Program-made: the position numbers and the translations under genes
DNA from: Dehalococcoidia bacterium
Lineage (GTDB): Bacteria > Chloroflexota > Dehalococcoidia > Lucifugimonadales > UBA2985
DNA length: 64,000 nucleotides
Assembly (NCBI GenBank): GCA_965263185.1
Contig: OZ253588.1
Location: 448,895-512,894 of the forward strand
Direction: 5' to 3'
Notes under the pieces: generated by a model
Told to the model about the DNA's origin: nothing
Seen by the model: the letters and a program-made list of their open reading frames with translations, nothing else
Databases searched by the model: none
Part shown: in pieces, positions 1 to 64,000 of the stretch
Position numbering within the stretch: position 1 is the first letter of the stretch
Layout: the number at the start of each line of letters is the position of its first letter

Positions 1-1403
1 GAGACCGACGACGACCTGGCAACCAAGTACCTGGAGGGAGAAACCATCTCAGACGAGGAGCTCAAGGAAGCTCTGAGCAAGGGTGTGGCTTCCGCCCAGA
101 TAGCGCCCGTGATGCCAGGCTCAGCTACACTGGGAATTGGGGTACAGGAGCTCCTTGAGGCTGTGAGGGAGTACATGCCCTCTCCAGCTACGCGGCCAGT
201 CGGCAGGAGGACTCGCCGGAGGCCGACCCGGAAGGCGCCCCGGCCGCGCTGGTCTTCAAGACCTCCGCAGACCCATACGTGGGTAAGATCTCCTTCTTCA
301 GGGTCTACAGCGGCGCCTTCAAAGCCGATTCCCAGATATGGAACAGCGACAAGAACCAGGTCGAGCGCGTGGGCCAGCTGTTCACCTTTCGCGGGAAGAC
401 CCAGGAGCAAGTCCCACAGGTGACGGCCGGCGACATTGGGGTTGTGACCAAGCTCTCGGCCACCACTACCGGGGACACGCTGTGCCAGAGAGACAACCCC
501 ATAACCCTCCCCGGAATCTCCTTCCCGTCGGCCCATCACACAGTGGCCGTCTACCCCAGAAGCAAGCAGGACGTGGACAAGATGTCCGCCTCGCTGGCGC
601 GCATGGCTGAGGAAGACCCCAGCCTGAGGGTGTACCGGGATCTGGACACCGGCGAGGTCCTCTTGGCCGGACTTGGAGACGTACACGTGGAGGTTACGGA
701 GGAGAAGATACGAAGGAAGTTTGGCACAGACCTGATGCTCCAGACACCCAAGATCCCCTACAAGGAGACCATAACCAGCGCCGCCAGGGTGGAATACAAG
801 CACAAGAAGCAGACGGGAGGCCACGGCCAGTACGGCCACGTGTTCTTGGAGTTGGAGCCTCTGCCCAAGAGCGGCGGCTTTGAGTTCGGGTCCAAGGTTG
901 TCGGCGGCAGCGTCCCGCGGGAGTACTTCCCTGCCGTTGAGAAGGGTGTGGTCAGGTCCCTAGAGGAGGGGTCTGTGGCAGGGTATCCTGTGGTCGACAT
1001 CAAGGTGGTCCTGTATGACGGCAGCTTCCACCCGGTGGACTCGTCCGGCATGTCCTTCGAGATTGCCGGTGGCTACGCCTTCAGAAAGGGCCTGTCCCTG
1101 GCTCAACCCGTCTTGCTGGAGCCCATAATGAGCGCCTCTATCAGGGTGCCGGACACCTTTACCGGTGACGTGACGGGAGACCTCAACACCAAGAGGGCGC
1201 GCATCCTGGGAATGACTCCCCAGGACGGCTACACCACCATAGACGTTGAGGCGCCACAGGCCGAGATGCTGAGGTACTCCACAGACCTGCGCTCCCTTAC
1301 CCAGGGCAGAGGCTCCTTTTCCATTGAGTTCGACCACTACGAGCCTGTCCCGGCTCACCTCACCCCAAAGATCGCCGGGGAGGCCAAGCGGGCAAGCGGC
1401 TGA
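1..1403 (+). CDS. fusA: Elongation factor G-family GTPase, 5' end outside window; reading frame switches from frame 1 to frame 3 around nt 186-215
   Basis: Frame 1 (nt 1-~200) reads ETDDDLATKYLEGE...LLEAVREYMPSPA, matching the EF-G G' region and LPSP motif. Frame 3 (open from nt 153) reads ...ALVFKTSADPYVGKISFFRVYSG...KKQTGGHGQYGHV...DSSGMSFEIAG...LRSLTQGRGSF. Stop at 1401-1403. Confidence 0.85.
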
Positions 1404-1645
1404 CCGGAGGCAGGGCAAGGGACGGAGTGGGCGCGAGCGATAACGGTTATCCCGCTCACGCCCTTCGACAAGCTCAGAGCCTGCCCCGCGCTTGATACGG
1501 GGGTGAGCGGGAAGGGGTTCCCCGTCCCGCTCGTGGTTAGCCGAGTTCCCCATCCCGCTCGTGGTTAGCCGAGTTCCCCGTCCTGCTCGTGGTGAGCCGA
1601 GTTCCCTTGCCCGCTCGTGGTGAGCCTGTCGAACCATATGAGCAG
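1404..1645. repeat. Intergenic REP-like cluster (FDKL/SLSNH family), including a 28-nt tandem array at 1517-1640
   Basis: Contains ttcgacaagctcagagcctgccccgcgcttgatacgggg and ggtgagcctgtcgaaccatatgagc motifs that recur at 24.3, 25.9, 26.1, 31.3, 50.2, 51.1 and 52.1 kb. Unit gttccccgtcccgctcgtggttagccga is repeated about 4 times head to tail (units start at 1517, 1545, 1573, 1601). Confidence 0.85.
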
Positions 1646-2228
1646 TGTCGCGCGCCACAACCAACACGTGTTGAGAATGCCGCGCGGTCGGCTGCCCATT
1701 GACTACAGAGCATCCACAGTCTACTGTAGAGCTATGAGAGTCCGTATCGGGGAACTGCTGCAGAGGCTGCACCACGTCCTGGCCTCAGTGGACAACGCCA
1801 TTCTTGGAGGGCCCGGCTTTCCATCAACGGCATCCTGAGGATACGACGCTGTTGCCGGGAGCCCGGTCTGGGCTTCACAACTCCGCAGCGACATCGACGC
1901 TGAGCTTGGCCTGAAGAAATAGCGCATCACAACGGGCCAGCAGCCCGCGCAACCCAAATCGCACGCCCCGCGGCGCAATCGAACGCCTCTCCCGACAAGC
2001 CCTCACCCATATTGCCGCGACTGAAGGGCGATGCCGTTGCAACGCTTGATGATTATTTTCACAAGCGCTAGAATTGCGCTTGAGATCCCACCGGACACGA
2101 CAACGCGAGCAATCTCCGGCTATGCCGCTGCCCGCAGTCCTGCGGGACGATGACCGGGTACAAGGGAGGTCACGCTTAGTTCTATCCGTCCCAACAACGG
2201 CGGACGAAGGGACGCAGAAGAGGGTCCA

Positions 2229-2873
2229 ATGCCAGGCAAACCCACCGACACGACAGACGATGTTCCGGAGGTGGTTGTACTCCGCCTTCCGCAGTATGTC
2301 CGCGCCCTGGGAGACCTGCTGAGGCGGAAGGTGTTGGTGGTGAGCTCCCAGCAGCTTGGGGCCCAGCTTCAGATGACGCCGGCCCAAATACGCAAAGACC
2401 TGAGCTACTTTGGGCGATTTGGCAAGCAGGGCCGCGGCTACCCCGTCAAGTACCTTCTGGGAGAGCTGCGCCGGGTCCTGGGGCTGGAGAGGAAGTGGAA
2501 CACGTGCCTGGTAGGCGTAGGACGCCTGGGGAGAGCCGTCATCAATTACCCCGGATTCACCCCTGAGGGGTTCAACATAGTCGCCGCGTTCGATACGGCG
2601 CCCGGCGAGGTGGGGACGACGATAGGCTCGCTGGTGGTACAGCCCATTGAAGAGATGGAACCCGCCATAAGGGACCGGGACATACGCATCGGCATCGTTG
2701 CAGTCCCCGCCTCTCACGCCCAAGAGGTCATAGACCAACTGGTGGGGTACGGCATCAAAGCTGTGCTCAACTACGCCCCCCTGGGCCCGCAGGTGCCGGA
2801 CGGTGTGCGAATTCGCAACGTAGACCCCATCCTGGCGCTCCAGTCCATGACCTACTACCTGAAAGCGGACTGA
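2229..2873 (+). CDS. rex: Redox-sensing transcriptional repressor Rex
   Basis: LRLPQYVRALGDLL...VSSQQLGAQLQMTPAQIRKDLSYFGRFGKQGRGY winged-helix region followed by a VGVGRLGRAV Rossmann GxGxxG motif. Length 214 aa. Confidence 0.9.
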   Translation: MPGKPTDTTDDVPEVVVLRLPQYVRALGDLLRRKVLVVSSQQLGAQLQMTPAQIRKDLSYFGRFGKQGRGYPVKYLLGELRRVLGLERKWNTCLVGVGRLGRAVINYPGFTPEGFNIVAAFDTAPGEVGTTIGSLVVQPIEEMEPAIRDRDIRIGIVAVPASHAQEVIDQLVGYGIKAVLNYAPLGPQVPDGVRIRNVDPILALQSMTYYLKAD

Positions 2874-2986
2874 GGGCGCCCAACCCAAAACCGGCATGCG
2901 TGGCAAGAGTTACACGACCGCGCGTATTGCTTCAAGGGTATTCTCAACATATGTTGGCAATCGTCAACGCTGGCTGGAGCGCTACG

Positions 2987-3238
2987 CCTGGATTCCTGCG
3001 AAAGGAGACCCTTGCGCAACTGCCCCAACGCTCCATTTGATGTCATTCCGAGCGCAGCGAGGAATCTAGGACGTTGCGCCGTAGTCATGGGAAGATTCCA
3101 GCCACAGGGACCCTCGTGGAGGATGAGAGCCTTTAGATTCCTCACTCCGCTGTGCTCCGTTCGGAATGACAGTTGGAGCGTCTCTTCACAGGATGACGCT
3201 CAGAGTTATGCAAAGGTCTCCGGGACCAGGAATCCAGG
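2987..3238 (+). mobile_element. MITE-like nested inverted-repeat element, copy 1 (non-coding)
   Basis: Outer terminal inverted repeats: cctggattcctg..ggagacccttgcgcaact (2987-3021) against agttatgcaaaggtctcc..caggaatccagg (3204-3238). Inner inverted repeats: gtcattccgagcgcagcgaggaatcta against tagattcctcactccgctgtgctccgttcggaatgac. A second copy lies in inverted orientation at 31001-31205. Confidence 0.75.
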
Positions 3239-3440
3239 CGGCCCGTGATAGTGTATGATTGGCCCCTGCTTTCGCAGGGGTGGTCTGGTGGCTTAACCCT
3301 GCCTTCGCGCCTCGTAATGGCGCGGCCTCGGTGTGTTCAGAACCCTCACCCAGAAGATATCAAACACACGTAGAGAATGCTACTTCAAGACGGCCCATGG
3401 TCCGGATGATCGGCTGCGTCCCCTTCGCGTTGGATCTGGG

Positions 3441-3875
3441 CTAGCTCTGGCCCGGAGGCGCGGATGGTCGAGAGCGGCGCCGCTGCGCCACCTTCAGCCT
3501 TGCCTGTGACCTACGCAACGCGGACACTGCGCGCTCCAGGTCAACATCCGAGACGCGCATTTGAATCCTCTCCTCCGCTCTCCTCATAGCCTCCTGCACG
3601 CGCGCTTCATCGATCTCGTCGGAGCGTTCGGCGGAGTCGGCCAGAATTGTCACCTTGTTGGCCATCATCTCCAGGAAGCCGCCACCCACAGCCAAGTACG
3701 TCTCCTCGCCGTCCTTGCGCACCATGATTTCACCGGGCATTATCACAGTCATCAACGGCGCGTGGTGGGGCAGTATGCCAACCTCTCCCTCCATCGCCGG
3801 GGCGACGACCACGTCCACCTCATCGGAGTAGACCACCCGCTCTGCGGTGATTATCTCAAGGTTCATTGGCGCCAT
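3441..3875 (-). CDS. atpC: F1 ATP synthase subunit epsilon
   Basis: MAPMNLEIITAERVVYSDEVDVVVAPAMEGEVGILPHHAPLMT matches the epsilon N-terminal beta-sandwich. Last gene of the atp operon. Start chosen at the internal ATG with GGAGGG upstream; the ORF is open to 3941. Confidence 0.85.
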   Translation of the reverse strand: MAPMNLEIITAERVVYSDEVDVVVAPAMEGEVGILPHHAPLMTVIMPGEIMVRKDGEETYLAVGGGFLEMMANKVTILADSAERSDEIDEARVQEAMRRAEERIQMRVSDVDLERAVSALRRSQARLKVAQRRRSRPSAPPGQS

Positions 3876-3976
3876 GTCATCCTCATTCACCCTCCTGTGG
3901 AGGGACACCCACGCTTCCGGATTTCGCCTGTGTACAGACACTGAGCATTGAATACCCCCAGGGCCGTATCCTCTTT

Positions 3977-6287
<2,311 letters not shown>

Positions 6288-6387
6288 TCCGCTATCCTGG
6301 TACTATTCCCTTTCCAGTATGAGTCCTTCACGTCCGGGGCAGCCCGGCCAAGTCATGATAAGCCCTGTCTTCCGATACGTGCGCAGG

Positions 6388-7899
6388 TTAGAACGGCACC
6401 GTCCTCTTGAACTCCGCAATGGCGCTGATCAAGGCCTCTGTGACCTCCCCGTCCAACTGCCCCTTTTCCAGTATGGACTGCAACAGGTCGGCGTGAGCGC
6501 CCTCCATGTAGCGATGGAAAGCCTCCTCAAAGTCCTTGAGCTTATCTATGGCCACGTCATCCATGTGGCCGTTGATGACAGCGTACATTATGGATACCTG
6601 TTTCTCAAGGGACATCGGCTGGTATTGAAGCTGCTTCAGGATCTCCGTAATGCGCTGGCCCCGCTCCAGCTGGGAACGGGTAGCCGCGTCCAAGTCTGAG
6701 GTCCCGAACTGGGCGAACGTCACCAGCTCCCGGTACTGGGCCAAGTCCAGGCGCAGACGCCCGGCCACCTGCCTCATGGCCCTGGTCTGGGCCGAGCCAC
6801 CCACGCGGGAGACCGAAAGGCCCACGTTGACCGCCGGGCGTATACCGGCGTTGAACAGGTCCGCCTCCAGGTATATCTGCCCGTCCGTGATGGAGATTAC
6901 GTTGGTTGGTATGTAGCCGGACACGTCTCCCGCCTGTGTCTCGATTATGGGCAGAGCGGTCAGGGAGCCTCCTCCGAACTCCTCGTCCATTCTGGCAGCC
7001 CTCTCCAGGAGGCGGCTGTGCAGGTAGAACACGTCGCCGGGGTAAGCCTCCCGCCCGGGCGGGCGTCTCAGCAGCAGAGAGAGCTGCCGGTAGGCCCAGG
7101 CGTGCTTGGAGAGGTCGTCGTATATGATAAGGGCGTCCCTGCCCTGCTCCATGAACTCCTCGCCAATGGCGCAGCCGGCGTAGGGAGCAATGTATTGCAG
7201 GGCTGCGGCGTCTGCGGAGTTGGCCGCCACCACAACGGTGTGGCCCAAGGCCCCGTTCTCCTCCAGGATGCCAACCGTCTGGGCCACCTTGCTTGCCTTC
7301 TGACCCACGGCCACGTATATGCAGACGAGGTCGCCACCCTTCTGGTTTATGATGGTGTCCAGGGCAATGGCCGACTTGCCTGTAGAGCGGTCCCCGATGA
7401 TCAGCTCACGCTGCCCTCTGCCTATGGGAATCATGGCGTCGATGGCCTTGATGCCCGTCTGCACGGGAAGGTTCACAGACTTCCTCATAACCACGTTGGG
7501 AGCCACCCTCTCCACCGGCCTTGTCTTCTCCGACCTTATGGCGCCCTTGCCGTCTATGGGGCGGCCCAGGGCGTCCACCACCCTGCCCAAGAGCCCGTCT
7601 CCCACCGGCACCTCTACGATGCGACCCGTGGAGCGGACCTCGTCCCCTTCCTTGATCTGGGAGTCGGACCCCAAGATAACCACACCTACGCTATCCTCCT
7701 CCAGGTTCATGGCGATGCCCATGACATCGCCAGGAAACTGCACCAGCTCCGTATAGCGGGCCCCGCTAAGTCCCTGGATTCTGGCGATGCCGTCTCCCAC
7801 CTCCACCACCGTCCCCACGTCCACCATTGTGACCTCGCCACCGAACTCCTGTATCTGGCGCCTGATTACCGATGTTATGTCCTGTCCGCGAACTGCCAT
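6388..7899 (-). CDS. atpA: F1 ATP synthase subunit alpha
   Basis: [11 protein letters not shown] Walker [43 protein letters not shown]. 503 aa. Confidence 0.97.
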
Positions 7900-7932
7900 G
7901 TTTATACCTCTAGCGAGAGATTAGGGAACTGC

Positions 7933-8472
7933 CTAATAGCTTGCTTCAGCCAAAGATTTCCTCAAGTCCTGGAGCTTGGTCCTGACGCTGCCGTCGATGA
8001 GCCTGTCCCCCACCCTAGCCACCAACCCCGCCAGAATGCTCTCGTCCACGGCCGCCGTCAACTCTATCTCTTTGCCAACCAGACCTCCCAGGTAGCCAGC
8101 GAGACGGTCCCGTTGCCCAGCCTCCAGCGGAACGGCGCTTATCACGTGGGCCCGCTCGCGGCCATGATGCCGGTCCACCAGCTTGCCGTACTCCTCCCGG
8201 ACGGAGGGAACCGCATCCACCATCTCCCTGATGACCAAGATGCCCAGAAGGTTGCTCACCATTGCTTCAAGGTCCGGGAAAGCCTCCCGTATCACGCTCA
8301 TCTTCTGCGACAGCCTGATCTTTGGCATACCCAGGAAGGCAGCAAACTCCCTCTCCTGCAAAGCCTCGTCCAGACCTTGCAGGTCCGCTTGCCACTTCTC
8401 CACCTCGCCCTTCTCCAGGGCAAGCTGGAAGAGAGCCAGAGCATACCGCTTTGCAGAGGGTCTTCTGGGCAT
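7933..8472 (-). CDS. atpH: F1 ATP synthase subunit delta (OSCP)
   Basis: AKRYALALFQLALEKGEV... with C-terminal GGLVARVGDRLIDGSVRTKL. Lies between atpF and atpA. Confidence 0.9.
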   Translation of the reverse strand: MPRRPSAKRYALALFQLALEKGEVEKWQADLQGLDEALQEREFAAFLGMPKIRLSQKMSVIREAFPDLEAMVSNLLGILVIREMVDAVPSVREEYGKLVDRHHGRERAHVISAVPLEAGQRDRLAGYLGGLVGKEIELTAAVDESILAGLVARVGDRLIDGSVRTKLQDLRKSLAEASY

Positions 8473-8481
8473 GACTACTCC

Positions 8482-8991
8482 CTAGTTCCCATTTGCGTTG
8501 GGGCTTTCCTCAAGCACCTTTTCGATTATGTCCCTGTGCGCGCTCTCGTCCAGGGAGCGCTCTATAACCCGCTCCGCAGCCAGGATGGCCAGCCCGGCGA
8601 AGTTGCTCCGCACCTGGTCGATGGCCGCGTCCCGCTCTCTCTGAATGTCATCGCGGGCGCGGGCCACAAAGGCCTCAGCTTCCTGGCGAGCCTTCTCCCT
8701 CTCCTCTTCCCTGTACCGATCGGCCATCTCGCGAGCCTGGTTCAGGACGGCCTGGCCTTCATGACGGCCCTCCTCCAGCCGCTTCTCCATCTCCTCATGC
8801 TGGACAACCGACTCCTGCCTCACCCGTTCCGCGGCCTCCACGCTTTCCCTGATGCGCTCCGACCGCTCGTCCAGCATACGCAATATCCGTTTGTACCCTA
8901 CTACGTACAGGATGACGAGTAGCACGGTGAAGTTGAACAGATACGCAATCAGGCTGGGTATGTGAAAACCCAGTTTTGCCAGAGCTTCCAT
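8482..8991 (-). CDS. atpF: Fo ATP synthase subunit b
   Basis: One N-terminal TM helix (LIAYLFNFTVLLVILYVV) followed by a long charged coiled-coil. Operon position. Confidence 0.9.
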   Translation of the reverse strand: MEALAKLGFHIPSLIAYLFNFTVLLVILYVVGYKRILRMLDERSERIRESVEAAERVRQESVVQHEEMEKRLEEGRHEGQAVLNQAREMADRYREEEREKARQEAEAFVARARDDIQRERDAAIDQVRSNFAGLAILAAERVIERSLDESAHRDIIEKVLEESPNANGN

Positions 8992-9039
8992 ACCTTCCTC
9001 CCTCCAGGTGAATTTCTAGGTTGTGTCCGGTATGGGCTC

Positions 9040-9282
<243 letters not shown>

Positions 9283-9325
9283 TCAAGATGTTAGATGTTC
9301 CGGACTTCGGCTTTTCCGCCTAACC

Positions 9326-9421
9326 TTACTCTATCTTTGAAAACACCGCCAGAACCCCGGCCAGGGCCGCAGCCGACAGGCCAACTGACACGATTACTAG
9401 GGCCAGAATTATCACGTCCAT
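9326..9421 (-). CDS. Unannotated 31-codon hydrophobic small ORF between atpB and atpE (MDVIILALVIVSVGLSAAALAGVLAVFSKIE)
   Basis: ATG at 9421 is preceded by GGAGG with 8-nt spacing, immediately after the atpB stop. Predicts a single TM helix; TAA stop at 9326-9328. It fills an otherwise empty 163-nt atpB-atpE gap. It is below the 60-aa cutoff of the ORF track. Confidence 0.5.
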   Translation of the reverse strand: MDVIILALVIVSVGLSAAALAGVLAVFSKIE

Positions 9422-9436
9422 TTGCTTGACCTCCGC

Positions 9437-10423
9437 CTAAGAATGCTCTTCTTCCGAATGAGGCGTTACCGCAACCACCGCGAACACCAGGGTCAGACCG
9501 GCGAATATAAGCGCCTGCACCAGACCCACCAGCAACTCCAGACCGTAGAATACCACCACTGCTACAAAGGGCACCAGGTAGGTTATCACCAGCAGCAGAA
9601 TCTCCCCCGCCGTCATGTTGCCAAAGAGCCTGAAGGTGAAGCTGACAATCCGCACAAACTCGCTGAGCAGCTCCAGCACACCTACAAAGAGGTCTATAGG
9701 GACCTGGAGGAAGTTGCCCTTACGCAGGTTCTCTAGGCGGACGAACTTGCCAAGGTAGCCTATGCCGAGCATCTTCAGTCCCCAGTACTCCACGAACACA
9801 AAGGACACCAGCGCCAGCGCCAGGGGCATGTTCATATCCGTACCGGCGGGGCGCAGCAGGTGGGTATGAATAGGCTCGGTGGTGAAGAACGACTGGGCGT
9901 CATAGCTCAGTGTGGGGTAGATTGGCAACAGGCCAATCCATGCGTTGAGCAGCACGAACAGGAATATGGTGGCTATGAGGGGAAAGAAGCGACGGGCGTT
10001 CTCGGACCCGGCCACGCTCTGGACAAAGTTGTACAGGGCCTCAACCGCCGCCTCCAGCAGGTTTTGCAGGCCGTGAGGCACCATGGTCATTCGGCGGGTT
10101 GCAAAGAAGAACAGGGCTATCAGGAGCAGGGACACAATCCAAGCGGAAAGAAGGGTGTTGGTAACTACGAACCCGTCCTTCTCGGTAACATCGTACTTCA
10201 CCGTGTCGCCGGGCTCGCACGGGGGGGCGTAATACGTATGGTCCTGGGCCTCGCATTTGGAGGGCGTCAGCTTCTGGGGAGGAATGTGAGGTGAGGGCTG
10301 CGCCACGAACACCGGCTCCGCGTCCTCGCCGGCAAACAGCGCCGTCCCAATGGCCCCCGTAACAAAGCCGGCCAAGACCATCGCCAGCATCACAATAGCG
10401 ACCAGCGCCACTATCTGCTTCAT
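9437..10423 (-). CDS. atpB: Fo ATP synthase subunit a
   Basis: C-terminal FTFRLFGNMTAGEILL motif (conserved Arg) and polytopic TM profile. Start taken at MKQIVAL (10423), just downstream of the atpZ stop; the ORF is open to 10471. Has a long N-terminal extension with a Cys-x14-Cys loop. Confidence 0.9.
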   Translation of the reverse strand: MKQIVALVAIVMLAMVLAGFVTGAIGTALFAGEDAEPVFVAQPSPHIPPQKLTPSKCEAQDHTYYAPPCEPGDTVKYDVTEKDGFVVTNTLLSAWIVSLLLIALFFFATRRMTMVPHGLQNLLEAAVEALYNFVQSVAGSENARRFFPLIATIFLFVLLNAWIGLLPIYPTLSYDAQSFFTTEPIHTHLLRPAGTDMNMPLALALVSFVFVEYWGLKMLGIGYLGKFVRLENLRKGNFLQVPIDLFVGVLELLSEFVRIVSFTFRLFGNMTAGEILLLVITYLVPFVAVVVFYGLELLVGLVQALIFAGLTLVFAVVAVTPHSEEEHS

Positions 10424-10433
10424 GTCCGGTCTG

Positions 10434-10694
10434 TCACTCCTCGTCCCGTTTCTCTGTGTCGTAGCTGCCATTCATAAGGGGCAGCACCATCCTGTATATC
10501 CCGTAAAAGGCCAGCGCCGAGCCAACCACTATTCCGGCCAGGGTGAAGACCGGAACCATGCCCAGCTTCCCGTCAAGCCATAGCCCTCCGACAAGCCCCC
10601 CAATAATGCAAAAGGCAACGTACCACCCCACACCCACCAACTGCATGACTATGACCAGCGTGCCCTTATTCAAAGGAGCCACCGGAGCCACCAA
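10434..10694 (-). CDS. AtpZ/AtpI-like small membrane protein (putative F0F1-ATPase accessory subunit)
   Basis: Two TM helices with a GGLVGGLWLDGKLGMVPVFTLAGIVVG pattern typical of the family. First gene of the atp operon. Start codon uncertain (TTG 10694, GTG 10691 or GTG 10679). Confidence 0.6.
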   Translation of the reverse strand: MVAPVAPLNKGTLVIVMQLVGVGWYVAFCIIGGLVGGLWLDGKLGMVPVFTLAGIVVGSALAFYGIYRMVLPLMNGSYDTEKRDEE

Positions 10695-10697
10695 ATT

Positions 10698-10732
10698 TTG
10701 TGCATACTATCACATACTTTTCCCAAGGTCAA
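10698..10732 (-). promoter_or_regulatory. atp operon promoter (TTGACC-N17-TAGTAT) with an overlapping Rex-type operator TGTGA-N6-GCACA
   Basis: Minus strand reads TTGACCttgggaaaagtatgtgaTAGTATgcacaaaatTTG. The -35 is at 10732-10727 and the -10 at 10709-10704. The palindrome TGTGAtagtatGCACA (10714-10699) spans the -10 and has one mismatch to TGTGA-N6-TCACA. Confidence 0.5.
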
Positions 10733-10929
10733 CGCTGGCAGGCGACCATCCAGGGTATTTCGATGGAGGTTGCGCTGCCGGCAGCAACGCTCAGGGACAC
10801 GGCCTAGAGCACCGGCTGGTCCTACATGCCCGCCACGGACCTGCCCCGCCTTGCCGACCAGTGCCAGGAGGCGCGCCCGGCCCGCGGCTCCGTCCTAGTG
10901 CCAGCGTAGGGGTGAGAGCGCTCCAAATC

Positions 10930-11379
10930 TTATGTGTTCCTGCCACGCCACTGCTGCTTGTAAGTGATTCGCTCTCTATTAGGCTGACCTTGAAAAGTTA
11001 CCAGATAATGAATTGGATGACTGGACTCCAGGAGGTCTTGTGTCACCGAACTCAATCCATAAGTGATTATCCTGTGCTGCTGGATTGTGGATAGATCTTG
11101 CCGCCGTATCCAGACAACCGATATCCGGCGCGATTTTATGAGCTCAATGTACTGTCGCCTGGAGGAGATGTCCCTGGTTATCCAGACTCCTCTGAACCCG
11201 TACTGGTCTGCAATGTGATTAATGATAACAGGGTCTTCAATTGCACCCGATGGGTTATCGAACTCCTCCTGAACGCTCCGTACAGGATAATCTAGCCCCG
11301 CCAGTACTCGGGCAATAAGAGGATTGAGCCCATTGTCTAGGATAAAGAAAGGACCCCTGTCCGGTTCACGCAGCAGCAA
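10930..11379 (-). CDS. PIN-like / DUF5615-type putative toxin (VapC45-like)
   Basis: FFILDNGLNPLIARVLAGLDYPV...AIEDPVIINHIADQYGFRGVWITRD resembles DUF5615 / Mut7-C-like PIN proteins. Overlaps the upstream DUF433 gene by 14 nt. The region is visibly more AT-rich than its flanks. Confidence 0.6.
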   Translation of the reverse strand: MLLREPDRGPFFILDNGLNPLIARVLAGLDYPVRSVQEEFDNPSGAIEDPVIINHIADQYGFRGVWITRDISSRRQYIELIKSRRISVVWIRRQDLSTIQQHRIITYGLSSVTQDLLESSHPIHYLVTFQGQPNRERITYKQQWRGRNT

Positions 11380-12061
11380 GACCCTCTTCCCAGGAAACCG
11401 CTCTCTCTATATCTTCCAGGGTGATTCCATAGGAACGGGCGAGAGCGTCTTTGCTGTCCCCAGCCTTTACCATGCCTGCGATATCGCTGGTTGGAATCCT
11501 CGTGCCTGCTATACAGGGGCGTCCAAACTGAACCCGTGGCTGCAACATTATGCCATCTTGAGCTTGCCAAGAATCGGCTATTCTCTTCTCGTTAAAAGTC
11601 AGTCCATGGACATTTACCAGGTTCTCTTGCACTAGCTCAGAGAAAGCAAGCTGTCCGTGCTTGCCTGCCACCATCAAGAGCGCTCCAATTTCAGCCCAGA
11701 TATCCGTGGAGCCCTGCTCTTCTGCCCATATTTGTTGGGTGGCGAATGGTCTGGGATGTTCCGTGACACGGCGTAGATCTGCCTCTGCCTTGCGAATCTT
11801 TGCAAAGCTGTACCGCATAGTACGCAAGAATGCAATAACGCGCATCGAGATCAGATCCTCGAAACTTATGAGCATCTTCCTGCCGGGGACCGAAACCAGC
11901 TTCGGGTGGGCCAAGCCGGAACGGATCCAACGTATAAGATGGCCGGAGTTAACTTTATAGCTCATGTCAGGAACCCGAATGTCGGTTAGCAGGATACGAG
12001 CAGCCTCAGTTAACTCATAGCTGCCTTCAAACTCTACATTCTCGGTGGTCTTCGCAGTCAT
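11366..12061 (-). CDS. DUF433-domain putative antitoxin with N-terminal HTH-like extension (VapB45-like)
   Basis: C-terminal QPRVQFGRPCIAGTRIPTSDIAGMVKAGDSKDALARSYGITLEDIERAV is a DUF433 signature. GGGAG lies upstream of the ATG. Confidence 0.65.
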   Translation of the reverse strand: MTAKTTENVEFEGSYELTEAARILLTDIRVPDMSYKVNSGHLIRWIRSGLAHPKLVSVPGRKMLISFEDLISMRVIAFLRTMRYSFAKIRKAEADLRRVTEHPRPFATQQIWAEEQGSTDIWAEIGALLMVAGKHGQLAFSELVQENLVNVHGLTFNEKRIADSWQAQDGIMLQPRVQFGRPCIAGTRIPTSDIAGMVKAGDSKDALARSYGITLEDIERAVSWEEGLAAA

Positions 12062-12380
12062 TTCTTAACTCCCATCCCTGCAACTACAAACTACTCAGGA
12101 CAGGTAGATTAACGCAACCCGGAGATGGCGGTCTCCAATTGACCTTGATATGCCCCCGTAACCTTCTGACTACGATATTGTATCGCAGTTCGCCATTTTT
12201 CTCTATGCCTCTTGCCTTGAAGAAATCCGTACACTTGACGAGGTAACCTTGTACCTTCGGGACATTTTTGCATAGCGCCGAAGCTTTGTCGGCGTTTAGG
12301 TTGGAAAAGCCTTACGTGAGTGCTGCTCACGGCCCTTGGTAATCCCTTGACATGCCCGCAAGCGCCGCCGCCCCGGTGGC

Positions 12381-13136
12381 CTAAGACTCCCTGAAGCCGC
12401 TTTGCCTTCCCAGGCGAAGCGCTCGCGGGATGGTTCGCGCCAACCGGAGCCACATTGGAGCCGCCAAGTACCACTCCATCATCCTTCTGATACGCTGGTC
12501 GGCGTTGCCCAGAAAGACCTGGCCGTGAGCAAGGCAGGCGATGTCAAAGTCCATCTCCGCAATCCTTCGCAGGGACTTTTCGTACAGCTTCATGTCGCTC
12601 TTGGGAAACGGCATAGAGGCCCCCACGTACTCCCCAGCGTTGACGACCATATCGCCCAGGAAGATGGCCTTATGCGACTCCAGGTAGAAGCAGACGCTCC
12701 CCGGCGTGTGCCCGGGGGTGTGTATGACCCTCAGCCCACCGAGGATCGGAAGCGCCTGGCCGTCCTCCAAGAGCCCGTCCGCCTCTATCCTGCGCAGAAA
12801 GGGTATGGGAAGGGGCGTTGAGCCGAAGATGCTGAGGTAGCTTACGAGATGGCGTCCCCGGCTATCGCGGCTGGTATCCGCCGGGTGGGCCAGAACCTGG
12901 ACGGGAGCCATGTCCTTGATTTCCGGCACGCTGCCGGTGTGGTCCGGGTGAGAGTGGGTTACCAGCAGCCGTTTCAGCTCATCCACCCTTCGCCCTATCC
13001 CCTCTATGTACTCGGCCACTATGCGGCCGTTGCCCGGATAGCCTGCATCCACCAGGGTCAGGTCCTCGTCCACCAGTAGATAGACGTTTACCCCCCTGGC
13101 CTTCCGGATGTGATGAATCCCGCTTACGATTTCCAT
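12381..13136 (-). CDS. MBL-fold metallo-hydrolase
   Basis: THSHPDHTG (HxHxDH) motif, later HTPGHTPG and a further Asp/His. Start at MEIVSG with GGGAGG 6 nt upstream; the ORF is open to 13154. Confidence 0.85.
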   Translation of the reverse strand: MEIVSGIHHIRKARGVNVYLLVDEDLTLVDAGYPGNGRIVAEYIEGIGRRVDELKRLLVTHSHPDHTGSVPEIKDMAPVQVLAHPADTSRDSRGRHLVSYLSIFGSTPLPIPFLRRIEADGLLEDGQALPILGGLRVIHTPGHTPGSVCFYLESHKAIFLGDMVVNAGEYVGASMPFPKSDMKLYEKSLRRIAEMDFDIACLAHGQVFLGNADQRIRRMMEWYLAAPMWLRLARTIPRALRLGRQSGFRES

Positions 13137-13166
13137 CGACTGCCTCCCAGTCATGGTTCTACAGGA

Positions 13167-14042
13167 TCACTGCTCCAGAACGATGTCTCCGCTCATTCCC
13201 CCGCTCTTCCTCACCAGCCGGATGCCGTCTATACGCATCCCCCTGTCCACGGCCTTGCACATATCGTAGATGGTGAGCGCGGCGACGCTTACGGCGGTGA
13301 GGGCTTCCATTTCCACCCCTGTCTTGGCCGTAGTCCGGGCCGTAGCTGTAATCAGCGCCTCGTTTGTCTCATCGTTCAGGCGCAGATCAACCTCCACCCT
13401 GTCCAGGGGCAGAGGATGGCAGAGAGGGATGAGCTCTGCGGTGCGCTTGGCTGCCATTATCCCCGCCAACCGCGCTACGGAGAGGACGTCCCCTTTTTCC
13501 ACGTTACCCTTCTTGATGAGCTCCAGGGTCTCCTTGCGCATCGAGACCGACCCCTTGGCCACGGCCTCCCGCGCCGTCTCCGGCTTCCAACCCACGTCCA
13601 CCATGCTGGCCCTGCCCTGCTCGTCCAAGTGGGTAAGCCGTGGGCCGTCCTCCGCGGCGGCCTTGCCGGTCGCCAGCATATCTGCGCGCTCGTTCTGCGG
13701 ATGGCCGGCGTGGCCGCGCACCCATTGCCAGGCCACCTCCCGATCTGCCGCCAGGCGGTCCAGCCGCTCCCACAGGTCTGTGTTGACGTTGCGTTTCCAC
13801 CCCTTGGTCATGGTGTTGATCAGGTAGCGGCTGTCGCTATGAATGGTAACTTGGGCGCCCGCCGGAGTGGCTTCCAGCCCCTTGATGGCAGCCATGAGCT
13901 CCATGCGGTTGTTTGTGGTTTTCTCCTCACGACCGGACAGCTCCGCGCTCCCGCCGTCCTGCTCAATGACCGCGCCCCAGCCGCCGGGGCCGGGGTTGTC
14001 CTGGCAGGCGCCGTCCGTGTAGATGTTGATTCCGTCTGGCAT
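13167..14042 (-). CDS. moaC: Fusion protein: RNase HI domain (N-terminal) + cyclic pyranopterin monophosphate synthase MoaC domain (C-terminal)
   Basis: N-terminal half: INIYTDGAC...[12 protein letters not shown]...IHSDSRYL...[15 protein letters not shown], with all four DEDD residues. C-terminal half: [27 protein letters not shown]...[10 protein letters not shown]...[25 protein letters not shown]. Single uninterrupted ORF. An alternative GTG start at 14093 has AGGAG 8 nt upstream. Confidence 0.8.
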
Positions 14043-14122
14043 TTGGCTCAACCGTCCTGTATCACAGCAGTGGAACGGCCTTGGATGCGCCACGCATAAT
14101 GCTCCTGCGCTGAGCGCTCAAG

Positions 14123-15154
14123 CTATCCGCCGATCTGGTACATCTCCACCTTGCGCTGCGGAGTCTCGGTCAGAGAGGAGCGTATCTCGGAGTAGCGGTC
14201 TCTGCGCCGACCCCATACGTCCGTCACCAACGCCTCCAGGTCTTCGTCGCCGGCTCCCGCCCTCATAGGGCCGCGCAGGTCGCGTCCGTCCCCGGCAAAG
14301 AGGCAGGTGAACAGCTTCCCGTCCGTGGACAGGCGGGCGCGGGTGCAGCTGCTGCAGAAGGCCTCCGTGACCGACGAGATGAAGCCGACCTCTCCACTGC
14401 CATCCAGGTATCTGTACCGGTCTGCGACCTCGCCACGGTAGTTCTTGTCCACAGGCTCCAGGGGCCACTCGGCGTTGATGCGCCTCACCAGCTCCGCCGA
14501 TGAAACCACCTGGTCCAGCTTCCACCCGTTGATGTTCCCCACGTCCATGTACTCTATGAACCTTACAATGACGCCCGTGCCCTTGAAGTGCCTCAGAAGG
14601 TCGATGATGGTGTGGTCGTTCACGCCCTTCTGGACCACGGTGTTCACCTTTATGGGGCTCAGCCCCACACGTTCAGCCTCCTCGATTGCGTCCAGCACCG
14701 TCTTTACGCCATAGCCGCGGCCGTTCATCCGTCCGAAGACCTCGTCATCCAGGCTATCCAGACTGACAGTGATCCGCCGAAGGCCGGCGTCCCTGAGAGC
14801 CTGGGCCTTTGGGGACAGCAGGTAGCCGTTGGTTGTGAGAGTCAGGTCGTCTATGCCTTCGATTGCGGACAGCATGGCTATCAGCTTCTCCAGGCCCGTG
14901 CGTACCAGGGGCTCTCCTCCCGTCAGGCGCACCTTGTCAGTGCCCAGGCCCACGAAGATGCGAACCAGCCGCGTTATCTCCTCAAAGGTCAGTATCTCCT
15001 CCCGCGGCAGGAACTGGTACCTCTCTCCGTATATCTCGGCGGGCATGCAGTACGGGCAACGGAAGTTGCACCTGTCCGTGACGGAGACACGGAGGTCCTT
15101 CATCAGTCTACCGAAGACGTCCTCGATCTTCTTCACCGGCTGCGCCTTCAACAT
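14123..15154 (-). CDS. moaA: GTP 3',8-cyclase MoaA (radical SAM)
   Basis: LRVSVTDRCNFRCPYCMP CxxxCxxC cluster and C-terminal CSSCTRARLSTDGKLFTCLF second cluster. Start at MLKAQ with GGAG upstream; the ORF is open to 15202. Confidence 0.92.
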   Translation of the reverse strand: MLKAQPVKKIEDVFGRLMKDLRVSVTDRCNFRCPYCMPAEIYGERYQFLPREEILTFEEITRLVRIFVGLGTDKVRLTGGEPLVRTGLEKLIAMLSAIEGIDDLTLTTNGYLLSPKAQALRDAGLRRITVSLDSLDDEVFGRMNGRGYGVKTVLDAIEEAERVGLSPIKVNTVVQKGVNDHTIIDLLRHFKGTGVIVRFIEYMDVGNINGWKLDQVVSSAELVRRINAEWPLEPVDKNYRGEVADRYRYLDGSGEVGFISSVTEAFCSSCTRARLSTDGKLFTCLFAGDGRDLRGPMRAGAGDEDLEALVTDVWGRRRDRYSEIRSSLTETPQRKVEMYQIGG

Positions 15155-15244
15155 ATTCCACTCCGGGTACTCGGCGACTCTGCGCCCACGACCGCAATGC
15201 AACTCAACCCAGCGCCCATGCCCTTCCTCGTCTCCACGGCCGCA

Positions 15245-15853
15245 TCATCTCATGGCGGCTTGGGCGTTCAGGTACTCTACGGCTTTCCTGGCCGCCTGGC
15301 CGCGGTGGCTGATGCGGTTCTTCTCCTCCATGCTCATCTCCGCCATGAGCTTTCCCAGGGAGGACACGTAGAACACCGGATCGTAGCCAAACCCGCCCGT
15401 TCCCCGGGGACGCAGAGCTATTGCCCCTTCGCACACCCCCTCGAACAGCCTGACCTCCCCCCCGGGCGCGGCCACCGCTATGACGGAGCGAAAGCGCGCT
15501 CCACGCCTATTCCATTCTATACCTTCCAGCTTGGACAGTAAATACTGGACCCTGTCCGCGTCCGAGGCTTGGGGGCCGGCATAGCGAGCAGACATGACCC
15601 CCGGCTCACCCCCCAGGGCGTCCACCTCAAGGCCGGAGTCGTCTGCCACGGACAGCAGGCCGGCGGCTTCTGCAAAGGCCCTGGCCTTGAGCGCGGCGTT
15701 CTCTTGAAAGGTGTCTCCCGTCTCCTCCACCTCCAGCGCTATGCCCTCCTCCGCGGGAGCGACGATAGTAAATGGCGCCCCCTCCAGGAGCAGTGCCAAC
15801 TCACTCACCTTCCCAGGATTGTTGGTAGCCAGTAGCAGCTTGGGTCTACTCAT
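15245..15853 (-). CDS. rdgB: Non-canonical purine NTP pyrophosphatase (RdgB/HAM1 family)
   Basis: LLLATNNPGKVSEL...ETGDTFQENAALKA...DDSGLEVDALGGEPGVMSARY...GFGYDPVF...ISHRGQA. Internal ATG start chosen; the ORF is open to 16003. Confidence 0.9.
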   Translation of the reverse strand: MSRPKLLLATNNPGKVSELALLLEGAPFTIVAPAEEGIALEVEETGDTFQENAALKARAFAEAAGLLSVADDSGLEVDALGGEPGVMSARYAGPQASDADRVQYLLSKLEGIEWNRRGARFRSVIAVAAPGGEVRLFEGVCEGAIALRPRGTGGFGYDPVFYVSSLGKLMAEMSMEEKNRISHRGQAARKAVEYLNAQAAMR

Positions 15854-15876
15854 ACACGCAGGGACGCGCCCCCGGT

Positions 15877-16920
15877 CTAGACGCTGGAGGCCTCCATTGC
15901 CATGTCTGGTACATAGATGCCCTGCCGCGCCGCGCTGGAGAGCCTGGCCCGTTGATAGAAGGTCTGCTGGGCCAGATCCACGTTGCTCGCCTGGCCGCTC
16001 CACGCCTTCAACGGCGCCGCCTGGAGCGCTCGGCCGTAGGAGAAGCTGAGATGCCAGGGCGCGCCGACCTCCGCGGCTCGCCGGTTCACGGCGTTGAGAT
16101 TCATAATGGCTTCATCGTCGCCCTGGCCGCCGGACAGGAAGACCACGCCTGGGACTGCCGCGGGGATCACTCGCTTGAAGCAGGCCACGGTCTTCTCCCC
16201 CACCTCCTCCGGCCCGGCGCGGCCGGCGGCCCTGTTGCCCGATAGAACCATGCTGGGTTTCAGAAGCATCCCCTCAAGGAGCACCTTCTGCCTAGCGAGC
16301 TGAGAGAAGACCTCGCGCAGAGTGGCCGCACTGGCCTCCAAGCAACAGTCTATGCTGTGGTCACCATCCATAAGGACCTCAGGCTCCACAATGGGGACCA
16401 GCCCGGCTTCCTGGCTCAACGCGGCAAAGCGGGCCAGCGCGTGGGCGTTCACGTCAATGCAGTGCGCTGTCGGGATACCGTCGCCTATGGTGATCACCGC
16501 GCGCCACTTGGTGAAGCCTGCGCCCAGCTCGGCGTACTCCCTCAGCCTGTCTCTCAGGCCATCGAGTCCTTCGGTCATCAACTCATTGGGCGCGCCGGGG
16601 ATGGGTTGCGTCCCCTTGTCCACCTTTATGCCCGGAACAATGCCCTGGTCTGTGAGGACATTCACCAAGGGAGAGCCGTCCGCCCCGTTCTGACGGAGGG
16701 TCTCGTCGAACAAGATGATCCCGCTGATGAACTCGGACACGCCAGGAGTGCGGAAGAGCATCTCCCTGTAGTCCCTGCGGTTCTCCTCCGTAGACTCTAC
16801 GTTAATGGAATCAAACCGACGCTTGATGGTCCCGCTGCTTTCGTCTGCGGCCAGAACCCCCTTGCCCGACGCGAGCATGGCCTCAACTGTGTCTATCAGC
16901 TTTTGCGTCTCCATAAACAT
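15877..16920 (-). CDS. fba: Fructose-bisphosphate aldolase, class I
   Basis: GKGVLAADESSGTIKRRFDSINVESTEENRRDYREMLF is a classic class I (Schiff-base) aldolase N-terminus. 347 aa. Confidence 0.9.
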   Translation of the reverse strand: MFMETQKLIDTVEAMLASGKGVLAADESSGTIKRRFDSINVESTEENRRDYREMLFRTPGVSEFISGIILFDETLRQNGADGSPLVNVLTDQGIVPGIKVDKGTQPIPGAPNELMTEGLDGLRDRLREYAELGAGFTKWRAVITIGDGIPTAHCIDVNAHALARFAALSQEAGLVPIVEPEVLMDGDHSIDCCLEASAATLREVFSQLARQKVLLEGMLLKPSMVLSGNRAAGRAGPEEVGEKTVACFKRVIPAAVPGVVFLSGGQGDDEAIMNLNAVNRRAAEVGAPWHLSFSYGRALQAAPLKAWSGQASNVDLAQQTFYQRARLSSAARQGIYVPDMAMEASSV

Positions 16921-17020
16921 CTCCTTCCTGCGCAGAATCGACTTGATGCGCTAAGCAATAGGGACACCTGCCCTTATTTGGCGGTGTCCCTATTGAAGAG
17001 TCCCAGGTTGGCAGCTACGG

Positions 17021-18187
17021 CTACTGTTGTGAGGAGGGCGTGAGCGCCTCCTCTGTGCCGTTACGCACGGCGAACTGGCTTAGAAGGCCCTCCACCGTGT
17101 GCCGGAATCCGCTGTACTCCAACTCGTTGTAAGGCAGCATGGCAGCCCCGGACCAGCCCTGGTCCCTCATAGTCAACGCCTTCTCCTGGGCCTTGTTTCG
17201 CACGTAGTCCCAGGCCGGGTTGTCGAAGATGTCCACCACCTCGTCCGAGAAGCGGCCGTCCGCATCCAGCGAGAAGCCCACGCATGACACCAGAGGCAGG
17301 CAGTAGATGCCGGTGACGGGCGTGTTCAGCGGCACGGGCATGAGCGGCATGACGTGGGAGCCGCGGGCGTCGCCGCCGATGTAGTGAGCCTTGGTGAAGG
17401 GCGATATCAACTCCTCCGGAGCGGGGAAGACGCCCTGATTGCGAACAAGCGCAACCGGATCGTCCTTGCCGGTGTACGTCCCTGCTATGCTGTGCATCCG
17501 CTGCGCGGAGATGGCCGCCGCCGGCTCGTTGAAGGTGCGGGAGTAGATGGAGTCTATTCCAAACCGCTCGTTGTCACGGAGCAGCATGGCGATCTTGTAG
17601 TAGTCTTCCGGAGCGTTCAGTTCTATGATGCTGTCTCCACCGGTGTGGTCCATGTCAATGATGTTGAAGCGGAACCCCCCTATCAATCTGGGAAGCATCA
17701 AGCCTGCGCAGTACATGGGGTCGGCAAAGCCCAGGAACAGGGGGAGGTTGTAGGCTCCGGGGCCGCACTTGTCGGCGGCGAACATCATAAAGGACTCGGC
17801 GGGACGCACCGGGTTTGTCTTGATAGGGTCGTGCTCAAACTCCAATTCGGCCACGGCAGGGCCGGCGCCGCGGATGTTGCCCGATGGGGCATCCACCAAA
17901 AGGTCCTGGCCGGCTCCGTAGAGGCCGCCCTTCTGGGCAATGGCCGTGGCCTCCAGAAAGGTCTTCCAGGCGAACTGGTGAATCTCATCGTTGTTGGCGC
18001 CCTTGGTGTGTGACACGAGCATGGCAATGTCATCGCCGGTATGGGACACGAAGCCGTCTATCAGCAGGTTGCTGCTAATGGCGTCCGCGACCGCCTTCCT
18101 GGTGGCTTCCATCATTCCTGCTGACGGCTTTGTGTGACCTCCTATGGATCCCACATCGGCTTTCAGGATGGACAAAGTGATTCGCAT
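17021..18187 (-). CDS. fbp: Bifunctional fructose-1,6-bisphosphate aldolase/phosphatase (class V FBPase)
   Basis: MRITLSILKADVGSIGGHTKPS N-terminus and overall ~385 aa match the archaeal-type FBP aldolase/phosphatase. GGAGG lies upstream of the ATG at 18187. Confidence 0.9.
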   Translation of the reverse strand: MRITLSILKADVGSIGGHTKPSAGMMEATRKAVADAISSNLLIDGFVSHTGDDIAMLVSHTKGANNDEIHQFAWKTFLEATAIAQKGGLYGAGQDLLVDAPSGNIRGAGPAVAELEFEHDPIKTNPVRPAESFMMFAADKCGPGAYNLPLFLGFADPMYCAGLMLPRLIGGFRFNIIDMDHTGGDSIIELNAPEDYYKIAMLLRDNERFGIDSIYSRTFNEPAAAISAQRMHSIAGTYTGKDDPVALVRNQGVFPAPEELISPFTKAHYIGGDARGSHVMPLMPVPLNTPVTGIYCLPLVSCVGFSLDADGRFSDEVVDIFDNPAWDYVRNKAQEKALTMRDQGWSGAAMLPYNELEYSGFRHTVEGLLSQFAVRNGTEEALTPSSQQ

Positions 18188-18220
18188 GATTCCCCTCCAT
18201 CGCAAGTCGTACTTAAGGCC

Positions 18221-18250
18221 AGTATACCAACCTCATGGAGAAAGGGTCAA
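18221..18250 (-). promoter_or_regulatory. Candidate sigma-70-type promoter for fbp (TTGACC-N18-TATACT)
   Basis: Minus strand reads TTGACCctttctccatgaggttggTATACT, about 34 nt upstream of the fbp ATG and directly downstream of the hairpin that ends the DUF4145 cassette. Confidence 0.4.
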
Positions 18251-18299
18251 GGACGTAATAGCCACCGAGGGAAGTGCAAAAGTCCCTTAAGCAAATAAG

Positions 18300-18400
18300 G
18301 GAGGGGGCTGGGTTTCCTGCCCCCTCCCCCTTCGCCATTGCGTGTGCTTCAGCAACAACCGGATTGTTGTAATCCCTCGCACACATCACAAAGGCGATAC
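18300..18400 (-). repeat. Cassette-flanking repeat, copy A, with a perfect 10-bp GC hairpin (terminator-like on the minus strand)
   Basis: GGGAGGGGGC-tgggtttcct-GCCCCCTCCC at 18300-18329, then ttcgccattgcgtgtgcttcagcaacaacc...aaggcgatac. About 85% identical over its first ~42 nt to copy B at 19177-19260. Confidence 0.7.
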
Positions 18401-18433
18401 CCGCCTGTACCCGGAGTTACCCCGCTATGGGAC

Positions 18434-19045
18434 CTAAGTGGGTGTAGTACCCGATTGGTTCCCAAGCTCCTTGGTTCGGCGAACGTATTTGTCGACCCTA
18501 GCTTGATGCGTGTACACCGCCTCTAGGGCCGTGGCGAGGTAGTCTAGTATATCTTCCACTTCCTGAGAATCGAAAGTGTCGACATCAATGTCCTCATGCC
18601 CTGCGACATCGGCCCATAGGCGCAGTTGATCGACTCCTCCGTAAATCGCAGGTGTGATGAGCTGCTTCTCCACGAGATGCTTAAAGCTGGTTGCCTGTTT
18701 GTCTCGCAAAAACCTGATTAACACTGTGCGAGCGGCCATAAGAGCGCCGATGTTAGCGCCTGCGGCGTGAGCGCGACGAGCGTCCTCGTAGGCTTCCTTA
18801 ACTTTCTCTGGAATGAACTCAGGCGCTGGGGGGCTAGTCAGCGGCCACACTGCCCGATCCCCTACCACCACGAAGTGCCGTTCGCAAGCCTTACATTCCA
18901 CTGCCGACATTCCTCTTGGTGTCGTTACCCTATAGCGAGCCCTTATAGTAGAATGGATCCCTCCTACTGGGTAGACAATATCTTCAACAACGACTGGTTC
19001 ATTGACTGTATAGGCTCCGCAATGAGGACACTTCACACTAGCCAT
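18434..19045 (-). CDS. Zinc-ribbon + DUF4145-like domain protein (accessory, function unknown)
   Basis: N-terminal CPHC...CKAC pairs. C-terminal EAYEDARRAHAAGANIGALMAARTVLIRFL... helical domain resembles DUF4145. Lower GC than the flanks. Confidence 0.7.
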   Translation of the reverse strand: MASVKCPHCGAYTVNEPVVVEDIVYPVGGIHSTIRARYRVTTPRGMSAVECKACERHFVVVGDRAVWPLTSPPAPEFIPEKVKEAYEDARRAHAAGANIGALMAARTVLIRFLRDKQATSFKHLVEKQLITPAIYGGVDQLRLWADVAGHEDIDVDTFDSQEVEDILDYLATALEAVYTHQARVDKYVRRTKELGNQSGTTPT

Positions 19046-19159
19046 GACACCTTACCCTTAGGACAACTGCCGAATGAACAAATAGAATACTAGCCTGTAG
19101 GCCAAAACTCAAGGCCCTGGTTATGGTCAGATAGACTTCGGACACCAGCGAGAGAAATG

Positions 19160-19260
19160 AAGGGGCAGGTCATCCAGCCCCCTCCTCGTTCGCCACTGCG
19201 TGTGTTTCAGCAACCACCTGCAACTACTGTGTTTAAGCTGCAACCGCATCAAGGGCGATA
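19160..19260 (-). repeat. Cassette-flanking repeat, copy B
   Basis: gccccctcctcgttcgccactgcgtgtgtttcagcaaccacc...aagggcgata aligns with copy A. Preceded by the GGGGC..GCCCC hairpin (aggggcaggtcatccagcccc). Confidence 0.65.
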
Positions 19261-19352
19261 GACCCCAGCAATATCTGATATCCCGACCAAAAGAACTCGT
19301 CATGTGATCCGGCGATTCAAACTGAGACACTACCGTAGAGAATAAGCTGAGA

Positions 19353-19380
19353 TTGACAAATCACGCCCCTGTAGTACAAT
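19353..19380 (+). promoter_or_regulatory. Near-consensus promoter TTGACA-N16-TACAAT
   Basis: ttgacaaatcacgcccctgtagtacaat. The -35 is at 19353-19358 and the -10 at 19375-19380. Confidence 0.55.
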
Positions 19381-19385
19381 CATAC

Positions 19386-19523
19386 AGCCATCGACCGATA
19401 GGCGGCGGTGAGCCCGGCGAAAGCGCATAGCAGGGGGCCGCGGGGATCGTGAGACCACGACGGCACAGCAATACTACCGAGAAATTCGTACGGTCTTCCC
19501 CTGTACGGGGGAGGGCTTTTTTT
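19386..19523 (+). ncRNA. ~135-nt leader or small RNA ending in an intrinsic terminator whose 3' arm carries the SD of the downstream peptidase gene (class unknown)
   Basis: Hairpin CTTCCCC-tgtac-GGGGGAG (about 19494-19514) followed by ggcTTTTTTT. The TTG start of the next ORF lies inside the T-tract. I recognised no known riboswitch consensus. Confidence 0.4.
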
Positions 19524-20511
19524 GTGGGGGTCGCCCTTGGGTAACGCCATTACAGACGTGGCGGGCATCCGGGTGGGCCACTTCACCAACCTAGAAGCCG
19601 CCACAGGCTGCACCGTCATCCTCTGCCCGCAGGGGGCCGTTGCCGGAGTGGACGTGCGCGGCTCCGCGCCGGGGACAAGAGAAACGGACCTCCTGCGGCC
19701 CGGGACCCTGGTCCAGGAGATACACGGCCTGCTCCTCAGCGGCGGCAGCGCGTTCGGACTGGACGCAGCCTCCGGCGTCATGCGCTACCTTGAGGAGAGG
19801 GGCTTCGGATTCAAGATAGGCGCAGGAGTCGTGCCCATCGTTCCCGCGGCCATCATCTTCGACCTTGGCCTCGTGACCCACAAGGTGCGGCCCGGGGCTG
19901 AGGACGGCTACACAGCCTGCCTCAACGCCACGGATGGGCCGCCGGAGGAGGGAAGCGTGGGAGCCGGAACAGGAGCCACCGTCGGCAAGATGATGGGCAA
20001 GGCTCTCGCTACCAAGGGAGGCATAGGGACATCCAGCGTCCGCCTGGGCGACATCGTCGTTGGGGCGATAGCCGTGGTCAACGCGCTGGGCGACGTGGTG
20101 GACCCGGACACGGGTCGAGTACTCGCAGGCCCCAGGGACACGGAGAACCAGGGTTTCTTCCGGACCGTGGATGTCATCGCCAATCGCGGCCGCGAGCCAC
20201 AGGCTGAGGCCGCTCCCACCAACACCACCCTTGCCGTGATTGCCACCAACGCCTCTCTGAGCAAGGAGCAAGCCACCAAGCTGGCCCAGGTGGGCCACGA
20301 CGGCCTGGCCCTGGCCGTGCGGCCATGCCACACGATGGCGGATGGGGACGTGGTCTTTACCCTGGCAACCCGCGACAACCAAGAGCAGGTGGACATGAAC
20401 CGGCTGTGTTCGGCCGCCACTACGGCGGTATCCAGGGCCGTGATAAGGGCCATTGAGACCGCCACAGGCCTGGGAGGAGCGCCCTCGGCGCAGGAGGCCT
20501 TCCTGAAATGA
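19522..20511 (+). CDS. P1/S58 family peptidase (DmpA/BapA-like aminopeptidase)
   Basis: GNAITDVAGIRVGHFT...TGCTVIL...GVDVRGSAPGTRETDLL...GSAFGL...TNTTLAVIATNA. Start is TTG 19522 (GGGGGAGGG 6 nt upstream) or TTG 19537. Confidence 0.85.
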   Translation: MWGSPLGNAITDVAGIRVGHFTNLEAATGCTVILCPQGAVAGVDVRGSAPGTRETDLLRPGTLVQEIHGLLLSGGSAFGLDAASGVMRYLEERGFGFKIGAGVVPIVPAAIIFDLGLVTHKVRPGAEDGYTACLNATDGPPEEGSVGAGTGATVGKMMGKALATKGGIGTSSVRLGDIVVGAIAVVNALGDVVDPDTGRVLAGPRDTENQGFFRTVDVIANRGREPQAEAAPTNTTLAVIATNASLSKEQATKLAQVGHDGLALAVRPCHTMADGDVVFTLATRDNQEQVDMNRLCSAATTAVSRAVIRAIETATGLGGAPSAQEAFLK

Positions 20512-20702
20512 ACGCCGGACTCATAGCTCCTCGCCTAATGGCTTCGGGAATGACCGCCGCCGGACTCGGTATTGGGTTGATAGTCGCGGCCTTCGTGGGA
20601 GAGTACACCCCAGTTCTGATACTCTGGGGCGCGGCGCTGCTTGGCGCAGGCGCCGCCCTTGGCGTTGTATCCCACTTGATAAGGAACAGACGTAGTGGAT
20701 AG
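20508..20702 (+). CDS. Small two-TM membrane protein (hypothetical)
   Basis: ATGA overlap with the peptidase stop. Two hydrophobic helices (GLGIGLIVAAFVG, LILWGAALLGAGAALGVV). Confidence 0.45.
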   Translation: MNAGLIAPRLMASGMTAAGLGIGLIVAAFVGEYTPVLILWGAALLGAGAALGVVSHLIRNRRSG

Positions 20703-21597
20703 CAGATCTCTCAGGGTGGGCTTCATAGGCGCGGGCCGAGCCGCCAACGCTCTGGCCGCGGGGCTCCGGGACAGGGGCTATCGCGTGGCCTCGGTCGCCA
20801 GTCGCACTCCGGCGTCCGCAGAGGCACTGGCCGGGCGTATAGACGGGTGCGTCGCCCACGCAACCCCGCAGGGGGTGGCCGATAGCTGCAACCTGGTCTT
20901 CATCACCACCCCGGACGACGCCATAGAGGCCGTAGCCGGAAAGGTTGACTGGCCCGTAGGGATGGGCGTCGCCCACTGCTCCGGCGCAGAATCGGCCTCT
21001 ATTCTGGAGGCGGCTCGAGAGCGCGGGGCCATGACGGGCTCCTTCCATCCCATGCAGACCTTTACCGCGGCCACCCAGGGCGCCGACGCCTTCTCCGGAG
21101 TCCCCTTTGCCGTTGAGGGCCCTCCTCCCCTGCTGGACGTCCTGAAGGAGGCGGCCCGTGCGCTTGGCGGGTGGCCTGTGGAGGTCCCACCGGAGCACAG
21201 AGCGCTCTATCACCTCTCAGGCTTCCTGGCCTGTGGCTTGATTTCAGCGCAGATAGGGCAGGCTGCGGATCTGTGGAGGGTCATGGGACACACCAGGGAG
21301 GAGGGCCTGGAGGCGCTCATCCCCATCCTTCGCGGCACTGTGGACAGCCTGGAGGCCCAGGGCATACCCGGCGCCCTCACAGGCCCCATATCCAGGGGAG
21401 ACCTTGGAACGGTGCGGAAGCACCTGGATGCCCTGGACGCTCACGCCCCATCTCTGACCCCGCTCTACTGCGAAATCGCCCTTGGGGCGGTGAAGCTGGC
21501 GAAGGAGAAGGGTGGCGTTGACGATGCCAAGGAGCTGGAGCTCAATGCGCTCCTGGAAGAACGGCTGAGAGGAGCCAAAACGCTAGTTGTAGGCTAG
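20695..21597 (+). CDS. Rossmann + DUF2520 oxidoreductase, PanG-like putative ketopantoate reductase
   Basis: VGFIGAGRAANALA dinucleotide fold, then HPMQTF...PFAVEG...PEHRALYHLSGFLACG, typical of COG5495/DUF2520. Immediately upstream of panB-panC. Confidence 0.65.
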   Translation: MDSRSLRVGFIGAGRAANALAAGLRDRGYRVASVASRTPASAEALAGRIDGCVAHATPQGVADSCNLVFITTPDDAIEAVAGKVDWPVGMGVAHCSGAESASILEAARERGAMTGSFHPMQTFTAATQGADAFSGVPFAVEGPPPLLDVLKEAARALGGWPVEVPPEHRALYHLSGFLACGLISAQIGQAADLWRVMGHTREEGLEALIPILRGTVDSLEAQGIPGALTGPISRGDLGTVRKHLDALDAHAPSLTPLYCEIALGAVKLAKEKGGVDDAKELELNALLEERLRGAKTLVVG

Positions 21598-21635
21598 TTC
21601 ACGCGACCCTTCGGGGCGCGTAGGAGATGTGCGAT

Positions 21636-22475
21636 ATGCGTGTAACCATCAACGACGTCAGGGAGATGAAGGCCAGGGGGGAGAAGATCCCCATGATGAC
21701 GGCCTACGACTACACATCGGCGCGGATAGTGGATGATGCCGGGATACCCATCATCCTGGTAGGCGACACCCTTGGCCAGGTGGTGCTGGGGTACGATTCC
21801 ACCCTACCCGTCACCATGGACGAGATGATCCACCACACCAAGGCCGTGGCAAGGGGCGCCGGGCGCGCGCTCATAGTGGGGGACATGCCCTTCATGTCCT
21901 ACCAGACCGGCCCCACCGACGCGCTGCGCAACGCGGGCCGCTTCCTCCAGCAGGGCGGCGCGCAGACGGTGAAGCTGGAGGGAGGCGTCAACATGGCCCG
22001 CACGGTGGAGCGCATCGTCTCCTCCGGCATCCCGGTCATGGGGCACATCGGCCTTACGCCCCAGTCCGTGAACCAGCTGGGGGGCTACAAGGTGCAGGGC
22101 AAGTCGCTCAAGTCGGCTGTGCGGCTCATGGAGGACGCCAGGGCCCTTGAAGAGGCCGGCGCGTTTGCCTTGGTGCTGGAGTGCGTACCAGCATCCCTGG
22201 CGCGCCTGATCACCGAGCGGGTCTCCATACCCACCATCGGCATAGGCGCTGGCAGGAACTGCGACGGTCAGGTGCAGGTCTTTCACGATATGCTGGGCCT
22301 CTTCACCGATTTCGTCCCCAAGCACGCCAAGCGGTACGCGGACCTGGGACAGTCCATAACCGGCGCAGTCGCCGAGTACATAAGCGAGGTGAAGGACCAG
22401 AGCTTCCCCGCGCGGGAACACAGCTACCACATCAAGGAAGAAGTCCTCGCAGAGCTTCAAGACCAGGTTCGCTAG
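21636..22475 (+). CDS. panB: 3-methyl-2-oxobutanoate hydroxymethyltransferase
   Basis: MMTAYDYTSARIVDDAGIPIILVGDTLGQVVLGYDSTLPVTMDEMIHHT...VKLEGG...GHIGLTPQS. AGGAG lies 9 nt upstream of the ATG at 21636. Confidence 0.93.
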   Translation: MRVTINDVREMKARGEKIPMMTAYDYTSARIVDDAGIPIILVGDTLGQVVLGYDSTLPVTMDEMIHHTKAVARGAGRALIVGDMPFMSYQTGPTDALRNAGRFLQQGGAQTVKLEGGVNMARTVERIVSSGIPVMGHIGLTPQSVNQLGGYKVQGKSLKSAVRLMEDARALEEAGAFALVLECVPASLARLITERVSIPTIGIGAGRNCDGQVQVFHDMLGLFTDFVPKHAKRYADLGQSITGAVAEYISEVKDQSFPAREHSYHIKEEVLAELQDQVR

Positions 22476-22478
22476 TCC

Positions 22479-23324
22479 ATGAGGCTCGTCCACACCATTG
22501 CAGAGATGGCATCGGCCCAAAAGGAGGTCGGGCGACCCCTTGGCCTGGTTCCCACAATGGGCGCTCTCCACGAAGGACACCTCTCCCTGGTGCGACAGGC
22601 CCGCCTGGAGTGCGCCACTCTGGTGGTGAGCATATTCGTCAATCCAACCCAGTTCGGCTCCCGCGAAGACCTCGCCACATACCCGCGGGACCAGGAGCGA
22701 GACCTGGCCCTGCTGGAGGAACTGGAGACCGACCTGGCGCTCGTCCCGCAGTACGAGGACATGTATCCCGCGGGATTCGATACCTGGGTAAACGTAGATC
22801 GGACCTCCGCCCGGCTGGAGGGTGAATCCAGGCCGGGCCACTTCAGAGGCGTCTCCACGGTGGTGAGCAAGCTCTTCAACATCGTCAGGCCGGACAGGGC
22901 CTACTTCGGCCAGAAAGACGCGCAGCAGGTCCAGGTCATACGCAGGATGAACGAAGACCTCAACCTGGGCGTGGAGTTGGTGGTCCTCCCCACCGTGCGG
23001 GAAGACGACGGCCTGGCTATGAGCAGCCGCAACGTCCGCCTCAACCCACAGGAGCGCCTTGCGGCCTTGGCGCTGTACAACTCCCTCAGAATGGCGCAGG
23101 ACATGCACGGCGACGGCGTGCGGCAAGCTACGGCCATAAGAGAAGCCATGCAGCGCATTATCCAGGCCGAGCCCCTGGCTCGCCTGGACTACGTCAGCAT
23201 CGCCAACCCGGACACCCTAGACGAGATGGACGTTATCGAGGGGCCAGCTCTGGCATCCTTGGCCGCGCTCATAGGAAACACGCGCCTCATAGACAACGTT
23301 GTGCTGGAAAGCCCGCGCCTGTGA
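22479..23324 (+). CDS. panC: Pantoate--beta-alanine ligase
   Basis: GLVPTMGALHEGHLSLV...VSIFVNPTQFG...RPGHFRGVSTVVSKLFNIV...AYFGQKDAQQ. Confidence 0.95.
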   Translation: MRLVHTIAEMASAQKEVGRPLGLVPTMGALHEGHLSLVRQARLECATLVVSIFVNPTQFGSREDLATYPRDQERDLALLEELETDLALVPQYEDMYPAGFDTWVNVDRTSARLEGESRPGHFRGVSTVVSKLFNIVRPDRAYFGQKDAQQVQVIRRMNEDLNLGVELVVLPTVREDDGLAMSSRNVRLNPQERLAALALYNSLRMAQDMHGDGVRQATAIREAMQRIIQAEPLARLDYVSIANPDTLDEMDVIEGPALASLAALIGNTRLIDNVVLESPRL

Positions 23325-23499
23325 ACCGGACAGCGCCAAATACCCCCGTGGCGCTGTATACTACTGATGCCGTAGGGCGATACGCCGCCAACCTCAACCG
23401 TCCCGGCAGGAAGAGCAATGAGACAACTGCCCGCGCAGCGAGTCTACCCATGAGCCTTTTGCGTAATTCCATACCGGGTACATCCAAGGACATCCGCTT

Positions 23500-24276
23500 T
23501 TGAAGATTCTGGCAGTCAACGACGACGGTATTCACTCCCCCGGTCTGTGGGCTGCCGTAGAAGCCCTCCGGAGCGTGGCGGAGGTGGTGGTGGTTGCGCC
23601 TGACAGGGAGCAGAGCGGAGTGGGCGCCGCCATAACTCTGAGCCAGCCCATCCGGGTCAGGGAAATAGCGCCGCCGGTGGAGGGAATCCCCACCTACGCC
23701 GTAGAGGGGACTCCCGCAGACAGCGCCATAGTCGCCCTGGAATCCCTCATAGAGAAGCCCGTAGACCTGGTAATCTCCGGTATCAACACCGGGGCCAACA
23801 TGGGGAATGACGTCTTCATCTCCGGCACACTGGGCGCAGCCCTCCAGGGATACTTCCGCAACATACCCGCCGTAGCCATCTCCGTAGCCGCATTGAGAGA
23901 CGTGCATTTCGAGGCCGCGGCCAAGGCGGCAAGGCTCATCGCCCAGGCGGTTGCTGAAGGCAGGCTCACGTCGCCCCTGCTCCTCAACGTCAATCTCCCC
24001 AACGTCCCTCTGGAGAAGATAAAGGGAGTGTCTCTAACCCGCCTGGGAAGGCGCACGTACATGGACGTGGTCAAAGAGGGCGATGACGGAAGACGCAAAT
24101 ACTACTGGATAGCCCGGGACAGGCCGGAGTGGGTGTTGGAGAAGGGGTTGGACGTCTGGGCAGTCCGCCGCCGCCGTATATCCGTAACGCCTTTGCACAC
24201 AGACCTCACCTCCAGCGCTCCGCCCAAGGAGGCCAGGGCGCTCGCCAGGGAGGTCCGCCGCGGATTCCGGCCATAG
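23500..24276 (+). CDS. surE: 5'/3'-nucleotidase SurE
   Basis: MKILAVNDDGIHSPGLWA...SGINTGANMG...YSGTLGAA-like...ISVTPLHTDLT. TTG start. The last 10 codons lie inside the 24245-24397 repeat. Confidence 0.9.
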   Translation: MKILAVNDDGIHSPGLWAAVEALRSVAEVVVVAPDREQSGVGAAITLSQPIRVREIAPPVEGIPTYAVEGTPADSAIVALESLIEKPVDLVISGINTGANMGNDVFISGTLGAALQGYFRNIPAVAISVAALRDVHFEAAAKAARLIAQAVAEGRLTSPLLLNVNLPNVPLEKIKGVSLTRLGRRTYMDVVKEGDDGRRKYYWIARDRPEWVLEKGLDVWAVRRRRISVTPLHTDLTSSAPPKEARALAREVRRGFRP

Positions 24277-24397
24277 CGTCCTCGGCCCACGTCCACGTGC
24301 CCGGATGCTCCGCGCCCCTGCCTCCCTGCTCATGTGGTTCGACAAGCTCACCACGAACGGGCATGGGAATCCCGCGAACGGGCCCCTCTTTCCGCTC
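24245..24397 (+). repeat. ~155-bp direct repeat, left copy (REP-family composite) flanking the FRG-TPR gene
   Basis: ccagggaggtccgccgcggattccggccatagcgtcc...gatgctccgcgcccctgcctccctgctcatgtggttcgacaagctcaccacgaacgggcatgggaatcccgcgaacgggcccctctttccgctc. About 85-90% identical, by eye, to 25763-25921. Confidence 0.85.
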
Positions 24398-24509
24398 ACC
24401 CTGAGCCTGTCGAAGGGCGCGAGCGGGTAAACCGACTCCCAGTTGAGTGTCCCAAACGCGTGGTAAGCTGGTGTATGATCACAGGAGACTTCCGGCGTAA
24501 GGACCCACC

Positions 24510-25730
24510 ATGACGGAGCAGAGCCACAGCCGACTCTCTGAGGTACTGCAAAAGGTCACCGAGCTGGCCCAGAAGGCGGTCGGCGGCGACTACCTGTACC
24601 GTGGAGAGCCTAAGCGCTACCGCAAGGTCTCGTCCAGCCTTTACCGCAAGTATCAAGAAATCAAGGCCGAGGAATTTGACATAGCGGTTGTTCAAGATGA
24701 AATGCTGCAAGAGGCCAAAAGGTTCATCGGTGAGACCGATGAAGACGCTATCCTGGAGCAGCTCCAGCACTTCGGCTATCCCACCAACCAGATCGACTTC
24801 ACTACGGACTACAACATTGCGCTCTTCTTTGCCTGTTACAGCGAACTGGAAAGGGAAGGACGGGTAATTCTCCTAGACAAAGCCGGCCGCGACGACCTGA
24901 AGCAGCCAAAAGCCCCGGAGAACCGCGTCGTTGCCCAGAAGAGCGTGTTCGTGCGGCCGCCTCAGGGCTTTGTGAAACCGAGCGATATCGTAGTCATACC
25001 CAAGGTATTGAAGCGTCCTATATTGCAATACCTGGACAAGAGCCACAGCGTGAACGCCGCAGCTCTCTTCAATGATATACACGGATTCATCAGATACCAT
25101 AGAGTTCACGAAAGCGCGTATGCGGAGTTTTATGCCGGGCTGACGCACCATAGCAAAGAGGAATACGACAAAGCTATTGAAAGCTTTACCAATGCCATTG
25201 GGCTCAACCCACAATCACCCAATGCCCATTCTAATCGCGGCGTTTCTTACAGTAACAAGATTGATTACGACCGTGCTATCCAGGACTACGATAGGGCCAT
25301 TGAGCTAAACCCCGGCTACTACGCCGCCTATAGCAACCGCGGCAGCGCTTACGGTAGCAAGGGGGATCACGACCGCGCGATCCAAGACTTCAATAGGGCC
25401 ATTGAGCTAAATCCTGGCTACGCCGATGCCTATAATAATCGCGGCAGCGCTTACTGGCTCAAGGGTGATTACCATCGCTCTATTCAAGACTACGACAGAG
25501 CAATTGCGCTGGGCACTGACAATGCCATTGCTTACTACAATCGCGGGGTGATTCAGCTATGCCTGGAAGAATGGGAAAAGGCCGAGTCAGACTTATCCCA
25601 GGCACAGAGCCTTGGGCGTGACATCGCGGCTACATTTCGTGACGAATTTGGGAGTGTTGGGGATTTTGAGCAGAAGCACAACATCCAATTGCCCGCAAAC
25701 ATCGCGGCTATGCTTACGCCCCAGCAGTGA
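24510..25730 (+). CDS. FRG-domain + TPR-repeat protein (accessory, function unknown)
   Basis: N-terminal YLYRGEP...LQHFGYPTNQIDFTTDYNIALFFAC matches the FRG-domain signature. The C-terminal half has at least 5 TPR units (AIxDYDRAIELNPGYxxAYxNRGxAY). AT-richer than the flanks. Confidence 0.8.
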   Translation: MTEQSHSRLSEVLQKVTELAQKAVGGDYLYRGEPKRYRKVSSSLYRKYQEIKAEEFDIAVVQDEMLQEAKRFIGETDEDAILEQLQHFGYPTNQIDFTTDYNIALFFACYSELEREGRVILLDKAGRDDLKQPKAPENRVVAQKSVFVRPPQGFVKPSDIVVIPKVLKRPILQYLDKSHSVNAAALFNDIHGFIRYHRVHESAYAEFYAGLTHHSKEEYDKAIESFTNAIGLNPQSPNAHSNRGVSYSNKIDYDRAIQDYDRAIELNPGYYAAYSNRGSAYGSKGDHDRAIQDFNRAIELNPGYADAYNNRGSAYWLKGDYHRSIQDYDRAIALGTDNAIAYYNRGVIQLCLEEWEKAESDLSQAQSLGRDIAATFRDEFGSVGDFEQKHNIQLPANIAAMLTPQQ

Positions 25731-25762
25731 CAGCTATGGATCAGGTTGCCTTCACGCCCTGC

Positions 25763-25921
25763 CCAGGGAGGTTCGTCGCGGATTCCGGCCATAGCGTCCC
25801 CAGCCTCCCTCCCCTGCCCCGATGCCCCGATGCTCCGCGCCCCTGCGTCCCGCTCAGATGGTTCGACAAGCTCACCACGAACGGGCAAGGGAACCCCGCG
25901 AGCGGGCCCCTCTTTCCGCTC
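25763..25921 (+). repeat. ~155-bp direct repeat, right copy
   Basis: Aligns with 24245-24397. Even the pseudo-C-terminus ...REVRRGFRP* is reproduced (ORF 25612-25794). Confidence 0.85.
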
Positions 25922-26165
25922 GCTCCCGTATCAAGTACGGGGCAGGGTATGATCAGTAACAGATGTCCCGCTCACCGTCATTCCTGCCCCCGAGCAGGAA
26001 TCCAGAAGGGCGCGGGCGGGGGATGGATGCCCGCGTGCGCGGGCACGACGACGTTGGGACGCTCGCGTCCCACTCATGTGGCTCGACAAGCTCAACACGA
26101 GCAGGCAGAGCGGCTCCGAAATGCCGTAAGGCTTGTATACGTAGCGCTATTCCCATAAAATAGGG
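25922..26165. repeat. REP-like cluster (further FDKL/SLSNH-family units)
   Basis: cgtatcaagtacggggcagggt and ctcatgtggctcgacaagctcaacacgagcagg motifs, shared with 1.45, 31.26 and 50.2 kb. Confidence 0.7.
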
Positions 26166-26199
26166 GCGCTCAATCACAGAATAGCGACTTGGAGGAAGA

Positions 26200-27027
26200 A
26201 TGCCCATACTCCGAATAGGCCACACCCCGGACGCCGACGATGCCTTCATGTACTACGCAATCGCTCATGGGAAGGTGCCCGTAGGCGAGTACCAGGTACA
26301 GCACGTGCTGGAGGACATCCAGACCCTCAACCAGCGCGCGCTTGAGGGTGAGCTGGAGGGCACCGCCATCTCCGCCGGGGCCTACCCCCAGGTGGCCGAC
26401 AAGTACCGCATCATGCGGGTTGGTTCCTCCATTGGCCGCAACTACGGGCCTATGGTGGTGGCGCTAGCCGAGCGGGCCGGCCTCCGGCTGGAGGGAGCGC
26501 GCATCGCCATTCCCGGAGAGTACACCACCGCGTTCCTGCTGCTGAGGCTGTACGCCGAGGGCTTCGAGGCCCTTCCAATGGCTTTCGACAGTATAGTCGG
26601 CGCCGTTCAGAGAGGAGAGGTGGACGCTGGGCTCCTCATCCATGAGGGACAGGTCACTTACGAGAGCCTGGGGCTGGCGAAGATCCTAGACCTGGGAGAG
26701 GCCTGGGGGCAGGATACCGGACTGCCCATTCCCCTTGGGCTGGACATGGTGCGCCGTGACTTGGGGGAGAGTGTGGAGTCGCTCATGGTAGAGTCGTTGA
26801 AAGACAGCATCCTCTACGCCTTTGAGCACGAGGACGAAGCCCTGGACTACGCAATGCAGTTCAGCCGCGGCACCGACCGGGAGACGTGCCGCCGCTTTAT
26901 TCGCATGTACGTAAACGAGGATACCCTTGACATGGGCGATGAGGGGCAGAAGGCGCTGGAAACCCTGTTCGGCAAGGCGCTGGACAGGGCCATCATAGAC
27001 GCCATGCCCCCCATAGACCTGATCTAA
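26200..27027 (+). CDS. MqnA/MqnD-family menaquinone (futalosine pathway) biosynthesis protein
   Basis: LRIGHTPDADDAFMYYAIAHGKV...LEDIQTLNQRALEGELEGTAIS...IAIPGEYTTAFLLLRLY...GLLIHEGQVTY parallels 1,4-dihydroxy-6-naphthoate synthase (MqnD)-like periplasmic-binding-fold proteins. Confidence 0.65.
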   Translation: MPILRIGHTPDADDAFMYYAIAHGKVPVGEYQVQHVLEDIQTLNQRALEGELEGTAISAGAYPQVADKYRIMRVGSSIGRNYGPMVVALAERAGLRLEGARIAIPGEYTTAFLLLRLYAEGFEALPMAFDSIVGAVQRGEVDAGLLIHEGQVTYESLGLAKILDLGEAWGQDTGLPIPLGLDMVRRDLGESVESLMVESLKDSILYAFEHEDEALDYAMQFSRGTDRETCRRFIRMYVNEDTLDMGDEGQKALETLFGKALDRAIIDAMPPIDLI

Positions 27028-27216
27028 GCGCCGCGGCCCCGTTCCTGCGGCGAGCGGCTTCCGCCTGCCGGTCTGCTCACTGCCGCGTCCCGGAAGGCGA
27101 CGGCCACACGGCGTTGGGCGCACAATGCCGGCTTCTCGTACGCCCGGAATGCTCCGCAAGGGGCAATTGGCCTGTATAATGAGGACGTACGGCCCCCCTC
27201 GCGGCCGCTCTAAGCT

Positions 27217-27933
27217 ATGCTATTACGCTCGTTAGACCTTCTGCTTGAGAGTCCGGGGACGTTTGTCATCGTGTTCTCTACCTTTCTCGCCACCGTTGGG
27301 ACGGCCCTGTTGGTGGCCATCACGATTCACGAATTCAGCCATGCCGCCCTGGCGTACATCCTTGGAGACCCCACGTCCAAGCGACTGGGACGGCTCTCCC
27401 TGAACCCCATACGCCATCTGGACCCCGTGGGCACGATCATGATGCTGCTGGTGGGCTTTGGCTGGGGCAAGCCCGTGCCAGTCAACCCCAACAACCTGCG
27501 AAACGGAGGAAGAACCGGCATGTCGATGGTATCGGCGGCCGGCCCCCTGTCCAACCTGGCAACCGCAGCCCTCTGCGCCGCGCCCATAAGAATGGGGCTT
27601 GTGCCCTGGCGCTCGCCCTTCTTCTTCAGTGGGCTCCAGGGCCAGGGACTCAGCGGCCTCTTCGCCGACCTCCTGGGGTTCGTGATATTCTTCAACATCA
27701 TTCTGGCCATATTCAACCTGCTGCCGTTCTCTCCCCTGGACGGCTCCAAGGTGCTAATTGGCATCCTCCCTCCCGGCCCGGCCGGCGCTCTTATCCGCCT
27801 GGAGGCCGCGGGCCCTGTCGTCCTGCTGGGGATAATCATGGTAGACTGGGTAACGGACCTGAATTTGCTCTGGGGGGTTCTGGAGCCCATAGTGAATGTG
27901 GTAGGCTCTATTGTAGTGGGGCATGCCTTCTAG
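27217..27933 (+). CDS. Site-2 protease (M50) family membrane metalloprotease
   Basis: HEFSHA (HExxH) within a TM helix, later FNLLPFSPLDG. Multiple TM segments. Confidence 0.85.
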   Translation: MLLRSLDLLLESPGTFVIVFSTFLATVGTALLVAITIHEFSHAALAYILGDPTSKRLGRLSLNPIRHLDPVGTIMMLLVGFGWGKPVPVNPNNLRNGGRTGMSMVSAAGPLSNLATAALCAAPIRMGLVPWRSPFFFSGLQGQGLSGLFADLLGFVIFFNIILAIFNLLPFSPLDGSKVLIGILPPGPAGALIRLEAAGPVVLLGIIMVDWVTDLNLLWGVLEPIVNVVGSIVVGHAF

Positions 27934-27997
27934 GATGCGCAGCCGGCTCGCCGGGATGCGCGGCGACTCTACGTAGCACAGGCGCAAGGAGGCCATA

Positions 27998-28996
27998 ATG
28001 GACAGAATAGCCATCGTCGGCATGGGACTTATAGGGAGCTCCCTGGGAATGGCCTTGAAGAAGGCCGATGTGGGGATGGAGATAGTTGGCACCGACAGGG
28101 ACAGGTCAGTCGCGGCGCGAGCGCAGAGGGCGGGGGCATCGGACCGCACGGAGAACAACCCCCTCGCAGCCATCCGCGGCGCCAAGATTGTGATACTTGC
28201 CACCCCGATCGGCGGCATACACGATCTGCTGCAGCTCTTTGGCCCTGAGTTGGAAGCCGGGACCATTGTGACGGACACGGGAAGCACCAAGGTCGAAGTG
28301 CTCAGATGGGCCGAGGAGTACCTACCAAGCGCCGTCGACTTTGTGGGCGGTCATCCCATGGCCGGAAAGGAGCTGTCCGGACCGGAAGCCGCCGAAGCGG
28401 ACCTTTTTCAGGACGCCACCTACTGCATCATCCCCGGCAATGGCGCAGACCAGGTAGCCGTCCGCGTAGTGACCCAGATGGCCGAGGTCGTGGGGGCCAA
28501 ACCCTACTTCATAGACGCTGCCGAGCACGACAGCTACGTGGCTGCCGTGAGCCACTTGCCCCTGGTCCTCTCAACGGTCCTGGTGAGGCTCAACTCCGGC
28601 AACCCAGCATGGCCGGAGGTAGCCAAGCTCGCATCCGGCGGGTTCAGGGACGTCAGCCGCCTGGCCGCCGGAAGCCCGGAGATGAGCAGAGACATATGCC
28701 TGACCAACCAGGAATCGATCAGCCGCTGGATAGACCGGTTCATAGAGGAGTTGAACGCCTTCCGGGACCTTGTCCAGGAAGGCGACCAGCGAACTGTGGG
28801 ACGCGCCTTCGATAACGCCTGGGAGGCGCGAGACAGGTGGATGCAGAACAAGATAACCGCCCGGTCGGCGATCCCACCCGTGGACCTGCCCACCACCGCA
28901 GAGACTATGGGCGGGTTGCTCATGGGCGACAGGGCTGCCGGACGCCTCCGGCAGATGCTAGAATGGCAAAGGGACGACAAGAAGAACAATAGCTGA
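27998..28996 (+). CDS. tyrA: Prephenate dehydrogenase
   Basis: IAIVGMGLIGSSLGMALK Rossmann N-terminus, GGHPMAGKE, SHLPLVLS. Adjacent to aroA. Confidence 0.88.
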   Translation: MDRIAIVGMGLIGSSLGMALKKADVGMEIVGTDRDRSVAARAQRAGASDRTENNPLAAIRGAKIVILATPIGGIHDLLQLFGPELEAGTIVTDTGSTKVEVLRWAEEYLPSAVDFVGGHPMAGKELSGPEAAEADLFQDATYCIIPGNGADQVAVRVVTQMAEVVGAKPYFIDAAEHDSYVAAVSHLPLVLSTVLVRLNSGNPAWPEVAKLASGGFRDVSRLAAGSPEMSRDICLTNQESISRWIDRFIEELNAFRDLVQEGDQRTVGRAFDNAWEARDRWMQNKITARSAIPPVDLPTTAETMGGLLMGDRAAGRLRQMLEWQRDDKKNNS

Positions 28997-29004
28997 GGTA
29001 ACCC

Positions 29005-30315
29005 ATGAACAGATCCGTTCTTCCCGCAAAAGAGCTAACCGGAACGCTGGTCCCTCCGGCGGATAAGTCCGTCTCTCACAGGGCGGCCATTCTCAACAGC
29101 CTGGCGGCCGGAGAGGTGGTGATCGACAACTTCTCAGAGGGCGCCGACTGCGCCTCTACCCTCCGGTGCCTCCGCCTTCTGGGTGTGTCCGCAGAGAAGA
29201 TGGCCCCTGGGGACGGCTCGTCGGAAGCGCCCAAGCTGAGGCTCGCGTCCCCCGGGCTGGAGAATTTCCACGAGCCGGAAGACATCCTGAACGCCGAAAA
29301 CAGCGGGACAACCATGCGATTCATCATGGGGCTGCTGGGGAACACGCCCTTTGTATCGGTTGTCACGGGCGACCACTCACTGCGCGCCAGGCCAATGGGG
29401 CGAGTGGTGCAACCCCTTCGCCTGATGGGAGCCCAGGTCATGGGGCGCGGCGGCGACTCCCGGGCTCCCCTGGTCATCAGGGGAGGAGAGTTGAGTGGTA
29501 TCGAGTACACGATGCCGGTAGCCAGCGCCCAGCTGAAGTCCGCCCTTGTGATGGCGGCGCTCTTTGCAAAAGGCGAGACCGTGCTGCTTCAGCCCGCGCT
29601 GTCCAGAGACCACACCGAGAGAATGCTGCGGGCTATGGGAGCGGACATTGTGGAGGACGGGCTGGCGCTTGTGGTCAGACCTGGGCCTCAGCTGAGACCC
29701 CTGGACGTAACCGTGTCCGGAGACATAAGCTCGGCAGCCTTCTGGATGGTCGCGGCGGCCGCCCACCCCAACGCTCGGATCAGGCTGGTCAACGTAGGCG
29801 TAAACCCCACGCGCGCCGGAGTGCTGGACGTGCTCAGGGACATGGGCGCGCGGATAAGCGTCGAGAACCCGCGGACGGAAGGAGGGGAGCCGGTGGCCGA
29901 CCTCCTCATAGAATCCAGCGAGCTAAACGGCGTGGAGATAGCCGGAGACATGATCCCGATAGTACAGGATGAGATACCGGCGCTGGCCCTGGCGGCCTCT
30001 CTTGCCAGGGGCGTCACCACCATACGTGACGCCCAGGAGCTGCGCTACAAGGAGTCGGACCGGTTGCACGCCACTGCCACCGAGCTATCCCGGCTGGGAG
30101 CCAGGATAGAGGAGCTCCCTGACGGCCTCGTCATAGAGGGCACAGGCTCGCTGAAAGGCGGGACTTGCAGCAGCTACGGAGACCATCGACTGGCCATGAC
30201 GCTGGGAGTAGCGGGGCTCCTGGCAGATGAAGAGGTGGTCATCACCGAGTCCGAGGTGGTGGATGTCTCCTACCCGAATTTCTGGGAAGACCTGGCCTCG
30301 CTGAGGCCGGAGTGA
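29005..30315 (+). CDS. aroA: 3-phosphoshikimate 1-carboxyvinyltransferase (EPSP synthase)
   Basis: PADKSVSHRAAILNSLAAGE...NSGTTMRF...RPMGRVVQPLRLMGA...ELRYKESDRL...YGDHRLAM. Confidence 0.95.
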   Translation: MNRSVLPAKELTGTLVPPADKSVSHRAAILNSLAAGEVVIDNFSEGADCASTLRCLRLLGVSAEKMAPGDGSSEAPKLRLASPGLENFHEPEDILNAENSGTTMRFIMGLLGNTPFVSVVTGDHSLRARPMGRVVQPLRLMGAQVMGRGGDSRAPLVIRGGELSGIEYTMPVASAQLKSALVMAALFAKGETVLLQPALSRDHTERMLRAMGADIVEDGLALVVRPGPQLRPLDVTVSGDISSAAFWMVAAAAHPNARIRLVNVGVNPTRAGVLDVLRDMGARISVENPRTEGGEPVADLLIESSELNGVEIAGDMIPIVQDEIPALALAASLARGVTTIRDAQELRYKESDRLHATATELSRLGARIEELPDGLVIEGTGSLKGGTCSSYGDHRLAMTLGVAGLLADEEVVITESEVVDVSYPNFWEDLASLRPE

Positions 30316-30327
30316 ACGGGGGAAACC

Positions 30328-30951
30328 GTGCGTCCCACAGAGAGACCCGTTAACGACCACGCCGGAGGAGGGCCGCTGCTGGTGGTCCTGTCCGGTCCTT
30401 CAGGAGTGGGAAAGGACTCGGTGCTGCGAGAGCTGAAGGTCCAGGATCACAAATGGCGCTTCACGGTAACAGTAACCACACGCTCCCAGCGGCCCGGTGA
30501 AGAGGACGGCGTGGACTACTTCTTCCTGGACAGAGACACCTTTCACCAGAAGGTGGAGGGTGGGGACTTCCTGGAATGCGCCCAGGTCTACGGCAACTGG
30601 TACGGAGTGCCCAGAGACCAGGTATCGGACGCCCTGGGGAACGGTATGGACGTGATCATCAAGGCGGACGTCCAGGGCGCCGCCACCATCAAGGCCGCCG
30701 TCCCGGACGCCATACTCATATTCCTGATGCCCCCATCCACAGATGAGCTGGAGCGCAGGCTGCGAGAGCGAAAGACGGAGACCACCCCTGATCTGGAGCT
30801 GCGCATACGCACCGCTATGGATGAGCTGTATCAGCTGACCCTCTTCGATTACGTGGTTGTCAACGATGCCCTGGAGTCTGCGGTAAGCCATATAAGCGCC
30901 ATAGTCACGGCGGAGAAGTGCCGCATACCATCCCGGCGCGTGTCCCTGTAG
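30328..30951 (+). CDS. gmk: Guanylate kinase
   Basis: LLVVLSGPSGVGKDSV P-loop, TTRSQRPGEEDGVDYFFL, YGVPR. GTG start. Confidence 0.92.
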   Translation: MRPTERPVNDHAGGGPLLVVLSGPSGVGKDSVLRELKVQDHKWRFTVTVTTRSQRPGEEDGVDYFFLDRDTFHQKVEGGDFLECAQVYGNWYGVPRDQVSDALGNGMDVIIKADVQGAATIKAAVPDAILIFLMPPSTDELERRLRERKTETTPDLELRIRTAMDELYQLTLFDYVVVNDALESAVSHISAIVTAEKCRIPSRRVSL

Positions 30952-31000
30952 GCCGTCTCCGCGCCGCGCGGCCCCAAAGTCCTCTCCCAGTCTGATGGAA

Positions 31001-31205
31001 GACCCTTGCGCAACTCTGAGTGTCATCCTGTGAAGAGAATATCCAACTGTCATTCCGAACAGAGCGCAGCGGAGTGAGGAATCTAAAGGCTCTCATCCCC
31101 CACTATGGTCCTTGTGGCTGGAATGTTCCCATGACTATGGCGCAATCTCTTAGATTCCTCGCTGCGCTCGGAATGACGCGTTGTGACGCCGGTAATGCAA
31201 GGTTG
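31001..31205 (-). mobile_element. MITE-like element, copy 2 (inverted relative to copy 1, outer ends shorter)
   Basis: gacccttgcgcaactctgagtgtcatcctgtgaagag...gtcattccgaacagagcgcagcggagtgaggaatctaaaggctctcatcc...tagattcctcgctgcgctcggaatgac matches the reverse complement of 3007-3220. The pseudo-ORFs share MRAFRFLTPL.SVRNDSW..SSQDD. Confidence 0.8.
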
Positions 31206-31224
31206 CCGTTCGCGGGCATGATGG

Positions 31225-31310
31225 CATTGGGCCGGCCACGGGTCCGCTCGTCCCCGCATCAAGTACGGGGCAGGCTCTGAGCTTGTCGAAGGGCATGAGC
31301 GGGATGAGAG
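31225..31310. repeat. REP-like unit
   Basis: cgcatcaagtacggggcaggctctgagcttgtcgaagggcatgagcggg. Confidence 0.7.
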
Positions 31311-31436
31311 AGACACTCCAACCCACGTTGGCATTACCAGCGCTTGTGGAGAATACCGTGGCGTCCGGGCGTTTGATTTCAACGCCAAATGGCAATAGAA
31401 TGGTAAGGCTTGGCTAGAACGTATTGGGGACGGGCA

Positions 31437-31877
31437 ATGGCAGCAGAGAGCAAAGTAGAGTATCCGGTCTCCGCAGGCGGAGTTGTATACAGGCTGGGAG
31501 GAGAAGGCGTGGCCGTAGTCATCTGCGGGCTGCGCTCCCAGGATGGCTGGACGTGGGGGCTGCCCAAAGGGACGCCCGAACTTAGGGAGACCCTGGAGGA
31601 GACTGCCATACGAGAGGTGACGGAGGAAACGGGTCTGAAGGTAAGCCTGGAAGCGCCAATCGACTCCATTCGATACTGGTTCGTGCGTCCGGACGACGGG
31701 GTGAGGTGCCACAAGACGGTGCACTTCTACCTAATGAGCGCCGTGGGAGGCTCACTCGACGACCACGATCACGAGTTCGACGAGGTTCGCTGGTCCAGCG
31801 GCGAGGAGTCCCTCCGCGCCCTGACCTACGCGAACGAGATCAACATACTGGAAAAAGCCATTGCAATGGTTTCGTAG
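31437..31877 (+). CDS. NUDIX hydrolase
   Basis: Nudix box GLPKGTPELRETLEETAIREVTEETG. ATG at 31437 preferred over TTG at 31410. Confidence 0.88.
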   Translation: MAAESKVEYPVSAGGVVYRLGGEGVAVVICGLRSQDGWTWGLPKGTPELRETLEETAIREVTEETGLKVSLEAPIDSIRYWFVRPDDGVRCHKTVHFYLMSAVGGSLDDHDHEFDEVRWSSGEESLRALTYANEINILEKAIAMVS

Positions 31878-31914
31878 ATGGCAAAGAAAGCAGGAACCTG
31901 TGATTAGAGGAGAG

Positions 31915-32457
31915 ATGACCATCCTCAGAGAGAAGCGCTTGGAGGATGCGGAGTTGGACTACGCATGGCGCATCGACGAGGAGCTTGCAGCCCTGGACGC
32001 CACAACGCCCCTGAGAATGTCCTACTCCAGCTACGTCCGCCTGATAGAAGACGAGCTCCGCCACCCGGTTCCCTGGTCCAAACGCTTTGCGATAGAGACC
32101 CACGACGGCAAGCTGATAGGCAGCTGCATGTACTACGACGTAGACACCGTCAGGGGCCAGACGGAGCTCGGCATAATGATAGGCGATAGAGACTACTGGA
32201 GCCGGGGCTACGGCACAGACGTAGTCAGCGCCCTGGTAAGCCACATCTTCTCCTCCACCTCCTTGAACCGGATCTACCTCCACACCCTGACCTGGAACAT
32301 CAGGGCCCAGAAGTCCTTTGGGAAATGCGGCTTCGTCCCCCTGAGGGAGGTTAAGAGGAGCGGCTACGAATTCCTCCTCATGGAGATCATGCGGGACAAG
32401 TGGGAGAGCCTGAGAAGCGAAACCCCACCCCAACCGGAGGCCGAGCCCGGCCCATAG
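31915..32457 (+). CDS. GNAT family N-acetyltransferase (RimJ/RimL-like)
   Basis: IGDRDYWSRGYGTDVVSALVSHIF...RIYLHTLTWNIRAQKSFGKCGF. AGAGGAG lies just upstream of the ATG at 31915; the ORF is open to 31861. Confidence 0.85.
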   Translation: MTILREKRLEDAELDYAWRIDEELAALDATTPLRMSYSSYVRLIEDELRHPVPWSKRFAIETHDGKLIGSCMYYDVDTVRGQTELGIMIGDRDYWSRGYGTDVVSALVSHIFSSTSLNRIYLHTLTWNIRAQKSFGKCGFVPLREVKRSGYEFLLMEIMRDKWESLRSETPPQPEAEPGP

Positions 32458-32536
32458 AGCCGGCCGGCGACCACCCGGGGCAGTCCCGACCACTGATTGT
32501 TTCCTCTGAAATCCCTCCGCCGACGTTGCAATAGCA

Positions 32537-33019
32537 ATGCCACAAGACCCCAACAGCGGCATACCGCGCTACGGTAGGATCATATTCCCGGACAGAATCA
32601 AGAGCGCAATGTACCAGGCGCAACGGGAGAGGTGCAATTACTGCGGCGGGACGCATCGGATCGGCTACCTGGAAATAGACCACAAGCAGCCAGTGAGCCG
32701 TGGCGGCGACAACGGAATGGAGAACCTGCAACTTCTCTGTGTTCCCTGCAACATGCGGAAGGGGATACAGAACGATGAGGAGTTCCGAAGACGATACCGG
32801 CGGATCATGGCTCCGAGGGGAAGCATACCTAATCCTCCCATACCCCAGGAGGATTTTAGTGACGAAACTAAGCAGACCAGGGCGTCGCGTGAAGTGCGCT
32901 CAATCTTCCATAAAAGATTCTCCGCGAACCGGGAAAGCCGGAGGAATGGCTGCGGCGTTTTCGCAGCCCTGGTGGCTCTTATTGTAATCGCCATCGCATT
33001 CAAGTTGCTTGCCGGCTGA
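32537..33019 (+). CDS. HNH endonuclease-domain protein with C-terminal TM anchor
   Basis: CNYCGG...LEIDHKQPVSRGGDNGMENLQLLCVPCNMRKG (HNH with two Cys pairs). C-terminal GVFAALVALIVIAIAFKLLAG. Confidence 0.8.
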   Translation: MPQDPNSGIPRYGRIIFPDRIKSAMYQAQRERCNYCGGTHRIGYLEIDHKQPVSRGGDNGMENLQLLCVPCNMRKGIQNDEEFRRRYRRIMAPRGSIPNPPIPQEDFSDETKQTRASREVRSIFHKRFSANRESRRNGCGVFAALVALIVIAIAFKLLAG

Positions 33020-33146
33020 GACTGGCCTGTCGGGCGCGACTCACACACCGAGCCATGTATTGCGTCAAGCGGGAGTAAACACTAAAATAGACAGGCAAGC
33101 CTATGTTGAGTCCCAGTTGGGATCGGGGAGAAGGGTGCGGATACAG

Positions 33147-33222
33147 GCCCCTGTAGCTCAGGAGGACAGAGCATCGGTTTCCTAAACCGAGTGCCCCGGT
33201 TCGAGTCCGGGCAGGGGTACCA
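33147..33222 (+). tRNA. tRNA-Arg (anticodon CCT), CCA encoded
   Basis: Cloverleaf read by eye: acceptor GCCCCTG/CAGGGGT (G1-U72 wobble), D arm GCTC..GAGC, anticodon arm TCGGT-TTCCTAA-ACCGA, T arm CCCGG-TTCGAGT-CCGGG, then ACCA. Confidence 0.9.
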
Positions 33223-33520
33223 GCATTCCCAATATTTCGCGCTTCGGTAGTATCAGCTATCCCGTTTTCAAGCGCGACTGGCGCCGTATACTCAATCCTG
33301 ACCAGCCCCCGGTCTCTATATCACCTGCTATGTTAGTCCTGCAAGCCAGCGCCCGGGCATTTCGGTCGCGTACTCGCTTAGAAACCTTGAGCAAATTGGC
33401 AGCACGCAAAAGCGGGCTGCTTGACCTTCTGTCGGAGTCGGGCGCCGACCCAGGCGCGTCGAGACTACGGCCAGTTACGGCTGAGGCCCCACATAGGCGG
33501 ATCTGCCCGCGCGCCTCGGG

Positions 33521-34807
33521 CTAGTAGAGCTGTCCCGTGGGAACGGAGAACGCGAATCCAGGCTCGCCAATCATTCCTGCAGCGACGGTGGCGTTGGTTC
33601 CTTCGTCGATGAGGATGAAACTGCCGGTGACGCGGTTGCTGGTGTAGTCGTCGACCGCCAGCGGTGCGCTGACCTTGAGCTTGACGTGGCCGATCTCGTT
33701 TAGCCACAGCATATCAGAGTCCGTTTCGCCGGTGAGCGACGTGATGCTGAACAACGATACGAGGTCGGTTATCACTGCCTTAGCCGACCGCGTCGTGTGC
33801 TTGATACGGTACACATTACCAGGACGAAGCGCTGTGCGCTCATCCATCCAGCAAACGACTGCATCGAGCTCCTGGACCATTGCCGGTCCGTCGTCCGCTC
33901 CACAGATCATCTCCCCGCGAGTAACGTCAAGGTCGTCGGCTATCTGGACGGTTACGGCGTCGGGAGCGCGCGCCTCTTCCACGGCGCCCCAAGGCGCTTC
34001 GATGGTCGTGATGACGCTCTCCACGCCGGAGGGCACGATGCGCACTCGCTGGCCCACGCGCAGGACACCCGACGCGACGCTCCCCGCATAGCCCCGGTAG
34101 TCGTGATACTCCTCGCGGTGGGGGCGGACGACGTATTGAACAGGCATTCTCAACGGCAGCGAATCGAGTCCTTCGCGCACAGGCAGGCTTTCGAGGTGGG
34201 CCAGCAGTGGGTCACCCTGGTACCAAGGCATGTTCGCCGACGGCTCGACCACGTTGTCGCCGTTGAGCGCCGACATGGGGATGAAAGTCGCATCGTCCAC
34301 ATCGAGCCGCTCCATCAGCGGAGTGAATTTGGCGCGGACTGCTTCGTAGGTCCGCTCCTCATAGCCAACGAGATCCATCTTGTTGACGCAAACTACGATG
34401 CGATCGATGCCTAGCAACGAGGCGATAACGGCGTGGCGGCGTGATTGCTCCACCACCCCATTGCGCGCATCGATCATGATGAGCACCGCCTCTGCGGTGG
34501 ACGCCCCGGTGACCATGTTGCGCGTGTACTGCACATGCCCTGGCGTGTCTGCCAGAATGAATTTGCGCGTTGGAGTGGAGAAGTAGCGGTAGGCAACGTC
34601 GATGGTCACGCCCTGCTCCCGTTCCGCGCGGAGGCCGTCGGTGACGAGAGCGAGGTTCACGTAGTCGCCGTGGTGGCGCCGGCTGGCATCCTCGACGGCG
34701 GCGAGTACGTCGTCGTCGAGCGCCTTCGAGTCATACAGCAGACGACCGATGAGCGTGCTCTTGCCGTCGTCCACGGATCCGGCGGTGGCGATGCGGAGAA
34801 GGTCCAT
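33521..34807 (-). CDS. cysN: Sulfate adenylyltransferase subunit 1 (CysN, GTPase; no APS-kinase domain)
   Basis: MDLLRIATAGSVDDGKSTLIGRLL G1 motif, DTPGH, NKMD. Start at the ATG at 34807, which follows the cysD stop by one nt (TAGCATG); the ORF is open to 34882. Confidence 0.92.
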   Translation of the reverse strand: MDLLRIATAGSVDDGKSTLIGRLLYDSKALDDDVLAAVEDASRRHHGDYVNLALVTDGLRAEREQGVTIDVAYRYFSTPTRKFILADTPGHVQYTRNMVTGASTAEAVLIMIDARNGVVEQSRRHAVIASLLGIDRIVVCVNKMDLVGYEERTYEAVRAKFTPLMERLDVDDATFIPMSALNGDNVVEPSANMPWYQGDPLLAHLESLPVREGLDSLPLRMPVQYVVRPHREEYHDYRGYAGSVASGVLRVGQRVRIVPSGVESVITTIEAPWGAVEEARAPDAVTVQIADDLDVTRGEMICGADDGPAMVQELDAVVCWMDERTALRPGNVYRIKHTTRSAKAVITDLVSLFSITSLTGETDSDMLWLNEIGHVKLKVSAPLAVDDYTSNRVTGSFILIDEGTNATVAAGMIGEPGFAFSVPTGQLY

Positions 34808-34808
34808 G

Positions 34809-35798
34809 CTAGAAGTATCCCTCGCGCTTGCGGTCTTCCATCGCCGCCTCGGCAGTCCGGTCGTCAGCCCGCGTCGCGCCACGCTCGGAGATGCGCGCCG
34901 TCAGCGTCTCGGTGATGACTGCTTCGGGCGTGGCAGCCTCCGACGGTACAGCTGCTGTGGAGGTCATGTCACCGACGGTGCGGAAACGCACACTGCGGAC
35001 GACCACCGGCTCGCCACGTTGAGGCTGCATAACCGGCGATAGCGCCATGAGCATCCCGTCCTGCTCAAATACCTCGCGCTCGTGACCGTAGTAGATTTCC
35101 GGCAGGTCTATGTTCTCCTCGGCTATGTAGCGCCAGATGTCCAGCTCGGTCCAGTTGGAAAGCGGGAAGACGCGCATGTGCTGGCCGAATCCAATGCTGC
35201 TGTTGTAGAGGCTCCAGAGCTCCGGGCGTTGATTGCGTGGATCCCACTGGCCGAATTCGTCTCGCACGGAGTACACACGCTCCTTTGCTCGTGATCGCTC
35301 CTCATCGCGTCGCGCGCCGCCGAAAACCGCGGTGAACTTTCCCCGGCGAATGGTTTCCAGCAGTACCGGTGTCTGCATGCGGTTGCGAGGGTAATTTGGA
35401 CTCGGTGGGGTGGGAATTAGCGCTAAGGCAATTGCGTCGTCAACCGAGCCCACGACTAGGTCAATTCCAAGCCGCTCCACGACGCGATCACGGAAAGCGA
35501 TGACCTCGGGAAAGTTGTGGCCAGTGTCGATGTGGACCACAGGAAACGGCAGGTGGGCGGGTCGGAGCGCCTTGACGGCGAGATGCAGAAGCACGGCCGA
35601 GTCTTTGCCACCGGAGAAGAGCAGGCCCGGTCGATCAAACTCCGCGACCACCTCCCGAATAATGTGGATTGCTTCCGACTCAAGGGCGCGGAGATGCCAA
35701 GACTCGGAGCGATCGTTCAGATCGGCAAGCTCTTGCACACCCAATCTCTTTGACTCTGTTATTGGCATCCGGAGCTCCTTCTCGGAATATTCGGGCAT
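34809..35798 (-). CDS. cysD: Sulfate adenylyltransferase subunit 2 (CysD, PAPS-reductase fold)
   Basis: LRALESEAIHIIREVVAEFDRPGLLFSGGKDSAVLLHLAVKA...PVVHIDTGHNFPE...ELWSLYN...RVFPLSNWTELDIWRYI. ATG at 35798 has GGAGGGGG 7 nt upstream. The longer 391-aa ORF is rejected. Confidence 0.9.
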   Translation of the reverse strand: MPEYSEKELRMPITESKRLGVQELADLNDRSESWHLRALESEAIHIIREVVAEFDRPGLLFSGGKDSAVLLHLAVKALRPAHLPFPVVHIDTGHNFPEVIAFRDRVVERLGIDLVVGSVDDAIALALIPTPPSPNYPRNRMQTPVLLETIRRGKFTAVFGGARRDEERSRAKERVYSVRDEFGQWDPRNQRPELWSLYNSSIGFGQHMRVFPLSNWTELDIWRYIAEENIDLPEIYYGHEREVFEQDGMLMALSPVMQPQRGEPVVVRSVRFRTVGDMTSTAAVPSEAATPEAVITETLTARISERGATRADDRTAEAAMEDRKREGYF

Positions 35799-35827
35799 AA
35801 GAAAACCCCCTCCGTGTGCGAAGGGGG
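35799..35827 (-). terminator. Attenuator terminator / SD-sequestering hairpin directly upstream of cysD
   Basis: Minus strand reads CCCCCTTC-gcacac-GGAGGGGG (8 bp including one G-U) followed by TTTTCTT, then the cysD ATG. Confidence 0.6.
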
Positions 35828-35857
35828 CCAGAGGCTTTCTCTTCTGAACTGTCGGCG

Positions 35858-35947
35858 CTAGGCGATGAGCGTTGCGCTTGTCGAAGCAGAAGGCCATCTG
35901 GCCTCCAGACAACAACAGCAACAACACAGGCACATAGCGGCACTCAT
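35858..35947 (-). CDS. Candidate regulatory leader peptide MSAAMCLCCCCCCLEARWPSASTSATLIA (7 Cys codons)
   Basis: ATG at 35947 lies 8 nt downstream of a TACCAT -10 box, so the mRNA would be leaderless or nearly so. Cys codons run TGC CTG TGT TGT TGC TGT TGT TGT; TAG stop at 35860-35858. Lies between the promoter and the terminator of cysDN. Confidence 0.55.
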   Translation of the reverse strand: MSAAMCLCCCCCCLEARWPSASTSATLIA

Positions 35948-35955
35948 CAGAAACG

Positions 35956-35984
35956 ATGGTAACAGCGCGCAGCAGGTATGTCAA
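35956..35984 (-). promoter_or_regulatory. cysDN promoter TTGACA-N17-TACCAT
   Basis: Minus strand reads TTGACAtacctgctgcgcgctgtTACCAT. Confidence 0.55.
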
Positions 35985-36154
35985 GGTATTTAGCTCTCAT
36001 GGCGGCAGCGTAACCTTGGCCGGCTCCTCGCCTATTGGAGCGTTTGCCGCCACTCGCACTCCTCATACTCCGCTGTCCACCATTATAACCGACGGGCCGT
36101 TCCTCGGGCATGGGCCAAGACTATTGCGCGTAAACCAAGCGTGGAGAATCCTGG

Positions 36155-36580
36155 CTAGACTGTTGGGGTACCCAGACCTCCAAACGAGGCTGGCCGGGCT
36201 TCTTCCTCGCCAGGCCACGGGGGTGAAGTAAAGCAGAGAAATGTCAACGCCTCTCGTCCCGCGGCGAACTGGAAGCTCCATTGGGGTGGTATTGCCAGGG
36301 CGTCTCCAGGGCCAACCTGCAACGGCTTTACTTGAACCGGGTCTTGGTTGGGCGGGCAACGCCACACTGCTCCAACTCCCTCCAATACATACCAAAGTTC
36401 CTCCACATGCTGATGCCATACGGGCCGGGAAACCTGTCGAGCCTCCAACCTCACTTCACACAAGGATGCCCTAGCGGCAGCTTCCGCAACTCCCAAGAGC
36501 AGCCTTATCTCCGAGCCGTCGGGCGCAAGAGTGTCGGGGGATTGCGCCCGGTGACCGACTGGGGGACTCGCGTTATCCAT
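36155..36580 (-). CDS. Cupin-domain protein
   Basis: VSRPVWHQHVEELWYVLEGVGAVW...VGPGDALAIPPQWSFQF (cupin motifs 1 and 2). AAGGAG lies 5 nt upstream of the ATG at 36580. The upstream extension to 36823 is not protein-like. Confidence 0.75.
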   Translation of the reverse strand: MDNASPPVGHRAQSPDTLAPDGSEIRLLLGVAEAAARASLCEVRLEARQVSRPVWHQHVEELWYVLEGVGAVWRCPPNQDPVQVKPLQVGPGDALAIPPQWSFQFAAGREALTFLCFTSPPWPGEEEARPASFGGLGTPTV

Positions 36581-36827
36581 GGTTACTCCTTGGATGTGTT
36601 TCTTGCTGACGAATCTGGAGAAGAGAGGCGGGCCAGCCTGAGCCGTGATCGTCAAGTGTCCCCTCACTTGCTTGTGGAGAGCTTCGGCCCAACGTGGCTC
36701 TGGTGGGCCTGAATGCAGGTCCAGAACAAACCTTAGCGTAAAGCAACCGTCTTGAAAGTCAAGACGCAGGTGAAATCGGGTCCCTGTTTGCAATAAGCAT
36801 AAGCGGAGCGCTTCGAGACCCAAGCGT

Positions 36828-37013
36828 TCAGGGGTCGGATGGAGGCCCCGACAGCTCTCTGACGGCCCTGTTGCGCTCTCTTTGCCGTTCGATGGTTTGA
36901 GCCTTCACCTCCTTTCTCCGTCGCAGTACCTCTTCTCGCCTCCCACTTAGCCCGTCCGAGGGAGCTACGTTCCCCAGCGCCTTGTAGTAACGCCGGTAGA
37001 TGAAGTAGCTGAC
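36828..37013 (-). pseudogene. 3' remnant of an rve (DDE integrase-core) transposase, IS3/IS481-like
   Basis: Reads VSYFIYRRYYKALGNVAPSDGLSGRREEVLRRRKEVKAQTIERQRERNRAVREL...*, resembling the ...YN..R.HEALGN.TPADVY.GRREEIL.RRKEVK... C-termini of these transposases. It is cut off upstream by an in-frame TGA, and no intact catalytic domain is present. Confidence 0.55.
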
Positions 37014-37250
37014 TCACCTCTGCCTGCCTGGGCGCCAACGCGATTGGATTTAGGCGTCTGCTTGAATCAAGTGATGGCTGATGGCATAATGGCCTTGGTA
37101 AGGTCGAATTTGGCCCAGATGAAAGTACGTAATGTCGGGCGTATCGGGGTACCATATGCTGAAAGGGGTAACCCCATCCCGCAGTTTTTCGGGACCGCTA
37201 TTGCCTTTATTCCTGTTCTGTAGAAGCGCTGAGATGAAGGAGGTTGTAAG

Positions 37251-38519
37251 ATGGTGACTTCCGATAGACTTGGTATTCTGGTGGGAGGCGGGCCCGCGCC
37301 CGGCATAAACAGCGTCATAAGCTCCGTCACTATAGAGGCCATCAACTCCGGCCTCCAGGTGACTGGCATCTACGATGGGTTTGAGCATCTGATACAAGGC
37401 CGCACAGACCACGTGCAGCCACTTTCCATTGCCGACGTCTCGCGTATCCACTTCCAGGGAGGCTCCATCCTGCGCACTTCCAGGGCCAACCCTACGCGGC
37501 AGCCGGAACACTTGCAGAGGGTTGGCCAGACCCTCAAGGAGTTGGGCATAGGCTATCTTGTCACCATCGGCGGCGACGACACCGCCTTTGGAGCCGCCGA
37601 GGTGGCCAACGCCTCCTATGAAACGCTGCGGGTGGTCCACGTTCCCAAGACCATAGACAACGACCTGCCGCTGCCCGGCGGGATGCCTACCTTTGGCTTT
37701 GAGACCGCGCGTCAGGTGGGCGCCGAGATTGTGCTCAACATTATGGAGGACTCGCGTACCACCAACCGCTGGTACCTGGTGGTGGTGATGGGGCGCACAG
37801 CCGGGCACCTTGCGCTGGGCATAGGCAAGTCGGCGGGAGCCACCATTACCATAATCCCGGAGGAGTTCTCCAGGCCGCGCCTTTCGCTTGAGCAGGTCTG
37901 CAAAGTCATTGAGGGAGCCATCCTCAAGCGACGGTTCATGGGCCAGAGACATGGCATCGTGGTAGTCGCCGAGGGCATAGGCAGCAGGCTTGACCAAGAG
38001 GAGCTGGCCAAGGTCCCGGGCGTGGTGGTGACCCACGACCCCTATGGACACGTTCGTCTCGGTGAGATACCCCTGGCTATGATCCTCCGGCAGGAGGTGC
38101 AGCGGAGGTTTGCCGAACGGGGTGAGAACCTGCCGCTCGTCGACTATAACATTGGTTACGGATTGCGCTCCGCTGCGCCCGTTCCGTTTGACATCGACTA
38201 CACGCGCACGTTGGGTTACGGGGCTGTCCGCCTCCTTGTGGAAGAGACCAGGGATGACCTGTTGCACGGGTCGCTGATCTGCCTAGAGGGGGGGAGCCTG
38301 ACTCCCATACCTCTGCGAGACCTCCGAGACCCAGACACCGGTAGGACGCGGGTGCGCATGGTGGACATCGACTCGGCGCACTACAAGACCGCCCGGCAGT
38401 ACATGATCCGGCTGGAGAGGCGAGACCTGGAAGATCCTCGGACACTGGCCGGACTGGCCGATGCCGCTAACATGTCCAAGGAGGAGTTTACGGAGAGATA
38501 CTCACTGGTCGTGGGCTGA
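37251..38519 (+). CDS. pfp: Pyrophosphate-dependent 6-phosphofructokinase (PFK family, PPi-type signature)
   Basis: LGILVGGGPAPGINS, TIGGDDT (Asp at the position that is Gly in ATP-PFK) and VPKTIDNDL (Lys in place of Gly), the classic PPi-PFK discriminators. Confidence 0.85.
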   Translation: MVTSDRLGILVGGGPAPGINSVISSVTIEAINSGLQVTGIYDGFEHLIQGRTDHVQPLSIADVSRIHFQGGSILRTSRANPTRQPEHLQRVGQTLKELGIGYLVTIGGDDTAFGAAEVANASYETLRVVHVPKTIDNDLPLPGGMPTFGFETARQVGAEIVLNIMEDSRTTNRWYLVVVMGRTAGHLALGIGKSAGATITIIPEEFSRPRLSLEQVCKVIEGAILKRRFMGQRHGIVVVAEGIGSRLDQEELAKVPGVVVTHDPYGHVRLGEIPLAMILRQEVQRRFAERGENLPLVDYNIGYGLRSAAPVPFDIDYTRTLGYGAVRLLVEETRDDLLHGSLICLEGGSLTPIPLRDLRDPDTGRTRVRMVDIDSAHYKTARQYMIRLERRDLEDPRTLAGLADAANMSKEEFTERYSLVVG

Positions 38520-38638
38520 TACCGGTAAATCCGGCCACTGTCCGCCCTGTTATGCCCCGTACATCAAGAAGGCCGACCCATCTCAGACGGGCCGACCTTC
38601 CTACTTTTCCAATCAGGATCCCCGCGTACCGGAGCGAG

Positions 38639-40189
38639 CTATTCCAGGAAATCTTTGAGCTTTCTGGAGCGAGAGGGATGGCGGAGTCTTCGCAGGGCCT
38701 TCGCCTCTATTTGGCGGATACGCTCCCGAGTTACGCCGAACTCTCTCCCGACCTCTTCCAGGGTGCGGCTGCGGCCGTCCTCCAGGCCGAAGCGCAGCTG
38801 AAGGACGCGGCGCTCCCGGACGTTGAGGGTGTCTAGGACGTCCTCAACCAGCTCCTTCAGGAGTTGGTAGGAGGCGGCGTCCGCGGGCGCAATGGCGCCC
38901 CTGTCCTCTATGAAGTCCCCCAGATGGTTGTCTTCCTCCTCGCCTATGGGGGTCTCCAGAGACACCGGCTCCTGGGAAATCTTGAGTATCTCCCGCACCT
39001 TCTCCGGGCTGAGCTCCATGTCCAGGCCAATCTCCTCGCTGGTGGGCTCGCGCCCAAAGTCCTGTACCAGCCGCCGGCTGGTGCGCATGAGCTTGTTGAT
39101 GGTCTCCACCATGTGGACGGGGATGCGAATGGTCCGGGCCTGGTCGGCGATGGCCCTGGTTATGGCCTGGCGTATCCACCAGGTGGCGTAGGTGCTGAAC
39201 TTGTAGCCCTTGCGATAGTCGAACTTCTCCACGGCGCGGATCAGGCCAATGTTCCCTTCCTGGACCAGGTCCAGCAGGGACATGCCGCGGCCGATGTACT
39301 TTTTGGCGACGCTTACCACCAATCGCAGGTTGGCTTCCGCTAGGTGCCTCTGAGCTCTTACACCCTCCTCCACAACCCCGTCCAAGTTGGCCTTCAGTTC
39401 GGCCTCCCGCGCCATGAGACCCCTGATGAATCCAGAGTCCTCAAGCGCCTGGGGTAGTCTGCTGAGCGGGGTCTCCTCTCCCATGATGCCGAACACGACC
39501 GGCGGCACTATACGGCTATTGACCGACAGACGTAGGAGGTCCCTTCGCAGCTCATCGGCAGGGTATTCCAGTTCCATTGCCAGATCTGCAACCATCTCAA
39601 GGTTTATCTCACTGTCTATGTTGGCAAGGACTTCCGGGTCTGAGCGTAGGTGCCAGAGGCTCAAGCTGCCGGGAATGTCCAGTCTTCTACCCAGAGCCTC
39701 CGCCAGGAACGAAGCCTGGCCCAGGCGTCTGAGGAGCAGGAGGACTATTTCGTAGGCTTTGGGGGGCCATCCGTTATGGGCGGCAATCTCATTCTCCAGG
39801 CTCTTGATCTGTATGCCGCACTCCATACTGCGGGCAAGGGTCCGCTCACCCTGGGCGGTCAGAAGATGGACCCGGCCTATCTCCCGGAGGTACATCCGGA
39901 CGGGGTCGTCTATCATGTCAGGGATTTCCAGTTCGGCCTCAAGCTCTACTTCTCCGCCTTCCACCGCGGCGCCTATCTCCTCCAACTCCTCTTTGGCCAG
40001 AGAGGTAGGGATTGCAGGCACGTCTGCCTCGCCGTCGACCTGTGGAACGGAGGTGTCGATGCCCAGCTCCTTGGCATCATCCCTTATGTTGGACCCCACC
40101 GTTGCCAGAATGCTCTCCGATGCCCCGTCTTCCTCTTCCGAAAGCTCGCTTATTAGCTCGTCTAGCTCGTTATTTCGATTTCTTGCCAT
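38639..40189 (-). CDS. rpoD: RNA polymerase primary sigma factor
   Basis: [11 protein letters not shown], region 2 [57 protein letters not shown], region 4 [20 protein letters not shown]. Confidence 0.96.
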
Positions 40190-40198
40190 ATCACCATC

Positions 40199-42016
40199 TC
40201 ACGTATTGGTAGGATTTGGACCGGAGAATAGCTCTTTCAGTTGCTGGTTGATCTCCCGGGCTTGATTGAGAGAAGGGCTGAGGCTGGAGATGTCCTTCCA
40301 GTCGGCTTCCTCCAACTGCTCCATCAGCGCCTGTTCCTGTACCTTGAAGTAGCGCTCCTTCAGCCGGTTGACCACCGCTTGCAGGTCCCTTTCCCGCTCC
40401 TTTATGTTCAGCGGAGGGTTCTCCATGCTCAAGAGGGTCTGAAGGTGCTCCGTCAGGTCTGTGGACAGACTACCAGCAATCTCCTCTATTGTAGCACAGG
40501 CAGCCCACTTTGTGAAGATATCCCTGTTCTCCGACTGCTCGAAGTAGTCCGGAGATATATCAAGTCCGCTCTCTCTCAGCTCGGTATGGCGCAGGAGAAG
40601 GGACAGGCAGTGCTCTTCCAAGTTGGCCGAGCTCAACGGAGATGCGCCCAGGGCGGCGGCGGCGGTTGGCGCTCGCCTGTTGGGAGTTGGGGCGCGCCTC
40701 TGAGACCGCCATATGTATCGCTCCAGGTCCGCTTCGCTCAACGAAACGACGTCCGCCAGACGACGAAGATATCTGCGGTGTACGAAGGGGTTTCCTTCCC
40801 CTCTGATGAAGGAGCCCAGGGAGTCCACCAGTTGACGCTTGCCCTCATCGCTGTTCAGGTCAAAGCGGGCCGGAAGCGCTTCCAGCAGGTGGTCCAGAAG
40901 GGGCTGCGCTTCCGAGATCAGCCTCTCCCACTCACCTGGGTCCTCTCGGATCAACGCGTCCGGGTCCTTGCCGGCGGGAAGGGCCGCCACCTTCAGGGAT
41001 GCGTTCATGTGGCGTTGGCTGAACACCGTCCCGCTCCTTCCGCCGGCCCGCAGGTAGTCGATTTGAAGCGCCTGCCAGGACGATTCCAGGCTGCGCAGGG
41101 TAGCCTCCTTGCCGGCGTTGTCGGGGTCCAGGGCCAGAATGTAGGTTGACGCCAGGGACCTGAGCATGGAGACCTGCTGTCCGGTCAACGCAGTGCCCAT
41201 GGATGCCACCACGTTCCGAAAGCCGTACTGGCGCGCGGCGATGACGTCCATGTAGCCCTCTACTATGACTGCTGCGCCGGCGCTGCCGATGGACTCCTTT
41301 GCCAGGGACAGCCCGTAGAGGATGCCGCTCTTGTCGAAGATGGAGGTGCGAGGGGTGTTGAGGTACTTTGGCGTGGAATCGTCCAGGGCTCTGCCTCCAA
41401 AGCCGGCTATACGCCCGGAGGCGTCCAGGATTGGGAACATGAGCCGTCTGTGGAATAGATCGCGCGCCCCACCGCTTTCGGCTCCGGTGGCAAGTCCTGC
41501 AGAGAGCGCCTCCTGCTCCGAGTGGCCTCGCCCCAGCAGATGCCTGAGAAGGGCCTCGCGGCCGCCGGGGCTGAGTCCCAGCCGGAACGTTTCTTCCGTC
41601 TCTTGGTCTACGCCTCTCTGCCGCAGGTAGTCCCTGGCTTTGGCGCCCTCCTGGGAGTCCAGGACCGTGCGGAAGTAGTCCGCCGCCTCTTCGTTGATGC
41701 CGTGCAGGGCCTCTTGCCTCCCCCTGGCTTGCCTGGATGGAAGGGTCACCCCGGTGCGTTCTGCGAGTTGGCCCAGGGCTTCGCTGAACTCCAGGTTCGC
41801 TGCCTTCATCACGAAGGATATGACGTCGCCGCCGGTGGCGCACGCGCCAAAGCAATGCCACGTCTGGCGCTCCGGGGACACGTAGAAAGAGGGGGTCTTT
41901 TCCGTGTGAAAAGGGCAGTTGGCCTTGAAGTTACGCCCAGATTTCTGGAGTGCGGCGTAATCCGAGACTACCTCCACTATTTCTGCACGGCTTTTGACGT
42001 CCTGTATAGCGGTCAT
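40199..42016 (-). CDS. dnaG: DNA primase
   Basis: Zinc ribbon [25 protein letters not shown] and TOPRIM [8 protein letters not shown]...LDPDNAG. Immediately upstream of rpoD. Confidence 0.95.
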   Translation of the reverse strand: [605 protein letters not shown]

Positions 42017-42139
42017 AGCTCAGGTCTCACCTGTAAAGACGGTCTTGGGTTGCTCTCTGTGATTGTAGCAGTCCTCCGGTTCGCGTACTCCAAGGGGCGG
42101 GACGGCTGTATGAGACGCATTTTCAACCGTTTGGGGTCT

Positions 42140-43285
42140 TCATAACGGCATTTCCTGCTGTCCCGGTCGCTGGCTGATGGATTTAAGGTAGTCTTCCAGC
42201 TCGTCCAGGCTCCTCAGCAGCAGCCCGTCTCCCTTCTGTCCTATGAAGGGAGTGGGATCGCGGGACGCCTCCCAGACAATGACGATGTCCTTGGTGGAGG
42301 CTTCCGCGTGCTCTATTTCCGATTGGACGCCGCCCGCGATCAGAGGGTTGCCGTCCGCATAGGCGGGGAAGTAGGCCACCAGCATCTCAGACTGGTCTAT
42401 CAGCTTGAGGTCTCTTGCCACAACCTGGCCGTCTATGTCATCCCTTATGGCTTCTACCTCCCTACGGCTCAGCAGCACGGTTTCCCCAAGCGCCGGACAT
42501 TCCATGTCTTCCGCTTCGCTTTGCGTCTGCTGCGCCAGGTCCAGCAGCCTCTTTTCGCCTATCATCAGGGGGTCAAAGGCGGTGAGGTAGGCGCGCAAGA
42601 GCTTGCGATACCTGACCACCTTTTCCCAGATGTCCGGCCTGGCTCGCGCGTCGCTTATGGGGTAGCTGACGTAGGTCTTCTTCCTCCAGGGCTCGAACAT
42701 CAGATGGTACACTACCTCTAGGGGTTCCGGAGAGACCTCCTCCTCCAGCGAAACTCCCAGGACGTAGTGGGGGACGTCCAGGACAGAGGCCAGTATCTCG
42801 GATGCGAGCATCTCCTCCTCTCGCCAGACGAGCAGATCCTTGAGGCTGTACTTGGTGTCCGGCGGCAGGTCGCCTGAGCTTTTGAACGCGTCCAGGCGCA
42901 TTTTGACGGCCTCCACGTCATCTATGAGGGTAACGATGACATCCGGTTGGAACTCCTTGACTTCGGGAAGCTCAAAGGCCCTCATCAGCCGGTTGTTCCA
43001 TCGAAAGACGGCGTGGGAGTTCACGAACACGTTGCTCATCCCTGAGCTATGGCTGCGGATTAGATTGAACGCCCCGCGCCGCAGCGCGCCAAGCTGGGCC
43101 AGGGGAAGGTCCAGTATCTTCCCCTCCTTCAGGGTAGCGCCGGACTTCCGGCTCTCCTCGTACATGATGTCGCCAACGTTGAACACCGCTTCAATGCTCT
43201 TGCCCTTTCGGGCGCAGAAGTCCCTGAGCGCTTGAAGCTGGCTCTTCTTGTCTATGCCGGTCTGCCCCGTGAACAACGCCCGCAT
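42140..43285 (-). CDS. Uncharacterized two-domain protein: archaeal-adenylate-kinase-like N-domain (degenerate P-loop) + nucleoside 2-deoxyribosyltransferase-like C-domain
   Basis: N-terminal: ALFTGQTGIDKKS...VFNVGDIMYEE...VNSHAVFRWNN...PDVIVTLIDDVEAV, the topology of AdkA-type kinases. C-terminal: KTYVSYPIS...DQSEMLVAYFP...GGVQSEIEHAEASTKDIVIVW, a Rossmann-like NDT/PNT pattern. Assignments are by eye only. Confidence 0.45.
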   Translation of the reverse strand: MRALFTGQTGIDKKSQLQALRDFCARKGKSIEAVFNVGDIMYEESRKSGATLKEGKILDLPLAQLGALRRGAFNLIRSHSSGMSNVFVNSHAVFRWNNRLMRAFELPEVKEFQPDVIVTLIDDVEAVKMRLDAFKSSGDLPPDTKYSLKDLLVWREEEMLASEILASVLDVPHYVLGVSLEEEVSPEPLEVVYHLMFEPWRKKTYVSYPISDARARPDIWEKVVRYRKLLRAYLTAFDPLMIGEKRLLDLAQQTQSEAEDMECPALGETVLLSRREVEAIRDDIDGQVVARDLKLIDQSEMLVAYFPAYADGNPLIAGGVQSEIEHAEASTKDIVIVWEASRDPTPFIGQKGDGLLLRSLDELEDYLKSISQRPGQQEMPL

Positions 43286-43407
43286 GTCATGACCTCCGTT
43301 TGCGGTGGGGATTGCAGGGTCTCACAACCGCAGTATGTGATAACCGCGCCGGTTTGTATAGCGCGCCGCTGATGCCGGGTATGAAGGCTTGTGGCAGGCG
43401 GCGGAGG

Positions 43408-45252
43408 CTATTCCACGGTGACGGACTTTGCCAGGTTCCTGGGCCGGTCTATGTCGGACCCGCGCTTTACGGCCATGTGAAAGGCGAGAAGCTGCAACGG
43501 GACTGAGGCCAGTATCGGCGTGAGGAGTGGGGTCAACGGCGGGATGTACAGAACATGGTCCGCTATATTGGCGATCTCCTCGTCTCCCTCGGTCGCCAGC
43601 GCTATGACGATGCCGCCCCTGGCCTTCACCTCGAATATGCTGTTGAGCATCTTGTCGCGCAGGCCGTCCCTGGGGGCAATGGCAACCACGGGCATGTCCT
43701 GGTCAACCAGGGCTATGGGGCCGTGCTTTATCTCACCGGCCGAACACCCCTCAGCGTGCGTGTAAGCGATCTCCTTGAGCTTTAGCGCCCCTTCCAGGGC
43801 CACCGGGTAGTTAGGCCCGCGCCCCATGTAGAGGAAGTGGGACTTGTCCTGGTACCGCTCTGCCAGCTCAATGTACGGCTCCTGATTGGATACCAGGTCG
43901 CTCAGCAGGTCGGGGAGTCGCGCCAGGTCCTTCAGCGCCTCTCCCAGGGCCGCCTGGGAGAGGAACCCGCGCCGGTGCCCCACGTACGCCGCCAGCAAGT
44001 ACAGGGCTTCCAGGGAGCAGGTGAAGGTCTTAGTGGACGCCACGCCTATCTCCGGCCCGGCCCGCAGGTAGATGCAGCCCTCCGCCAGCCGGGTGGCCTG
44101 GCTCCCCTCCGAGTTGCACACGGTTATGAGTCTGGCCCCCTTGCCGGAAGCCTCCTCCATGGCCGACAGCGTATCGGCGGTCTCCCCGGACTGTCCAATG
44201 GAGACCACAAGGGTCCGGGAGTCCAGGATGGGGTCCCTGTACCTGAACTCAGAGGCGTTCTCCGCCTCCGACGGGAGTCCGCTCAGCCGCTCCATCATGT
44301 ACCGCGCCACCAGCGCGGCGTTGAAGCTGGTCCCCATTGCTACGAATATCACGCGATTGATGCCCTTGATGTCCGAATCGGTAAGGTTCAATCCCTCCAG
44401 GGAAACGTCCCCGGTGTCGAAGGACACTCGGCCGCGAAGGGTGGCGATGGTGGCCTGGGGTTGCTCCACAATCTCCTTAAGCATGAAGTGCTTGTATCCT
44501 CCCTTTGCGATGGACACCGGGTCGTAGGGAAGCAGCTGGGGTGCCTTCTCCAGAACGGAGCCCTCCAGGGATGCGTATGACGCTGAGTCGCCGGTCAGAG
44601 ACACCATTTCTCCGGCGGACAGGAAGACGATACGCTGGGTGTGGGGTATGATGGCCGGCAGGTCGCTTGCCAGCAGCATCTCGTTCTCCCCGTATCCCAC
44701 CAGGAGCCCCCCGGCGTTGCGGATCCTGAACGCGATGAGCTTTCCGGGTTCTCGCTTGCACATGACCACCGCCGCGTGGGCCCCCGTCAACCGGAGGGCC
44801 GCCTGGCGGACCGCCTCTTCCGGAGTCGCGCCCCGGCGCAGGAAGTTCTCGATTAGGTGGGGGATCACCTCGCTGTCCGTTTCGGACGTGAAGGCGTGCC
44901 CCTGGGCCATGAGCTCGTCCTTGATCTCCAGGTGGTTCTCAACGATGCCGTTGTGCACCACTATGACCTCTTCCAGGCAGTCTGTGAGAGGGTGGGCGTT
45001 GGAGTTGTTGGCCTGGCCGTGGGTGGCCCACCGCGTGTGCCCGATTCCAACGTTTCCGCCGGGAAGGGCGCCCTGGAGGGACATTACCAGGTTCTCCAGC
45101 TTGCCGGAAGCCTTTCTGACCGCCACGTCGCCGTTGGGGGCCATGACGGATATGCCCGCGCTGTCGTACCCCCTGTACTCCAGGTTGGCAAGGCCATCCA
45201 GCAGGATGGGGGCAGCCTCTCTATGGCCAGCGTATCCAATGATACCGCACAA
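43408..45252 (-). CDS. glmS: Glutamine--fructose-6-phosphate aminotransferase (isomerizing)
   Basis: MCGIIGY N-terminal nucleophile, two SIS domains, C-terminal ...DRPRNLAKSVTVE. Confidence 0.97.
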   Translation of the reverse strand: MCGIIGYAGHREAAPILLDGLANLEYRGYDSAGISVMAPNGDVAVRKASGKLENLVMSLQGALPGGNVGIGHTRWATHGQANNSNAHPLTDCLEEVIVVHNGIVENHLEIKDELMAQGHAFTSETDSEVIPHLIENFLRRGATPEEAVRQAALRLTGAHAAVVMCKREPGKLIAFRIRNAGGLLVGYGENEMLLASDLPAIIPHTQRIVFLSAGEMVSLTGDSASYASLEGSVLEKAPQLLPYDPVSIAKGGYKHFMLKEIVEQPQATIATLRGRVSFDTGDVSLEGLNLTDSDIKGINRVIFVAMGTSFNAALVARYMMERLSGLPSEAENASEFRYRDPILDSRTLVVSIGQSGETADTLSAMEEASGKGARLITVCNSEGSQATRLAEGCIYLRAGPEIGVASTKTFTCSLEALYLLAAYVGHRRGFLSQAALGEALKDLARLPDLLSDLVSNQEPYIELAERYQDKSHFLYMGRGPNYPVALEGALKLKEIAYTHAEGCSAGEIKHGPIALVDQDMPVVAIAPRDGLRDKMLNSIFEVKARGGIVIALATEGDEEIANIADHVLYIPPLTPLLTPILASVPLQLLAFHMAVKRGSDIDRPRNLAKSVTVE

Positions 45253-45254
45253 GG

Positions 45255-45944
45255 CTACGCACCCCCGCTTGCGCTTTCCGCTCCGACCTCTTCGGAGGCG
45301 GCTTCACTACCCTTCAGAGCGTACTCTCCCCTGTAGCTCTCAGGCAGCAGGGCCGCGACTCGCTCCATGATCATCGTGGTGATGGCCTCCAGCTGCCCTC
45401 GGACTATGATGCCCTCCATGTTTGGCAAGGAGAATGGCTGACCTATATTTATGCCGAATGTCCCCTTGGGTACGGCTACCTGCCAGAGGGGGCCTATGGC
45501 CGCGGTCCCGGTTATCCCCACGGGCAGAATGGGAGCTCCCGACTTGAGAGCGATCACAGCGATCCCCGGGTGGGCTCTACGCATGCCGTTGGGGCTGCGG
45601 GTCCCTTCCGGGAATATGGCCAGAGCGCCGTCTTCCTCCAGTATCCGCAGGCTGCGCTGGATGGCCGCCAGATCGTTCCCGCTCTGGTTGAGAGGGAAGG
45701 CCCCGTAGGCTTTGAAGAAGCGAGAGGCCACGGGGTTGTGGAAGAGGCCCCGCTTGGCCATGAAGCGCATACGCCTGGGAATGCTGGCGGCCAGGATGGG
45801 CGGGTCCATGTTGCTCTGGTGGTTTGCCACGATGATCAGAGGGCCCCACGGCGGCACGCACTCCCTTCCTTCCACATTCCATTCCCCGAATATGCGCAAC
45901 GCGCCCCTCAGGAGCACGTTGGACGTACTATATACCACGCCCAT
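45255..45944 (-). CDS. plsC: 1-acyl-sn-glycerol-3-phosphate acyltransferase
   Basis: NHQSNMDP (HX4D) and FPEGTRS motifs. Confidence 0.88.
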   Translation of the reverse strand: MGVVYSTSNVLLRGALRIFGEWNVEGRECVPPWGPLIIVANHQSNMDPPILAASIPRRMRFMAKRGLFHNPVASRFFKAYGAFPLNQSGNDLAAIQRSLRILEEDGALAIFPEGTRSPNGMRRAHPGIAVIALKSGAPILPVGITGTAAIGPLWQVAVPKGTFGINIGQPFSLPNMEGIIVRGQLEAITTMIMERVAALLPESYRGEYALKGSEAASEEVGAESASGGA

Positions 45945-46618
45945 CAGTCGTACTCCGCCAGCGCCAGTATGCGTTCAACCACCTGGGTAAGGTCTATACT
46001 CTCCGTGTTGAGGACGTAGGCCCCGTCTGCGGGACGTAGGGGGGAGTTGACCCGTTCCATGTCCAGCCGGTCACGTTGAAGCAGCTCTTCCAGGACCTGC
46101 TCAAGCTCGGCGGGCTGCCCCGCCTCATTCATCTCCAGGCAGCGCCTGCGGGCCCGCTCCTCCGGGGAGGCCGTGAGGAATATCTTGAGACGGGCGTCGG
46201 GAAGCACGACGGCGCCGATGTCCCTGCCGACCATGATCAACATACCCTGACTGGCAAGCTCCCTTTGGAGGGCCACCATGGCTTGTCGCACCCCTGTGAA
46301 GCGGGAGATTAGCGATACACCCTGCTCTATCACCCTTGTCCTGAGCTCCCCGGTGACATCGTGGCCGTTCACGGTGATCCGCGACTCCTCCGAGCTGTCG
46401 CTGCTCTCAACGTCTATCCGGGTCTGTTCGACCAGCGCCGTCACCACCGCCTCATCGTTCGGGTCAACCCCGTCTCTCAGAACGGCCCACGTCACGGCGC
46501 GGTACATTACTCCTGTGTCAATGAATCGGTAACCCAGGCGAGCGGCCAAAAGGGCGCCCACTGCGGATTTTCCTGCGGCTACAGGGCCGTCTATGGCAAT
46601 AGTCGGTGCCTTACTCAA
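45944..46618 (-). CDS. cmk: Cytidylate kinase
   Basis: IAIDGPVAAGKSAVG P-loop, FIDTGVMYRAVT, GRDIGAVVLPDA. Confidence 0.93.
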   Translation of the reverse strand: MSKAPTIAIDGPVAAGKSAVGALLAARLGYRFIDTGVMYRAVTWAVLRDGVDPNDEAVVTALVEQTRIDVESSDSSEESRITVNGHDVTGELRTRVIEQGVSLISRFTGVRQAMVALQRELASQGMLIMVGRDIGAVVLPDARLKIFLTASPEERARRRCLEMNEAGQPAELEQVLEELLQRDRLDMERVNSPLRPADGAYVLNTESIDLTQVVERILALAEYD

Positions 46619-46806
46619 TTAACGCCTTCGGTGGTGGAGTGGGGACCTACCGGACGGGTTTCTGTGAATCTACTTCCAGCAATTATATGTTTCCTTCAGT
46701 GCTTGCACAAGTGCGCCGCATAACCTGCGCGTGGATTTGGCGTTATCTTGAGTCGAACCACCGCCGATTCGGATGGCATCTGCCACCGGCTTTCCGCTCC
46801 AATACG

Positions 46807-47007
46807 CTAGTGGGATTGATCGACCCTTGCCGCGCGTTTCTCAAGGGCGCGACGTTCCAGCATGACCCTGTGGCCGCACGTTTCGCAACGGATGCCGATG
46901 TCCGCGCCCACACGGTACACCTCCCACCGGTAGCCCCCGCACGGGTGCGCCTTGCGCAGAGTGGCCTTGTCGCCCACGGCCCACTCCATGATTGCCTGGT
47001 TGCTCAT
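46807..47007 (-). CDS. DUF951-like small protein
   Basis: 66 aa: [62 protein letters not shown] overlap with the pyrF stop. The long 229-aa ORF (to 47496) is antisense noise. Confidence 0.65.
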
Positions 47008-47813
47008 TCTCTGGCCCTGTTTATGCTCTGTCGCAGCTCCTGCGCCGCCCGCCTGGCGGCGTCTGCGAAGTCGTCTTTGTCCCTGGACGCGAATATGATG
47101 CCGCGAGACGAGTTGATTATCAGACCCTCGCCATCCGCGTTCACCCCATACTTGACGGTGTTCTCCAGGTCGCCGCCCTGAGCGCCTACGCCCGGCGCCA
47201 GTATCACCATGTCCGGGCAGAGCTTGCGGACCGATTGCAGCTGCTGAGGATATGTGGCGCCCACCACAAGCCCGGCGTTGCCTCTGCTGTTCCACTCCAG
47301 AACCTTGAGGGCAACCTCCTCGAAGAGGGGGCGCTGCCGGCCATTGTCGCCTACGGTAAGATCCTGGAAGTCGGCGGAGCCCGGACCGGAGGTGTGGCAC
47401 AGCGCCAGGACTCCCCGGTCGGCGTACTCCAGGAACGGTTCCAGGGAGTCTTTGCCGAGGTACGGGTTGACCGTCACGGCGTCGAAGCCCCACCACTCGA
47501 AGACAGCCCTGGCGTACGCCTTGGCCGTGGAACCGATGTCGCCGCGCTTGGCGTCTATGATTACCGGAATGTCCTCCGGTATGTGCTCCAGGGTGCGCTG
47601 AAGGGCCTCCAGGCCGGGTATCCCCAGCGCCTCGTAGAAGGCGATATTGGGCTTGTAGCAGCAGACTTGGTCAGCAGTGGCCTCTATGATGGCCTTGTTG
47701 AACTCCAGCACATCATCGATGGGCATGAGAGCGGGGTCAGGGTCCAACCCTACGCACAGCAGCGAGGCGTTCTTCCGGGAGGCGGAGGTCAGTTTTTCGT
47801 TGAAGGATGTCAC
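47004..47813 (-). CDS. pyrF: Orotidine 5'-phosphate decarboxylase
   Basis: LLCVGLDPD...[13 protein letters not shown]...VTVNPYLG...VGAQGG. Confidence 0.93.
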
Positions 47814-47935
47814 GGAAACTCCTCAAGGTCAGGACTGATGTGGACAGTGTACCCGCATTGGGGTTTTGAGGCAAGTTTGCGGTGGATAGGGTAGGGCGCG
47901 CCGACCGCCTGTTCCAGGCCCGGTGGCTCGCTTTG

Positions 47936-48190
47936 TCAGGAGCCTTCGGGATAAAACCGCCTCACGGCATTCCACTGCCCGGCGCGGTCCAGCGTCTCGA
48001 TCTCTATCCACATCAGCCCCTCTCCGTACCTGCTCCTGGCAGCCTCCACTATCTCATTCGCCCGGGCGTAGCCCTCTTCCAGGGTGTCGATCACCTCATC
48101 CAGCGGGCTCATAGCCACCTGTTCCGGCGCTGTGGCAGACCTGTGGTATGCGACGACTCGGCACAGCCAGTCCTCTACTACGTAGTCCAT
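47936..48190 (-). CDS. Hypothetical small protein (84 aa)
   Basis: ORF with a protein-like acidic/helical composition and no recognisable motif. Confidence 0.35.
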   Translation of the reverse strand: MDYVVEDWLCRVVAYHRSATAPEQVAMSPLDEVIDTLEEGYARANEIVEAARSRYGEGLMWIEIETLDRAGQWNAVRRFYPEGS

Positions 48191-48413
48191 GCTCGCTCCA
48201 GGGCGCCAGTCCGCGCGCAGGATGACCGCCGGCGAGGGGCGGGAGATCGCGGGCTATTATCGCATGGATGCGCTGTTTGCGGTAGCTTCCCGGCGGTGGG
48301 AGGCCGGGGCAGGCTATGAGCCAATCAAGGGTGTGAGTAGGGGCAATAGGTGTCGGTATGGCCTGGCCTGGTGTATATTAGGGGCAGTCTTAGACTTTAG
48401 CGAGCGTAAACCC

Positions 48414-48860
48414 ATGAGCGGCAGAAGAGCTGCGAGCAGTGGAAATACGAGCAAGGTGTGGTTCTTCCTGGGAGGCTTGCTGGGCCTCCTGGCCGGGATT
48501 GCCCTCACTGTGTTGGTGACGAACGCCCATGACTGGCTGACGCAGCCGAGCGAAGATGACGTGGCAGCCCCCTTGCGCAGCTACCTGGACGCGGCGGCCT
48601 TGGGCGACGACGATGCGGCGTACGCCCATCTCTACCAGGGTCCGGGACAGCAAGGGCCGATATACAGGCGAAAGATCTCCTCCACGCCTGAACTGTACTT
48701 CGGCTACTCGGAGTTGGAGATAAGCTACAGCTTCAACGACAAAGAGGATGGCTTTATTCAGGGTGTGATGCGCTATCGCAACGGGTCGAGCAGGCCCGTC
48801 AGCGCCATCGTGAAGAGGGGAGAGGCCGGGTGGGGGTTGTACAACCTGTGGTTCGAGTAG
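48414..48860 (+). CDS. Hypothetical membrane-anchored protein
   Basis: MSGRRAASSGNTSKVWFFLGGLLGLLAGIALTVLV signal-anchor followed by a soluble domain. Internal ATG preferred over the ORF start at 48189. Confidence 0.5.
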   Translation: MSGRRAASSGNTSKVWFFLGGLLGLLAGIALTVLVTNAHDWLTQPSEDDVAAPLRSYLDAAALGDDDAAYAHLYQGPGQQGPIYRRKISSTPELYFGYSELEISYSFNDKEDGFIQGVMRYRNGSSRPVSAIVKRGEAGWGLYNLWFE

Positions 48861-48926
48861 GGCCAGGCACGGCGCCAGGCTCGGTTTCTGCAACGCCTTC
48901 CGCATATGAGAAGCAGGCGTACATTG

Positions 48927-49009
48927 TGCCCAGGGAGGGATTCGAACCCACACCCCCTTGCAGGGAGCGGATTTTAAGTCCGCCGCGTCTACCCTTCCGC
49001 CACCTGGGC
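48927..49009 (-). tRNA. tRNA-Leu (anticodon TAA), class II, no encoded CCA
   Basis: GCCCAGGTGGCGGAAGGGTAGACGCGGCGGACTTAAAATCCGC + long variable arm + TTCGAATCCC...CCTGGGCA. One U-U mismatch in the T stem. Confidence 0.85.
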
Positions 49010-49023
49010 TTGTAAGGCGGTTT

Positions 49024-49064
49024 CAAACAAAAGAGCAGAAAGGGCGCTGGTCCCCGTTCTGCTC
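49024..49064 (-). terminator. Hairpin + U-tract between tRNA-Cys and tRNA-Leu(TAA)
   Basis: Minus strand reads GAGCAGAA-cggggaccagcgccct-TTCTGCTC followed by TTTTGTTTG. Confidence 0.4.
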
Positions 49065-49081
49065 CGTACTCCCGGATGCTA

Positions 49082-49157
49082 TGGAGGCGACGGGCGGACT
49101 CGAACCGCCGAATAGAGCTTTTGCAGAGCTCCGCCTTAACCACTTGGCTACGTCGCC
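49082..49157 (-). tRNA. tRNA-Cys (anticodon GCA), CCA encoded
   Basis: GGCGACGTAGCCAAGTGGTTAAGGCGGAGCTCTGCAAAAGCTC...GGCGGTTCGAGTCCGCCCGTCGCCTCCA. Confidence 0.9.
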
Positions 49158-49179
49158 TTGCCTCTATTGTACCATTTTT

Positions 49180-49266
49180 TGGTGCCGAGGAGGAGATTTG
49201 AACTCCTACGGGTTTGCACCCACGGCCCCCTCAAGACCGCGTGTCTACCAATTCCACCACCTCGGC
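49180..49266 (-). tRNA. tRNA-Leu (anticodon GAG), class II, CCA encoded
   Basis: GCCGAGGTGGTGGAATTGGTAGACACGCGGTCTTGAGGGGGCCG + variable arm + AGGAGTTCAAATCTCCTCCTCGGCACCA. Confidence 0.9.
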
Positions 49267-49282
49267 AGTAGGCGCCCTATTT

Positions 49283-49359
49283 TGGCAGGAGTGGGAGGAC
49301 TCGAACCCCCGACCTGCGGTTTTGGAGACCGCTGCTCTAGCCAACTGAGCTACACTCCT
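49283..49359 (-). tRNA. tRNA-Trp (anticodon CCA), CCA encoded
   Basis: AGGAGTGTAGCTCAGTTGGCTAGAGCAGCGGTCTCCAAAACCGCAGGTCGGGGGTTCGAGTCCTCCCACTCCTGCCA. Confidence 0.9.
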
Positions 49360-49407
49360 GTAAAAGCCCACACAATAATGCAGGGCTATATGCCAATTTT
49401 CACTATA

Positions 49408-49483
49408 TGGTACCCCAGGCAGGACTCGAACCCGCAACCTACGGCTTAGAAGGCCGCCGCTCTATCCTTTGAGCTACTGGGGC
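49408..49483 (-). tRNA. tRNA-Arg (anticodon TCT), CCA encoded
   Basis: GCCCCAGTAGCTCAAAGGATAGAGCGGCGGCCTTCTAAGCCGTAGGTTGCGGGTTCGAGTCCTGCCTGGGGTACCA (G1-U72 wobble). Confidence 0.9.
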
Positions 49484-49557
49484 AGTTGTAGCCGATACAT
49501 CCATTTTAGCAACCGCGGGCCGGGCCGCCAAGGCTCGGCTTCTCCGGGGCCACTCTC

Positions 49558-50115
49558 CTAGTCCTCTGAGGACGTGCGTACCCTGTGCACCGTCAGGCCC
49601 CCCACGCCAACGCGGCCGATGTCCCTAATGTTCAATCGACCTACTTCTCCTCTGGTGGTGACGTACTTCTGCACTTGGGCGCCAATGGACTTTGAGGCCA
49701 CTATCGCTACCAGAGCCCAGGAGGCCATCCTGGGAATGCTCCTCAACCGGCGCCGGCTGTCCATGCCCAAGGCGCAGGCAATCGCGGTCAGCGTTGCAGC
49801 CACCACCAGGTTGGTGCCGCAGTAAGGGGATACGGCAAGCTCCTCTTCCCCCGCCTTCAGACGCTTCAGGGCCTCATCTGCAGCTTTGGAAAGCGCATCC
49901 GTGGGCACGTCTCCATATACCAGGAACCCCCACTGGGTGGAGTTCCCTCCCAGAATACCCCTCTCGCCCAACTTGGAGTGGGCAATTGTTATGGTGGCGT
50001 GCTCCAGGGCGTGGTTTCTGCGTATTTTCTGAAGAAAATCCAGGTTCAAGCTGTCCTCCGTGCCGTCAGAGACCTTACGCCAATCATACCATTCTTGAAG
50101 GCTCCATGTACACAT
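49558..50115 (-). CDS. Conserved hypothetical protein with NHALEHAT and SPYCGTN motifs plus hydrophobic C-terminal half
   Basis: IRRNHALEHATITIAHSKL...AVSPYCGTNLVVAATLTAIACALG. The motif pair recalls a family of uncharacterised proteins (possibly metal-binding); the family name is not verified. Confidence 0.6.
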   Translation of the reverse strand: MCTWSLQEWYDWRKVSDGTEDSLNLDFLQKIRRNHALEHATITIAHSKLGERGILGGNSTQWGFLVYGDVPTDALSKAADEALKRLKAGEEELAVSPYCGTNLVVAATLTAIACALGMDSRRRLRSIPRMASWALVAIVASKSIGAQVQKYVTTRGEVGRLNIRDIGRVGVGGLTVHRVRTSSED

Positions 50116-50184
50116 GGAGCCGCTCGCGGCATTCTCTACAGGCGCCGGTTATGCCCACGTTGGTTGGGGCGCCACCACTCCCCT

Positions 50185-50345
50185 CCCCCTCCTAGCCTGC
50201 CCCGCGCTTAATGCAGTCCAGGCTCTGTACTTGATACGGGGATGAGCCGAGATCCCCTTTCCAGTTCGTGGTGAGCATGTCGAACCACATGAGCAGATAG
50301 ACTGCGGCTTCCGTAGGGGCGGTTCGCGAACCGCCCCTACAATTG
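50185..50345. repeat. REP-like cluster with a 28-nt perfect palindrome (50313-50340)
   Basis: cctgccccgcgcttaat..cttgatacgggg..ttcgtggtgagcatgtcgaaccacatgagc, followed by gtaggggcggttcgcgaaccgcccctac. Confidence 0.8.
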
Positions 50346-50486
50346 CCAGCGCCTATAGAGATTGCCGGGATTGACCGGCGCTGAAAGGCGGGCTTATGAT
50401 GCCACCATCCCGTTTGGGCTGCCGACCGGGTCTGAGTCCGCCCCACACGGGAAATCCCGGCGAAAAGGAGACGCTGCTATCCTTCC

Positions 50487-51092
50487 ATGAGAGATCTCCT
50501 GCATGACCTTTCCGACTGGCTTCTGGGATTCGCAGATAGCGACTGGGCCATCGTCGTCCTGCTCTCCAGCTCATTTGCCGAGTCCATCTTCTTTCCAATA
50601 CCCCCCGACCCGCTCCTGCTGGCCGTGGCGATTGCCCAGCAGCCTATTGCGGTACTGCTTGGGTTGCTCGTAGCGGTCGCATCGGTTGCCGGCGCAGCCG
50701 TGGGGCACGCGCTGGGTATGCGGCTCGGCAGGCCCATTCTTGCCAGGATGTTCAGCGAGGGCAAGATAGCCTACGTTGACCGGCTCTTTGAGCGGTACGG
50801 GCTGTGGGCCATCCTGATAGCCGCGTTCACGCCTGTGCCGTACAAGGTCTTCGCAATCGCCGCCGGCGTGTGGCGCATGGACAGGCGAAAGTTCATCGTC
50901 GCATCCGCCATAGGACGCGGCGCCCGGTTCGTGACCATAGGAGTCCTCGTCTTCCTGTTCGGCGAGCAGATAGAGGCGTTCCTGAGCAGCAACTTTGCGC
51001 TCCTGACCTACGGCATCGCGGTACTCGCCGGCGCTCTGGGGGGCGCGTGGTACGTCATCCATCGCCTCCGTGGAGCGCGTGCCATCGAGTAG
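50487..51092 (+). CDS. DedA/YqaA-family (SNARE-associated) membrane protein
   Basis: FAESIFFPIPPDPLLLAVAI...FTPVPYKVFAIAAGV...GRGARF. Confidence 0.78.
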   Translation: MRDLLHDLSDWLLGFADSDWAIVVLLSSSFAESIFFPIPPDPLLLAVAIAQQPIAVLLGLLVAVASVAGAAVGHALGMRLGRPILARMFSEGKIAYVDRLFERYGLWAILIAAFTPVPYKVFAIAAGVWRMDRRKFIVASAIGRGARFVTIGVLVFLFGEQIEAFLSSNFALLTYGIAVLAGALGGAWYVIHRLRGARAIE

Positions 51093-51259
51093 GCGCTGTC
51101 CGTCATGCCCGCTCACTTGGTTCGACCCACTCCCCATGAGCTGGGCGACGGGGGCGATCGCAGCGGTACGCGTCGGCTGCCGTTTTCCAACCCTGGCCTA
51201 ATCTGGTATCCTGAGATGTCTTGACGCAGACCTTTGAACTATCGGAGAGTGGTGAGACT

Positions 51260-52033
51260 ATGTACCCAATAGACCTGAGCGGCAAGAATGGAGTGGTCTT
51301 CGGAGTTGCCAACGAGCACAGCATAGCCTGGCCCATCGCCAGGATACTGCACCAGGCAGGGGCGCGACTGGCAATCACCTATCAGAACGAAAGGTTCGGC
51401 AGCCGGGTGTCGCGACTCACGGAGTCGCTGGAAGACGTGCTGCTCTTGGAGTGCGACGTGACCAGCGACGAGTCAATAACCGCTGCTTTCGACGGGATGG
51501 AGCGGGAGTTCGGCCGCTTGGACTTCATGGTGCATAGCATCGCTTACGCCAATAGAGAGGACCTGATGGGTGGGTTCTCCAAGACCTCCAGGGACAGCTT
51601 TCTCATGTCCCTGAACATCAGCGCCTACTCCCTGCTTCCCCTAGTCAGGCGCTCCGCCCCCCTCATGCAAGGAGGTGGGAGCATTGTGGCCATGACGTTT
51701 CAGGCATCGGAGCGGGTGTTCCCCGGATACAACGTCATGGGCACCGCCAAGGCGGCCCTGGAGAACGAGGTGCGACAGCTATCGGATGAGTATGGCAGGG
51801 AGAATCTCAGGATCAACGCCTTATCCGCCGGCCCCCTGGAGACCCTGGCGTCCCGGGGGATTCACGGGTTTCCGGACATGAGGAAGGCCCATGCGGAGCG
51901 GGCCCCGCTGAAACGCAACATCACCCACGAGGAGGTTGCCAAGACAGCGCTGTTTCTGTGCAGCGACATGTCCAGCGGGATCACCGGCTCCGTCATACCG
52001 GTGGACGCGGGATACCACATCATGGGTATCTAG
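51260..52033 (+). CDS. fabI: Enoyl-[acyl-carrier-protein] reductase (NADH), FabI
   Basis: LSGKNGVVFGVANEHSIAWPIA...HSIAYA...YNVMGTAKAALE (Tyr-x6-Lys)...INALSAGP. ATG at 51260 preferred; the ORF is open to 51221. Confidence 0.92.
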   Translation: MYPIDLSGKNGVVFGVANEHSIAWPIARILHQAGARLAITYQNERFGSRVSRLTESLEDVLLLECDVTSDESITAAFDGMEREFGRLDFMVHSIAYANREDLMGGFSKTSRDSFLMSLNISAYSLLPLVRRSAPLMQGGGSIVAMTFQASERVFPGYNVMGTAKAALENEVRQLSDEYGRENLRINALSAGPLETLASRGIHGFPDMRKAHAERAPLKRNITHEEVAKTALFLCSDMSSGITGSVIPVDAGYHIMGI

Positions 52034-52074
52034 TTATTCTCTACAGGCGTTGGTAATGCCAGCGTCGGTTGGGA

Positions 52075-52200
52075 TACCACTCTTCTCTCGTTCGCGGTGA
52101 GACTGTCGAACCGTAGGAGCGGGAAGACTGCGGGCGTGGCTACCAGAGCTCATGTACTTCGACAAGCTCAATATGAGCGGTGTCGCCCTCCATAACCAGC
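52075..52200. repeat. REP-like unit pair
   Basis: gcggtgagactgtcgaaccgtaggagcggg ... gctcatgtacttcgacaagctcaatatgagcgg. Confidence 0.7.
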
Positions 52201-52320
52201 GCCTGTAGAGGATGCCGGTAGCTAGGCGGCCCCCGGACACCTATCGGCAACCCAAGCCCAAGCACCCCAAGCCTTAGGGCCCCGTCAGCCGGGGCCCTAA
52301 AACCGACCCGTTACAGGCCT

Positions 52321-53271
52321 TTAGTATCGTATCCGTGGGTCAAGCCAGCCGTAGGTGAGGTCCACAATCAGATTGGTGAGTATGATCCACGCTGCAAAGA
52401 ACAGGACCAGGGTCTGCACCACGGGATAGTCCCACCTGGTCAGACTGTAGATCAGGTACTGCCCCATTCCGGGCAGCAGGAAGATGGTTTCCAGGATTAC
52501 AGACCCGCCAAGAATGCCCGCAATCTGGATACCGATGATGGTTACCACCGGCAGCATGGCGTTCTTCATGGCGTGGCGGTATACCACTACGAAATGCCTC
52601 AGTCCCTTGGCGTGCGCTGTCCTGATATAGTCCTGCCGCAGCACCTCCAGCATGGTGGAGCGCATCATCCTGGCCTTGGTAGCCATGGAAGACGTGCCCA
52701 AGGCAAAAGCCGGCCAGAAGAACATCCACAAGTTCTCGACCGGATTCACCCATATGGAGACATATTCCAGCCGCGGGCTCCAGTTGAAGAAGAGCACCCC
52801 CCCCAGGATCACCATAGTGGCTATCCAGAAGTTGGGTATAGACAGCCCCAGCAGGGAGCCCATCCGGACCAAATAATCCACCCAGGTATCCTGCCTCAAG
52901 GCCATGATGATCCCGGCGGGTATTCCCAGCACAACCGAGATTAACAGGGTGAGCACGGAAAGCTCAAAGGTCAGGGGCATCTTCCTCTTGATCTCATTCC
53001 ATATGGGCTTGCTGTCAACGAGCGACACGCCCCACTGGAGCGTGATGAAGTCCTGCATCCAGGTTAAGTATTGCACCGGCAGGGGCTCATTCAAACCAAG
53101 CTGCTCACGCAGCAAGTCGGCCGTTTCCTCCGAGTAGAAAGCGTCTTCTCCGCCCAGTATTACGTCCACCACGTCCCCGGGCGCAACGCGCATGATGGCG
53201 AAGACCATCAACGACACCAGCACCGCGGTGATGGCGCCAAGGTAGAGCCTCCTTAGCGTGTACTGTAGCAT
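52321..53271 (-). CDS. ABC transporter permease, DppB/OppB (peptide/nickel) family, with no partner genes nearby
   Basis: MLQYTLRRLYLGAITAVLVSLMVFAIMRVAPGD N-terminus and the EAA-like loop RQDYIRTAHAKGL. Confidence 0.88.
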   Translation of the reverse strand: MLQYTLRRLYLGAITAVLVSLMVFAIMRVAPGDVVDVILGGEDAFYSEETADLLREQLGLNEPLPVQYLTWMQDFITLQWGVSLVDSKPIWNEIKRKMPLTFELSVLTLLISVVLGIPAGIIMALRQDTWVDYLVRMGSLLGLSIPNFWIATMVILGGVLFFNWSPRLEYVSIWVNPVENLWMFFWPAFALGTSSMATKARMMRSTMLEVLRQDYIRTAHAKGLRHFVVVYRHAMKNAMLPVVTIIGIQIAGILGGSVILETIFLLPGMGQYLIYSLTRWDYPVVQTLVLFFAAWIILTNLIVDLTYGWLDPRIRY

Positions 53272-53421
53272 GGTTCCTCCCAGTCTCTTTATGAGGTCCC
53301 GAAATCCCAAATTCAGGCTTGATACCCGATTATACCACTCTTCCGGTCCTCTTGTACCGCCAAGTTATTACACTATCGGTCCGTCCACGCGGATACCCCG
53401 AACGGCCTTGCAGGCCATACC

Positions 53422-54375
53422 TCAAGCGTGCGCCCCCGGGACGGTGAGATTGTCCACCATAGAGGTGACTATCTTGGAGCCGTCCAGCCCGCGGGCCCTA
53501 GCCTCCGGCGTAAGAATGAGGCGATGAGCAAGCACCGCAACGGCCAACTCCTTCACGTCGTCCGGGATGACGAACTCGCGGCCTCGAATGAGCGCCAGGG
53601 CCTGACTGGCGCGGAACAGCGACAGAGAGCCTCTGTGCGAGGCTCCCAGCGCCACGTCCTGATGCTGCCGCGACGCCTGGGTCAAGGAGACTATGTAGTG
53701 GCGCACAAGGGGGTCTACGTATACCCTCTTGGTCTCCTCCTGCACCAGAATCAGCTTCTCCGGCGTCGTGACCGAGGATAGCACCTCAATGGGGTTCTGC
53801 CGCTCCTGGCGCCCTATGATGTCTATCTCCTCATCAAAGTTGGCGTATCCCAAGGTAACCCGTATGGTGAATCGGTCCAGCTCCGCCTCCGGAAGGGGGA
53901 AAATGCCGTGGTACTCCACCGGGTTCAGCGTGGCGATTATGAAGAACGGCCTGTCCATCTCATAGGTCACGCCGTCTACGGTTACCCGATGTTCCTCCAT
54001 AGCCTCCAGCAGGGCGGCCTGGGTCTTGGAAGGAGCCCTGTTGATCTCGTCCGCCAGGACCACCTGTGTCATAAGCGGCCCCTGCCTGAACTCGAACTCC
54101 CCCGTCTTCTGGTTGTATATGTTGACCCCGGTTATATCGCTGGGCAGGAGGTCCGGGACAAACTGGATACGCTTAAAGTTGCACCCGGAAGAGAGGGCCA
54201 TTGCCTTGGCCAGAGTGGTCTTCCCCAACCCTGGAGCGTCTTCGATGAGCAGATGGCCCTGTGACATCAGGGCGACCAGACCCATCTCAATGGCCTGCTC
54301 CTTGCCTACGATAACACCCTTGATATTGTCCAGCACCTCAAGCGCTATCTGTGATGCTTCGGCTAGTTGATTCAA
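53422..54375 (-). CDS. MoxR-family AAA+ ATPase
   Basis: GHLLIEDAPGLGKTTLAKAMA Walker A, VVLADEINRAPSKTQAALLEAMEE Walker B / sensor. Confidence 0.93.
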   Translation of the reverse strand: MNQLAEASQIALEVLDNIKGVIVGKEQAIEMGLVALMSQGHLLIEDAPGLGKTTLAKAMALSSGCNFKRIQFVPDLLPSDITGVNIYNQKTGEFEFRQGPLMTQVVLADEINRAPSKTQAALLEAMEEHRVTVDGVTYEMDRPFFIIATLNPVEYHGIFPLPEAELDRFTIRVTLGYANFDEEIDIIGRQERQNPIEVLSSVTTPEKLILVQEETKRVYVDPLVRHYIVSLTQASRQHQDVALGASHRGSLSLFRASQALALIRGREFVIPDDVKELAVAVLAHRLILTPEARARGLDGSKIVTSMVDNLTVPGAHA

Positions 54376-54481
54376 ACCTTCCTCTCAAATCCCAGCTTTT
54401 GACATTCCCCTCAGTTTACCACGACAAAGCCCTGTTGTGTTAGCCCCTAATCAGACCTTGGACCGGCCTGCCGAAACACGA

Positions 54482-57046
54482 CTAGCCGGCAGGAGCGGCC
54501 TCACCAACCTGCTTCAGGTGCGATGAGAGCGCCCTCTTTATACGACGCCAAGACCAGACCAGGCGTATCTCCTCCATTGCCGTGGGCCTTATCCCGCCAT
54601 ACGTCTCACGCACAAAGCTCCTGGACACCAGGTTCACCTCCTCCCTCACCTCCGGTATCAGCGCCGACAGCCTCTGCGAAAACTCCAGCGCCGTCTGCGA
54701 ACGCGACGGCGGAAAGCCCAGGAAGCCAACCAAACGGTACACTCTCTCGTACACCGTCTGTCCAGTCCCCAACCTGCCGTACTGCCTCATCCACAGGACC
54801 CGCAGCAGGACAACCCCTATCACTACGAACAGGAGGAACAGGCCCCCTCCCAACCCCAGGGGTGTGCCAAAGTAGCGCACCGGGAGGGGCTTGGGGCCAT
54901 CGCCTCCGGACAAGGGGCCTCCCGACTCATCCAGGATAGTGTCATCTGCCAGCGGGTCCAGCGACCCACCCAAGTCGGACAGCTCGCCGCTGCCTTCAGT
55001 TGCGGACAAGCTGTCAATGGCAAAGGGGCTTGCTGGGAGGCTGCGTGAGCGGAGTGGATAGATGGGAGTGGGTTCAAAGGGCACCCATCCCACCTCGCCA
55101 AAGTAAACCTCCGGCCAGGAGTGGCTGTCCTTGTCACGCACCATGAAGCCCTCCGCATCGGGGTCAACCTCTCCAAAGCCAAAACCAAGCACCAGGCGGG
55201 TGGGAATTCCCTGGATCCTCAGCATTATAGCCATAGAGGAAGCGAAGTAATCGCTGAAGCCTTCCCCGGACTCAAACAGGAAGTAGTCCACGGTATCGGC
55301 GTCATGGGGAATGTCCTGCTGCGCGACGGTATACTCCAGGCCTCTCAGGTAGGCCTCAACGGCCACAGCCTTGTCGTAGGGGTTGGTTGCCCCGGACGTA
55401 AGGTCGGATGCCAGCGCGGAGACTCTATCGGGCAGCGAGCTTGGCACTTCAAGGTAACGTTCCCGTATCCCCGGTGGGTACAAATCCAGAGCGCTCCGCA
55501 TGGCTTCCTCGCTGGCGTAGACGAACTGCGAGGTAACGCTATATTGGCTACCTTCCTCCAACCGATCAAAGGGCTCAATGGAGACGGTAGAGGCTATCTC
55601 CGGCAGCCGCTCCACCTCCAGGCCCACCGTCCTTCCCGGTCCCTCAAGGGCTTGCCTCAGGTCTGAGTAGTAGGAAACCGTTTCCGTATCCAGCTCTGTA
55701 GTGGTCCTGCCACCGGAGGGAGACTCGTCCTTGATCACCTCGGTCACCACCATATCTTGCGGGATGCTCCACACCTCCGGGTTTCCCGATGCGCCCGACG
55801 AAGCGTTCAGCGAGACAGCCAGCCTCTGCATGTCCTCAGGCAAGTCCCAGTTCTCTTCCGTGTTGGCCATATCCACCCGGAAACTCTTGGGGGCAGGGAT
55901 ATTCTGTTGGGCGTTGGGTCTCATGTCAACCACGTTCCCCGCCACCATGAGGTACGGAGAGTTCACGTGCATCTCCACTGTGTAGGCAACGCCTGCCAGG
56001 CCCTCCTCTTCTTCATCCACAGTCTCCTGTCCCACCGAGATCATGGGCCTGGCCATGGTTTCCTCCACCTTCCACGCCTTGCCGGTGTACTCGTCATAGG
56101 CTACGGCAGGCCAGTAGAGTGGATAACGGGCGCTTGAGAAGAGGATTGGGTCCTCGTCAGTGGGCACCGGCCGTAGCAACGGCAGCACCGACCCAAAGAA
56201 GCGTATGGAAGAGGGATCGTGGCTCGGCACTGCGCCGAATATCCGGTAGAGTTCATCCTGAAGCCCATCCACCATCCTGTCCACAGGCTCGAAAACCCAC
56301 TCCAGGGGCGAGGCAGGGTCCTCCCCAATGGGGGCAACCACGGTTATCCCCAGAATGACGGCGCTCAGCAAGAGGCCGTGGGCCAGGGACAGGCGATGAA
56401 GCGAGGTTGGGTGAGGTGTACCCTGCGCCTGAAACAGAGCGCGCATGTTCACGCTGTTCATGTGCGCCAGCATCATTAGGCCAAAGAAGAGAAATACGAA
56501 CAGGTAGATGGAGAACCGTTCCGGCAGATACGTCAAGTTGATTACCACTCCCATACCCACCGGCAGGAGGACTGCCCACACGTTTCTATGCTTGAAGAGA
56601 GCCCAGGAAGTGAGATAGGCCACCACCCAGATTATTGCAATAATTGTGATGGAGAGGGGCAGGCTATCCGTCGTAGCGTCGTTTCCAACTATGGCAGACC
56701 ACCACTCCGCCAACCTGCTGTTCAGCTCTCCGAACCTCAGGTACCACTGATCGGCCTCTGTGAGGTATATACCGCCAAGGTAGGCTAGGAGTCCCCCAGC
56801 CAGGAGAGACAACGCGTGGTACGTCTTGGTACGCTCCTTGAGGTCCACCGGCAGTAGCGCGGCCAACGCCCCCAGGAAGGCGATAAGCGCAAGAGGCGGC
56901 GACTCCACCCAACCGGCGGACTGCACCGATGCGGCGGCCGTTGCCAGGATGGCCACCTGGAGCCAGAAGGTGACGTTGAGCCCCTGAAAGAGGTTCCTTA
57001 CCCGGTAGGTCGGCGAAAGATGGGAGACCCCAGCTTGCGCGGTCAT
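54482..57046 (-). CDS. Polytopic transglutaminase-like protein (TgpA-type: N-terminal TM bundle, TGase-like core, C-terminal TM + DUF4129-like tail); catalytic Cys replaced by Ser
   Basis: Core reads DYFLFESGEGFSDYFASSMAIMLRIQGIPTRLVLGF...DSHSWPEVYF..GWVPFEPT. The canonical family motif is G(Y/F)CEHFA...H.W.EVY...W...DPT. Confidence 0.85.
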   Translation of the reverse strand: MTAQAGVSHLSPTYRVRNLFQGLNVTFWLQVAILATAAASVQSAGWVESPPLALIAFLGALAALLPVDLKERTKTYHALSLLAGGLLAYLGGIYLTEADQWYLRFGELNSRLAEWWSAIVGNDATTDSLPLSITIIAIIWVVAYLTSWALFKHRNVWAVLLPVGMGVVINLTYLPERFSIYLFVFLFFGLMMLAHMNSVNMRALFQAQGTPHPTSLHRLSLAHGLLLSAVILGITVVAPIGEDPASPLEWVFEPVDRMVDGLQDELYRIFGAVPSHDPSSIRFFGSVLPLLRPVPTDEDPILFSSARYPLYWPAVAYDEYTGKAWKVEETMARPMISVGQETVDEEEEGLAGVAYTVEMHVNSPYLMVAGNVVDMRPNAQQNIPAPKSFRVDMANTEENWDLPEDMQRLAVSLNASSGASGNPEVWSIPQDMVVTEVIKDESPSGGRTTTELDTETVSYYSDLRQALEGPGRTVGLEVERLPEIASTVSIEPFDRLEEGSQYSVTSQFVYASEEAMRSALDLYPPGIRERYLEVPSSLPDRVSALASDLTSGATNPYDKAVAVEAYLRGLEYTVAQQDIPHDADTVDYFLFESGEGFSDYFASSMAIMLRIQGIPTRLVLGFGFGEVDPDAEGFMVRDKDSHSWPEVYFGEVGWVPFEPTPIYPLRSRSLPASPFAIDSLSATEGSGELSDLGGSLDPLADDTILDESGGPLSGGDGPKPLPVRYFGTPLGLGGGLFLLFVVIGVVLLRVLWMRQYGRLGTGQTVYERVYRLVGFLGFPPSRSQTALEFSQRLSALIPEVREEVNLVSRSFVRETYGGIRPTAMEEIRLVWSWRRIKRALSSHLKQVGEAAPAG

Positions 57047-58284
57047 GATCGCGCTCCTACTCGCTCGCCCGTCTCAGAGGCGCCGGTGAGACGCCAGGGG
57101 TGCCGCAAGGCCAGCGAAATGTCTTCGCCCTTCCTGAGCAGGTAGGTGGGCGCTCCCCTTCGCTGAAGCCGGCTGATGAGGAGCCTGGGGTCGCCGGCTG
57201 CGCCAAAGGACGTGGGGTCCACCAGGACTGCCGTTGCCGAGATGCCCTGCCGGATCGAGGACTCCAGGGCAACGCTCCATCCAAGATCCAGGGAGGAGGT
57301 GACCACCACCAGAGAAACGGTCGGTGATGGGATATTGGACTGCCAGTAGCTTATGAGCTCTCTCAGAGGAACGGCGCCCTCGGCGCGCGCCTCGGTCAGG
57401 GCCATGCATATGCGGTCAAACGACGGAGGGCCTTCCTGGGGCGCCAGGGTATACACGCGGTCTCCGAAGGACATCAGCCCCACCGCCCATCCCAACTCTG
57501 AGTAGCTTTTGGCAACGGAGGCTGCCGCAGTTATCGCATACTCCTCCGTATTCTCCAGCTCATCCCCTTGCTTGACCTCCCTCTGGAGGTCAAGGAGTAT
57601 CCAGGCCACGTCCTCCATTCCGCTGTCAAACTGCTTGAGCATAAGTTTCCCCCTGCGAGCCGTCGCAGGCCAGTGGATGAATCTGGCGCTGTCCTCTGAT
57701 CGGTATTCCCGGATGGTAGAGGCTGTGACGGAGGCTTCGGGAGCGCTCCTCAAAAGCAACCCTTCTCCAATGATGTCCCCCTGGGATGCGGAGAACGGCG
57801 GAATATCCACCATGTAAGGCAGCACCGCAAACTGCTCCGTGCCCGGCTTTCTGAGGCGCAGCCCAAATATGCCGAAGGGGTCTCGACTGGTAACGACCGG
57901 CTCTCCAATCCTGTAGACGCCCCGCTTCATCATGGGAATTCTCAAGATCACTGGACACTCTCCAAAGGGGGCCAGGTTGATCACCGCCGCCGTATTGTGG
58001 CCGGGCATCTCGGTCAGGTCCCTCACCTCAAGGCCGAACTTGGGCAGCGGGCTGGAGCTGCGAACAACGGCGTGGCTTTCCAGGTACTCTCCAACTCGGA
58101 GCTTGCCGTACGTCCTGTTGGAGGTGACGTTCGTCCCCATGCGATTCAGGAAAGCCCACAACAGGCTGAATGACATCACCAACGCGGTGAGGAAGAACAC
58201 GCGAAAGTACACGGGAACGCCGGAACCCAGCGCCAGGAGAAGGGTGACAGCCAGCAATAACGATATGGCGTATATGCGCTTCAT
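57043..58284 (-). CDS. DUF58-domain protein
   Basis: Two N-terminal TM helices, then IREYRSEDSARFIHWPATARRGKLMLKQFD, the DUF58 signature. 4-nt overlap with the downstream TGase gene. Confidence 0.88.
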   Translation of the reverse strand: MKRIYAISLLLAVTLLLALGSGVPVYFRVFFLTALVMSFSLLWAFLNRMGTNVTSNRTYGKLRVGEYLESHAVVRSSSPLPKFGLEVRDLTEMPGHNTAAVINLAPFGECPVILRIPMMKRGVYRIGEPVVTSRDPFGIFGLRLRKPGTEQFAVLPYMVDIPPFSASQGDIIGEGLLLRSAPEASVTASTIREYRSEDSARFIHWPATARRGKLMLKQFDSGMEDVAWILLDLQREVKQGDELENTEEYAITAAASVAKSYSELGWAVGLMSFGDRVYTLAPQEGPPSFDRICMALTEARAEGAVPLRELISYWQSNIPSPTVSLVVVTSSLDLGWSVALESSIRQGISATAVLVDPTSFGAAGDPRLLISRLQRRGAPTYLLRKGEDISLALRHPWRLTGASETGERVGARS

Positions 58285-59171
58285 GGCTGCTCTGCCTGTG
58301 CCGATGTCCCGCTATCCACCTCTGGCTCGGCTTCGTACACATCGCCGTCCTTAAAATACACCTCCCAGCCGGCCATGAGAGCGGCCATCGCAGCCAGGGC
58401 GCCTGGGATGGTCCATGCCAGCACGGGCAGCAACGGATACCGGTCGAACGGGACGTGCTCGACGTCCGCCAGGAAGTGGGGGCCGCTGTAAGACCAGGTG
58501 GACACCCACTCCAAGCCCAAGCCGGTTGCCAGCAGCATGGCAATCCCAACGGCCGCCAGTCCCTTGCGGGCAAGGACTATCGCCAGGACTATAAGGCTGC
58601 TGATTCCAACGGGGATCATCACAACGAAGAACAGGCGATGGGGAACGAATATCAGTATGGAGCGGTTGGCAACGTCCCCAATCAGGGCCGCGCTGAAATA
58701 TAGGACCGCTATCGCCGATAGCAGTCCAACGCAGAGGAACGCTATGGAGGTCCGGTTGCCCCTCAAGCCGGGAATGGCCGTCTCCAGGAAGAGGAAGAGC
58801 AGAATGGGAATGGCCGTGGCGTACTGCCAAAGGGGAGGCGCCAACTCCTGAATGTCCAGGAGAGTGGGAGTATCGTACTCTATGGGGAGAACCTGAAGCG
58901 CGGGCATAAGGATGAGCAGGGCAATACAGACTCCCCAAGAAGCCAGCGCCATCGTCCGGCGTCCTGAAACGGCAAAGGAGCCTGCCTGGAGCGCAAGGGC
59001 GCCCAGGCCAAGGGTCGCCAGCACAGCAGGCAGCTGGAGCAGGGGCTTGGGCTGACTCTGAGCCTCCACCAGCAGAACGCCGGACGCGGCAACCAGGGAC
59101 ACGCCAACGGCAGCGGCCGCCAGCCGGGTCAGCCCGTTTGCCTGTAGGTATGAGACACGGTCCATCTCCAT
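58281..59171 (-). CDS. Polytopic membrane protein (hypothetical), first gene of the DUF58/TGase/MoxR cluster
   Basis: About 8 hydrophobic segments. 4-nt overlap with the DUF58 start. No recognisable motif. Confidence 0.6.
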   Translation of the reverse strand: MEMDRVSYLQANGLTRLAAAAVGVSLVAASGVLLVEAQSQPKPLLQLPAVLATLGLGALALQAGSFAVSGRRTMALASWGVCIALLILMPALQVLPIEYDTPTLLDIQELAPPLWQYATAIPILLFLFLETAIPGLRGNRTSIAFLCVGLLSAIAVLYFSAALIGDVANRSILIFVPHRLFFVVMIPVGISSLIVLAIVLARKGLAAVGIAMLLATGLGLEWVSTWSYSGPHFLADVEHVPFDRYPLLPVLAWTIPGALAAMAALMAGWEVYFKDGDVYEAEPEVDSGTSAQAEQP

Positions 59172-59419
59172 GCTCTTCTGGACCTCCGCTCCCCAACGAC
59201 CGGATAGAAAAAGACGCCTTCATCACTACGGTTGATGCCAGCGTCCCCTGATAGATTGTACCACTTCACTCGCCGACAGCCAATACGGATTTTAGGTTCC
59301 TGCCGCGCCATGAAAAGTAGGCTTCGCCAATGACCGCGCGTAGACTACGACATTCGTACCAGGCGCGAGGGGGACTACCGCCAACCGCCAGTTGGGAGGG
59401 CGGCCGGTTGCATACCGGG

Positions 59420-61438
59420 CTACAGCTTCCTGGACGCCGGGCTTGCGTCGCGCTCCGGCTCCCTGCCGGAGGCCATGACCTTGCGCAACTCCACAACCTC
59501 GTCCCGCAGCAGGGCAGCCTTCTCGAACTCCAGCGCCCTGGCCGCCAGCTTCATCTGGGACTCCAGGTCCTTGATAATCCTCAGCAGGTCGTCCCTGGGC
59601 ATATCACGGCGTACCTGGTAGGTGGGGCGTTTCTCGGCCACGGTCTTGACCCGCTCCGTTATGTCCCTGATGGCCTTGTGAATGCCCTGGGGCGTTATGT
59701 CATGCTCCCTGTTGTACGACTCCTGGACATCCCGCCGGCGATAGGTCTCGTCGATGGCCTTCCGCATGGAGTCGGTAATGTTATCGGCGTACATGATGAC
59801 GTGTCCATCGGAGTGACGGGCCGCTCGCCCAATGGTCTGTATGAGAGACGACCCGGAGCGCAGGTAGCCCTCCTTGTCCGCGTCCAGAATGGCCACAAGG
59901 CTGACCTCCGGCAGGTCAAGGCCCTCTCTGAGAAGGTTGATGCCCACCACCACGTCGTACACCCCCAGGCGAAGGTCTCGGAGTATCTCGCTGCGCTCCA
60001 GCGTGTCGATCTCCGAGTGGAGATAGTGGGTCTTGACGTTCATCTCCTGGAGATAGTCCGCCAGTTCCTCCGCCATGCGCTTGGTCAGGGTTGTGACCAG
60101 GCAGCGCTCTCCCTTGTCAACCCGCAGGCGTATCTGGTACAGCAGGTCGTCTATCTGTCCCGTGGTGGGCTTCACCTCAAGGGTGGGATCCAGCAAGCCC
60201 GTGGGGCGTATGACCTGCTCCACCACCTGCTGGCTGTGATTGTACTCGTAGGCGCTGGGCGTAGCTGAGACGTATATCACCTGATTTATGTGCTTCTCCA
60301 CCTCCTCAAAGTTCAACGGCCGGTTGTCCATGGCGGACGGCAGCCGGAAGCCGAAGTCCACCAGGGTCCGCTTTCTGGCCATGTCGCCGTGGTACATCCC
60401 GTGCAGCTGGGGAATGGTCATGTGGCTTTCGTCCACAAACAGCAGGTAATCGTCCGGGAAGTAGTCCAGAAGACACCAGGGAGTGCTTCCCCTGGCGCGT
60501 CTTCCCAGGGGGGCGGAGTAGTTCTCCACCCCGGAGCAGTAGCCGGCCTCGCGCAGCATCTCCAGGTCGTACCGGGTGCGGTTCTCAAGGCGCTGGGCCT
60601 CCAGGAGCTTGCCCTGTTCCCGGAACCAGGCTACCCGCTCCTCCATCTCCGCCTCGATGTCGCGGATGGCAAGGTTCAGCTTCTCCTGAGAGGTGACGAA
60701 GTGCTTGGCCGGGTATATCGCCACCGAGTCCCGCTCTCCAAAGACCTCTCCGGTCAGGGGGTCCACCTCCACGATACGCTCCACCTCATTGCCCCAGAAC
60801 TGTACCTGCACGGCCACTTCTTCGTACGCGGGCAGGATCTCCAGGGTATCGCCCCGGACCCGGAACTTCCCCCTGGAGAGGTCCATGTCGTTGCGTTCAT
60901 ACTGCTGGTCTATCAGACGTCTGATGAGAGCGGAGCGATTGCTCTGCTCCCCCTTGTTGAGAAAGAGCACAAAGCTCTGGTACTCCTCCGGAGAGCCCAG
61001 GCCATAGATGCAGGAGACCGAGGCCACAATCAGCACGTCCCGCCGGGTGAGGAGGGATCGGGTGGCGGAGTGGCGCAGCTTGTCTATCTCATCGTTTATG
61101 TCCGCGTCCTTCTCCACGTAGGTGTCCGTCTGGGGAACGTAGGCCTCCGGCTGGTAGTAGTCGTAGTAGGACACAAAGTACTCGACGGCGTTGTTGGGGA
61201 AATACTCCTTAAACTCCGTGGCAAGCTGGGCCGCCAGGGTCTTGTTGTGGGCTACGACCAGTGTGGGGCGTTGGACCCTTTCGACGACGTTGGCCATCGT
61301 GAAGGTCTTACCGCTTCCCGTGACGCCCAGCAGGGCCTGATGCCGGAAGCCTTTGTTAACCCCTTCCACGAGCTGGTCAACGGCCCCGGGCTGGTCCCCC
61401 GTGGGCTTGTAGTCCGAGACTATCTGAAAGTCAGGCAT
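59420..61438 (-). CDS. uvrB: Excinuclease ABC subunit B
   Basis: [35 protein letters not shown] box, C-terminal UVR domain [16 protein letters not shown] at 61438 preferred; the ORF is open to 61456. Confidence 0.96.
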
Positions 61439-61525
61439 GGCGCCTTGACCGGGCACAGTATGGCAGCATAGTTGCCCCTATTCTAGCAGACCGTTGCGGG
61501 TGTATTCTATCCTCCGATCCTTCTC

Positions 61526-62329
61526 TCAACCCTCCGGAGAGGCCATCCACACCATATCCGCGCTGGTTTCGTCGAATGGGCTGCGCTCAAAGTCGCCGTA
61601 CAGCTCCTCCACGCGAAAGCCCGCCAGCTCCAGCAGGTGCTGCGCCTCAAACCGGTGCAGATACCGTATCTGAAACTCGCGGTAGAACCTTCTGACCACC
61701 TCTCCGTCCAGGTCCACCTCCTCCAGGATGGTGCGAGCATTGTTAATCTGGCTGTGGTTGTCAAAGCGGTTCTGGTGCCAGATGACCAGGCGGTGTCCCG
61801 TCTCAGGATGAGGAACGTCAAGGAAGTGGAACGGCGTGCTGCCGTCGTCGGTGAGCATGTCCAAGTCCGGAACGAATATGTCGAACGCCAGCCTGCCGCC
61901 GGGAGCCAGATGGCCCTTGATGCGTCGCAGGCAGTCGCGCTGCTCCTCCACGTTTAGGAGGGAGAGGAAGCCTCGAAAGGGTATGATGACCAGCGAGAAC
62001 TCCCGGCCCAGGGAGAACTCCCTCATGTCGCCCTGCATCCACGTGAGGTTGCCCAGGCCCCCGGACTTGGCGGCAGCCTCTTGCAGCATCCCGGATGAGC
62101 TCTCCAGCCCGACGACCTCTACCCCGCTCCGCGCTATGGGTATGGCCACCCTGCCGGTGCCGCTGCCCAACTCCAGGACAGGGCCGCCCGACCTCTCCGC
62201 CTCTTCCACGTAGAAGGGGATGTCGTCCTGCTTCCAGGCGAAGGCCCAGTCGTACAGGCCGGCCCACTGGTCAAAGGGGTTCACAGGTAGCGCCTCCATG
62301 AAGAATCGACTCTCCTCCCCTCCTGCCAT
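61526..62329 (-). CDS. Class I SAM-dependent methyltransferase
   Basis: VLELGSGTGRVAIPIA motif I, VVGLESS, post-I acidic residue, GGRLAFD. Confidence 0.85.
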   Translation of the reverse strand: MAGGEESRFFMEALPVNPFDQWAGLYDWAFAWKQDDIPFYVEEAERSGGPVLELGSGTGRVAIPIARSGVEVVGLESSSGMLQEAAAKSGGLGNLTWMQGDMREFSLGREFSLVIIPFRGFLSLLNVEEQRDCLRRIKGHLAPGGRLAFDIFVPDLDMLTDDGSTPFHFLDVPHPETGHRLVIWHQNRFDNHSQINNARTILEEVDLDGEVVRRFYREFQIRYLHRFEAQHLLELAGFRVEELYGDFERSPFDETSADMVWMASPEG

Positions 62330-62442
62330 GAACAGGGCTGCCCACTCTCCGCGCCGAGGTCAGTCCGGGAGGCGCGGGGCATTCAACGGTTCTGTTGCAT
62401 TAGCGGGGCATGAACCTGGAGGCGTTCTGTCGTGGGTTGGTT

Positions 62443-62787
62443 CTATGCCTTGTGGTATTTGCCATCTGGGGTAGCGTTGTGCTGGGGATTGGCCCCGGTG
62501 GCCTTGCGATGGGCAGCTATCTTGGCTGCCTCCACGCTTTCGGCCGCCTTCCTTGGGATAGCCCTCGTTTGAACCACGAGTTTGTCTCTGCCCGTCAGCT
62601 TGCCGGTCTGCTGATGTTCGGCCGCACGTCTGGTCGGGTTATTGGTTGTGCCGACATACTTGGTGTTGCCTTTGGCATCTTTCACTGCATACTGCACGGT
62701 CTTGCCCGATTTTATCTGTCCTTTAGGTGCTGGGCGTTTCGCGCTCCCACCCCCGCTCCTAGATGGTCTGCTTGCTCCTCTGGCCAT
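62443..62787 (-). CDS. Small GIY-YIG-superfamily protein with Arg/Gly/Ser-rich basic N-terminal tail
   Basis: VQYAVKDAKGNTKYVGTTNNPTRRAAEH has Y-x10-YVG-x7-R-x3-EH spacing. AAGGAGGAG lies 5 nt upstream of the ATG at 62787. AT-richer than the flanks. Confidence 0.6.
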   Translation of the reverse strand: MARGASRPSRSGGGSAKRPAPKGQIKSGKTVQYAVKDAKGNTKYVGTTNNPTRRAAEHQQTGKLTGRDKLVVQTRAIPRKAAESVEAAKIAAHRKATGANPQHNATPDGKYHKA

Positions 62788-62839
62788 GGATTCTCCTCCT
62801 TCTGGTCTATATGCTTTTGGGCATCGCAACAGAACCCAT

Positions 62840-63595
62840 TCAACCCTTGTACTGGTCCAGGGCTTCATCAGGGAAGTCGGCGTTGGTATAAACCTTCTGG
62901 ATGTCATCCAACTCCTCAAGGTGGTCCAGAAGGCGCAGGGTCTGATCGGCCACGCGAGTGTCCAGGAGGACTGTGTTGCGAGGCACCATGGACGTTTCGG
63001 CGGAGGTTACCTTCACCCCCTGCTGCTCAAGGGCGCTGCGCAGGGACTCCAGGTTCTCCTGGCCGGTGTAAAGCTCCAGGTAGGAGCCGTCCAGCTTGAA
63101 GTCCTCGGCGCCGGCGTCTATGGCTGCCAGAGCTATGTCGTCTCCCAGGTCCGGCTCCACCTCGGCGGTGACGACTCCACGGAATTCAAAATTCCAGGAC
63201 ACGCATCCGGCCTCGCCAAGGCTGCCGCCCGCCCTGGTGAAGGAGGCGCGCACGTCCGAGACGGTGCGTTTGCGGTTGTCGGTCAGGGCATGGAGCATGA
63301 TGGCTACCCCGCCGGGGCCATATCCTTCGTAGAGGGCCTCCTCCAGGCCGTCGCCGCCGCCCTCGCCGCTGCCGGCGCCCCGCTTGATGGCGCGATCTAC
63401 GTTGTCCAGCGGCATATTGCTCTCCCTGGCCTTCTGGACGGCCAGCCGCAGGCGCACATTCATATCGGGGTTGTCACCGCCCTGCCTGGCCGCCACAGTT
63501 ATCTCACGGGCCAGCTTGGTGAACAGCTGGCCGCGCCGAGCGTCTGTGACCCCCTTCTGGTGCTTTATTGTTGACCACTTGGAGTGACCGGACAT
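62840..63595 (-). CDS. yebC: YebC/PmpR family DNA-binding transcriptional regulator
   Basis: MSGHSKWSTIKHQKG...ARRGQLFTKLAREITVAAR. Confidence 0.93.
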   Translation of the reverse strand: MSGHSKWSTIKHQKGVTDARRGQLFTKLAREITVAARQGGDNPDMNVRLRLAVQKARESNMPLDNVDRAIKRGAGSGEGGGDGLEEALYEGYGPGGVAIMLHALTDNRKRTVSDVRASFTRAGGSLGEAGCVSWNFEFRGVVTAEVEPDLGDDIALAAIDAGAEDFKLDGSYLELYTGQENLESLRSALEQQGVKVTSAETSMVPRNTVLLDTRVADQTLRLLDHLEELDDIQKVYTNADFPDEALDQYKG

Positions 63596-63708
63596 CTAAC
63601 CATCTCCTGAAAGAGAATTCGGCTAACCCGCGTAGGGATTCTAACATCGGCAGCCGTCAAGGTCAAAACGGTGTACGGGGTCAGGAGAGAGGCGGCTTGA
63701 GGGCGTCG

Positions 63709-64000
63709 TCAGCGCAGGCCCTCCGGCAGGTCCACGATGATCCGGCCCTTCTCCAGGTCCACGTCCAGGACAACATCCTGAATGGCCGGCAGCAGGATTT
63801 CACTCCCTCCCCTGGATACCACGTAAACATCGTTGCTGCCGGTGCTGAGAATGTCCGTCACCGCGCCCAGGATCTCCCCCGAAAGGGTCCAGACCTCCAT
63901 GTCCAGGATCTGGAAGTGATAGTAGCTGCCGGGAGAGAGGGGCGGGACCTGGTCAAGCGACACCTCCAACAGGGCCCCCTGAAGGCTCATGGCATCCTCG
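63709..64000 (-). CDS. rimM: 16S rRNA processing protein RimM (C-terminal PRC-barrel part; start lies beyond the window)
   Basis: YYHFQILDMEVWTLSGEILGAVTDILSTGSNDVYVV...ILLPAIQDVVLDVDLEKGRIIVDLPEGL. Confidence 0.85.
   Translation of the reverse strand, partial: EDAMSLQGALLEVSLDQVPPLSPGSYYHFQILDMEVWTLSGEILGAVTDILSTGSNDVYVVSRGGSEILLPAIQDVVLDVDLEKGRIIVDLPEGLR

Follow-up and report, generated by a model that had tools for sequence, protein, structure and literature searches.

Here, we identify a 291-aa protein that carries an RNase HI domain and a full-length MoaC domain in a single chain, and we conclude that it is probably a genuine, vertically inherited fusion of Chloroflexota (Dehalococcoidia type) with two enzymes that act independently of each other. 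RNase HI is a nuclease that requires Mg2+ and cleaves the RNA strand in RNA/DNA hybrids, and MoaC, which assembles as a hexamer, converts 3',8-cH2GTP, the product of MoaA, to cyclic pyranopterin monophosphate (cPMP), the first stable intermediate of the molybdenum cofactor (Moco). In the scenario that we favour, the N-terminal domain would function as a bacterial-type RNase HI with a complete DEDD+His site and a shortened basic protrusion, and the C-terminal domain would take 3',8-cH2GTP from the MoaA encoded immediately upstream to form cPMP. A short disordered linker would connect the domains, for which no fixed interface is predicted, and the MoaC hexamer would display six RNase H modules per particle. 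By analogy with the mycobacterial RNase HI-CobC proteins in vivo, the two activities would be independent, and the fusion may owe its fixation mainly to being harmless or to providing co-expression.

The fusion gene and its start codon

In the window, i.e., the entire 64-kb stretch of DNA that was analysed, the open reading frame listing contains a minus-strand ORF of 308 aa (13167..14093), which the initial annotation described, with no strand given, as a single ORF for RNase HI and MoaC. Pfam matches to both domains bear out this description, and the catalytic motifs (23 residues), linker (11 residues) and MoaC start (16 residues) quoted in support of it are all found in the translation. The ORF is thus present as described, but the GTG at 14093 with which it begins was chosen mechanically as the earliest possible start and is not conserved among relatives. 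This codon is GCG in two assemblies (L088 and L089; 96% protein identity), it has been removed by a 20-nt deletion in a third (L090), and the extension 14043..14093 is missing from homologues. By contrast, these three loci show no variation in the ATG at 14042 or in the sequence immediately upstream of it. Because GTG 14093 is not conserved, ATG 14042 is invariant and homologues have a length of 289-293 aa, sequence comparison indicates that the shorter, 291-aa frame is most likely the true CDS (Table 1). The upstream gene, moaA, ends at 14123, 29 nt from the GTG and 80 nt from the ATG; the initial annotation had placed the fusion 30-80 nt after moaA, where a stand-alone moaC would be expected. 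No further RNase H or MoaC gene is encoded elsewhere within the 64-kb window.

Table 1. Features of the fusion locus (positions in the window)
Feature	Position	Strand	Description
Metallo-beta-lactamase-fold protein	12381..13154	-	12 nt downstream of the fusion, co-directional; Pfam Lactamase_B 97 bits
rnhA-moaC fusion CDS	13167..14042	-	291 aa + stop, most likely CDS; conserved ATG start; Pfam and NCBIfam matches to both domains; homologues 289-293 aa
MoaC domain, full length (aa 136-291)	13170..13637	-	60% identity to E. coli MoaC, gapless
Interdomain linker (aa 127-135)	13638..13664	-	GKAAAEDGP; pLDDT <50 at residues 132-136
RNase HI domain (aa 1-126)	13665..14042	-	44% identity to E. coli RNase HI; basic protrusion 13 residues shorter
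Candidate 17-codon 5' extension from GTG 14093	14043..14093	-	AGGAG 8 nt upstream; probably untranslated
moaA (GTP 3',8-cyclase)	14123..15154	-	343 aa from conserved ATG; TIGR02666 385 bits; Radical_SAM + Mob_synth_C; mechanical ORF to 15202
Ham1/RdgB-type non-canonical purine NTP pyrophosphatase	15245..15853	-	~202 aa; Pfam Ham1p_like 213 bits; first gene of triad

Two domains on a variable linker

The RNase HI domain is recognized by Pfam RNase_H (PF00075; aa 22-143 of the 308-aa ORF; E 1.8e-35; 122.6 bits, cutoff 25.8), and its residues D10, E48, D70, H111 and D121 align with D10, E48, D70, H124 and D134 of E. coli RNase HI. Across 118 clusters of the window's clade, the first four of these residues are invariant, and position 121 is D in 107 clusters and N in 11. 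Of all 343 full-length fusions that we retrieved, 259 carry the active-site signature DEDHD and 65 carry DEDHN, in which N replaces the D134 equivalent; the catalytic set is thus kept in 324. By Foldseek, the domain matches E. coli RNase HI chains with TM 0.76-0.82, and it is modelled by AlphaFold with a pLDDT of ~90.

The basic protrusion of E. coli RNase HI (residues ~80-100) is a substrate-binding handle. In the BLASTP alignment, the window protein has gaps of 8 and 5 residues here, opposite E. coli residues ~80-87 and ~94-98. Consequently, the description of the domain as an intact RNase HI holds for the catalytic residues, which are complete, but not for the protrusion, of which 13 residues are missing. 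A short protrusion is the rule in the family (307/343 fusions), and the RNase H match is 366-372 nt long in fusions vs mostly 399-405 nt in 77 listed non-fusion RNase HI loci. The score against the NCBIfam RNase HI equivalog PRK00203 (144.4 bits) is below the cutoff of 160, a shortfall that fits the 13-residue deletion. Because of this score and the missing residues, the RNase H activity may be weak or may rely on the partner domain, as for Rv2228c, in which the partner domain has been proposed to stand in for the missing protrusion.

The MoaC domain is matched by Pfam MoaC (PF01967; aa 164-299 of the 308-aa ORF; E 2.2e-60; 203 bits, cutoff 27), the NCBIfam equivalog TIGR00581 (219.6 bits, cutoff 141.5) and PRK09364 (237 bits, cutoff 162). 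Six catalytic or substrate-binding residues, K183, H209, E244, E246, D260 and K263, align with K51, H77, E112, E114, D128 and K131 of E. coli MoaC and are invariant across the 118 clusters. In structural comparisons, the predicted domain (pLDDT ~95) is close to the MoaC structures 4pyd, 1ekr and 2ide (TM 0.95; rmsd 1.2-1.5 Å).

For the full chain, AlphaFold predicts two confident domains with an orientation that is not fixed (pLDDT 90; pTM 0.54), and among the solved chains that were compared, none spans both domains. The linker varies in sequence as well as in length, with 15-42 residues between D121 and H138 in the 118 clusters and disordered linkers of 5-184 residues across the 343 fusions.

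A fusion family found in Chloroflexota

Several lines of evidence support that the fusion is a lineage-specific bifunctional protein. First, homologous fusions are abundant. All of the best 120 database clusters have the RNase_H+MoaC architecture (64-96% identity), two more searches added >200 fusion clusters, and the 343 full-length fusions come from independent assemblies (ENA, NCBI, JGI, Logan and Tara). All organism names that come with them are Chloroflexi/Chloroflexota or Dehalococcoidia. Likewise, in a profile search of genome contigs with the RNase H domain, the three fusion loci among the matches listed (L001-L003), which are not a census, are in MAGs titled Dehalococcoidia or Chloroflexota. 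Second, the frame is continuous across the junction in independent assemblies from different samples. Third, both halves are under purifying selection, with a dN/dS of 0.14 for RNase H and 0.19 for MoaC between the window and L001, and the linker that connects them is variable, as is usual for true interdomain linkers. Altogether, these findings support the first of the three explanations offered in the initial annotation, a genuine lineage-specific bifunctional protein, the other two being a translational-coupling accident and an assembly or indel artefact. They also run counter to a situation in which homologous fusions are absent and relatives have separate rnhA and moaC genes at this locus: no naturally unfused rnhA and moaC pair was seen at the equivalent position among the relatives' loci. 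For the 77 stand-alone RNase HI loci listed, there was no MoaC at a distance of 6 kb or less.

When the MoaC domains were placed in an NJ tree, a clade that is free of the 105 non-fused sequences was formed by 65 of the 86 fused ones, and the remaining 21, divergent fused representatives, are unplaced. An RNase H-only entry (P0142, locus L094) was considered as a natural unfused state and rejected, as it lies on a frameshifted, noisy long-read contig on which MoaC is spread over three frames. The nearest stand-alone MoaC (P0154; 70% identity) was likewise set aside; it is uninformative on the ancestral state because its genomic context, trpGDC-moaC-moeA, is unrelated.

Database entries of the family are labelled MoaC wherever they are named, except for one JGI entry, "ribonuclease HI". 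We found no literature on the RNase H + MoaC architecture in searchable papers. As stated in the initial annotation, hybrid cleavage and cPMP synthesis are not known to be functionally linked.

Retention of the RNase H module beyond its active site

In a subclade of 16 clusters, the active-site signature is AEDPW instead of DEDHD, i.e., three of the five checked residues (D10, the His and D134) have been lost, and the substrate-contact positions N44 and N100 are switched to A and D, respectively. The RNase H domain of this subclade nevertheless has a dN/dS of 0.05-0.12 vs 0.05-0.075 for its MoaC. The ratio of N-domain to MoaC divergence is 0.97-1.32 vs 1.12-1.43 in the intact clade; relative to MoaC, the dead-site domain therefore shows no faster evolution. 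It is also still predicted to fold (pLDDT 92-96). Because this domain is under strong purifying selection, RNase H catalysis alone is insufficient to account for retention of the module in this family; judged from these substitution patterns, the module may also have a non-catalytic role. Moreover, seven positions are common to the intact and dead clades and differ from 74 stand-alone RNase HI proteins, e.g., H114 to R and I78 to M.

The genes upstream of the fusion are also retained. The order Ham1(RdgB)-moaA-fusion is found in all loci with a recovered and annotated upstream flank except L002, namely L001, L003, L081-L086, L088-L090 and L094-L099, and the moaA orthologues at the equivalent position encode 343 aa. 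Downstream, the metallo-beta-lactamase gene is a neighbour in closer relatives only (L081, L088-L090 and L097), and in L083 and L095 this slot is taken by an MFS gene or a trypsin-like gene on the opposite strand. Retention of the triad next to changing flanks would fit a functional unit better than drift. Upstream of moaA, no Moco riboswitch or other RNA element was detected at Rfam gathering thresholds, 6 tRNAs being the only matches, and a scan of 12300-16200 gave no promoters or terminators above shuffled expectation.

These observations bear on the alternative that survives best, in which the RNase H-fold module has been selected for a role tied to MoaC, or to Ham1-moaA-moaC, and not, or not only, for hybrid cleavage. 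Such a role might consist in non-catalytic binding of a nucleic acid or ligand, recruitment of MoaA, localisation, or hexamer avidity that replaces the basic protrusion. Functional coupling of this type would explain why the AEDPW domain is constrained and foldable despite its lost catalytic and switched substrate-contact positions and why the two clades share family-specific positions. The prevalence of short protrusions among the fusions, the proposed protrusion substitute in Rv2228c and the presence of the Ham1 triad in all subfamilies point in the same direction. However, the AlphaFold models lack a fixed interdomain contact for the intact as well as the dead form (pTM 0.54 and 0.46), and the linkers are disordered. 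Furthermore, 35 fusions keep the full protrusion, so that its loss is not required for fusion, and conservation of the catalytic set in the great majority of fusions is what a working nuclease predicts. We consider this alternative possible but clearly less probable than two independently acting enzymes.

A more far-reaching version, which we regard as doubtful, is that the RNase H module is more than a housekeeping nuclease carried along by MoaC and forms an integral, selectable part of a Ham1(RdgB)-MoaA-[RNase H]MoaC unit, in which its role would outlast the loss of the active site. For example, by binding nucleic acids or nucleotides, the module might link cPMP/Moco synthesis to the sanitation of purine nucleotides or of the genome. 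E. coli is known to defend itself against N-hydroxylated purine analogues in two separate ways, by RdgB and by Moco-dependent enzymes (PMC1173102, PMC3831636). If the version were true, the AEDPW clade would consist of pseudo-enzymes that keep a second function.

Probably one chain with two maintained domains

The remaining explanations concern whether the protein exists and functions as a single two-domain chain. It would be fused at the gene level only if an internal start or proteolysis freed MoaC, giving separate proteins from one mRNA. A JGI gene call in a fusion cluster (P0286), which is a 165-aa MoaC-only product, and a GGAGGA within the linker coding sequence are in line with this. However, the linker has no conserved in-frame start codon, and homologues have K, A, R or Q in place of M122, which is encoded by the sole in-frame ATG close to the junction. 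The first TTG after the GGAGGA follows at a distance of 19 nt and is part of the conserved LTHLD motif of MoaC. As the linker sequence is not conserved, it also lacks a conserved cleavage site. Separate products are thus improbable.

We find it slightly less credible still that the RNase H half of the window protein is a functionless, decaying relic and that MoaC alone is important. Catalytic residues have been lost in some lineages (P0127, P0136, P0141 and the AEDPW clade), and annotation pipelines name only MoaC; but across the 118 clusters of the window's own clade the catalytic residues show little or no variation, the RNase H domain has a dN/dS of 0.11-0.29 between close relatives in addition to the low value against L001, and even the dead-site clade is constrained.

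Finally, we consider the probability negligible that the fusion results from an error of assembly or sequencing or from an indel, or that rnhA and moaC were joined only recently, by accidental read-through in this genome alone. Frameshifts do occur in long-read metagenome assemblies of the group, as shown by the split Ham1 of L088 and the frameshifted MoaC of L094, but such errors break ORFs and do not give rise to conserved ones. The same in-frame junction, identical in three assemblies of near-identical relatives, persists to ~45% identity in hundreds of clusters from at least five data sources, which contradicts the artefact considered in the initial annotation.

Significance and comparison with known systems

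Several hundred clusters are currently annotated as MoaC alone, and their label should read bifunctional. Because of these names, a possible RNase HI of the lineage is invisible in metabolic and repair reconstructions. The AEDPW subclade offers a clean system in which to seek a non-catalytic function of the RNase H fold. The current understanding of RNase HI and MoaC as such is not overturned by these findings.

Compared to E. coli MoaC (PDB 1EKR, 4PYD), the window protein is alike in its C-terminal 156 residues, which are 60% identical, in the six catalytic or substrate-binding residues, in fold and in the position after moaA; it differs by the 135-residue N-terminal RNase HI module plus linker. 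The locus also differs from the moaABCDE operon in that moaA alone is adjacent and Ham1 precedes moaA. Similarly, the N-terminal domain shares with E. coli RnhA (PDB 1RNH, 2RN2) 44% identity, the fold and the complete D10/E48/D70/D134 + H124 site, and differs in being fused to MoaC, in the protrusion that is 13 residues shorter and in family-specific positions such as H114 to R.

MoaC also tolerates incorporation into multidomain chains in other proteins, i.e., in the NCBIfam families MoaC-MoaB, MoaC-MOSC and MoaC-MobA and in the eukaryotic MOCS1A-MOCS1B. In those chains the partners are Moco-pathway or Moco-dependent proteins, whereas the window protein combines MoaC with an enzyme that acts on nucleic acids. 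Its scores against the MoaC/MoaB, MoaC/MOSC and MoaC/MobA models are far below the cutoffs (195 vs 285, 193 vs 457 and 132 vs 606 bits), with only the MoaC part matched. Many MoaC domains in the database form the C-terminus of longer proteins.

A parallel is provided by the actinobacterial RNase HI-CobC/acid phosphatase proteins (Rv2228c, MSMEG_4305/RnhC and SCO2299), which also have a protrusion-less N-terminal RNase HI, a variable linker and a cofactor-biosynthesis partner and which are likewise lineage-restricted fusions with purifying selection on both halves. They differ in that the partner is a CobC of the histidine-phosphatase fold and in that they belong to a different phylum; the fusion events are analogous and not homologous. 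In agreement with this, the Rv2228c-type RNase H (3hst) is matched only with E 6e-7 and 32 bits vs 1e-32 to 7e-34 for E. coli-type RNase HI and is not orthologous, and the score against the NCBIfam model PRK07238, "bifunctional RNase H/acid phosphatase", is 39 bits vs a cutoff of 326, the C-terminal domain of the window protein being MoaC. In MSMEG_4305/Rv2228c, the domains were reported to be functionally dissociated in vivo and the linker is variable, and fixation by drift was considered the most probable explanation by the authors (PMC7466739). The RNase HI-MoaC protein would thus represent a second, independent fusion of a protrusion-less RNase HI with a cofactor-biosynthesis enzyme, and the two families lend themselves to comparison on the question of whether fusions of this kind are neutral or loss of the substrate-binding handle is made up for by the partner.

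Results

The RNase HI-MoaC fusion is a single reading frame. The 308-aa ORF holds a Pfam RNase_H domain (PF00075; aa 22-143, E 1.8e-35) followed by MoaC (PF01967; aa 164-299, E 2.2e-60), and all motifs quoted for this ORF in the initial annotation are found in the sequence. The NCBIfam model for MoaC (TIGR00581) scores 219.6 bits against a cutoff of 141.5, while that for RNase HI (PRK00203) scores 144.4 bits, slightly below its cutoff of 160. No second RNase H or MoaC is encoded within the 64-kb window (G+C 60.7%). An AGGAG lies 8 nt 5' of the GTG at 14093. This GTG is GCG in two assemblies with 96% protein identity and is removed by a 20-nt deletion in a third, while the ATG at 14042 and the sequence 5' of it are invariant; homologues are 289-293 aa long and start M-I-x-I-Y-T-D-G. 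Because the GTG is not conserved, the ATG is invariant, and homologue lengths and N-termini agree with it, we place the CDS at 13167-14042 (291 aa) and count residues from this Met. The 11-codon ORF in the moaA-fusion spacer may encode a leader peptide or may have arisen by chance; its ATG is also lost in the 20-nt deletion (locus L090).

Features of the window and of related loci on contigs from other assemblies (L handles)
Feature	Sequence	Position	Strand	Remarks
Fusion ORF	window	13167-14093	minus	308 aa counted from GTG; ORF scan
moaA-fusion spacer	window	14062-14110	minus	AGGAG, 5-nt gap, ATG 14097 opening 11-codon ORF
moaA	window	adjoins fusion 5'	minus	TIGR02666, 385 bits
Ham1/RdgB-type NTP pyrophosphatase	window	5' of moaA (Ham1-moaA-fusion span 13167-15853)	minus
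Class I fructose-bisphosphate aldolase (PF00274) and bifunctional-type FBP aldolase/phosphatase (FBPase_3, PF01950)	window	15877-18205	minus	directly upstream of Ham1
Metallo-beta-lactamase (MBL)-fold gene	window	starts 12 nt 3' of fusion
Variable slot	window	10930-12061	minus	DUF433 protein (231 aa) overlapping 149-aa ORF without Pfam match
Variable slot	L088; L090	12111-13115; 4673-5735		Mrr-type restriction endonuclease in one, HicA/HicB in the other
Five-tRNA cluster	window	48926-49483	minus	Leu-taa, Cys-gca, Leu-gag, Trp-cca, Arg-tct
Lone tRNA-Arg(cct)	window	33147-33222
Ham1 split by frameshifts	L088	8185-8798
moaA and fusion split by frameshifts	L094	4335-5915
Fusions with AEDPW signature	L095/L096; L098; L099	8001-9053; 3001-4014; 3001-4032
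Tandem RNase H fusion P0035	L097	6001-7341

The RNase H domain shares 44% identity with E. coli RNase HI, and D10, E48, D70, H111 and D121 align with its D10, E48, D70, H124 and D134. The BLASTP alignment has two gaps, 8 and 5 residues long, at about residues 80-87 and 94-98 of the E. coli enzyme, so that much of the basic protrusion is absent. The MoaC domain aligns without gaps to E. coli MoaC (60% identity), with K183, H209, E244, E246, D260 and K263 at K51, H77, E112, E114, D128 and K131. None of D10, E48, D70, H111 and the six MoaC residues varies among the 118 clusters that make up the window's clade; position 121 holds D in 107 clusters and N in the other 11, and the linker, measured from D121 to H138, spans 15-42 residues of unconserved sequence. 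The in-frame M122 is not conserved and so offers no conserved internal start. When the window is compared with L001, a relative whose RNase H domain is 82% identical (tblastn), dN/dS comes to 0.14 in the RNase H part and 0.19 in MoaC (Nei-Gojobori; dS 0.7-0.9); closer pairs give 0.11-0.29 and 0.09-0.19, respectively. AlphaFold2 with the family alignment (mean pLDDT 90, pTM 0.54, residues 132-136 below 50) predicts two domains with confidence but leaves their relative orientation undefined. In Foldseek searches of the PDB, the C-terminal half matches MoaC (TM 0.95, rmsd 1.2-1.5 Å) and the N-terminal half matches E. coli RNase HI (TM about 0.76-0.82). Neither fold nor sequence comparison finds a solved PDB chain that spans the two halves.

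The fusion is widespread. In a collection of 5.8 billion proteins, the 120 best clusters (64-96% identity) all have the RNase_H+MoaC architecture, and searches seeded with two divergent members added more than 200 clusters. Domain-HMM classification of all retrieved sequences left 343 full-length fusions, from ENA, NCBI, JGI, Logan and Tara assemblies; organism labels, where given, are "Chloroflexi bacterium", "Chloroflexota bacterium" or "Dehalococcoidia bacterium". Identical sequences recur across contigs and samples (P0055 on at least 23 contigs, P0413 on 160), and three long-read assemblies of near-identical relatives share an identical in-frame junction. The suggestion in the initial annotation of an assembly or indel artefact is refuted by this recurrence of one architecture and in-frame junction in independent assemblies. 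P0142, the only apparent RNase H-only gene at the equivalent locus, was rejected as a natural split: MoaC is present there, broken over three frames by assembly noise. Long-read metagenome assemblies of these organisms contain further genes split by frameshifts, including IGPS and MoeA in L092, and gene calls from them can look like split or truncated genes.

The order Ham1-moaA-fusion was found in every subfamily examined: in close relatives (L088-L090), at 58-82% (L001, L003) and 65-66% identity (L081-L085, some from JGI metagenomes), in the AEDPW loci, in the divergent L086, in which RNase H has a full protrusion and the genes overlap or abut, and in the tandem-RNase H locus L097, where the gene lying between Ham1 and the fusion has no recorded Pfam match. 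What lies outside the three genes varies from locus to locus: upstream there is FBPase/aldolase, MTHFR/TrkH or cytochrome oxidase, and downstream an MBL, MFS or trypsin-like gene. The triad is therefore the conserved unit. Among the matches listed, the 77 ordinary RNase HI loci from other phyla all lack a MoaC within 6 kb, and the nearest stand-alone MoaC has an unrelated trp-moaC-moeA setting. No Moco riboswitch is present in the window at Rfam thresholds. In the more distant L083, a classical FBPase (PF00316) takes the place of the aldolase and FBPase_3. The slot separating the MBL-fold gene from the ATP synthase operon is variable; in the window its overlapping pair of ORFs looks toxin-antitoxin-like.

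In the order of the E. coli residues D10, E48, D70, H124 and D134, the signature is DEDHD in 259 of the 343 fusions, DEDHN in 65, AEDPW in 16 and otherwise degenerate in 3; the protrusion is short in 307 and long, E. coli-like in 35. An RNase H followed by a degenerate RNase H and MoaC is found in four proteins, which fall into three 90% clusters (P0035, P0042 and the related P0021), and in P0125, which represents a 50% cluster. These tandem variants (445-464 aa) reflect duplication of the N-terminal module, and their second copy has lost D10, D70 and D134. Two or three tandem RNase HI domains without MoaC occur in P0131 (509 aa, three domains), P0147, P0160, P0205, P0208, P0209, P0246, P0436 and P0455.

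In a neighbor-joining tree of MoaC domains, 65 of the 86 fused sequences, intact, intermediate and dead ones alike, group in a single clade containing none of the 105 non-fused sequences, which points to a single origin of the family's core. The other 21 fused representatives, all divergent, have no settled placement. Because synteny is shared, a single origin of the whole family is probable, though not proven.

Discussion

The AEDPW group (P0129, P0294-P0308) is the most informative part of this diversity. D10 is replaced by A and D134 by W, the His is lost, and substrate-contact residues are changed (N44 to A, N100 to D), with the replacement residues themselves fixed. By established RNase HI enzymology, this domain should be inactive. 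Nevertheless, its divergence relative to that of MoaC is no greater than the intact clade shows (ratios 0.97-1.32 versus 1.12-1.43), and the pseudo-RNase H part has a dN/dS of 0.05-0.12, compared with 0.05-0.075 in MoaC; dS of 0.8-1.5 is near saturation, but with pN at 0.07-0.12 and pS at about 0.6 the signal is unambiguous. AlphaFold predicts a well-folded module (pLDDT 92-96; whole-protein pTM 0.46) on a disordered tether of roughly 40 residues. Selection is therefore maintaining this presumably inactive domain.

RNase HI and MoaC are both textbook enzymes, and the MoaC of crystal structures is a hexamer. The window protein is most likely a bifunctional chain. The analysis shows the identity of its domains, their key residues, the selection on them and the synteny; the activities, their independence and the oligomeric state are inferred. 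The MoaC half would convert 3',8-cH2GTP from the upstream-encoded MoaA to cPMP, the RNase HI half would degrade the RNA strand of RNA/DNA hybrids, and both, flexibly tethered, would act independently. Because MoaC is hexameric, the fusion would display six RNase H modules. The main rival, which is less likely, is a real coupling, in which the RNase H fold serves the Ham1-MoaA-MoaC unit without needing catalysis. While the constrained AEDPW clade, family-specific conserved positions and the invariant triad fit such a role, the lack of a predicted interdomain interface, disordered linkers of 5-184 residues and an active site that is intact or D-to-N in 94% of members argue against it. For the clustering itself, RdgB (Ham1) and Moco-dependent enzymes are parallel E. 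coli defences against N-hydroxylated purine analogues (PMC1173102, PMC3831636). Shared defence may explain the gene order; this link is thematic only, and nothing here connects it to RNase H.

RNase HI fusions and MoaC fusions are both known; their combination is not mentioned in the literature searched. The sequences are already public, named only "MoaC" or, in one JGI entry, only "ribonuclease HI". The fusion is of use for annotation and for comparison, and the pseudo-enzyme subclade is modestly intriguing. The nearest precedent for it is RNase HI-CobC of Actinobacteria (Rv2228c, MSMEG_4305, SCO2299), in which an RNase HI that likewise lacks the basic protrusion is joined through a variable linker to a partner from a cofactor pathway. 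There, removal of the CobC domain hardly changed RNase H function in vivo, the partner domain of Rv2228c was suggested from in vitro work to stand in for the protrusion, and the authors considered drift the most probable route to fixation (PMC7466739).

Follow-up and report, generated by a model that had tools for sequence, protein, structure and literature searches.

The cysDN genes in the 64-kb stretch of DNA analysed here (the window) are preceded by a short open reading frame (sORF) rich in cysteine codons and by a hairpin with a U-tract, which raises the question of how such a leader might control the genes behind it. An earlier note on this DNA had proposed an attenuator of the trp/his type, keyed to Cys-tRNA charging and placed over sulfate activation. 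Sequence, folding and comparative evidence support this proposal, and each computational check suggested in the note came out in its favour. Most likely, the leader is an attenuator of the ribosome-mediated, leader-peptide kind, which responds to the charging of tRNA-Cys and controls transcription of cysDN, or of cysH-cysD-cysN in relatives. All features described below lie on the minus strand.

The promoter was read from the sequence and recovered by a mechanical promoter/terminator scan. It consists of a -35 box TTGACA (35979..35984), a 17-nt spacer and a -10 box TACCAT (35956..35961) with TG in front, giving a 10/12 match. The sORF opens at ATG 35947, 8 nt past the -10 box, and extends over 29 codons (MSAAMCLCCCCCCLEARWPSASTSATLIA*, 35858..35947), with counterparts in 12/12 relatives. 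Seven of its codons specify Cys and six of these are consecutive. The predicted regulatory Cys codons (35909..35932) are codon 6 (TGC, 35932-35930) and codons 8-13 (TGT TGT TGC TGT TGT TGT, 35926-35909). The promoter, the start codon and the seven-Cys ORF were all found as the earlier note had read them. Cys accounted for 24% of the sORF codons versus 1.1% in the long ORFs of the window, a 22-fold enrichment. No other run of at least five consecutive Cys codons was present in any frame of the window, and the leader was also its single instance of an sORF plus terminator with a cluster of C, W, H, F, M or Y codons.

The promoter arrangement was shared by the related leaders described below. TTGACA or TTGACT with a spacer of 17-18 nt was present in 10/12 tabulated leaders. 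The distance from a TAnnnT box to the sORF start was 7-9 nt in 11/12 and 6 nt in locus L081, and a gap of 6-9 nt was seen in at least 11 of the 13 leaders. Such a short distance between -10 box and start codon points to leaderless translation. With the transcription start placed from promoter spacing, the transcript probably begins at A35947 or 1 nt before it, and the sORF would thus be leaderless. Leaderless genes are reported to be uncommon in Chloroflexi, at about 5% (PMC3160421). Upstream, at a distance of 171 nt, lies the end of a cupin-like ORF in the same direction, and the scan detected no terminator in between; some transcripts could therefore hold the sORF internally, where it lacks a Shine-Dalgarno (SD) sequence. 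Comparison of region 35985-37250 with the relatives revealed no similarity, and most neighbouring ORFs gave no match in Pfam and NCBIfam.

The hairpin behind the sORF was predicted to be an intrinsic terminator by folding and by the terminator scan. It has the form GGCCCCCUUCG-CACA-CGGAGGGGGUU (35804..35829) with 11 bp and about -19 to -22 kcal/mol according to the boundaries folded. It begins 28-30 nt past the sORF stop and is followed by the U-tract UUUUCUU (35799..35805), which was evident from both sequence and scan; a U-tract was present in 13/13 leaders. The hairpin, the U-tract and ATG 35798 lie as had been claimed, and the 11-bp form at 35829-35804 is the best version of the hairpin. 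A competing antiterminator helix was also found. Its 5' strand GGAGGCCAGAUGGCCUUCUG (35887..35906) pairs with 35846-35824 when a ribosome is placed on Cys codons 8-11, and its 3' strand CAGAAGAGAAAGCCUCUGGCC (35826..35846) ends in 4-6 nt that form the base of the terminator 5' arm. The helix 35903-35887/35846-35826 drawn in the earlier note could be reproduced exactly. Moreover, the minimum-energy fold and the RNAalifold consensus of 8 leaders contained a default-state (anti-antiterminator) domain (35869..35927). Here bases 35927-35913 of the Cys run form a helix with 35883-35869 around a local hairpin GGAGGCC/GGCCUUC (35906-35889), which holds the antiterminator 5' strand and so locks it up.

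The folding of the leader with the ribosome at different positions was then compared. The whole leader folded at -67 kcal/mol (z = -3.4), beating 200/200 dinucleotide shuffles. The unconstrained minimum-energy fold was the terminator state, in agreement with the RNAalifold consensus. Constrained folds without a ribosome, with the ribosome at the stop codon or with the ribosome on the last Cys codon all retained the full terminator. When the ribosome was set on Cys codons 8-11, the antiterminator formed and the terminator shrank from 11 to 7 bp. In silico, terminator and antiterminator are thus mutually exclusive and the ribosome position decides between them, as had been anticipated; the overlap of the antiterminator covers only 4-6 nt of a terminator 5' arm that is 10-11 nt long, and a 7-bp hairpin persists in the read-through state. 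The equilibrium outcome varied with the assumed ribosome footprint, and with a boundary of +12 nt a ribosome on Cys8 still gave the terminator. For the distant leaders L168-L171, the very stable terminators were never lost in equilibrium constrained folds, indicating that the attenuator model leans on kinetic, co-transcriptional folding. In co-transcriptional folds of every leader, the distant ones included, stalling of the ribosome gave the antiterminator domain an energy of -17 to -45 kcal/mol, compared with -1.4 to -6 kcal/mol once the ribosome stood at the stop. The latter state was judged by these energies, since the count of arm nucleotides paired is noisy: helices as weak as -2 to -6 kcal/mol enter into it.

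From these folds the following mechanism can be proposed. The near-consensus, probably constitutive promoter would produce a transcript starting at or beside the AUG of the 29-codon sORF, which would be translated leaderless. When cysteine is plentiful, the ribosome would translate all seven Cys codons and reach the UAG stop; as long as it covers the two antiterminator strands or stands between them, they could not pair. The hairpin 35829-35804 and its U-tract would then form behind RNA polymerase, and transcription would terminate about 30 nt short of the cysD ribosome-binding site. When Cys-tRNA is scarce, the ribosome would stall with Cys codons 8-11 in the A site. The stalled ribosome would melt the default helix between the Cys-codon bases and 35883-35869, exposing GGAGGCCAGA...CUUCUG (35906-35887), and the exposed strand could pair with CAGAAG...UCUGGCC(CC) (35846-35824) once that is made. 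The antiterminator would take the bottom 4-6 nt of the terminator 5' arm, so that the leftover stem would no longer adjoin the U-tract. With stem and U-tract parted, the polymerase may read through into cysDN. A leader that is not translated would be expected to adopt the minimum-energy fold, the terminator state, which amounts to superattenuation.

Because the hairpin lies close to cysD, the start of this gene bears on whether control is exerted on transcription or on translation. The earlier note had taken the terminator 3' arm as the cysD SD and had suggested that the hairpin blocks both processes. The arm sequence GGAGGGGG does stand 8-15 nt upstream of ATG 35798, an ATG in frame with the conserved cysD start, and was fully paired (P(unpaired) = 0.0). 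However, conservation of ATG 35798 fails among the relatives: L161 and L162 have TTG at this position, L001 has GTG followed by an in-frame TGA, and the codon is missing in L164, L165 and L167. The SD in the terminator arm was rejected on this ground. The ATG at 35768, on the other hand, has its own SD, AAGGAG (35775..35780), 6 nt ahead of it, and this GGAG and ATG were invariant in an alignment of 9 leaders. The SD at 35780-35775 lies outside the hairpin and, with P(unpaired) = 0.51, is not strongly sequestered. A dual block is therefore unlikely.

The same observations bear on a translational attenuation of the type known for the mycobacterial leader Ms5788A, in which GGAGGGGG would serve as the SD for ATG 35798 and be freed by stalling, with transcription unaffected. 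The sole polyCys leader that has been dissected experimentally does act by SD sequestration. Still, we consider this explanation unlikely for the window, given that ATG 35798 is not conserved and that the invariant GGAG and ATG stand 30 nt further downstream, off the hairpin and half-paired. Moreover, the U-tract abuts the stem in 13/13 leaders, unrelated sequences included, and SD sequestration needs none. The mycobacterial Cys codons pair with the SD region, whereas those of the window pair with sequence internal to the sORF. The transcriptional attenuator is therefore preferred.

The leader also bears on the annotation. In the source assembly, the cysD call is a protein of 391 aa (P0001) starting at TTG 35984, which engulfs the leader. 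The earlier note had regarded the VLLLLL-containing N-terminal extension as spurious, and this 391-aa call, covering the leader as it does, bears out that it is an annotation artefact. Gene callers thereby fold the leader into a false 62-residue CysD N-terminus (391 aa versus 329 aa from ATG 35798).

The conservation of the leader was analysed at 12 other loci of the Dehalococcoidia type, all with the upstream region intact and with CysD 72-95% identical to that of the window. All 12 had a Cys-cluster sORF (2-7 Cys) ahead of a sulfate-assimilation operon, a G-rich segment soon after the Cys codons that is able to pair with a C-rich terminator 5' arm, and a GC hairpin with U-tract, the distance from sORF stop to terminator being about 19-37 nt. 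At the sequence level, blastn showed homology to the leader of a Dehalococcoidia MAG (L001; 71% over 224 nt, E = 2.5e-24), where it sits upstream of cysH-cysD-cysN. Beyond L001, blastn of the leader against 160 loci gave no match, and none among about 150 cysD loci from Actinobacteria and other groups, indicating that sequence search by itself misses distant members. Five of the leaders (L081 and L168-L171) could not be aligned to the window leader, yet had the same architecture, with peptides MNIMKGTCCCCCCPTGVGV, MSCFCCNPCCCISS..., MFQMSVICCCCSG..., MIFTLCRNCACTCCP... and MSFPNAFCC...; L169 had just two adjacent Cys codons. Their terminators were unrelated in sequence but equivalent in role. 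The in-frame Cys cluster and downstream terminator that had been named as points to look for in an alignment were thus found in 12/12 relatives, the five unalignable ones among them.

A scan for the architecture gave 15 positives among 172 loci on the cysD strand, namely 13 Dehalococcoidia-type loci (including L172, which is the window's own contig) and two weak actinobacterial ones. On the control strand 1/172 loci was positive. Apart from those two weak matches, the combination of Cys sORF, G-rich segment and terminator was absent from the roughly 150 actinobacterial and other cysD loci, and the complete architecture was not found in L002, L003 and L053, other Chloroflexota with 64-69% CysD identity. 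L002 contained an 8-Cys sORF without a terminator. In dinucleotide shuffles, an sORF with at least three Cys in five codons arose in 0.3-4% of upstream regions, compared with 11/12 of the real leaders tested. These values argue against the leader being a chance product, that is, a slipped (TGT)n repeat lying between promoter-like and terminator-like sequence. The Cys run is indeed a near-perfect trinucleotide repeat, and its copy number varies between close relatives (the window and L161 have 6 copies, L162 has 5, and L001 and L166 have fewer). However, non-repetitive Cys clusters, such as CRNCACTCC and CFCCNPCCC, recur in independent lineages, always in an ATG- or GTG-initiated frame, upstream of cysH or cysD and with a terminator after them. 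The comparative data effectively refute the chance explanation, which is scarcely credible.

The sORF was open in 13/13 loci, which would also be expected if it encoded a functional Cys-rich micropeptide, for example a metal-binding or redox one, co-expressed with the sulfur genes and with the hairpin as its full or partial terminator. Cys-rich small proteins exist, and L001 has a second Cys-rich sORF downstream of cysN. However, peptide conservation was limited to the Cys cluster: the residues downstream of it varied, and close relatives were frameshifted after the Cys run (L164 versus L165). Conservation of the Cys codons alone fits a regulatory rather than a functional peptide. The sORF length ranged from 19 to 29 codons, even close relatives differed in their number of Cys codons (3 to 7), and the conserved spacing between stop and terminator is relevant to attenuation, not to a peptide. 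A micropeptide function is thus highly implausible, and a regulatory leader peptide remains the preferred reading.

Pairing was then compared across the 9 alignable leaders. The terminator was 94.8% paired with 2 compensated pairs, and the antiterminator was 87.2% paired versus 33-63% in slid controls. The local hairpin was 92.1% paired, and in 2 sequences one of its C-G pairs was replaced by U-A through a double change; slid controls for the three helices together ranged from 33 to 81%. One C-to-U change preserved pairing in both alternative helices. Since the leaders that can be aligned are closely related, covariation was modest: each helix had 1-2 double-sided changes, and the shuffle controls were only weakly exceeded.

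The strong structure of the leader RNA (z = -3.4) and the non-Cys blocks conserved in the close group (GGAGGCC, CCUUCUGC and CCUAGCGCCGAC) could also suit a leader that answers a protein or a small molecule rather than Cys-tRNA charging, the Cys codons being secondary. We consider this very unlikely. The blocks conserved in the close group coincide exactly with the strands that form the alternative helices. The distant leaders share neither sequence nor a common fold beyond the terminator, the Cys codons and the logic of the antiterminator, which argues against a ligand aptamer or a protein operator. Furthermore, a search of 35500-36400 with E up to 10 gave no Rfam leader, riboswitch or T-box family (Trp/His/Leu/Thr, SAM), and at gathering score tRNAs alone passed in the whole window.

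The proposed attenuator was compared with known systems. With the E. coli and Salmonella leaders trpL, hisL, leuL, thrL, pheL and ilvL (Yanofsky model), it shares a leader ORF containing codons for the end-product amino acid and an intrinsic terminator ahead of the first structural gene. It also shares a default helix in which the antiterminator strand is locked, an antiterminator overlapping the terminator 5' arm, and, here in silico, the selection of the structure by ribosome position. In contrast to the classical leaders, the window leader would sense cysteine and belongs to the phylum Chloroflexota, and its peptide seems to be read from a leaderless mRNA instead of starting behind an SD. 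Neither by sequence nor by Rfam is it related to those families. Neither a terminator-based Cys attenuator nor any leader-peptide attenuator of Chloroflexi was found in the searchable literature, which mostly excluded subscription journals.

The earlier note had mentioned computational predictions of Cys-rich leaders in Actinobacteria, and this was correct (PMC1262725; Canestrari et al. 2020). In the mycobacterial 'Cys ribulon', leaderless polycysteine sORFs such as Ms5788A act as attenuators (Canestrari et al. 2020, bioRxiv 10.1101/834739 / Mol Microbiol 114:93). There too, a consecutive-Cys sORF is the first cistron of a cysteine or sulfur operon, and stalling at the Cys codons is proposed to relieve downstream repression; leaderlessness is a prediction in the window. 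However, control in Ms5788A is translational, its Cys codons pairing with the region around the SD of the following gene, whereas the Cys run of the window pairs with 35883-35869. Terminators were not found for actinobacterial cys leaders (PMC1262725), in contrast to the 13/13 Chloroflexota leaders that have a GC hairpin and U-tract with the SD outside. The Cys run lies in the middle of the ORF in the window but near the stop codon or C-terminus in the mycobacterial descriptions. The mycobacterial and actinobacterial sORFs belong to another phylum and have no sequence alignable to the window leader.

Passages of a study on Deinococcus deserti describe a leaderless peptide of 10 aa with 2 Cys upstream of cysS, for which transcription attenuation was predicted (de Groot et al. 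2014, PMC4007540). As far as those passages go, it resembles the window leader in that the 5' AUG of a leaderless transcript opens a short Cys ORF and attenuation is proposed. It differs in targeting a tRNA synthetase gene rather than sulfate assimilation, in having two Cys codons and in phylum, and these same passages of PMC4007540 contain no terminator/antiterminator structure or conservation analysis.

The 13 loci, from uncultured organisms, probably form a Dehalococcoidia-wide family not described before, in which cysteine attenuators work through a terminator and the leader peptides are leaderless, and whose origin is independent of the mycobacterial Cys sORFs. The attenuator mechanism itself is familiar, and cysteine and Chloroflexota are probably new for it. 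If this is true, cysteine joins the amino acids controlled by classical terminator/antiterminator attenuation, earlier Cys leaders lacking terminators or acting on translation. Leader-peptide attenuation would then also reach Chloroflexota, a phylum dominated by uncultured members in which gene regulation is barely known. The dissimilar leaders follow one design, in which Cys codons are followed by a G-rich strand and a C-rich terminator arm, indicating a convergent or rapidly evolving RNA logic. This order provides a simple search rule for further leaders, and similar leaders on other sulfur or cysteine operons of those genomes could make up a 'Cys ribulon'.

The genes controlled by the leader are consistent with this function. 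The conserved ATG opens cysD (sulfate adenylyltransferase subunit 2, 34809..35768; NCBIfam CysD, E = 2e-130), which is followed by cysN (sulfate adenylyltransferase subunit 1, 33521..34807; NCBIfam CysN and source-assembly call), the final gene of the operon. With CysD and CysN downstream, a cysteine-keyed function is coherent. Junction analysis showed that cysD codons 1-23 (35768-35701) are derived from cysH, and a tblastn search of the rest of the 64-kb window gave no cysH. Judging from this junction, cysH is lost from the window lineage by an in-frame deletion, and a leader that normally stands ahead of cysH-cysDN would consequently now drive cysDN directly. Such a deletion indicates that the first gene under an attenuator can be exchanged for another. 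Past cysN, a convergent tRNA-Arg gene was observed.

The leader elements lie upstream of cysD on the minus strand of the window. By direct reading, a -35 box TTGACA (35984-35979) and a -10 box TACCAT (35961-35956), separated by 17 nt, are followed 8 nt on by an ATG at 35947, which opens a 29-codon sORF, MSAAMCLCCCCCCLEARWPSASTSATLIA* (35947-35858), in which seven codons specify Cys, six of these without interruption (35926-35909). A GC hairpin (35829-35804; best form 11 bp, GGCCCCCUUCG-CACA-CGGAGGGGGUU) lies 28-30 nt past the sORF stop, and a U-tract, UUUUCUU (35805-35799), stands directly 5′ of an ATG at 35798. All these elements were found where the earlier note had placed them. Both the terminator and the promoter came out independently in consensus scans, the latter as a TG-extended 10/12 match. 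The 161-nt leader folded at -67 kcal/mol, beating 200/200 dinucleotide shuffles (z = -3.4). Cys made up 24% of the sORF codons versus 1.1% in the long ORFs of the window (GC content 60.7%), and TGT accounted for 5/7 of the leader Cys codons (35909-35932), whereas the long ORFs favor TGC about 2:1 (159 vs 76). Nowhere else in the window, whatever the frame, do five or more Cys codons stand in a row, and the leader is its sole sORF-plus-terminator with a rare-amino-acid cluster. The genes downstream are CysD (E = 2e-130) and CysN. The Rfam search returned no family match for the leader.

The annotated cysD (P0001, the 391-aa call of the source assembly; 34809-35984, minus strand) starts at TTG 35984 and runs across the promoter, the terminator and, in a different frame, the sORF; this spurious N-terminal extension hides the leader. 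In an alignment of nine leaders, the ATG aligned with 35768 was the invariant start, preceded by an invariant GGAG (AAGGAG in the window, 35780-35775). At the position of ATG 35798, loci L161 and L162 carry TTG, L001 carries GTG and then an in-frame TGA, and L164, L165, and L167 have no counterpart; this ATG is window-specific among the compared leaders. Because it is not conserved and the invariant GGAG and ATG lie further on, the terminator 3′ arm was ruled out as the conserved cysD Shine-Dalgarno (SD) sequence. The full-length fold left the true SD only about half-paired (P(unpaired) = 0.51). Thus, the proposal that the hairpin also blocks translation through an SD in its 3′ arm falls, and the element is set apart from the mycobacterial SD-sequestering type. 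The cysD calls of L161 and L162 begin at the TTG equivalent to 35798 and are probably too long as well.

In one search, the top genome match was a Dehalococcoidia MAG (L001, CysD 89% identical), followed by other Chloroflexota and then Actinomycetota at 60-66%. The L001 leader is homologous to that of the window (71% over 224 nt, E = 2.5e-24), with TTGACA, an 18-nt spacer, TAACAT, and 8 nt on an ATG opening MFAVMCLCSCPREARGSSARTRAAVST*. It keeps the GGCCAGAG...CUCUGGCC pairing as in the window and has the terminator GGCCCCCUCC...GGAGGGGG+U7. Relatives with CysD 75-95% identical were compared together with their contigs, and wherever the upstream region was intact, a Cys-cluster sORF preceded the first operon gene. 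The leader peptides were MSAAMCLCCCCCCPEARGSSASTSAPLTA in L161 (CysD 95%), MSATMCLCCCCCQEARGPSASTCAPLTA in L162 (93%), ..MHMVCCCCRRRPEGLLLQHARR in L165 (90%), ..MHMVCLCCRRRLGSLLLRHACR in L167 (88%), ..MHMVCLCCRPEAGEPSALTPVPVAA in L164 (87%), MFTVMCLCCCPREAREPSARTRAAVTT in L166 (86%), MFQMSVICCCCSGNEGEAFVSGAQEK in L168 (81%), MSFPNAFCCLLTREPLALRKLPDVC in L169 (79%), MNIMKGTCCCCCCPTGVGV in L170 (76%), MIFTLCRNCACTCCPMTLERAA in L171 (75%), and MSCFCCNPCCCISSLNEQGAKHVLA in the metagenome locus L081 (72%). Peptide conservation is restricted to the Cys cluster, with frameshifts after it even between close relatives. A strong GC hairpin with a U-tract lies 19-37 nt past the stop of each sORF, and the hairpin sequences of L081 and L168-L171 are unrelated. 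The in-frame Cys cluster and downstream terminator, whose conservation the earlier note had named as a check, are therefore kept in relatives.

A uniform architecture scan of the cysD strand was positive at 15/172 loci, namely 13 Dehalococcoidia-type loci (including L172, the window's own contig) and two weak actinobacterial ones, versus 1/172 in the opposite-strand control. An sORF with at least three Cys in five codons occurred in 0.3-4% of dinucleotide-shuffled upstream regions versus 11/12 real leaders tested. The same scan did not find the complete architecture in L002, L003, or L053, Chloroflexota loci that are more distant (CysD 64-69%). L002, an uncultured Dehalococcoidales contig (CysD 69%), carries a 31-codon sORF with eight Cys, MVSLKECTCPPTPGRARCAFCMCCINTKAAC (2638-2733, plus strand), some 230 nt ahead of cysD; no recognizable terminator or SD was seen in that region, and the sORF may work by another mechanism or represent a degenerate element. 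Cys run length varies among close relatives (6, 6, 5, then 2-4 clustered); the TGT bias and this variation are consistent with TGT-repeat slippage tuning sensitivity. Almost every locus has different genes around the leader-operon unit, which indicates that the leader moves together with the operon rather than with the neighboring genes. In L165, the Cys leader is immediately preceded by IS66-family transposase fragments (1111-2175, minus strand).

In 10/12 tabulated leaders, TTGACA or TTGACT is separated by 17-18 nt from a TAnnnT box, which an ATG or GTG follows after 7-9 nt. L171 has a TG-extended -10 box with a likewise 8-nt gap to the start, L081 reads TTTACA-N16-TATCTT with a 6-nt gap, and L168 is apparently leadered. 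Given this constant spacing, the transcription start site is predicted at or beside the sORF start codon. Leaderless genes have been reported as a minority in Chloroflexi, about 5% (PMC3160421).

Helix pairing was scored on the nine-leader alignment against slid controls. The terminator was paired in 94.8% of cells, with two compensated pairs (controls 52-78%), and the antiterminator, the competing helix proposed earlier (35903-35887 with 35846-35826), in 87.2% (controls 33-63%). A local hairpin, GGAGGCC/GGCCUUC (35906-35889), was paired in 92.1% (controls 41-81%). Both L164 and L167 carry a C-to-U change that is met by a G-to-A partner in the local hairpin and forms U·G in the antiterminator, so both alternative helices are satisfied; the closeness of the alignable sequences limits covariation. 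From eight leaders, RNAalifold derived the terminator state as consensus, and also a hairpin with the last Cys codon at its base and the local hairpin at its top.

When the window leader was folded at equilibrium, the full 11-bp terminator formed without a ribosome, with a ribosome at the UAG stop, and with a ribosome placed on either Cys6 or Cys13. Once a ribosome held Cys 8/9-11 in its A site, the MFE switched to the antiterminator, which shortens the terminator to 7 bp and takes its stem off the U-tract; the limits of this codon range vary with the assumed footprint (+12 or +14 nt). Ribosome position thus decides in silico between the mutually exclusive structures that the note had envisaged. 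In L168-L171, very stable terminators persisted at equilibrium and the switch was not seen. Since attenuation is kinetic, the RNA available before synthesis of the terminator 3′ arm was also folded. When a ribosome was parked at the Cys codons, the G-rich strand just 3′ (GAGGGA in L168 and L169, CGGGGGU in L170, AGGG in L171) paired with the C-rich terminator 5′ arm. In these distant leaders the helix spans the stop codon, with a domain ΔG of -17 to -27 kcal/mol (close group, -30 to -45 kcal/mol); when the ribosome stood at the stop codon instead, no more than -1.4 to -6 kcal/mol was left. The distant leaders therefore build the same logic from unrelated sequences.

We infer transcription start, sORF translation, stalling, and termination as follows. 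Transcription would begin at a probably constitutive promoter, and the sORF would be translated from its leaderless start. With ample Cys-tRNA, the ribosome would pass the Cys run and cover or separate the antiterminator strands, the terminator would form, and transcription would stop at 35805-35799. With scarce Cys-tRNA, a stall on Cys 8-11 would open the default helix and free 35906-35887 to capture 35846-35824; the terminator base would be lost and RNA polymerase would read into cysDN. A conserved cis-regulatory element upstream of cysDN is real. Conservation and the in silico switch back the earlier reading of a trp/his-like layout keyed to Cys-tRNA, and the leader is very probably a cysteine-responsive classical attenuator. 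We are highly confident of the Cys-sensing role, and transcription termination is likely the controlled step.

The leader shows every sequence-testable feature of Yanofsky-type attenuators (trpL, hisL, and relatives). Like mycobacterial polycysteine sORFs (Canestrari et al., 2020), it would sense Cys via an sORF that is probably leaderless, but it lacks their hallmark, Cys codons pairing with the SD and translational control; blastn of the leader and the architecture scan found no sequence relationship. Cys-rich leaders in Actinobacteria, mentioned in the note, are indeed described, with terminators explicitly not found (Seliverstov et al., 2005; PMC1262725). For Deinococcus deserti, transcription attenuation has been predicted for a leaderless 2-Cys leader ahead of cysS (PMC4007540). 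Leader-peptide systems were known to Naville and Gautheret (2010; PMC2965389) from Proteobacteria and Actinobacteria only, and these authors added Firmicutes. In the searchable literature, whose coverage is incomplete, neither a terminator-based Cys attenuator nor any leader-peptide attenuator in Chloroflexota is reported. The principle is already known; new are the Cys specificity for the terminator type, the phylum, and the predicted leaderless start.

The operon behind the leader in L001 is cysH-cysD-cysN, with cysH in first place. In the window, the 23 codons that begin at the conserved start (35768-35701, minus strand; MPITESKRLGVQELADLNDRSES) correspond to the CysH N-terminus (L001: MPAPESNGLSAQELADLNERFES), joined to CysD at GAGTC (35705-35701), which is present in both genes. 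L161 and L162 carry the identical junction, and tblastn found no cysH elsewhere in the 64-kb window. This fusion at a shared GAGTC shows that the window lineage lost cysH by in-frame deletion between two microhomologies, which left a CysH′-CysD chimera, an operon without cysH, and the leader directly ahead of cysDN. The regulated operon is cysD-cysN alone because tRNA-Arg(CCT) (33147-33222, plus strand) is convergent with the cysN end. The longest Cys runs belong to the cysH-less lineage. L001 has a second Cys-rich sORF, MDCHEAVDAAKEHRAQVNGCIHCCGNCYTG (5429-5521, plus strand; five Cys), between cysN and the next ORF, with a weak hairpin resembling a terminator behind it; this sORF could encode a small protein, act as a further regulatory leader, or have arisen by chance.

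Between about 35985 and 37250 no gene is called, and the upstream regions of relatives show no similarity to this segment. It contains a cupin-domain ORF uncalled in the source annotation (36155-36580, minus strand; Pfam Cupin_1, E = 9e-8), co-directional with the leader and ending 171 nt upstream of the -35 box; no terminator was detected between them. The neighboring PPi-dependent phosphofructokinase (37251-38519, plus strand; NF041103, E = 6e-181) and primary sigma factor RpoD (38639-40189, minus strand) have no tie to sulfur metabolism. Five tRNA genes cluster at 48927-49483 (48.9-49.5 kb, minus strand).
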